The notes under the pieces: model-generated
Databases searched by the model: none
What the model was told of the DNA's origin: nothing
Seen by the model: the letters and a program-made list of their open reading frames with translations, nothing else
Part shown: positions 1 through 26,582 of the stretch, one piece after another
Layout: every line of letters begins with the position of its first letter
Numbering within the stretch: the first letter of the stretch is position 1
Assembly (NCBI GenBank): GCA_035715245.1
Contig: DASTLG010000023.1
Coordinates: forward strand, 1 to 26,582
Direction: 5' to 3'
DNA length: 26,582 nt
DNA from: Patescibacteria group bacterium
GTDB taxonomy: Bacteria > Patescibacteriota > Patescibacteriia > 2-12-FULL-60-25
Made by a program: the position numbers and the translations under genes

Positions 1-2
1 AA

Positions 3-170
3 CCGTTTTTTGATGCGATTCTCACGATGCATAACATCAAACTAACGTACACGATCGCCCCATTCAATTTCACAAATGCCGCCGCTCTCGTCGCTGTTAC
101 TTTTATCCTCGCATACGTTGTCGGCTGGCTCGTCGCCGCTCTCTGGAATTCTCTCGCGAAGAAAAAATAA
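3..170 (+). CDS. 3' end of a small membrane protein (possibly DUF5676-like), truncated at the window edge
   Basis: Not in the ORF track. Frame from position 3 reads PFFDAILTMHNIKLTYTIAPFNFTNAAALVAVTFILAYVVGWLVAALWNSLAKKK*, a hydrophobic helix with a basic end. TAA at 168-170 is followed by a terminator. The family resemblance is from memory only. Confidence 0.6.
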   Translation, partial: PFFDAILTMHNIKLTYTIAPFNFTNAAALVAVTFILAYVVGWLVAALWNSLAKKK

Positions 171-175
171 AAAAG

Positions 176-200
176 AAACCCTCGCTTTGGCGGGGGTTTT
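176..200. terminator. Intrinsic terminator, probably bidirectional, between convergent genes
   Basis: Stem aaaccctcgc/gcgggggttt (10 bp, one G-U) with loop tttg, an A-run upstream and a T-run downstream. Confidence 0.75.
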
Positions 201-216
201 GATTTGACGACGATTT

Positions 217-915
217 TTATCTTCCAGTGGCAAACGTAAAAACATGGACCGCTGGCGCACCAGCGAGAAATAATGCACGAGCCGCTTCCAGTGTTGTTGC
301 GCCTGAGGTGAATACATCATCAATAAGGAGAACTGGATCTTGAATCGGTCCTCGCGGCCGGAAGGCGCCGGCAACGTTTACTGAACGTAATTCATTTCGT
401 TCTAGAAGCGCATTGGACAAACTCGCTCCATTCCGTTCAAGGCAGTGTTCAATCACTCCCCATGGCACCAGTAATTCGTGCACAGCGTCTGCCAAGATGG
501 CCGCATGATCTAAATTTCGAATCCGTGCCCGAACGGGATCAGGCGGAATCGGAACAATAGACATGCGTTCATATCCTGCCCAGGGCCAGGCGCCTAAAAA
601 TTCATCGCGGAAACGAACAAGAATCAATCGAAAGACTTGCTGAAGACAGATTGCGGATTTATATTTAAACGACGTAATAAGCAGTCTCCAGCGCGGATCT
701 GCATACGGTCCCGCGTGAATCACGGACGCGAACGGAAATCGATTTTCGCATGGATGCGTTTCTCTCAAAGAAGATCCGCATTTTGGACAAAACGCATGAC
801 GGAAGATGGGCAGAGATTCTAGGCACGTTCGGCACAGCCAAGCGCCGTCTCGTTCACATCCAAGACAGGTTGGCGGATACAGGAGATCAAGCGCGAATTC
901 CGAAAAAAGAGACAT
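217..915 (-). CDS. comF: ComF family competence protein (zinc ribbon + phosphoribosyltransferase-like domain)
   Basis: N-terminal CxxC motifs (CLGC, CRTC, CPKC), LLITSFKY, IVPIP, and the PRT motif VLLIDDVFTSGAT with a C-terminal FTFATG. Start moved to ATG 915 (MSLFSEFALDLLYPP), which avoids overlap with the upstream gene. Confidence 0.88.
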   Translation of the reverse strand: MSLFSEFALDLLYPPTCLGCERDGAWLCRTCLESLPIFRHAFCPKCGSSLRETHPCENRFPFASVIHAGPYADPRWRLLITSFKYKSAICLQQVFRLILVRFRDEFLGAWPWAGYERMSIVPIPPDPVRARIRNLDHAAILADAVHELLVPWGVIEHCLERNGASLSNALLERNELRSVNVAGAFRPRGPIQDPVLLIDDVFTSGATTLEAARALFLAGAPAVHVFTFATGR

Positions 916-922
916 AGAGAAC

Positions 923-950
923 AAAATCTGCGCTTTTGGCGCAGAATTTT
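923..950 (-). terminator. Hairpin between the T4SS-like operon and comF (possible weak terminator)
   Basis: tctgcgc-ttttg-gcgcaga, 7-bp stem; on the minus strand it is followed by TTTTGTTCTCT. Confidence 0.45.
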
Positions 951-959
951 GAACGCGAT

Positions 960-1559
960 TTATTGAGTAAACGGTTTCCATTCTATGCGGGAAACAAGCC
1001 AAACCGAACCGTTTTGTATCAGCGAAACTGCGGCTTCCTCATACTGGATGGACTGCTCGTCGCCGTTATTCTGTGTTTTCTGCACCTGAACCGCCACGGT
1101 CACCGAACGATGAGAAAGAACCGGAAGACCGTCGGTAATTTTTGCCACCACCGCACGCGTGGTTACGCCGAAATACGTGCCCTGTGCCGGATGGGCAGTA
1201 GCCAGCTGTTTACGCTGGCCTTCTAAAAAAGCCTGGACGCTCGTGACGGCGTCAATTTCCGCGCGCTGAATTGCCAAGAACCCGTCTGCATTCGAATAGC
1301 TTCCGACTCGCGCTGAAAAAAGCATGGCGCGCCGTTTTACCAAATTTTCCAACTCAGCTTCCCGCAGAGCCGTCGGAGACGGGGCCGGCCCGGTTTTTGT
1401 CGAAGTCCCCTGGCTTGGAATAATTTGCGGGCCGCCGCTTGGAACAATGGGCGGAGGCTGTTGAACAAGTTTTTTTCCGCCAAATAACCAGAACAGCACA
1501 ATCAAAATAGCCAGGATCGCTCCAGTAATGAGAAGAATTGCAAGAGTTCTGCGCTGCAT
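960..1559 (-). CDS. Bitopic membrane protein, VirB8/TcpC-like (NTF2-like) candidate; last gene of the T4SS-like operon
   Basis: N-terminal TM helix (LAILLITGAILAILIVLFWLF), Pro-rich linker, then helices followed by beta-strands ending VSLIQNGSVWLVSRIEW; 5-nt gap to virB4. The fold is inferred. Confidence 0.6.
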   Translation of the reverse strand: MQRRTLAILLITGAILAILIVLFWLFGGKKLVQQPPPIVPSGGPQIIPSQGTSTKTGPAPSPTALREAELENLVKRRAMLFSARVGSYSNADGFLAIQRAEIDAVTSVQAFLEGQRKQLATAHPAQGTYFGVTTRAVVAKITDGLPVLSHRSVTVAVQVQKTQNNGDEQSIQYEEAAVSLIQNGSVWLVSRIEWKPFTQ

Positions 1560-1564
1560 AATTT

Positions 1565-3454
1565 TTATTCTTGTGTTTCAGCAAAGGCCTTCTTCTCTGC
1601 TTCGATATTGAGCAGCTGTTCCGGATTGGTCGTCACGATCTGATCTTCGGTATACGAAGCTACGACTTGAATCGCCGCGTGTTTTGCTCCAGCAAAAAAG
1701 ATCCCCTCACCCACCGCCGATTCCAGCAAGAGATATTTTTCCGATTGCGTGAGGAGGAATGTGCGCGCAATCAAATCAATGGACGCCGGCGACTGTTTTA
1801 AGAGCAGCTGAAGCGCACTATTCGTCACAATCGCTTGACCGTATGGAGAAGTTAAAAAATCATTCACATCCTGCGTGATGGTCGTAATACCGAGATAATA
1901 TTTACGGCAGCGCTTTACAAGCGCGTGAATAAATTTCGCCGAGTCCTCCGCCTGCATCAGCCACCATGCTTCATCAATCACCAGGATGCGTTTTTTTCGT
2001 TCAGAACGAACAACGTTCCAAATATAGTTTACAATGGTATAAATCGCGAGCGGACGCAGTTCATCTTCAAGGTCGCGCACGGAAAAGACGACAAACTGAT
2101 TATTCATCTGTACCGTGGTCGGTGAATTCAGCAGTCCGGCAAATGTTCCTTCGGTGTATTTTTTCAGTTTTACAACAAGTTCGGCCGTTCCTTCCATGCC
2201 TTCAAGAATATCCTGAAAATCCTGGAGAATAGGCGGTTCAATGGTTGAAATATCCGCGCCGGGCACAATATCTTTCTTGGCGTAGGTTTCCAAAAGCGCC
2301 CGATCCAGAATCGAATCTTCTGTCGTCGTAACGGTGCCGAGCATGAGCCGAAGCAATCCTTTCAAAGTAATAACCGCGCTCCGAATAATATCTTCAACGT
2401 CGTACGATTCGCTGGTCGGCCGCGGCAAATCAAATGGATTGATTTTTGATCGAGACGAAAGAGAAATGCTGATATAGGTTCCGCCAACCGCATCGGAAAG
2501 ATGTTTATATTCCATTTCCGGATCAATGGCGATGACATCCACGCCAAGCATCATGGAACGGAGAATTTCTAATTTCACCGCATAGCTCTTGCCTGCGCCG
2601 GATGTGGCAAAAATCACGGCATTTGCATTCTGCAGAGAAAAACGATCGAAAATAATCAATGAATTATTATGCCGATTAACGCCGTACAGAATTCCGTTAT
2701 CGCTCGTCAGTTCGGCGGACGTAAACGGAAATGACGACGCGATCGGCGACGTGCTCATGTTAAAGGTGATCTGCAGTTCATCGTTCCCAGACGGCAGGGT
2801 GGAATTAAATCCTTGCTCAGACTGGAAATACGCGCGCCGCGTATAAATCAGCATGGATGCAAACGTGCTCTCGACGCTGTTCGTTACGCGCTCCAGTTCT
2901 TCTTTATCGGTCGAATAAAAAGTGCAGTAAAAGGCAAATTGAAAAAAATGTTCAATCCCCTGCGTTAAATCATCGCGCAGCTGCTCAACATCGCGAAGCG
3001 CCGTCTCCGTGATCGGATCGCGCGGCTTTCCGCTTTCCGCATCCCCAGAAATCTGCGCTTCCAGAATTCCGACCTTCTTTTTCAGCTGTTTCAAAATAAT
3101 ATCGGCCTTAATCGGATAAAAAAACATGGCAATATCCAGCTGGGCGCTCAAATTGATGATTGGTGATGCCCAGCCGACAGAAACATAGCGCGGATACGTG
3201 ACGACAAAAATCGTGCGGCAGAAAACGTCGCCAAGGCGGACAAATGACGGCTCAACCTTCATGGATGCCGGGGCAATCAAATCTTTGATAGTCGCGACGC
3301 CCTTTCGATAAACCCGCTCTTCTTCAAGAGCGGCGCGCTGTTCTTCCGCGAGGCGTTTTAATTCAGCCTGACTCGCGCCTTTTTTTAAGTGCACGCCTTC
3401 TTTAACGATCGCGGCGGCATCAATACTCTTTTTTTGCTCGGGTTCAAAAGCCAT
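1565..3454 (-). CDS. virB4: VirB4/TraE-family T4SS ATPase
   Basis: Walker A ATSGAGKS, IDPEMEY, Walker B ILVIDEAWWL, RKY and TQD motifs; 629 aa; located next to a PrgI gene. Confidence 0.92.
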   Translation of the reverse strand: MAFEPEQKKSIDAAAIVKEGVHLKKGASQAELKRLAEEQRAALEEERVYRKGVATIKDLIAPASMKVEPSFVRLGDVFCRTIFVVTYPRYVSVGWASPIINLSAQLDIAMFFYPIKADIILKQLKKKVGILEAQISGDAESGKPRDPITETALRDVEQLRDDLTQGIEHFFQFAFYCTFYSTDKEELERVTNSVESTFASMLIYTRRAYFQSEQGFNSTLPSGNDELQITFNMSTSPIASSFPFTSAELTSDNGILYGVNRHNNSLIIFDRFSLQNANAVIFATSGAGKSYAVKLEILRSMMLGVDVIAIDPEMEYKHLSDAVGGTYISISLSSRSKINPFDLPRPTSESYDVEDIIRSAVITLKGLLRLMLGTVTTTEDSILDRALLETYAKKDIVPGADISTIEPPILQDFQDILEGMEGTAELVVKLKKYTEGTFAGLLNSPTTVQMNNQFVVFSVRDLEDELRPLAIYTIVNYIWNVVRSERKKRILVIDEAWWLMQAEDSAKFIHALVKRCRKYYLGITTITQDVNDFLTSPYGQAIVTNSALQLLLKQSPASIDLIARTFLLTQSEKYLLLESAVGEGIFFAGAKHAAIQVVASYTEDQIVTTNPEQLLNIEAEKKAFAETQE

Positions 3455-3456
3455 AC

Positions 3457-4137
3457 TTATCCTTCAAGTTGAAGTTCGCCAACTTCCGTGAGCGGCTGAG
3501 TCTGAAGAAGCTCCGGGTTGTAAACGTTGTAGTAAAGTTCGATCAGGCTTTGCGTATCCAGCTGAACGGCATTCAGCGACATGGAAGAAAGTCCGCTCAC
3601 AATTTGATTGACGCGCAATTCAAGATCAAATTTTTGTTTTTTAAATTTTTCTTCGGAAAGATGCACGGCAAGCGACGGAGATAAAATTTCCGCCAGCCGC
3701 TGAAAAAAGTTTTTCCGTTTATCCGTCGCCGGGTTAAGCGGCACGATGACAAAAAAACGCTTCTGCATGATTTCGCCGAGTTTGACAAGCTGTTTTACAA
3801 AATCGCGGTAATCACGAATTTGTTTCTTTAAAAGTTCATTGTTAATTTCCGATTCCCGGCCTTCGAGCTGCTTCACATATCCGTCCACATTCATTTTGCG
3901 CGACTGAATAACGATCTGGATGGGAAAATCAATACCATTTAAAAATGCCATGTACGCCTGAACGATCGCATTCTGCTCATCTACTGACTTCAATGCGAAA
4001 TTGATACTCGAAACAAGCAAGACCGCACGCAAGGTGCCGTCCTTCATAATGACCGTGTCTTCGCGAATTTCGGCAATATCCAGAAATTTTTGCGAAGGCA
4101 CACCAGGCTTTGGTCCAGAAAGCTGTTTGCTCTGCAT
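3457..4137 (-). CDS. T4SS-associated protein resembling a separate VirB4/TraC N-terminal domain
   Basis: 226 aa; DGTLRAVLLVSSINFALKSVDEQNAIVQAYMAFLNGIDFPIQIVIQSR resembles the N-terminal region of Gram-positive-type TraE/VirB4 systems; 2-nt gap to virB4. Confidence 0.65.
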   Translation of the reverse strand: MQSKQLSGPKPGVPSQKFLDIAEIREDTVIMKDGTLRAVLLVSSINFALKSVDEQNAIVQAYMAFLNGIDFPIQIVIQSRKMNVDGYVKQLEGRESEINNELLKKQIRDYRDFVKQLVKLGEIMQKRFFVIVPLNPATDKRKNFFQRLAEILSPSLAVHLSEEKFKKQKFDLELRVNQIVSGLSSMSLNAVQLDTQSLIELYYNVYNPELLQTQPLTEVGELQLEG

Positions 4138-4217
4138 AAAGCTATGATCGGCTGACAGCTTGTTGAATTGTGATTTTGCGTTGTTTCATTTTTTCATTCC
4201 TGATTTCACTTTTTAAA

Positions 4218-4649
4218 TCATTCCTCCATATTATACACCCCGCCCGTATTTACCGTGAGTGCCAAATCTCGCAAACGTGTGGATTCCGGTTTGGTTTTGG
4301 TCTGTTCAGCCTTTACGATTGGCTTTGCGGGTTCCGTTAAATACACGCGCAGTTCTGAATCCGGCAATTCCTTATGCCAAACGCGCAACGGCGGACGGAC
4401 AAACGACTGAAGAAAGTTAATGAAAAAAATATGAAATGGCTGACCGTTAACTTTCACAAAGGCGAACACAGCCGCAATTCCAGCGGTGATCAATGCCGCG
4501 ATAATGAAATACGCAAACCGGAAAATAGCGTATTCGATAAAAATAACGAGCGTGGCCCCGAGGCAGATTAAAAATTGCCGAACGGTAATCGGTCCCAAAA
4601 TCTTGTCCTCATTATCGATAAATTGCGGAACGACGAATTTTTCCGGCAT
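4218..4649 (-). CDS. prgI: PrgI family (VirB3-like) membrane protein
   Basis: FVVPQFIDNEDKILGPITVRQF signature, two TM helices, then KVNGQPFHIF. Confidence 0.85.
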   Translation of the reverse strand: MPEKFVVPQFIDNEDKILGPITVRQFLICLGATLVIFIEYAIFRFAYFIIAALITAGIAAVFAFVKVNGQPFHIFFINFLQSFVRPPLRVWHKELPDSELRVYLTEPAKPIVKAEQTKTKPESTRLRDLALTVNTGGVYNMEE

Positions 4650-4660
4650 AAAAATGACGT

Positions 4661-6298
4661 TTAATATTGCAGTTCTCCATTCAAGGCAATAATGGCCCCG
4701 ATTTCCGCGCTATTCGGCAATTCCGGCTGTTCCTTGCGTTTTTTTTCAACAAGCTCCCCAACCGGAATGCCATTCTTAAAACTTTCTGCCACGAGCTTTA
4801 AATACTGTTCCTGCAGAGGCGACTGACGCCACGCCTCAACGCCTTCCACCCATTTTTCAAATGAATCCGCTTTTAAGGTTTCTAATTTTTGACGAATTTT
4901 ATTCGCGGCCTGCTCCGGATCCGCCGACAATCGACGAAAGGCGGCCATGGTCATCCCAGCAAGCTCTTCTGAGAGCCCGATGAGCCGCGTCGGAGCGCGC
5001 ATACTATCCACCGCAACTCTCGGATTTGATGCCATCGCCGCACTCGAACCCGAAACAGCTACCTGCACACCCTTTTGATTTGCGCCTGCCATCGCATACA
5101 TCACCGCTCGATCCGCAGAAGACGCCTGCCGAGCCGCAATCGTCCGTTTTAAAATTTCTTCCGGTCGGGATTGGAGCTTCTCCGCATACCATTTGGCATG
5201 TTCTTCGCTTTCTCGTTTTTTCCGCTCTTCAATCTTTGCCTGCTGAGTCATCGCCGTTTCCTGAATCGCGCGTTTTTCCTCTTCGACTAATTTACTACGA
5301 TGAGCTTCGTACATTTGTTCGATTATTCCCGCCACTCGATTCGCTTCTTCTGGAGCGAATTCCATTCCGCCGACTTTGGTTTCGCGTAAAAGAATCGCTT
5401 TTATTTGCGCGGCATTCCGGACATCACGTAAACGCGTCGAAATAATATTCCGCATGCGTTTTGCCAGATACGGATCCAGATTGCCGAGATTGAGACTAGC
5501 ATACGTTTCTTCAACTGCCTGATCCAGCGGACCAGATGGAGCCGATGCGGGTGTACGCGCCGCAAGCGCCGCCAGGTCTTCTTCTTCTGTCGTCTGAATT
5601 TCTGGCTTTGAATCACGCGCGGCCTTTGCCGCTTCGGCTTCCCGCATTTCCTGCTGAAGCCAATCCGCATATTCCTGCTCAGAGATAACCTGGGTCGTCG
5701 ATAAAAAATTCTCGCACGTCTCCATAAATACATCCGTCTGCTCGCGAGAAAATCCCAATCCGCCGTCCGCCTGGCTCCGCAAAAGGATTTCTTTGAATTG
5801 TTCGATTGTCCGCACGCCTTTTACATAGGAAACAAGAGCTTCCCGTAATCGCCGGGCCATTTCCTCCTGAAGAATACTAATCTTTGCCAAAGACGCGATA
5901 CGCCGCACAGCGGCTCCGAATGAAACCGGCCGAAGTGTCACGCGCGGAACGCTTTGGATATCTGCAAGAGTCATTCCAAGTTCTTGAAGGCGCGCTTCTA
6001 CATCCCAATACACCAAGTCCGCAAGCGGAAGAATAACCGCCAGAAGAATGGCCCGCTCAACTTCTTCCGACTTTCGATCACCCGCCAGCCGGCGGAGTTT
6101 CTCTTTGAAGTCTTCGATGGATAATTGCTCGAATAAAACCTCCCACACCACATCCATCACGCGTTCCCAGGCATCATGCTCGTATGCTAATTGTTTTTGT
6201 GCCGCGGCCTCATTCCGTTCAGACAAATCGCTCAAAAAATACTCCTGAACAGGTTCAGGCGCCGCATGAAAATACGCCATCCAGGTTTTACTATCCAT
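4661..6298 (-). CDS. Hypothetical soluble helical/coiled-coil protein with an internal duplicated domain, inside the T4SS-like operon
   Basis: 545 aa, no obvious TM segment; 2-nt and 11-nt gaps to its neighbours; two copies of an R.R....S/T...VR...Q.K.ILLR....GG..F..E motif. Confidence 0.8.
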   Translation of the reverse strand: MDSKTWMAYFHAAPEPVQEYFLSDLSERNEAAAQKQLAYEHDAWERVMDVVWEVLFEQLSIEDFKEKLRRLAGDRKSEEVERAILLAVILPLADLVYWDVEARLQELGMTLADIQSVPRVTLRPVSFGAAVRRIASLAKISILQEEMARRLREALVSYVKGVRTIEQFKEILLRSQADGGLGFSREQTDVFMETCENFLSTTQVISEQEYADWLQQEMREAEAAKAARDSKPEIQTTEEEDLAALAARTPASAPSGPLDQAVEETYASLNLGNLDPYLAKRMRNIISTRLRDVRNAAQIKAILLRETKVGGMEFAPEEANRVAGIIEQMYEAHRSKLVEEEKRAIQETAMTQQAKIEERKKRESEEHAKWYAEKLQSRPEEILKRTIAARQASSADRAVMYAMAGANQKGVQVAVSGSSAAMASNPRVAVDSMRAPTRLIGLSEELAGMTMAAFRRLSADPEQAANKIRQKLETLKADSFEKWVEGVEAWRQSPLQEQYLKLVAESFKNGIPVGELVEKKRKEQPELPNSAEIGAIIALNGELQY

Positions 6299-6300
6299 AC

Positions 6301-9045
6301 TTAATCAATATCAGCTGGCTTATTGACGGTATCAATCAGCACGCGCGGCGGTTTACTCATCCCGTTCACACCCGAAGAAATGCGACCGGAAAGATCCGAA
6401 ATAGATGTTGGAGACCCACCTTGAGCCACACGCGCCTGAATCCGTTCAATAATGCTGAGTGCAAGACGCTTGTTCGCCGTATTCATATCCTGGAATCCGT
6501 TTACGACCAAATTATCGAAATTCGCGTCTGCCAAACCTTCCAACACACGATCAATCACCGCTTGATTCTGCGAATTCAATTGCGCCATAATCGCGCCCAT
6601 CTGACCCATGGAATCATTCAAGACTTTCGGATCCGGCGCCGTGGTTGCGGCCGTAACCGCCGCACTTGTCGAATCTTCCACGATTCCTTTCAAGGTATCA
6701 GCCGGCGTCCCTTCAAGGAATCCGCTTGGCGTCATCGCACCTACATTCAAATCTTCTAGATGACCGCCAGTGCCCAAAAAGGATTGAACCGTTGCCTTAT
6801 TATCCCACTCAGGCGTGGTTGTGGGCGTTCCTGTTGCATCCGGCCGGCCGCGCAGGTCGTCATACGCCGTCTGTTCAGCCCCGCTCCGCATCGCTTTTCC
6901 GCTTCGATCAAACAGCTTGTGTCTGCCGAATTTGTCTTTGCTGACCGTCGCCGAATCAACAACGTTCGTATCCACATTCGGCGTATTCTGCACATAGCGA
7001 GCCACCATATTCAACGCCGCCGTCAATTCTTTATTATCTTTGACTTCCTTTTGTTTCTTCAGCATCTCAAAGGCGGCCAGATTTCCAACATTTAATTTGC
7101 CGCCAGCCTCGGTCAAAATGCCGCGAGATGTAAGCATACGGCGAGCAATTTCGGCATTCTTTGTATTTTCCAGCCCTGCAAGTTTCTTCGGATCATTAAG
7201 AACTTCCGTAACCAACGCATTACGCTTTCCTGGATCAGCAGAAAGCATCGGATTTGCCAGTTGCTGTTTTTTGATCGCATCCGCCGTCTCAAAATCCTTG
7301 CGCCGCTCTGCCAGCGTACGGCCCTCATCCAAATTCTGCGCACGAAATTGAACAGCCCGTGCTTCCGCATTTGTCTTCACGGCACGATTAAGCTCATCGC
7401 CCGAAAGCGTCTTGCTCAGACGTTTGCGTTCTTCGCGCTCATACTGAGACTGCAATTCTTTCTGTGTCTTCTCTGAACCAAGGTTCTGCAGATATTTTGC
7501 CCGCGCTTCTGGTCCAGCCGAAGCCATAGCCGCCATCTGCTGGCTGACGGTCATATTCTTCATCTGCTCGGTCTGTGCCGCGGCTTTCTTTTCGCGCATC
7601 ACCTTTGGACGCACCATCTCTGACTGCAAAGCTTTGTTGACGGTTGTTGATAATCGCCCAACGCCAAGCGCCATAGCCGCGGTCGCTCCAGCCTGCGCCA
7701 GCCGTGTTTTCCGCGCGGCAAGAACCGCACCCGTAGCTGGTGATTTTGCCGCCCAGGTCGCGGCTTTCATCGTATAACTCTTTACCGTATCCGCGACTTT
7801 CTTAAGCGTGGTCGAACCCATATCGCTCGCCGCGTCTACAGCCGCATCCAATCCGAGGAGCATCATGGCAATCGCAATAATGAACGCCGCGATGCCTTGG
7901 GTATTTCCAATGTTGGAAAAAAAACTCTCCGGTTCGCCCGCATCCGGGCGCCAAAGCCCAAGACTTTGCGCCATGCCGCCGGTTTTTGCTGTCTCCTGGA
8001 CAATCGCGAGCGTTAACCAGAGAAAAAACGCGACAATCGGCCCGCCGGTCAGCATGGCAGAAAGCCGTTTCCAGTATTTATCCGTAAACGTGCTCATGCC
8101 TTTTTGAAGCCTGGATGGAACCGCCAATTCAAAAAGGGCGATAGGAGAAAAAATCAGCGCAATCCAAAGTCCAATAATACGAGCAATAATATAGGCCACC
8201 AGAATCAAAATAACACCGACAGAAATAATCAGCAGAATGGCTGCCAGAAAATATGCCAGCACCGTATTGATCCCAGATCCTGGAATACTCGAATTATTCG
8301 TAATCTGCAGATAATCAAGCAGTCCCAATGCCTGAACAAAATTTCCTGCGCCAGCTTGATAAAACGCATTCACGAACGTGAGCATCACCACCTGAGAAAA
8401 GTCAATCAGCAGTTGAATTAGTGTTCGCGAAAAATTAATCAGCACGGCCATGAGCAAAAGTTTCGGAAGCACCTTTGTGTAATGAAACCCGCTTTCATAC
8501 TGCAAAATCGTTGAGAACGCCGAAACCAGCAGAATCACGATAAAAAACATGTTGCAAATATCGCGCACGATCACCCATCCGCGCTGAACTGCCAGCGCAT
8601 CAGAAAAGCCGTTGTACTTTGCAAATGATAAAAGAATGCTGATTAAAAACTGAACTACTTTCCCTAGTAATTCAATGATCGCACCAAGAACCCAAATAAC
8701 AACTCCTTGAGCCAAACAGCCGGGACTATAACTACCATTACACTCGTTGGATTGGCCCACGGGCGGTGCGACGGGCGCGACGGTCTGAGCAGGGGCGGCA
8801 GGAGCAGCAGGCGCGGGCGCCGATGCAGTACCAGACCCGGTCGGCGCAGGACCGGCGGCATGCGCGACCAAAACCTCTCCCCTAATTCCTCCGGATTCAG
8901 AAACCGAAACAGGAACAAAATTTGCAATGATTAAAAAAAGTACGCCGAAGATCGCTACGGCTTTTTTGAGGTGTGGAAATGAAAAAAAATTCCCGATTCC
9001 AAAGAACATGGCTTTGATTGCACGGACAAGCTTGTGCATAACCAA
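6301..9045 (-). CDS. VirB6/TrbL-like polytopic membrane protein with a long C-terminal soluble tail; first gene of the operon
   Basis: Multiple TM helices including GWVIVRDICNMFFIVILLVSAF and PKLLLMAVLINFS, as in VirB6-like proteins; Ala/Pro-rich N-terminal linker; about 500-aa charged tail. The start could be TTG 9045, ATG 9039 or ATG 9009. Confidence 0.72.
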   Translation of the reverse strand: MVMHKLVRAIKAMFFGIGNFFSFPHLKKAVAIFGVLFLIIANFVPVSVSESGGIRGEVLVAHAAGPAPTGSGTASAPAPAAPAAPAQTVAPVAPPVGQSNECNGSYSPGCLAQGVVIWVLGAIIELLGKVVQFLISILLSFAKYNGFSDALAVQRGWVIVRDICNMFFIVILLVSAFSTILQYESGFHYTKVLPKLLLMAVLINFSRTLIQLLIDFSQVVMLTFVNAFYQAGAGNFVQALGLLDYLQITNNSSIPGSGINTVLAYFLAAILLIISVGVILILVAYIIARIIGLWIALIFSPIALFELAVPSRLQKGMSTFTDKYWKRLSAMLTGGPIVAFFLWLTLAIVQETAKTGGMAQSLGLWRPDAGEPESFFSNIGNTQGIAAFIIAIAMMLLGLDAAVDAASDMGSTTLKKVADTVKSYTMKAATWAAKSPATGAVLAARKTRLAQAGATAAMALGVGRLSTTVNKALQSEMVRPKVMREKKAAAQTEQMKNMTVSQQMAAMASAGPEARAKYLQNLGSEKTQKELQSQYEREERKRLSKTLSGDELNRAVKTNAEARAVQFRAQNLDEGRTLAERRKDFETADAIKKQQLANPMLSADPGKRNALVTEVLNDPKKLAGLENTKNAEIARRMLTSRGILTEAGGKLNVGNLAAFEMLKKQKEVKDNKELTAALNMVARYVQNTPNVDTNVVDSATVSKDKFGRHKLFDRSGKAMRSGAEQTAYDDLRGRPDATGTPTTTPEWDNKATVQSFLGTGGHLEDLNVGAMTPSGFLEGTPADTLKGIVEDSTSAAVTAATTAPDPKVLNDSMGQMGAIMAQLNSQNQAVIDRVLEGLADANFDNLVVNGFQDMNTANKRLALSIIERIQARVAQGGSPTSISDLSGRISSGVNGMSKPPRVLIDTVNKPADID

Positions 9046-9055
9046 GTGCGATTCA

Positions 9056-9084
9056 AGAATACCATACCGTCAGAATTCATGGAA
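9056..9084 (-). promoter_or_regulatory. Putative sigma70 promoter of the T4SS-like operon
   Basis: TTCCAT-N17-TATTCT with an extended -10 (TG-g-TATTCT). Confidence 0.4.
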
Positions 9085-9103
9085 TGTACGGCCGAGCATC
9101 CAA

Positions 9104-9132
9104 TTGCTCAAATTCGCATTTCCTGTTAGGCT
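9104..9132 (+). promoter_or_regulatory. Putative sigma70 promoter of the LCP gene (divergent from the T4SS-like operon)
   Basis: TTGCTC-N17-TAGGCT with an extended -10 (TG-t-TAGGCT), 11 nt before ATG 9144. Confidence 0.45.
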
Positions 9133-9143
9133 GAGATTCACTC

Positions 9144-10604
9144 ATGTTCAAAAAAGAGAACCCTATTCGTATCAATTTCGTTGATACGGCAGAAGAACGC
9201 AGTTCACGGAGTCAAACCTATGTTTTTGCCGCCGTTTTTACGGCCGTCGTTGCTTTTGTGGCAACCATTGCGGCATACGCTTCATATCAGGCCGCGACGC
9301 GCGGAACAGATATTTTCAGCGAGCTCGGACGCGCGCCAGTCATTTCAAACATCGGCCACCTGTTCGGATCAACCCAAAAAGATCCAGCTGCAGTTGATCA
9401 CATGAACATTCTTTTCCTTGGAATCGGCGGCGATGGACATGATGGAGCTCTGCTCACAGATACCATGCTGCTTGTTTCACTGGACATCAAAGGAAAGCAC
9501 GCCTCCATTCTTTCCATCCCGCGCGACCTCGCGTACCCGCTCGGCAATGGACAATTTGAAAAAATTAATGCCGTGGATGCGTATGCAGAACAAGATCATC
9601 CGGGCGAAGGCGCCGTCCGAACAGCGGACGCGGTAAGCAAGCTTCTCGACGTTCCCATTGATCATGCTATCCGGGTGGATTTCCGCGGCTTTTCTGATTT
9701 TATTGATGCGCTGGGCGGCATTGACGTAACCGTTCAGCAGAGTTTTACGGATTACCAGTATCCGACCGCAGATGATAAATGGACAACGGTGTCATTCAAG
9801 CAAGGTATTCAGCACATGAGCGGCAGTACCGCACTCGTCTTTGTGCGTTCGCGGCACGGTAATAACGGCGAAGGATCAGATTTTGCGCGGAGCCGGCGCC
9901 AGCAGATCGTGATGCTTGCCGTTCGAAATAAATTATTATCACTCGGCACCATTTCCGATCCGCAAAAATTAGCCGCTTTGTGGAGCGCGGTGGCAAATCA
10001 TATTCAGACGGATCTGAGTCCCTGGGACATTCTGCGGATTGCTCCGCTCGCTTCCAGCTTCTCACCGGATCGGATCACTACTCACGTGCTGACCGATGCG
10101 CCGGATGGCGAACTGGTTGCCGCAAACGTAAATGGAGCATACATGCTGTTTCCAAAAAAACCGGATTGGTCGCAGATCCGGGAAATCGCCCAAAATCCGT
10201 TTACAGATATTACGCCCACATCCACAAAATCCATTCCTCCCGCAGTCCTCACGCGAGTTGAAATCAAAAACGGAACGACACGCACCGGATTCGCCGCACA
10301 AGTCGCCGCCTGGCTCGAAAAAAATAATTATGACATCATGGCATTCGGTAATGCGGTTCGGCGCGGATACGAACGGACGATTATCTTTGATCTGACCGGC
10401 GGAAAAAAGCCAGCCGAACTCGCAACCCTAAAAAAATTGCTTGATGCGGATGTTTCGACAACCCTTCCCTCATGGATCACCACCGCATCCGGCACATCCT
10501 CACGCGTCGTTTACGGCGACGGGCTCGCTCCAGAACGCATCCTTTCCTCGAATTCAGATTTCTTAATCATCCTTGGGGAAGCGAGTTACGGTCTTCTAAA
10601 ATAA
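9144..10604 (+). CDS. LCP (LytR-CpsA-Psr) family glycopolymer transferase with a C-terminal LytR_C domain
   Basis: N-terminal TM helix; NILFLGIGG, LTDTMLLVSLD, SIPRDL, VRSRHG, SDFARSRRQQ; C-terminal VEIKNGTTRTGFAAQVAAWLEKNNY. Confidence 0.92.
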   Translation: MFKKENPIRINFVDTAEERSSRSQTYVFAAVFTAVVAFVATIAAYASYQAATRGTDIFSELGRAPVISNIGHLFGSTQKDPAAVDHMNILFLGIGGDGHDGALLTDTMLLVSLDIKGKHASILSIPRDLAYPLGNGQFEKINAVDAYAEQDHPGEGAVRTADAVSKLLDVPIDHAIRVDFRGFSDFIDALGGIDVTVQQSFTDYQYPTADDKWTTVSFKQGIQHMSGSTALVFVRSRHGNNGEGSDFARSRRQQIVMLAVRNKLLSLGTISDPQKLAALWSAVANHIQTDLSPWDILRIAPLASSFSPDRITTHVLTDAPDGELVAANVNGAYMLFPKKPDWSQIREIAQNPFTDITPTSTKSIPPAVLTRVEIKNGTTRTGFAAQVAAWLEKNNYDIMAFGNAVRRGYERTIIFDLTGGKKPAELATLKKLLDADVSTTLPSWITTASGTSSRVVYGDGLAPERILSSNSDFLIILGEASYGLLK

Positions 10605-10703
10605 CCATGTCCCCCGAGTCCCGAATCTCGCCGAAGGCCTGTCTGATTTGGCGAAAAATTTCAAATTCAGATCAGATCCTTGCTATTTGATTTTATTTTG
10701 CTT

Positions 10704-12167
10704 ATGTCTCGTCCCCTGGTTGCCATTGTTGGCCGCACAAATGTTGGAAAATCAACCCTCTGGAATCGTTTGACCGAAACGAGCCACGCTATCGTAAGTT
10801 CCGACCTTCATACAACACGCGATCGGCGTTTTGGAACCGTCCTTTGGCACGGAGCGGCTTTTGAGATAGTCGATACCGGCGGCATGGATACGGAATCCGA
10901 TGAAATCGGCCGCAACATTCGCGCTCAAGCAGAAAACGCCATAAAACAGGCGGATTTAATTTTATTTGTGATCGATGCGAAATCAGGTATTCTTCCGCAG
11001 GATCAAACGCTTGCCCGTGAAGTGAAAAAATTCCGCAAACCCGTGTGGCTTATGGCCAACAAAACCGACACCCTTGCGATTTTATCCAACGCACACGAGT
11101 CCTCCGTCTTCCAGCTGAATTTTGGAGCTCCGCATTCCGTATCCGCCACCACGAGTTTCGGTATCGGGGATTTCTTAGATGAACTCGTCGTTGAATTAGA
11201 TCGTTTAGGTCATCCTGCTGAACCCGTCGAAGAAAAGGAGCGACTGAAAATTGCGATCATCGGTCGACCGAATGTCGGAAAGTCATCGCTCACAAATGCC
11301 ATCCTAGGCGAGGAGCGCGTGATCGTCTCTCCTATTCCGCACACAACACGTGAACCGCAAGATACAAATCTCGTCTACAAAGATCATGAGCTTACGCTCG
11401 TGGACACAGCCGGGGTCCGCCAGCTTTCCCGCGCGTCAACCAAAATCGAGGAGGCGAGCATCGCCCGAAACGAGCAGGCGATCAAGTCGGCTGATATTGC
11501 TTTACTTGTTTTTGATGCGACCGAAGCGCCAAGCGCGCAGGATCGCCGTCTGGCCGGCTTACTTGAAGACGCAAACAAAGGGTTGATTCTCGTAGCAAAT
11601 AAATGGGATTTAGTCGAGCAAAAATCGTCCCAGACAGCGACGGAATATGAATTACTGATCCGTCAGCTGTTCCCTTTTCTGGATTGGGCGCCGGTCATGT
11701 TCGTGAGCGCGCTCACTGGCCAGCGCGTGACGCATCTTCTGGATCAAGCGTTAGCGATTCAGCAGGAACGATTACGCCATATCGATTACAACGCACTGAA
11801 TCGCTTACTAAAATCCTGCATCAAAGCCAAACGCCCGCTCCAAAGCTACGGACCAAAATCGCCGCGCATTTATGATGCGGCTCAAATCGGACATGCGCCG
11901 CCCACGTTTCTCATCACCGTCCATGGAGAAAAAGACAATATCCATCCGAGCTGGCTGAAATTTTTTGAAAAGCGCCTGCGTGATAAATTTGGATATAAAG
12001 GAACGCCGATCCAAGTAAAAGCACGACACATTCCGGTCGCAAAATCGCAGAAAAAATGGAATGTTCACGGACCAGGTATGGAAGCGGTAGCTGGAAAAAT
12101 CAGAGAAAAAAAACCGCGCGTCAATCAAACACGCCGCCGCCAGAAACACGGCGGAAGACGATATTAA
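10704..12167 (+). CDS. der: Ribosome biogenesis GTPase Der (EngA)
   Basis: Two GTPase domains (GRTNVGKS/DTGG/NKTD and GRPNVGKS/DTAG/NKWD) plus a KH-like C-terminal domain; start at ATG 10704 (MSRPLVAIVG). Confidence 0.95.
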   Translation: MSRPLVAIVGRTNVGKSTLWNRLTETSHAIVSSDLHTTRDRRFGTVLWHGAAFEIVDTGGMDTESDEIGRNIRAQAENAIKQADLILFVIDAKSGILPQDQTLAREVKKFRKPVWLMANKTDTLAILSNAHESSVFQLNFGAPHSVSATTSFGIGDFLDELVVELDRLGHPAEPVEEKERLKIAIIGRPNVGKSSLTNAILGEERVIVSPIPHTTREPQDTNLVYKDHELTLVDTAGVRQLSRASTKIEEASIARNEQAIKSADIALLVFDATEAPSAQDRRLAGLLEDANKGLILVANKWDLVEQKSSQTATEYELLIRQLFPFLDWAPVMFVSALTGQRVTHLLDQALAIQQERLRHIDYNALNRLLKSCIKAKRPLQSYGPKSPRIYDAAQIGHAPPTFLITVHGEKDNIHPSWLKFFEKRLRDKFGYKGTPIQVKARHIPVAKSQKKWNVHGPGMEAVAGKIREKKPRVNQTRRRQKHGGRRY

Positions 12168-12200
12168 AAAAGACCGGCCAAAGGAGAGGCCGGTTTTTTT
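12167..12200. terminator. Bidirectional intrinsic terminator between der and the DUF218 gene
   Basis: Stem accggcc/ggccggt (12173-12179/12188-12194), flanked by an A-run and a T7 run. Confidence 0.8.
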
Positions 12201-12202
12201 GA

Positions 12203-12772
12203 TCATGCTTCATTCGGAGGAGGACTGGGCAGCCCAAGCCGTTTTCGCTCGCGAATGCGGCGGCGCTTGGCATAAAGCCGGCCATCTCGATCAATATAAT
12301 GGTAAATAACAAAAAGCCATTGAGTGAGACGCTCGCGCCAGGTAAGCGGCATCCAGACCGGCTGGATCTGCACGGTCAGACCGTGTGCGGCTTTGGCTGT
12401 ATGCCGAATACGAATCCCATGTACCCAGTAGGTACAAATCGAGAGTTCGAACGAATGGATTCCCGCATCTCGGAGCGCTTCAAGGCTGTAACGCAGATTC
12501 CCGTAAGTATCAAAGGATTTTGTTTCAAGGATCAAACAGTCACGCGGAATTCCGTGCCGAGCAAGCCAATCCGCCGCGATCTCGCTCCATGGCCTTGTTT
12601 GGATCAGGCTTATCATGAAGCGCCCGCCAGAAATCAGCAGTTTGTCATACGCCCCGGTTTCCCACACGAGGAGCGCGTGTTTGCACACCAAAAGAGACGA
12701 ACGCGGATCGAGGCGATCCACAGGCAGAATCGGCCATCCGAAGATAACCAGAACCTTCGTTGTCCGCGGCAA
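12203..12772 (-). CDS. YdcF/DUF218 (ElyC/SanA-like) family protein
   Basis: LLISGG, GIPRDCLILETKSFDTYGNL and ICTYWVHGIR match the DUF218 pattern; TTG start with SD AAGGAGG 5 nt upstream. Confidence 0.75.
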   Translation of the reverse strand: MPRTTKVLVIFGWPILPVDRLDPRSSLLVCKHALLVWETGAYDKLLISGGRFMISLIQTRPWSEIAADWLARHGIPRDCLILETKSFDTYGNLRYSLEALRDAGIHSFELSICTYWVHGIRIRHTAKAAHGLTVQIQPVWMPLTWRERLTQWLFVIYHYIDRDGRLYAKRRRIRERKRLGLPSPPPNEA

Positions 12773-12808
12773 GACTTCCTCCTTTTAGAGAAGGACCATT
12801 CCAGTCAA

Positions 12809-12837
12809 CGACTACCACGGAACAATGATCACGTCAA
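12809..12837 (-). promoter_or_regulatory. Putative promoter of the DUF218 gene
   Basis: TTGACG-N17-TAGTCG with TG-g before the -10; the -10 match is imperfect. Confidence 0.35.
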
Positions 12838-12838
12838 T

Positions 12839-14464
12839 CTAAACTCCCTGGGCCTCGTCCATGCTTTCCTGCACGCGCGCTTTTCGCCAAAGACGGCGTT
12901 TAATCGCCTGCCAAACATCATTCAATTCCGGCGATCGTAAAAGCCACGCCGCTAAAATAAACGCAAGCCCGCCGCCAATGGTCGAAAGTCCGGCCTGAAG
13001 CGCTACTTGAAAAAATGTTCGCAACGGATACACGGTTCCGATAAGCACGCGTAAAGGATACGCAACCGCCACGCCAGCCGCACACGCAGCCAGCGTTTTA
13101 AAAAACGATTTAAGAAATCCGCTGAATCCGAGCGGACCGAATTTGATACGAAGAAAAATCAGCAGGAGAATAAACTGGGCAAATGACGCAGCCGAAAAAG
13201 CAATTGCCAATCCCGTAATGCCAAACAGGGTTCGGAAATACAGGGCAAAAACAAGATTCACCGCCTCGGAAATAGCGCCAATCCAAAGCGGCGTCCATGT
13301 ATTCTGCATCGCGTAAAATGCTCTTGCTAATAATGCGACAAGCGACTGCGTTGCCAAAGAAAGCGTAAACCATCCAAGCACATTCGCCGTCCTGATCGTG
13401 TCGTCCCAGTCAAATTTTCCCTGGCCGAGAATCAAACGCACAATCTGGGCGCGTAAAAGGATGAAGAGCGCGGTCGTAGGGAGGATCAAAAAAATGATTT
13501 TTTTTCCAGCTCCCATGAGTGCGGAACGAAAATCTTCTTTGCGATCCACTCCAATAGCGCGCGAAAGCGCCGGGAATGCCGCAACGGCAAAGGAAATTCC
13601 GATAATGCCGACCGGAAAACTCTGCAGATTGTTTGCCAGATTGAATACCGCCACAGAACCAACCGGCAGAGAAGAAGCGAGCGCAAGTAAAATCACCAGA
13701 TTGATCTGTGTGACGGCTAATCCGACCGTCCGCGGAGCCATGAGCTTCATAATCCGCCGCACACCTTCATGCTTCCATGTCGGCCGCGGCAAACGCCGCA
13801 ATCCCATTCGGATCACCACAGACGCTTGCGCAAGAAAATGAAAAAATGCGCCGATCACAACGCCCCAGGCCAAACCTGGCATTCCAAATCTCGGCGCGAG
13901 AAACAGTGCGCCGAAAATAATGCCGATATTATAGAGAACCGGCGCGAGCGCAAACGGCATAAACCGGCGCGTGGATTGCAAAATACCGCCCATAACTGCC
14001 GAGAGTCCCAGGATGAGCGGCGATAAAAACATGATTCGCGATAACTGGATCGTGAGCGCCATTTTTTCCGGATCAAATCCCGGCGTAATCCATGGGACGA
14101 TCACCGGCGCCGCAAGAATAAGCGCCGCCGCAAACACTCCCATAATAATACCAACCCAGGAAACCATGATGCCGCCAAGGCGCATCGCCTCTTCTTTTCC
14201 TTTGCGTTCCAGATATTCCGTAAAAACCGGAATAAATCCGGCGGTGAGCGCGCCTAAAATAATCAAATTGTATAAAAAATCCGGAAGACGAAAGGCCGCA
14301 TAATAAGCATCAAGCTGATTCCCGGCGCCGAATTGCGAAGCGAGAATCCGATCACGCAGAACACCGACCAAACGCGAAGCGAGCGATGCGGCACCAACGA
14401 TAAAAGCGGCGGCCGAGAGGCCGTCGGTTTCTCCTTCCCATAATCGCCGAAAAAACGAAAGCAT
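12839..14464 (-). CDS. murJ: Lipid II flippase MurJ (MviN)
   Basis: SRLVGVLRDRILASQFGAG, DAYYAAFRLPD, FIPVF, QSFPVGIIGISFAVAAFPALS, RAFYAMQNTWTP; many TM helices; start at ATG 14464, 1 nt after the GT2 stop. Confidence 0.95.
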   Translation of the reverse strand: MLSFFRRLWEGETDGLSAAAFIVGAASLASRLVGVLRDRILASQFGAGNQLDAYYAAFRLPDFLYNLIILGALTAGFIPVFTEYLERKGKEEAMRLGGIMVSWVGIIMGVFAAALILAAPVIVPWITPGFDPEKMALTIQLSRIMFLSPLILGLSAVMGGILQSTRRFMPFALAPVLYNIGIIFGALFLAPRFGMPGLAWGVVIGAFFHFLAQASVVIRMGLRRLPRPTWKHEGVRRIMKLMAPRTVGLAVTQINLVILLALASSLPVGSVAVFNLANNLQSFPVGIIGISFAVAAFPALSRAIGVDRKEDFRSALMGAGKKIIFLILPTTALFILLRAQIVRLILGQGKFDWDDTIRTANVLGWFTLSLATQSLVALLARAFYAMQNTWTPLWIGAISEAVNLVFALYFRTLFGITGLAIAFSAASFAQFILLLIFLRIKFGPLGFSGFLKSFFKTLAACAAGVAVAYPLRVLIGTVYPLRTFFQVALQAGLSTIGGGLAFILAAWLLRSPELNDVWQAIKRRLWRKARVQESMDEAQGV

Positions 14465-14465
14465 G

Positions 14466-15191
14466 TTACGGATGCTTTGGAAGATCAAAATCGCCCATTT
14501 CGTAGGCAAACGGTACACGGCGCTTAAACGGACCGCGGGTTAAAATACGTAATTCCGCAAACGCATATCTTCCCATGGTCAAAAAGCGGCCGTCTTTATG
14601 AAGGCGACGCGAAGAGACCAATATTTTATTACGACGCAGAATACCGAATTGATAGCCGGCTTTTTTTAATCGGCGGACATAATCATGATCTTCCGCAAAC
14701 ACCACATCTTCATCAAATCCTTTAATCGTTTCGTGCGCCAAGCGTTTTACAAACAAACAGAACCCGCCCGCGTGGGGCAAAACATGTTCCGTCGCCACAC
14801 TATAAACGTTATAGGCGCCGTGCATGGCCTGATCTAACGTAGTCCCGTCATACGTATGCAGACGGCAAGTTGTAATATGAAGTCCGCGCTCGTCCATTTC
14901 ATCAAGGCACTCCTGCAGATAAAATTCATGAGGCAAAAGCACGTCTGCATCCAAAAAAATAATGACATCCCCTTGCGCAACTTCCGCTCCCCGATTCCGT
15001 CCGGCGCCCGGCAATCCGCCATCAACGACACGCGCCCCAAACGACGCGGCGATTTTCCGCGTTGAATCCGTTGATCCGGCATCTGCCACAATTATTTCGT
15101 AATCCTCCATTTTCTGCTGACGAATGGATGTGAGCAATTTTGGAAGATAATATTCCTCGTTTTTTGCTGGAATTACGATGGAAATTTTCAT
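14466..15191 (-). CDS. Glycosyltransferase family 2
   Basis: MKISIVIPAKNEE, EIIVADAGSTD, GAGRNRG, DxD motif FLDAD, GFDEDVVFAEDHDY. Confidence 0.92.
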   Translation of the reverse strand: MKISIVIPAKNEEYYLPKLLTSIRQQKMEDYEIIVADAGSTDSTRKIAASFGARVVDGGLPGAGRNRGAEVAQGDVIIFLDADVLLPHEFYLQECLDEMDERGLHITTCRLHTYDGTTLDQAMHGAYNVYSVATEHVLPHAGGFCLFVKRLAHETIKGFDEDVVFAEDHDYVRRLKKAGYQFGILRRNKILVSSRRLHKDGRFLTMGRYAFAELRILTRGPFKRRVPFAYEMGDFDLPKHP

Positions 15192-15197
15192 GGCACT

Positions 15198-15206
15198 AGC
15201 CTAGCA
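15198..15206 (-). promoter_or_regulatory. Extended -10 promoter 6 nt before the GT2 start (leaderless candidate)
   Basis: TG-c-TAGGCT-agtgcc-ATG. Confidence 0.45.
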
Positions 15207-15271
15207 AATAATCGAGAAACTGACGAGAGATTAAGGTCAAAAATGGCTAATAAATGAGCATTTTATCTAAG

Positions 15272-15293
15272 AAAAAACCCACATCATTGTGGG
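15272..15293 (-). terminator. Intrinsic terminator of the 146-aa orphan gene
   Basis: Minus strand reads cccaca-atga-tgtggg followed by TTTTTT. Confidence 0.6.
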
Positions 15294-15305
15294 CAGAAAG
15301 AATCA

Positions 15306-15746
15306 TCAACGGATGCGCCTTGATGCAAGCGGCCGCTTCGATTGAGGCGCCGAACGCTTCGGAATTGCCTTTGTTGGAACAACCTTTGGCTGAACGGCTG
15401 ATTGGCTCGGAGGCGTCTTTGGCTGATCTGGCCAATCCCAAGACTCGGAAATTTTTATCTGGAGCTCGTTCCGGCGTGGACACAAAGAAGACACAAAAGC
15501 AAAGAATGCGGTCATCAGAATGCTGACCCCAATCAGCACCCAAAACAAAACGCCGTACCCAAAACGGAATTCAAGCGAAAAAATCCAATCTTGGGTTATG
15601 GCCGCAAAACTCGCGCCCGTAAACCAGCAAAAAATTCCAAAAACCAAAATGAAGACACGCTGCACCCAGCTCCATCCGCGATCACCAGCGACCCAGCTCA
15701 CCCACATTCCACTAACCGCCAGCGTAATCGGAAGAAACCAAAACAT
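15306..15746 (-). CDS. Hypothetical Trp/Phe-rich membrane protein (about 3 TM helices) with a Pro/Lys/Arg-rich tail
   Basis: SD AAGGAGG 6 nt before the ATG, a downstream terminator, and hydrophobic segments. Confidence 0.75.
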   Translation of the reverse strand: MFWFLPITLAVSGMWVSWVAGDRGWSWVQRVFILVFGIFCWFTGASFAAITQDWIFSLEFRFGYGVLFWVLIGVSILMTAFFAFVSSLCPRRNELQIKISESWDWPDQPKTPPSQSAVQPKVVPTKAIPKRSAPQSKRPLASRRIR

Positions 15747-15812
15747 GGGCGCCCTCCTTAGAAAGGACTACCCTATTCAAGCATAAAATGATTGATTTGA
15801 AAAGGATGGACC

Positions 15813-15846
15813 AAAAAAAAATCCCGCAGCTGCGTCCAGCGCGGGA
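15813..15846 (-). terminator. Intrinsic terminator of the 171-aa orphan gene
   Basis: tcccgc/gcggga plus gctg/cagc stem with one bulge, followed on the minus strand by a T9 run. Confidence 0.75.
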
Positions 15847-15853
15847 AGTCTCA

Positions 15854-16369
15854 TCAGACCGCCGCAGGAAATTCCGTGATCTCCTGGGAGTCAAAAAAGT
15901 ACCAGCCTGATTCCCATTTCGGCATAAGCTCTTCGAGGGTCAACACGGAAGAATTCGATTCCGCGTGCCAAACCGGAACCAGCAACGCTCCACGTTCTGA
16001 AAGGCGCCGGCACGCAATATCCGGAGGAATCGTCGTGAATCGGCCGCGCAGAACGTCCTTCTGGCTCCTACACCATGCAAGGAACGAACCAACATGGCCT
16101 TGATGGGAAATGCGCCGGCTTTCAGCTCGAACCTGATCGGTCGAAAGTTCTCGATCCGTGTGCCAAATCCGGACGCGAAACCGTTTGCCTGATCCGCCAA
16201 CCAGGTTGCCGTACGGACCCAGATAAAAATTCCAATCCGCGAACCCGTGTCCAAGCCTCAGATCGGGTTCACGGCATAGATCTTTCAAAAAATCTTGCGC
16301 GGTCATCGACGGAGTCTGAACCGTGGTTACAGACGAAACCATCTGAGAAGCGAGCGGCGCTCCTTGCAT
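15854..16369 (-). CDS. Hypothetical soluble protein, aromatic-rich C-terminus
   Basis: SD AGGAGG 6 nt before the ATG, its own terminator and a candidate promoter; 171 aa. Confidence 0.75.
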   Translation of the reverse strand: MQGAPLASQMVSSVTTVQTPSMTAQDFLKDLCREPDLRLGHGFADWNFYLGPYGNLVGGSGKRFRVRIWHTDRELSTDQVRAESRRISHQGHVGSFLAWCRSQKDVLRGRFTTIPPDIACRRLSERGALLVPVWHAESNSSVLTLEELMPKWESGWYFFDSQEITEFPAAV

Positions 16370-16399
16370 GTCTCTCCTCCTGAATGAAAGGAACAGAAT

Positions 16400-16428
16400 A
16401 TCCTGGCATGGATCGAACCAGACGTCAA
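16400..16428 (-). promoter_or_regulatory. Putative promoter of the 171-aa gene, overlapping the SpoU stop codon
   Basis: TTGACG-N17-CAGGAT with TG-c before the -10. Confidence 0.4.
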
Positions 16429-16877
16429 TGAGACAAAATCGCCCAAGCCGCGATCCCTGCCGCGACCGATACGTTCATGGATTCTTTAATTCCTTTTTGT
16501 GTAATTTTGATCGCTCCGTCGCAATGGGAAAGAAGCGACGGCGGAATCCCGGTCGTTTCTGTTCCCAAAAGGAGAGCCATTCGACTCGGCGGGTTAAATT
16601 GCGAAAGTTCGATCGCGTCTGCCGAGAGCTCCAGCGCAAAAACCGGAATCTGTTCTTTTTTTAATGCGGTGATCACGATCATGACATCCGAATATTTTTC
16701 AAAGACGACAGCTGTTTCCGCCCCAAGCGCGACTTTTGAAATTTTTGGATCAGGCGGCGCCGGCGTATAGCCGGTCAGCCAGAGCTTTCTCACACCGAGC
16801 GAATCACACGTTCGAAAAAGCGATCCGACGTTTTCCCGCGAACGGATATCATTCGCAATCAGTTGAAGATCTGTCAT
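16425..16877 (-). CDS. SpoU/TrmH family RNA 2'-O-methyltransferase (catalytic domain only)
   Basis: DIRSRENVGSLFRTCDSLG, LLLGTETTGI, ESMNVSVAAGI; 150 aa. Confidence 0.92.
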   Translation of the reverse strand: MTDLQLIANDIRSRENVGSLFRTCDSLGVRKLWLTGYTPAPPDPKISKVALGAETAVVFEKYSDVMIVITALKKEQIPVFALELSADAIELSQFNPPSRMALLLGTETTGIPPSLLSHCDGAIKITQKGIKESMNVSVAAGIAAWAILSH

Positions 16878-16922
16878 AGCGATATATCAAATCATAAAAA
16901 GTGATGGACGAAAAGCCACGCC

Positions 16923-16951
16923 TAGACGAGTCCCCAGATTCACGCTACCGT
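16923..16951 (+). promoter_or_regulatory. Putative promoter 7 nt before the rlmD ATG (leaderless candidate)
   Basis: TAGACG-N17-TACCGT-tgccgac-ATG. Confidence 0.45.
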
Positions 16952-16958
16952 TGCCGAC

Positions 16959-18311
16959 ATGAAATTCGGAGAACGCCTTACCGGAAAAATCGAACGATTT
17001 GATCAAAAAGGCTGCGGCGCTTTTACGTTTTCGATGCCTAACCCTCAGGACGGAACTCGCGAAGTCGTTGTTCCGTTTACCGCGCCCGGTGATGAAATAG
17101 AAGCAACATTTGTCCGGCGAGAGCAAAAAAAATGGATGGCAAAACTCGATCGCATAACAACGCCGTCCTCTTTACGCGTAATTCCGCCGTGTCCGTTTGC
17201 CGGCATCTGCGGCGGTTGTTTATGGCAGCACGTGAAAAAGGAAGCTCAGCGCGAATCCAAGAGCAAAATGATTAATGAAGCGTTTGCGGAAGCAGGACAC
17301 AACGAACGGATAAAAAACACTCTCCCCTGCCCCGATCCATTTTATTATCGAAATCGCATGGATTATGTTTGGGGTTGGAACGGAGAACTCGGATTAAAAG
17401 CCTACGGCGCATGGAACCGCTATCTTGATCTGACCAATTGTCTCTTACTTGATCAAGAAACCCCGGCGATTCTTGCCCTCGCGCGAACCTTATCGGCAGA
17501 TCTACGGCTGGTGCCATGGGATGCCAAAAAACAATCAGGTGATCTCCGTTATTTCGTGATCCGTTTAGGAAAAAATACGAGTGAGCGCATGATTACCCTG
17601 GTCGTGCATGATGCGAATCGATTTTCTGAATCCATGCGGCAGGAATTAGTGAAGCGATTCGCGCCGCACTGCACAACGTTATATCTCGGCGAAAATCCCT
17701 CGATTACTGATCTTTCTCTTTCAAAAAATTTATTCCGCCTGCACGGAAATGAATTTCTCACAGAAGAAGTAAACGGATTGCGTTATCTCATTCACCCGAA
17801 TTCTTTTTTTCAAACAAATACAAAAATGGCGGCTCAGCTCCAAACAACCGTCCTCTCCTTTCTCGGCGATCTTCATCAAACGCGCCTTCTTGATTTATAT
17901 TGCGGTCTTGGTTTTTTTGGAATTGCGGCCGCACACGAAGGCGCAACCATCTTTGGATACGAACTCGATGCCGAGGCGATTTCTCTTGCCAAGAAAAATG
18001 CGGCTTTAAACGGCGTGGATCGCCAAACAGAATTCGCGAGCGGTCCGGCAGAGTCATTAGTCTGGTCTGAGTGGAATCCTGACACCGTGATCCTCGATCC
18101 GCCGCGCGCCGGTTTGCATCCGCGCGTGATCAAACGTCTGCTCGAACAAAAACCGCGGACAATGGTGTATGTTTCGTGCAACTATCATTCCTTTGTCAAA
18201 GAACTCGCTTTATTCAAAACCGCGTATCAGTTAGAGCAGATGATCGCGCTGGATCTTTTTCCGCAAACGCCGCATGTCGAGCTCGTATCAAAACTCGTTC
18301 TTCGCGCATAG
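16959..18311 (+). CDS. rlmD: 23S rRNA (uracil-C5)-methyltransferase, RlmD/RlmCD family
   Basis: N-terminal TRAM domain, Fe-S motif CPFAGICGGC, PNSFFQTN, LDLYCGLG, DPPRAG, YVSCN, DLFPQTPHVE. Confidence 0.9.
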   Translation: MKFGERLTGKIERFDQKGCGAFTFSMPNPQDGTREVVVPFTAPGDEIEATFVRREQKKWMAKLDRITTPSSLRVIPPCPFAGICGGCLWQHVKKEAQRESKSKMINEAFAEAGHNERIKNTLPCPDPFYYRNRMDYVWGWNGELGLKAYGAWNRYLDLTNCLLLDQETPAILALARTLSADLRLVPWDAKKQSGDLRYFVIRLGKNTSERMITLVVHDANRFSESMRQELVKRFAPHCTTLYLGENPSITDLSLSKNLFRLHGNEFLTEEVNGLRYLIHPNSFFQTNTKMAAQLQTTVLSFLGDLHQTRLLDLYCGLGFFGIAAAHEGATIFGYELDAEAISLAKKNAALNGVDRQTEFASGPAESLVWSEWNPDTVILDPPRAGLHPRVIKRLLEQKPRTMVYVSCNYHSFVKELALFKTAYQLEQMIALDLFPQTPHVELVSKLVLRA

Positions 18312-18332
18312 CAGAACCATTTCCGGTTTTTG

Positions 18333-18341
18333 TGCTATTCT
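18333..18341 (+). promoter_or_regulatory. Extended -10 promoter 6 nt before the era ATG (leaderless candidate)
   Basis: TG-c-TATTCT-ttccgc-ATG. Confidence 0.45.
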
Positions 18342-18347
18342 TTCCGC

Positions 18348-19214
18348 ATGAGTCCTGAAAAAAAATCCGGGTTTGCCGTTCTCGCCGGCCGCTCAAATGT
18401 CGGCAAATCTAGTTTGCTGAACGCCCTGGTGGGTTCAAAAGTTGCCATCGTAACTCCAAAACCACAAACCACACGTCATCCGGTCCGCGGCATTCTGCAT
18501 GATCCGCGCGGTCAAATTGTGTTTGTCGATACCCCCGGCGTGTTTCTTGGAAAGAAAGACGCGGTCTCTAATCGGCTGAACGAAATTGTTCGCGAACAAT
18601 TGGAGGGAATCGACGTAATCATCTATGTGGTAGATCCAACACGCGCGCCAGGGCCAGAGGAAGAAAACATCCAAAAATTGCTTCGCGCGCAGGATGTACC
18701 GGTTATCGTTGCGATTAACAAATCAGATCTCAACGAGCAAGAAAAACCATTCCTCAATGCCGCACAGGCGATTGATGTCGGTCAGCGCGCCACGATAGAA
18801 ATTTCCGCAACAAAACATTACGATCTGAATCGTCTGCTCGACATGCTTTTTGCTCTTTTACCAGAAGGCATTCCCTATTATCCCGACCAGCAATTTACCG
18901 ACATGGGACATCGGGAATGGATTGCGGAACTTATCCGTGAAAAATTATTCCTGCATCTCGAGCAAGAACTCCCCTACAGCATCCACGTAGAAGTCACGAG
19001 CGTGGAAAAGCGGAAAAACGGAATGGAATACATTGCAGCCACAATCTGGACAACCGATGAACGTTATAAAGCCATGATCGTCGGCGCCGGCGGACAAAAA
19101 ATAAAAACGATCGGCGCCGCCGCCAGAAAAGAATTAGAGCTCGCCATGAATCAAAAAGTCTTCCTCGATCTCGTGGTCGACATTGATCCAAAATGGCAGG
19201 AGCGCTTTGTTTAA
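18348..19214 (+). CDS. era: GTPase Era
   Basis: KSGFAVLAGRSNVGKSSL, KPQTTR, VDTPG, NKSD, IREK..LEQELPYS, KH-domain motif IVGAGGQKIKTIG. Confidence 0.96.
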   Translation: MSPEKKSGFAVLAGRSNVGKSSLLNALVGSKVAIVTPKPQTTRHPVRGILHDPRGQIVFVDTPGVFLGKKDAVSNRLNEIVREQLEGIDVIIYVVDPTRAPGPEEENIQKLLRAQDVPVIVAINKSDLNEQEKPFLNAAQAIDVGQRATIEISATKHYDLNRLLDMLFALLPEGIPYYPDQQFTDMGHREWIAELIREKLFLHLEQELPYSIHVEVTSVEKRKNGMEYIAATIWTTDERYKAMIVGAGGQKIKTIGAAARKELELAMNQKVFLDLVVDIDPKWQERFV

Positions 19215-19218
19215 ATGT

Positions 19219-20061
19219 ATGAAAGATCAGAAAATTCTTTCGTTTCCGTTTCTGCAGGAACCGCGGAAACAGCGGACGGCTTTTTCTCGACGGGAATCAG
19301 AAGCGACAAAAGTTATTCGCGAGCCGCGTCAGGCAAGATTTATTCCGAATGAAAAACCGGCGGATTTTTTTCTCCATCATCGCGATCAGCTCACCGCCTA
19401 TCTGGCGCAGGCAGAACCAAAACGGATCCCGAACGGATCCTGGCTCGCGCGCGAACCACTGACGGAAGATGAAAAATTCATTCTGTTACATCCGGGAAAT
19501 CCATCCATGTGGAAAATCGAAGCGCGACTTTTGGCCGAACTCAACCAAGCAAAAACCGATGAAGACACAAAAAAAGCTGATGACATCCGCCGCCTCATTT
19601 ATTGCGCCCATCATCGTCTACAAATAAAACACCCGCATCTGACCAAATCTTTTTTTGAACGATTACGGAAAAACGTCGTTACCGCGGAACAAAAAAGAAT
19701 CAATAGCCTTCCCTACGAGGAGCAGGAAACAAAACACGAATGGCAGGAAGCGCTCAGGGAAACAGAACAGGGGTTACAAACAATCGAACAAGTATTTAAG
19801 CGTCATCAATTTCATGAAACCGTACGCGAGGCACTGGAGATTGTCGAAGCATATGTTGAAGAATCATGGAAAAATTTGGAGCGGCTTATTCCAAATTTTG
19901 ATGAGCTTAAAAAGCAGTACGAAATCTTTCTCGAAGAGCAGGAGCAAACACATCAAAAACCGCGCGCGTCCGAACACGATCAACTACAAAAAACTCTGCG
20001 GTCGATTTTTGATTGGTGTTCCATCCGAGATCAATTTATCTATCAGCTGCTGGTCGACTAA
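19219..20061 (+). CDS. Hypothetical all-helical protein, paralogue A of a tandem pair
   Basis: Start placed at ATG 19219, 4 nt after the era stop; shares motifs with the next gene. Confidence 0.75.
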   Translation: MKDQKILSFPFLQEPRKQRTAFSRRESEATKVIREPRQARFIPNEKPADFFLHHRDQLTAYLAQAEPKRIPNGSWLAREPLTEDEKFILLHPGNPSMWKIEARLLAELNQAKTDEDTKKADDIRRLIYCAHHRLQIKHPHLTKSFFERLRKNVVTAEQKRINSLPYEEQETKHEWQEALRETEQGLQTIEQVFKRHQFHETVREALEIVEAYVEESWKNLERLIPNFDELKKQYEIFLEEQEQTHQKPRASEHDQLQKTLRSIFDWCSIRDQFIYQLLVD

Positions 20062-20065
20062 TAAT

Positions 20066-20734
20066 ATGGCGTCGCCCCTTTTGTTTCCGCATGTGGCCAC
20101 GCTTGAACAGGTTTATGCGTACCTCAAAGGAACCTATCATCTGCCAAAAGAAGGCGAACCGATTTTTTTTGAAGCGGCAGAAACTTCTTGGTTTCATGCT
20201 GGGCTTTGGAAAATCGAACAGATCCTCTTAAACGATCTTGAACGCGCAAAGGACGCACAGGATGAACAGCAAAATTTTCTTCGCGGCCTCATTCGCGCGG
20301 TAAGCTGGCGAACCTACGATCATATGACCACGACGGCGTTAAAGCGGTCGGCGCATGTCTTTTTGAATCAATCAAAAATACAAACCAATTCACAAGAGAC
20401 ACGGATTTTCGCGGAGATAATCAACGTGCTGGAAAAAAATTTAACTGGATCCTCTGCCATTCCTGCGCTAAATGCGATTGAAGGATTCGTCGATCGCATG
20501 TGGAAACGTCTGGAATTCTACCTGGAAGAATCAAAGACTTCGTGGGAAGACCTGGCGCAAACGCTTTTGACAGAGCCCGAAAAACCTCTGAACACAAAAA
20601 AGGCGAAAGCGAAGGAAATAAATGAGGTCATCACCACACTTAAGCAACTGAGACCAATCCGCGATCAGATTTATTTTCAGGTTCTTTATCCGGAATGGCT
20701 CACGTCATCACAAATTAAGGCTAATTCTAAATAA
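20066..20734 (+). CDS. Hypothetical all-helical protein, paralogue B of a tandem pair
   Basis: Start placed at ATG 20066 (MASPLLFPH), 4 nt after the paralogue A stop; the ORF-track extension to 19655 overlaps A and is rejected. Confidence 0.75.
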   Translation: MASPLLFPHVATLEQVYAYLKGTYHLPKEGEPIFFEAAETSWFHAGLWKIEQILLNDLERAKDAQDEQQNFLRGLIRAVSWRTYDHMTTTALKRSAHVFLNQSKIQTNSQETRIFAEIINVLEKNLTGSSAIPALNAIEGFVDRMWKRLEFYLEESKTSWEDLAQTLLTEPEKPLNTKKAKAKEINEVITTLKQLRPIRDQIYFQVLYPEWLTSSQIKANSK

Positions 20735-20765
20735 AATAACTGACTCAACCGAGCGGGAAATAGCC

Positions 20766-20794
20766 TTGACAAACGGCGAAAAAACTGCCAAGGT
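20766..20794 (+). promoter_or_regulatory. Putative promoter of the ABC operon
   Basis: Perfect TTGACA-N17-CAAGGT with TG-c before the -10. Confidence 0.45.
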
Positions 20795-20872
20795 AGCGCC
20801 TTGCTCTTTTTAGTTTTAAAAAGTCCAAAAAGCGTTACAGGTGCGTTCATGGTTCCGTACAAGGAGGACCCG

Positions 20873-22723
20873 ATGCCCACGTCCCGCCTCACGCCTCTCG
20901 CAAAGGGATTCATTACCGTTGTCATTCTTGCCGTGGTCGGCATCTTTGCCTGGCACTTCGGCTGGTTCGCGAAGTTCTTCCCGGATCGCGCCGAGCAATC
21001 GGCGATCATTCCGCAGAAGATCGATCTGCCGCAGGTCAAGGACGCCGTCGCCAAGAACGCAATCCCGGCGGTTTCCATGCCCGGCCAGAAGCCCGGATGC
21101 GCGGATCGGCCCGAGATCCGTCAGCTGGTGTGGGCCTGGAATTCGCAAATGGGCAAGATGTTCGCCACCGGCGGCTCGCAGGCCACCGAGGGCAGTCTCA
21201 TGTGCACGCACGGCGTGAACCTTAAACTCATCCGGCAGGACGATTCCAGCCAGATGCAGGCCATGCTCGTGAAGTTCGCGACCATGCTGAAGAAGGGCGA
21301 TCCAAATCCCAGCGAAGGCGCGCACTTCGTCTCCATCATGGGTGACGGGGCTGCACAATTTCTCCAGGGACTGAATCCCACGCTCGCAAAGCTCGGACCC
21401 GAATACACGGCCGAGATCATCGGCTCGTCCGGGTACTCCCGCGGCGAAGACAAGTTCATGGGACCGGTTGCCTGGCTGCCGCCGAATTCTGCCGCCGCGC
21501 GCGGCGGTCTCGTGGCCGGCGTCCTGCGCGACGGCGATTGGAACATCGCCATCAAGTGGATCGCGGACAACGGTCTTTGCAACAATCCGGACGAAAAGGT
21601 CTTCGATCCGAATTGCGTGAATTGGCTCGCCGCGAACGATTACGTGGACGCCGCACAGAAGTACGTGGCACACGCGTGCGAAGAACGGCCGGTCGTGGTA
21701 ATCGACCCGGGGACAAAGAAGTACAAGAAGACCGGCGAGACACGTCAGGTTTGTGTGGATGGCGTGGTCACGTGGACGCCTGGCGACGTGATCGTCGCAA
21801 AGAAGCGCGGCGGCCTCGTCTCGATCGTCTCCACCAAGCTGAACAACGGTCAGATGCCGGAAGTCATGATCGGTATCCGCAAGTGGAATCGCGAGCACAG
21901 CGACGTCGTGAAGAACATGCTCGCCGCGATCCTCGAGGGCGGAGACCAAGTTCTGCATTACGAGAACGCGCTTCGGCGCGCCGCATTCGTGAGCAACATG
22001 GTCTACGCCGAAAAGGACACGGATCCCGACTACTGGCTCCGCTACTACAAGGGAACCACCGAGATCGATGCCACGGGCCTGCAAGTCGAGCTGGGCGGCA
22101 GCAAGGCCAATAACCTGGCAGACGATCTGTTCCTCTTTGGCCTCTCCCCTGGCTCTGGTGGCGAGGCCGCTAGCACGTTCGTGGCGACGTATACCCAGTT
22201 CGGGAATTACGCCCATGAGAATTACCCGCAGTTGATTCCCACATTCCCGCCGGCAAAGAACGTTCTCAACCTGTCGTACCTGCGGCAGGTCGCGGCCGAA
22301 CAACCGACGGCAAGCACCGCTGAGGTCCCGACCTTCGCCGCGGCAGACAGCGGTCCGCTCGTCGAAGTCGGCCGCCGTGCCTGGAACATCAACTTCGACA
22401 CCGGAAAGGCGACGTTCTCGAAGAGCGCCGAGCGACAGCTCGAAGAGCTCTACCAGGGCCTCGTCGTTTCCGGCAACACGGTCATCGTGATCCACGGGCA
22501 CACCGACAACGTCGGGACGCCGAAGAAGAACCGCGATCTTTCCGAGGCGCGCGCCTTCGCGGTAAAGCATTACCTCGAGACCCGTGCGCCCAAGATCTTC
22601 CCGACCGGCCGCATCAGGCCTCCGATCGCGCACGGCGACAGCGAGCCGCTCGAGCCGAACACCACGGCCGATGGCCGCGCCAAGAACCGGCGCGTCGAGA
22701 TCGTGATCGGCGAAAACAAGTAG
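20873..22723 (+). CDS. Membrane-anchored ABC substrate-binding protein (SsuA/NMT1-like fold inferred) fused to a C-terminal OmpA-like peptidoglycan-binding domain
   Basis: SD AAGGAGG before ATG 20873; N-terminal TM helix; binding-protein-like motifs SRGEDKF, TWTPGD, MPEVMIG; OmpA-C motifs INFDTG, IHGHTDNVG, LSEARAFAV, AHGDSEP, GRAKNRRVEI; followed by a permease and an ATPase. Confidence 0.88.
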   Translation: MPTSRLTPLAKGFITVVILAVVGIFAWHFGWFAKFFPDRAEQSAIIPQKIDLPQVKDAVAKNAIPAVSMPGQKPGCADRPEIRQLVWAWNSQMGKMFATGGSQATEGSLMCTHGVNLKLIRQDDSSQMQAMLVKFATMLKKGDPNPSEGAHFVSIMGDGAAQFLQGLNPTLAKLGPEYTAEIIGSSGYSRGEDKFMGPVAWLPPNSAAARGGLVAGVLRDGDWNIAIKWIADNGLCNNPDEKVFDPNCVNWLAANDYVDAAQKYVAHACEERPVVVIDPGTKKYKKTGETRQVCVDGVVTWTPGDVIVAKKRGGLVSIVSTKLNNGQMPEVMIGIRKWNREHSDVVKNMLAAILEGGDQVLHYENALRRAAFVSNMVYAEKDTDPDYWLRYYKGTTEIDATGLQVELGGSKANNLADDLFLFGLSPGSGGEAASTFVATYTQFGNYAHENYPQLIPTFPPAKNVLNLSYLRQVAAEQPTASTAEVPTFAAADSGPLVEVGRRAWNINFDTGKATFSKSAERQLEELYQGLVVSGNTVIVIHGHTDNVGTPKKNRDLSEARAFAVKHYLETRAPKIFPTGRIRPPIAHGDSEPLEPNTTADGRAKNRRVEIVIGENK

Positions 22724-22740
22724 GTAGTTCTTTTCCTTTC

Positions 22741-22773
22741 GCCCGACTCTTAGGCAATGCCTAGGAGTCGGGC
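22741..22773 (+). other. Strong intercistronic RNA hairpin (15 bp) after the substrate-binding protein gene
   Basis: gcccgactcttaggc-aat-gcctaggagtcgggc, with one G-U pair. Confidence 0.75.
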
Positions 22774-22850
22774 ACATTTCTTTCCATCTTTTTTAAAAAG
22801 GCTGAGAGAAATGCGTTCTGCAGTGGACCTTAAAAAACGAGGTGGATCAA

Positions 22851-23642
22851 ATGAAATTCCTCGACGCCTTCAAACCGTTCGCGATGATTTCACGAAACAC
22901 GTTGCGAATTGTCGCGTTTGGCTGCGCGGCTCTCGCCATCCTGGTTTGGTATACTGGCGCGCCGAGCGTGATTCCCCGGCCGTTCGAAGTGATCCAGGCA
23001 TTCAAACGGCTCTGGTTCGAGGAAGGACTGAGCCGAGATCTGGGATCGAGCCTGTATCTGAACGTGGAAGCCTTGTTCTGGACCGCGCTCATCTCGCTCA
23101 CCCTTTCCTATCTCGTCATCGTGCCGTTCTTCCGGCCCTTGGTCGTCTTCTTTTCAAAGCTCCGATTCCTCGGACCAACCGGCGTCGTGTTCATCTTCAC
23201 CCTCATCGTCGGCGGCGGCCATCCGCTCAAGGTTTGGATGCTTGTCTTTGGGATGAGTGTATTCTTCGTTACTTCCATGGCAACCGTCGTTCTCTCCGTT
23301 TCGGAAGACGAACTCAATCACGCTCGGACGCTCAGAATGAGCGAATGGCGCGTGGCGTGGGAAGTGATCATTCTCGGAACCCGAGCGCGTGCCTTCGAAG
23401 TCTTTCAGGATGTGGCGGCCATGGGATGGATGATGCTCACCATGGTCGAAGGCCTTTCGCGAAGTGAGGGCGGCCTCGGCGCCGTTCTCTTGAATCAAAA
23501 TAAGCGCCTGCGTCTGGACAGCGTGTTCGCCGTGATGACTCTTGTTGTCATCATTGGTCTGCTTCAAGACGTTTTGATCGGCAAGGCCAGGCGCTGGGCC
23601 TGTCCCTATGCTGATCTCCGGCTCGCAAGGAGGGCGTCATGA
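22851..23642 (+). CDS. ABC transporter permease, NitT/TauT/SsuC-like
   Basis: SD GAGGTG 6 nt before ATG 22851; about 6 TM helices; EAA-like loop EDELNHARTLRMSEWRVAWEVII; WMMLTMVEGLSRSEGGLG. Confidence 0.88.
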   Translation: MKFLDAFKPFAMISRNTLRIVAFGCAALAILVWYTGAPSVIPRPFEVIQAFKRLWFEEGLSRDLGSSLYLNVEALFWTALISLTLSYLVIVPFFRPLVVFFSKLRFLGPTGVVFIFTLIVGGGHPLKVWMLVFGMSVFFVTSMATVVLSVSEDELNHARTLRMSEWRVAWEVIILGTRARAFEVFQDVAAMGWMMLTMVEGLSRSEGGLGAVLLNQNKRLRLDSVFAVMTLVVIIGLLQDVLIGKARRWACPYADLRLARRAS

Positions 23643-24466
23643 CGCCGATTCCTTATGACATGCGAGAAGTTCTCCTCAGCATCAACCACGTGAGTCATTC
23701 ATTTCAGGATCGCGTGGTTCTGCGGGATGTGAACGGAGTGATCCGCAACGTTCACCGCGACCACATAAACCAAGGACAAGTGGTTGCCCTTCTCGGCCCG
23801 TCCGGCCTTGGGAAAACCACTCTGCTCCATGTTCTCGCCGGCCTTCTTCGGCCGAGCTCCGGCCAGGTGCTTATCACCGAAGCTCAGCGGCCGATCAAAC
23901 GAGGAGAAGTCGGCGTGGTAACGCAGGAATGCCGGCTATTCCAGCATCGAACCGTACGACAAAATTTGTATCTTGCCGCGCGTCTCGCGAAGATGAGCCG
24001 TGATGACGCAAAAAATAAGACGGCCTATTATCTCGATTTGTTTCACATGACGGCACACGCTGAAGCATACCCGGTTCAGCTTTCCGGTGGACAACGCCAA
24101 CGTGTTGCTATTGCACAGCAATTATTGTGCAGCAGCTACTTCCTCTTAATGGACGAACCGTTCTCAGGCTTGGACGTCAACGTCAAGGAAGAAGTCTGTC
24201 AGCTGATTACTGAGGTGGCACAGCTCGATGAGTTAAAAACAATTATCGTGGTCACGCATGACACACGTGCCGCGATTCAAGTCGCGGACACGATCTGGCT
24301 CCTCGGCCGCGATCGAACGCCAGCCGGCGAAATTATTCCCGGCGCTCGCATTATGGATGAGATCGATCTCAAGGCGCGCGGACTTGCCTGGCAGCCGAAT
24401 CTAAAACAGCTGCCGGAATTTGAAACGTGCGTCCGTGAAATTGAGGCGCGCTTCAAGAATCTCTGA
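23639..24466 (+). CDS. ABC transporter ATP-binding protein, NitT/TauT/SsuB-like
   Basis: Walker A GPSGLGKTT, signature LSGGQRQR, Walker B LLMDEP, H-loop VTHD; ATGA overlap with the permease; SD AAGGAGG. Confidence 0.93.
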   Translation: MTPIPYDMREVLLSINHVSHSFQDRVVLRDVNGVIRNVHRDHINQGQVVALLGPSGLGKTTLLHVLAGLLRPSSGQVLITEAQRPIKRGEVGVVTQECRLFQHRTVRQNLYLAARLAKMSRDDAKNKTAYYLDLFHMTAHAEAYPVQLSGGQRQRVAIAQQLLCSSYFLLMDEPFSGLDVNVKEEVCQLITEVAQLDELKTIIVVTHDTRAAIQVADTIWLLGRDRTPAGEIIPGARIMDEIDLKARGLAWQPNLKQLPEFETCVREIEARFKNL

Positions 24467-24473
24467 TATTTTT

Positions 24474-24498
24474 CCAGCGGTGATCCGCTGGTTTTTTT
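24474..24498 (+). terminator. Intrinsic terminator of the ABC operon
   Basis: ccagcgg-tgat-ccgctgg followed by T7. Confidence 0.85.
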
Positions 24499-25477
24499 AA
24501 TCCGTAAACTGGCGAAGATGTAAATTCGTTACCTCGTATCCAAGAAAATTCTGCACAAACGACCCGCGATCACCCACAATCGCTTCTGGAGAAAATGGAT
24601 TCATCGTAAATTTAAGTACGATTGGATTTTTTTCATTATTGAGAATGATTAATTCTCCATAGCGGCTCCGCGCCCGAATTGCCGAAACAATTTTACGCGT
24701 TCCATTGATTGAAATCGGCCACAAAACAAATTCCCCGTCAGCCTGGATCAAATCTGGATCTTGATGGTCGTCCTCGGTTCCCGTTGCACCGCGTAATTTT
24801 GCCGTAAATGTTTTCCACATTGCCATTGTTTTCATGAGTGTCGTAATCGGCGATTCTGTAATTCCGAGCGAAACGGAAACCTGCCGAGTCGCCATTAAGG
24901 TCCGGAAGGCTTCGATCGGCATCCAAATCACACTCGAATCCTGACTCTCATAATTCCCCTCCTTCCAATAGCTCGGCAAACGTAATGTTTGTTTTCGCGC
25001 CAGATCAATATTAAAAATCGTTCCCGTTGACATCACACTTTCAAAAACAATCTTTGGCGGAAGCGGCGCTGATTCACCGATCGGTGTAGGATGCGCTTTC
25101 AAACCCGCATCATACGCTTCACGCGCCATCTTTGAAGCGTCTGTTTCACGCTCGACCCGCATTTGCCAGGTAAGGTCAACCTGCTCTCCCGGAGCAAATC
25201 GAGTGATTGTGATATTCCGCTGTCCTGCATCTGTTTGGTCGACAGGAGCTGAAATACCGAATAAGGTTTGCGTAAGGCTGAACGAATCTCCCGGGCTGAA
25301 TGAAAGACGAGATGAAAGAAACGCGGCAGTAGACGTCGATACGACTGCAGTATCTTGATGCGTGAAAAATCCGGCCGCTGTATTTCCCAGCCTGGAATAG
25401 ATAGATGAAACGGAACAACCAGCTCCAAAAAGGACCAGCAGAAAAAATGGGAAGACGAGAATCAAACCTCGTTTCAT
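24497..25477 (-). CDS. Putative lipoprotein of unknown function
   Basis: Start placed at ATG 25477: MKRGLILVFPFFLLVLFGAG-C is a signal peptide II with a lipobox; 326 aa. Confidence 0.75.
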   Translation of the reverse strand: MKRGLILVFPFFLLVLFGAGCSVSSIYSRLGNTAAGFFTHQDTAVVSTSTAAFLSSRLSFSPGDSFSLTQTLFGISAPVDQTDAGQRNITITRFAPGEQVDLTWQMRVERETDASKMAREAYDAGLKAHPTPIGESAPLPPKIVFESVMSTGTIFNIDLARKQTLRLPSYWKEGNYESQDSSVIWMPIEAFRTLMATRQVSVSLGITESPITTLMKTMAMWKTFTAKLRGATGTEDDHQDPDLIQADGEFVLWPISINGTRKIVSAIRARSRYGELIILNNEKNPIVLKFTMNPFSPEAIVGDRGSFVQNFLGYEVTNLHLRQFTD

Positions 25478-25680
25478 AAACCTTTTTTTACATGGAAAAT
25501 GGACTGCTGGAGAAATTTTGGAATCGGTTCGCCTGAGGTGTACCAATAGCCAAGGAGAAGCGCCCCAATCGTAAGCAGGACGAATAAGAGACAACAGCCG
25601 CCGCAGCATGTTTTCCATCGTTGACCTCTTTGTTTTTTCTGAGGAACTGATGCGGATTTTTCAGACGGGCGCTCATCCAT
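25474..25680 (-). CDS. Small single-pass membrane protein with a CCGGCC cluster
   Basis: 68 aa; basic N-terminus, CCGGCC, then a TM helix; its TGA overlaps the lipoprotein ATG (ATGA). Confidence 0.6.
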   Translation of the reverse strand: MDERPSEKSASVPQKKQRGQRWKTCCGGCCLLFVLLTIGALLLGYWYTSGEPIPKFLQQSIFHVKKGL

Positions 25681-25691
25681 AAAACAAAAAA

Positions 25692-25720
25692 ATCTTAGCG
25701 CGAATGCGGCAGATTGTCGA
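25692..25720 (-). promoter_or_regulatory. Putative promoter of the small-protein/lipoprotein pair
   Basis: TCGACA-N17-TAAGAT, 11 nt before ATG 25680. Confidence 0.45.
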
Positions 25721-25786
25721 GGTCAAGACCTTGACGTTTTATCTTCTGTGATTCCAAAAAGACACGTACACTGATATTCAATATCT

Positions 25787-26245
25787 ATGGCGATTACCGA
25801 ATTACATATCGGTCAAAAAGCGCCGGATTTTTCTCTCAAAAATGAGCAAGGAGAAGTTGTTCAGCTTTCGCATTTTGAAGGAAAGCAGCCGGTCGTCCTC
25901 TTTTTTTATCCCGGCGACCTCACGCCTGGCTGCACCCTTCAGCTCTGCGCGGTACGCGATGATTGGCAAAAATTTGAGGACCTTGGAATAGCGGTTTTTG
26001 GAATTAATCACGCAAACGCTGAATCGCATCAGAAATTTATAAAAAAATATTCGTTTCCCTTCCCTCTTCTCATCGATCCAGGAAAAAAAATCAGCATGCT
26101 TTACGGCGCTATCCGCGATATCTTCCGTGTCCAGGTAATCCGGCGGACCGTGGTCGGCATTGACAAGCAAGGGACCATTCGTTATCAAAAAAGAGGGATG
26201 CCTAAGAATTCGGAAATTTTAAAGGCAATGCAAAAGTTCGCTTAA
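25787..26245 (+). CDS. bcp: Peroxiredoxin, BCP/PrxQ family
   Basis: GQKAPDFSL, FYPGDLTPGCTLQLC (peroxidatic and resolving Cys), FPLLIDP, RRTVVGID. Confidence 0.92.
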   Translation: MAITELHIGQKAPDFSLKNEQGEVVQLSHFEGKQPVVLFFYPGDLTPGCTLQLCAVRDDWQKFEDLGIAVFGINHANAESHQKFIKKYSFPFPLLIDPGKKISMLYGAIRDIFRVQVIRRTVVGIDKQGTIRYQKRGMPKNSEILKAMQKFA

Positions 26246-26272
26246 TCAATCCTCATCATCCTCATTTCTTCT

Positions 26273-26582
26273 ATGAAAACAGAAACCAAACCTCTGCCGT
26301 TTGATCATCTTTCAGGTTTATCCGAAAAAACGATTTCCATCCATCACGACAAGCTCTACGCTGGATACGTTGCTAAAGCAAATGAAATTCGAGAAAAATT
26401 ATCCGGCCTTGCTTCCTCCGGCGGCTTAGAAAATGCCAATCAAACGTATTCGGAATTACGCGGACTTAAGGATGGAGAAACATTCGCGGTTAATGGCGTG
26501 TATCTGCATGAATGGTATTTTGATGCGCTTGGCGGTGATGGAAAACCCAGCGGGAAAATCGTCGACGATATTGTCGAGCGAT
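26273..26582 (+). CDS. sod: Fe/Mn superoxide dismutase family protein, N-terminal part, truncated at the window edge
   Basis: Not in the ORF track. Translation MKTETKPLPFDHLSGLSEKTISIHHDKLYAGYV...FAVNGVYLHEWYFDALGG shows the first two metal-ligand histidines. Confidence 0.88.
   Translation, partial: MKTETKPLPFDHLSGLSEKTISIHHDKLYAGYVAKANEIREKLSGLASSGGLENANQTYSELRGLKDGETFAVNGVYLHEWYFDALGGDGKPSGKIVDDIVER

Follow-up and report, generated by a model that had tools for sequence, protein, structure and literature searches.

The window, i.e. the whole 26,582-nt stretch of DNA that was analysed, contains three adjacent genes for an ABC transporter whose receptor is fused to an OmpA-like domain, which raises the questions of what such a system would take up in a Patescibacterium and how it came to reside there. 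We consider it probable that these genes form an intact, recently horizontally inserted operon for a binding-protein-dependent (type I) ABC importer. The host is, in agreement with the initial annotation of the sequence, a Patescibacterium; it is an Uhrbacteria-like organism from soil, with a genome of ~1 Mb (90.6% complete, estimated contamination 2.4%). The operon is located in it as follows:

20735..24496, + strand: inserted island, between the stop of the native helB gene (20734) and the stop of a native gene for a 373-aa protein (24497, minus strand).

The operon is a recent horizontal insertion of ~3.8 kb, which contains the three transporter genes only. The GC content of the island is 0.55–0.68 against 0.42–0.47 outside (overall 0.60 against 0.47), and the GC3 values of its three genes are 0.81, 0.70 and 0.58, compared with 0.43–0.53 in native genes. 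Three genomes of the same genus exhibit the empty site, with homologues of helB and of the 373-aa gene convergent and 12–50 nt apart, and share the trmA-era and bcp-sod flanks; a full-length match was found in none of 40 relatives and in none of 400 genomes of the phylum. The closest relatives of the operon belong to other phyla, and in the tree the receptor is placed with the bacterial clade, in a basal position and on a long terminal branch (0.59, compared with the median of 0.2). The sharp GC step and the nearest relatives in other phyla, together with the contamination estimate, would also fit an assembly chimera or a binning error that brought in a GC-rich operon from another organism. 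This explanation is, however, scarcely credible: native genes border the island on either side within the 26.6-kb contig, the flanks are syntenic with the three congeners, and both junctions are spanned by independent per-run contigs from three soil samples, with zero differences and with depth equal to that of the flanks. The marks of a phage-borne module (phage genes, integrase, att repeats) were not seen at these native flanks: the island borders contain no repeats of 8 nt or more, no integrase is present among the scanned ORFs of the window, and no phage genes flank the island. The foreign origin of the operon had gone unmentioned in the initial annotation.

The first gene encodes the receptor, which is composed of the following elements:

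20861..20867, + strand: Shine-Dalgarno sequence AAGGAGG of gene 1, with the ATG 5 nt downstream (sequence).
20873..22723, + strand: gene 1, signal-anchored binding protein of 616 aa with an OmpA-like domain (P0001; sequence, Pfam, homologue alignment).
20906..20971, + strand: predicted N-terminal hydrophobic signal-anchor helix, aa 12–33 (sequence, with an AF2 helix at 8–28).
21056..22312, + strand: class II binding-protein domain, aa 62–480, with six Cys and without a Pfam model (AF2, VIA-align, Foldseek).
22313..22363, + strand: Ala/Thr/Pro-rich interdomain linker, aa 481–497, starting at ~478 by sequence (sequence, pLDDT).
22364..22720, + strand: OmpA-like peptidoglycan-binding domain, aa 498–616, with Asp545 and Arg560 (Pfam, alignment, Foldseek).

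All four parts originally claimed for this protein, namely the TM anchor, the six-Cys middle domain, the Ala/Thr/Pro linker and the OmpA domain, are present in the sequence at these coordinates. The N-terminus is basic and is followed by a hydrophobic segment of 22 residues (12–33), after which the sequence contains no small-x-small cleavage site; the helix looks uncleaved and is predicted to serve as a membrane anchor. A flexible segment of ~27 residues (35–61) separates it from the binding domain. The receptor possesses exactly six Cys residues (76, 111, 236, 248, 269 and 294), every one of them inside the middle domain and invariant in the alignment with 25 close homologues. The binding domain is probably stabilised by three disulfides, and four DsbA-like genes of the host genome were counted as disulfide capacity. 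In the linker region, the AF2 pLDDT falls below 50 at residues 486–501.

Searches of Pfam and NCBIfam with residues 62–490 returned no matches at E-values up to 0.1, and the PDB profile search with the binding domain returned THI5 alone (E 0.17). The AF2 model of the middle domain (431 aa; pLDDT 96.3, pTM 0.93) was compared with known structures by VIA-align, which gave Z-scores of 26.9 to TauA (6ssy), 23–24 to CmpA and NrtA and ~24 also to the CmpC/NrtC regulatory domains; across 285–337 residues, the values for TauA, CmpA, NrtA and SsuA range from 26.9 to 21. Foldseek identified the same fold class (E-values 1e-10), with TauA, SsuA, NrtA, CmpA and THI5 nearest in the two analyses. According to the model, the middle domain is a two-lobe extracytoplasmic binding protein of the NitT/TauT-class fold, just as the initial annotation had predicted when it proposed structure prediction as a check. 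Its remark that such receptors have no characterised ligand also agrees with the literature, in which we found none for PBP+OmpA receptors. Where strands end and helices begin, the residues conserved in the family are predominantly Trp, Tyr, Asp and Glu; read from residue conservation and secondary-structure position only, and not from model coordinates, this putative acidic/aromatic (Trp/Asp-rich) cleft speaks against a simple oxyanion as the ligand. A cationic or polar molecule (organic amine, polyol, metal or metal-bound anion) would fit it better than nitrate, bicarbonate or sulfonate in free form. The earlier expectation of an anion or a pyrimidine precursor finds no support in these residues.

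The C-terminal domain matches Pfam family PF00691 over residues 508–606 (61.4 bits, cut-off 27.2), with TagL (5m38, E 8e-15) and OprF as its closest sequence matches, and Foldseek gave TMt values of 0.77–0.83 to OprF, TagL and A. baumannii OmpA. In OmpA-like domains, the Asp of GHTD and the Arg of LSxxRA contact the peptidoglycan stem peptide. Both residues were said to be kept in the receptor and indeed are, in an OmpA-like module that is complete: the motifs HGHTD (Asp545), LSEARA (Arg560) and NRRVE line up with the same motifs in TagL and OprF, while Asp545 and Arg560, aligned also to the PA0833 motifs, are invariant across 26 sequences. Wall binding by this predicted domain in the Patescibacterium appears doubtful, because the MurE sequence of the organism exhibits EDPY in place of the DNPR of DAP-adding ligases, so that the DAP-diagnostic Arg is missing, and because OmpA domains occur in just 3 of 200 other genomes of the phylum; that of the receptor is the sole one in the genome studied here. 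Patescibacteria are often epibionts, and it had been suggested that the OmpA-like domain takes hold of the host bacterium's wall, which would make the transporter a contact-dependent scavenger; given a MurE without the DAP-type motif, another cell with a DAP-type wall would in principle offer the better ligand. We regard this proposal as very improbable, since the TM-PBP-OmpA layout, being the ancestral one in diderm phyla of free-living bacteria and in phages, was not shaped by epibiosis and arrived here by a 3.8-kb insertion that carries nothing attachment-specific. An adaptive host-wall grip is thus unnecessary to explain the architecture and geometrically unlikely, as the OmpA domain, just a 17-residue linker past the membrane-anchored domain, could hardly reach beyond the wall and surface layers of the cell that carries it.

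The remaining genes and the putative expression signals of the operon are the following:

20766..20771, + strand: exact TTGACA hexamer, possible -35 element (sequence).
20789..20803, + strand: short hairpin followed by CTCTTTTT, terminator-like, in the interval between helB and gene 1 (hairpin scan).
22741..22773, + strand: 15-bp stem-loop with 10 GC pairs and a T-rich tract after it, in the gap that separates genes 1 and 2 (hairpin scan).
22851..23642, + strand: gene 2, permease of 263 aa from ATG 22851, with the SD GAGGTGG at 22839–22845 (sequence; orthologous to the family permeases).
23639..24466, + strand: gene 3, ABC ATPase of 275 aa, with an ATGA overlap with the gene 2 stop and the SD AAGGAGG at 23627–23633.
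24474..24498, + strand: intrinsic-terminator-like hairpin (7-bp, GC-rich) with T7 (sequence scan).

Gene 2 most likely starts at ATG 22851 and not at GTG 22842. Its product scores under the cut-off for PF00528 (16.5 bits, cut-off 26.4), and its weak NCBIfam matches are limited to SaoP (the best one, E 4.6e-7, far under the SaoP cut-off), NtrB (17.3 bits, cut-off 209) and TauC (12.5 bits, cut-off 342), while the coupling loop ARTLRM..W..V is conserved with the orthologues. The ATPase (P0003) is easily recognised (Pfam ABC_tran, E 7.6e-30) and exhibits intact motifs: GPSGLGKT (Walker A), LSGGQRQR, LLMDEP (Walker B) and VTHD (H-loop). The three genes are free of frameshifts and stops over 3.5 kb. 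The initial annotation had described a complete operon with promoter, SDs and terminator, which holds for the genes, the SDs and the terminator-like hairpin; the promoter could not be upheld, for the TTGACA hexamer has no acceptable -10 element 16–18 nt downstream and a promoter scan upstream of gene 1 gave no sites on the + strand. No RNA run containing 20873–24466 was found. The stem-loop between genes 1 and 2, on which the initial annotation was silent, might act as a partial terminator or stabilise the mRNA, and may in this way favour an excess of the binding protein.

A survey of gene neighbourhoods and taxonomy including phages, already proposed when the locus was first described, revealed the receptor family in bacterial phyla and in phages, nearly always with PspA-like or TM-Snf7 partners. 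It comprises >2,800 full-length homologues (at 50% identity they form 473 clusters, almost all of 575–650 aa), is encoded in 503 or more species genomes and is spread over Acidobacteriota, Myxococcota, Armatimonadota and ~50 IMG/VR contigs, many of them >200 kb. The TM-PBP-OmpA fusion is the standard form of the family, ancestral in diderm phyla and not unique to the Patescibacterium genome. The receptor-permease-ATPase triad is kept at ~70 of 80 bacterial loci, at 48 viral loci and in the phage record LR756500.1, and the huge phages that carry it have very different hosts and GC contents of 0.25–0.64. The genes next to the triad in other genomes encode PspA, an AAA ATPase, a protein of 237 aa and a TM + coiled-coil product, and a membrane-anchored PspA-like gene lies directly upstream in 44 of the 48 viral loci, while some bacterial loci also have no detectable partners. 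Six partner-derived profiles and PF04012 gave no matches in the window or in the 90.6%-complete host genome. As partners present almost everywhere else are missing here, the transporter of the Patescibacterium may lack something that its native role requires. Neither the missing PspA-like partners nor the phage connection had been mentioned in the initial annotation.

The tight linkage of the family to PspA, TM-Snf7-like and AAA+ genes in bacteria, as well as the PspA-like gene upstream in the viral loci, would agree with a different function: the module could be an envelope-stress or membrane-remodelling device, in which the receptor senses either the distance between membrane and wall or a molecule derived from one of the two, and the ABC parts couple to PspA/ESCRT-III-like partners, and which would here be crippled or repurposed. 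Ravi et al. (2024, mSystems, PMC11237479) noted computationally a PBPB+OmpA protein, a permease and an ABC ATPase in PspA/TM-Snf7/AAA+ operons and proposed that membrane remodelling and solute transport are connected, and a 2026 preprint (bioRxiv 10.64898/2026.10.24.761521) reports 15 PspA genes of huge phages that have complete ABC systems next to them. Nevertheless, we hold this function to be unlikely, given the canonical importer parts retained (the closed two-lobe receptor fold, the conserved coupling loop of the permease, the full ATPase motifs), the lack of a sensor output domain in the three genes, and the bacterial loci where partners are undetectable.

Or perhaps the island is recent passenger DNA, silent or decaying, and intact merely through short time? 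Its bases retain a strongly foreign signature (GC3 up to 0.81), a consensus promoter is absent and a hairpin stands upstream of gene 1, all congeners searched are devoid of it, the PspA-like partners are missing, and the wall anchor may not suit the wall of the Patescibacterium (MurE, rarity of OmpA domains). Yet the open reading frames are undamaged, strong SDs and the coupled ATGA junction are retained, neither the catalytic motifs nor any of the family-invariant residues have been lost, and the sequence is identical, at flank-equal depth, in three samples; moreover, genomes of ~1 Mb under strong reduction seldom retain useless DNA. All this makes the passenger explanation decidedly unlikely.

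Under the preferred explanation, an inserted importer operon, the N-terminal helix would hold the receptor in the cytoplasmic membrane, the ~27-residue segment would lead to the binding domain, and the Ala/Thr/Pro linker to the OmpA-like domain with its stem-peptide-holding residues. The captured solute would be passed to a homodimeric permease of the six-helix class, energised by the ATPase, and the strong hairpin past gene 1 would possibly raise the ratio of the receptor to the membrane parts. Since the receptor brings its own anchors, neither the lipoprotein pathway nor an outer membrane would be needed, and the system should therefore function in cells that lack a periplasm. As to the origin, the operon would correspond to the transporter half of a cassette of Acidobacteriota, Myxococcota, Armatimonadota and large phages, elsewhere joined to PspA-like or membrane-anchored Snf7-like proteins, and an Uhrbacteria-like cell would have received the transporter genes alone, into the interval between helB and the 373-aa gene. 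A bolder and rather doubtful extension is that the triad is a self-sufficient, envelope-independent 'plug-in' importer, which by virtue of its own membrane and wall anchors would work across envelope types (diderm, monoderm-like and phage-infected cells), would import a membrane- or wall-relevant cation without PspA-like partners, and was possibly captured from a huge phage. If true, this would explain both the carriage by huge phages of diverse hosts and the capture by the Patescibacterium, and would make the genome a natural experiment in which PspA-like partners are dispensable for transport.

Among known systems, TauABC and SsuABC of E. coli and NrtABCD and CmpABCD of Synechocystis provide the best structural matches of the binding domain, but the sequence identity to these receptors of the NitT/TauT families (TC 3.A.1.16/17) is 8–13%, the domain has no Pfam NMT1 match, and it is ~130 residues larger than TauA, with a long β-hairpin insert. 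CmpA and NrtA are tethered receptors too, as lipoproteins, whereas the tether here consists of a TM helix and an OmpA domain; the conserved residues of the predicted cleft here are acidic and aromatic instead of anion-binding. Proteins of the MotB, TagL (TssL extension) and YiaD type share the N-terminal membrane anchor and the C-terminal OmpA-like wall anchor, but in the receptor a whole solute-binding domain is located between the anchors, and its gene is coupled to ABC genes. Other fusions of an NMT1-class receptor with PF00691 are found in ESM Atlas clusters from Myxococcota and Bacteroidota and in the Verrucomicrobiota 'urea carboxylase-related ABC transporter' receptors, with a TM-score by query of 0.72–0.73; these are matched by Pfam NMT1/NMT1_2 and comprise 508–575 aa, whereas the family described here is unmatched and makes up an Atlas cluster by itself (TM 0.95 to that cluster).

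The operons of Ravi et al. (2024) contain the same family and triad, and Acidobacteriota orthologues 52–57% identical to our receptor stand beside PspA in operons of this type, but in the window and the host genome the PspA-like, TM-Snf7-like, 237-aa and AAA+ genes are missing, and the triad was obtained through insertion, in a Patescibacterium. The initial annotation had seen here the best candidate for an undescribed system, which cannot be maintained for a triad noted in PMC11237479 and a receptor family carried by so many species genomes. In very large IMG/VR phage contigs and in the GenBank 'uncultured phage' LR756500.1, a five-gene module encodes a coiled-coil protein, a membrane-anchored PspA-like protein, the receptor-OmpA fusion, a permease and an ATPase; its two upstream genes (42–44 of 48 viral loci) are missing from the window, where phage genes do not flank the operon, but the fused receptor and the order receptor, permease, ATPase are the same, at 31–51% identity. 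The transporter family is a known one, and what is particular here is the acquisition of three transporter genes by a Patescibacterium without the usual partners.

The locus at 20873–24466 encodes what is likely to be an ABC system of the importer type that is functional or was so until recently, kept in this genome because its receptor brings its own anchors. Such anchors would suit a cell without a periplasm, which would be the reason why the operon has been retained. The features of the locus are the following.

20873–24466, plus strand: operon of three co-oriented genes
Gene 1: receptor of 616 residues, with a strong AAGGAGG ribosome-binding site 5' of its ATG
22741–22773: stem-loop between genes 1 and 2, with a perfect 15-bp stem (10 GC pairs), a 3-nt loop and a T-rich tail
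Gene 2: permease, start probably the ATG at 22851, with GAGGTGG in front
Gene 3: ABC ATPase of the standard type, ATGA overlap with gene 2, all motifs intact
3' end of the operon: closing hairpin, a GC-rich stem followed by T7

The initial annotation had described a three-gene operon complete with promoter, Shine-Dalgarno sequences and terminator. The genes, the Shine-Dalgarno sequences and the terminator-like GC-rich hairpin with its T7 tract are all present, whereas the promoter is not borne out, as an exact TTGACA is found but a usable -10 element is absent; moreover, the stem-loop between genes 1 and 2 had been overlooked. It lies in the AT-rich spacer of 127 nt that separates the receptor from the permease, and might act as a partial terminator or stabilise the mRNA. 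The permease matches the SaoP, NtrB and TauC family models only weakly, and is so divergent that its BPD_transp_1 score remains under the threshold. No RNA run containing this stretch is listed. With the missing -10 element on one side, and the intact ATPase motifs and ribosome-binding sites on the other, we regard it as quite unlikely that the island is silent passenger DNA.

At the N-terminus of the receptor, basic residues precede a hydrophobic helix of 22 residues (12–33; residues 8–28 in the AF2 model), and since no small-x-small cleavage site follows it, the helix is most simply read as a putative signal anchor. The spacer after the helix is modelled with low confidence and has a conserved sequence, with Pro37, Leu52 and Pro53 invariant in close relatives. 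At the other end, an Ala/Thr/Pro linker leads to the OmpA-like domain, which exceeds the Pfam cut-off (61.4 vs 27.2 bits) and whose HGHTD, LSEARA and NRRVE align with the motifs of TagL, OprF and PA0833. The key Asp and Arg reported in the initial annotation are indeed kept, Asp545 and Arg560 being invariant in the family. The first full-length AF2 model (pLDDT 70, poor in the interdomain regions) was used for the OmpA domain and the helix only.

The middle domain shows no Pfam or NCBIfam matches, the matches of the receptor in the PDB sequence search are confined to the OmpA part, and the profile reaches only THI5 (E 0.17). The fold was assigned from an AlphaFold model of the middle domain built with an alignment of 55 diverse relatives, which is confident (pLDDT 96.3, pTM 0.93) and identifies TauA as the closest structure (Z 26.9, rmsd 3.4 over 290 residues), followed by CmpA, NrtA and the receptor-like regulatory domains of CmpC/NrtC (Z 23–25), SsuA (Z 22–23), and THI5 and ThiY (Z about 21). 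The model thus predicts a periplasmic-binding-protein fold, in agreement with the earlier guess of a NitT/TauT-type importer as far as the fold level is concerned, so that one refuting condition set in the initial annotation, a middle domain with some other fold, does not hold; sequence identity to these structures is 8–13%, and the middle domain exceeds TauA in length by about 130 residues, including a long β-hairpin. The positions that the whole family conserves fall at the ends of strands and the starts of helices, the places at which ligands are bound in this fold.

Lobe I: Trp87/Trp89/Asn90, Asp123/Asp124, Met156-Gly-Asp158
Lobe II, N-terminal part: Tyr188-Ser189, Glu192-Asp193, Asp220/Asp222-Trp223-Asn224
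Lobe II, C-terminal part: Asn250-Trp251, Trp301-Thr-Pro-Gly-Asp305

Judged from conservation and secondary structure, a cleft so acidic and aromatic appears unlike a site that would take nitrate, bicarbonate or sulfonate as free ions, and its composition suggests an organic cation, a metal or a polyol as the ligand. CmpA takes bicarbonate together with Ca2+. In the literature, no characterised importer with a binding protein fused to an OmpA domain was found.

The island that carries the operon (20735–24496) is placed between the native helB and a native 373-aa gene, in a host genome of 0.98 Mb (90.6% complete) whose Der GTPase shares up to 73% identity with proteins assigned by name to Candidatus Uhrbacteria or Patescibacteria. 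The operon is of foreign origin: its GC content is 0.60 vs 0.47, and its GC3 values are 0.81, 0.70 and 0.58 vs 0.43–0.53 in native genes; the stepwise drop from the receptor through the permease to the ATPase could reflect uneven amelioration or a mosaic origin. No full-length match turned up in 40 relatives, 6 of them congeners, or in 400 genomes drawn evenly from the phylum. The sole other match among the 400, to the binding-domain profile, is weak and partial (67325–67576 of contig C1 in genome G034, in a 557-aa frame; E 2e-9, 84 profile positions) and probably represents a different binding protein. In three congeners the site is empty: the counterparts of helB and the 373-aa gene are convergent neighbours there, 12–50 nt apart, in the order trmA-era-...-bcp-sod. 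The homologue of the 373-aa gene in one congener (G002:C43:1865–2938) is read through one in-frame TGA. In three soil samples from a single study, per-run contigs cross both junctions of the island with zero differences and at the depth of the flanks, and on the strength of these bridged junctions and of the synteny with the congeners an assembly chimera or contamination was rejected; the chance that the island is an assembly or binning artefact is practically negligible. Each of the four soil runs also contains short fragments of other, deeper contigs (depth up to 48) that match 22386–22699, solely in the best conserved portion of the OmpA domain; these are OmpA-like genes of other organisms, not variants of the locus. 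The borders exhibit no target-site duplications or inverted repeats of at least 8 nt, and no integrase or phage genes. Further 3-kb stretches with GC above 0.56, against a genome mean of 0.49, occur on contigs C24, C74, C98, C133, C137 and C159; some may be rRNA and others foreign islands. With the empty site in sister genomes, the insertion cleanly documents a gain of genes by a reduced genome of 1 Mb.

OmpA-like domains are known to hold the DAP-type wall. The one in the receptor is the only such domain in its genome, and among 200 other genomes from the phylum the domain was found in just 3. The MurE of this bacterium (L149:714–1940, from contig C134) carries EDPY where the DAP ligase of M. 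tuberculosis has DNPR and the lysine ligase of T. maritima has DDPR, and therefore its own wall may not be of the DAP type; the third position of its stem peptide might be occupied by something other than DAP or the usual Lys. The transporter has entered a type of cell without an outer membrane, with almost no OmpA-like domains in its phylum and probably no DAP-type wall. The idea that the OmpA domain grips the wall of the host cell we consider very unlikely; our preferred reading remains an importer whose receptor carries its own anchors. All six cysteines of the receptor sit in the middle domain (~430 residues), and as the genome contains four DsbA-like genes, the formation of the putative disulfides in this host is plausible; a search of the genome for VKOR found none.

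Related modules occur in viral contigs as well. In IMG/VR, 50 contigs contain a relative, 48 of them in full length (identity 34–51%; locus GC 0.27–0.64; contig GC 0.25–0.64, many 140–530 kb), and the order receptor, permease, ATPase is kept in 48 of 48 loci; the same triad is present in the GenBank record of an "uncultured phage" (LR756500.1, 462 kb). Profiles iterated from one viral locus revealed that in 44 of the 48 loci the gene immediately upstream of the receptor is PspA-like, membrane-anchored and 346 aa long, and that in 42 a coiled-coil gene of about 223 aa comes before it, a pair found also in Polyangiaceae; HMMs made from the acidobacterial partners missed these viral partners. Among five viral records probed, two have direct terminal repeats, three are 100% complete according to CheckV, and PF04012 has one match, 73 kb away from the operon. 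The Terminase_6N and Terminase_6C models found no match in the five records and tail-sheath matches were only sub-threshold, so that the viral status relies mainly on the database classification by IMG/VR and CheckV, beside the GenBank phage record and one contig (L089) in which the module lies amid primase, clamp-loader, 5'-3' exonuclease and sigma-factor genes. Complete ABC systems beside 15 huge-phage PspA genes have been reported in a 2026 preprint (bioRxiv 10.64898/2026.10.24.761521). A phylogeny of 128 receptors contains a well-supported clade (SH-aLRT 99) of 80 bacterial sequences and one viral sequence; the window protein, on a long terminal branch, falls at its unresolved base, next to the stem leading to the other viral receptors. 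Because the bacteria in this tree are represented by the 80 sequences closest to the query, little weight should be given to the way in which they seem to nest within the viral diversity. The nearest protein among 5.8 billion is at most 57% identical to the window receptor, and the donor would therefore be an unsampled lineage, bacterial or viral.

The fused architecture of the receptor is the rule, shared by over 2,800 full-length homologues, each around 600 residues long and all with PF00691. An exhaustive search with the middle domain yielded 473 clusters at 50% identity, almost all of 575–650 residues, with a few unfused forms (about 445 residues) that include one resembling a lipoprotein. 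When one genome was scanned for each species, the family was present in at least 503 species, the best 80 of which include Acidobacteriota (Thermoanaerobaculia, Bryobacterales, Holophagales, Vicinamibacteria), Myxococcota and Armatimonadota/Abditibacteriota. In about 70 of these 80 loci the receptor adjoins orthologues of the window permease and ATPase. Most such loci have further genes, among them one for a membrane-anchored coiled-coil protein of about 300–346 residues with a faint Snf7 signal; an arrangement of the Bryobacterales/Solibacterales type, seen in 25 of the 80, adds PspA, a protein of 237 aa and an AAA+ ATPase. Loci of this type (L002:4508–12080; L015, L022, L025, L029 and others) contain a seven-gene block: 237-aa protein, PspA, receptor-OmpA, permease, ATPase, TM+Snf7-like protein and a 571-aa AAA+ ATPase.

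Six partner profiles and the Pfam model PspA_IM30 found no match in the window or in the rest of the genome; only the transporter half has arrived here. The acidobacterial TM plus coiled-coil proteins P0123 and P0124, candidates for a fourth gene, have no counterpart in the window according to BLAST and HMM searches. The helical genes helA and helB, immediately upstream of the island, were considered as disguised PspA-like partners and rejected, as they exhibit no likeness in BLAST, Pfam, partner-HMM or Atlas look-ups and are present in congeners; they are a native, fast-evolving pair. The helB region (19219–20734) is kept directly downstream of era in congeners at 28–38% identity, and in one of them (L146) a second, weaker helB-like match lies beside helB. 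An envelope-stress device, which the PspA-containing relatives bring to mind and which would be crippled here without its partners, is in our view an unlikely alternative to the importer. The window copy shows that the transporter half is able to move and persist without the PspA-like half.

This untested transport module is among the more widespread ones, with at least 503 species of soil phyla and about 50 very large viral contigs. If its three genes are expressed and active, the window copy would be the smallest system for finding the ligand and the purpose of the wall tether: the case is well documented, and neither its architecture nor its family is new, yet it offers a minimal system for a ligand search. 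The seven-gene block resembles an ESCRT-III/Vps4-like set coupled with a transporter, and a passage of Ravi et al. 2024 (PMC11237479) notes, in two sentences, a PspA/Snf7-type operon with this transporter. The earlier proposal of an undescribed system has to be given up, the operon type of a periplasmic-binding protein with OmpA having been recorded there already. The cassette is of a kind known from one computational note, and the window copy is a partner-less member of it in an unusual host.
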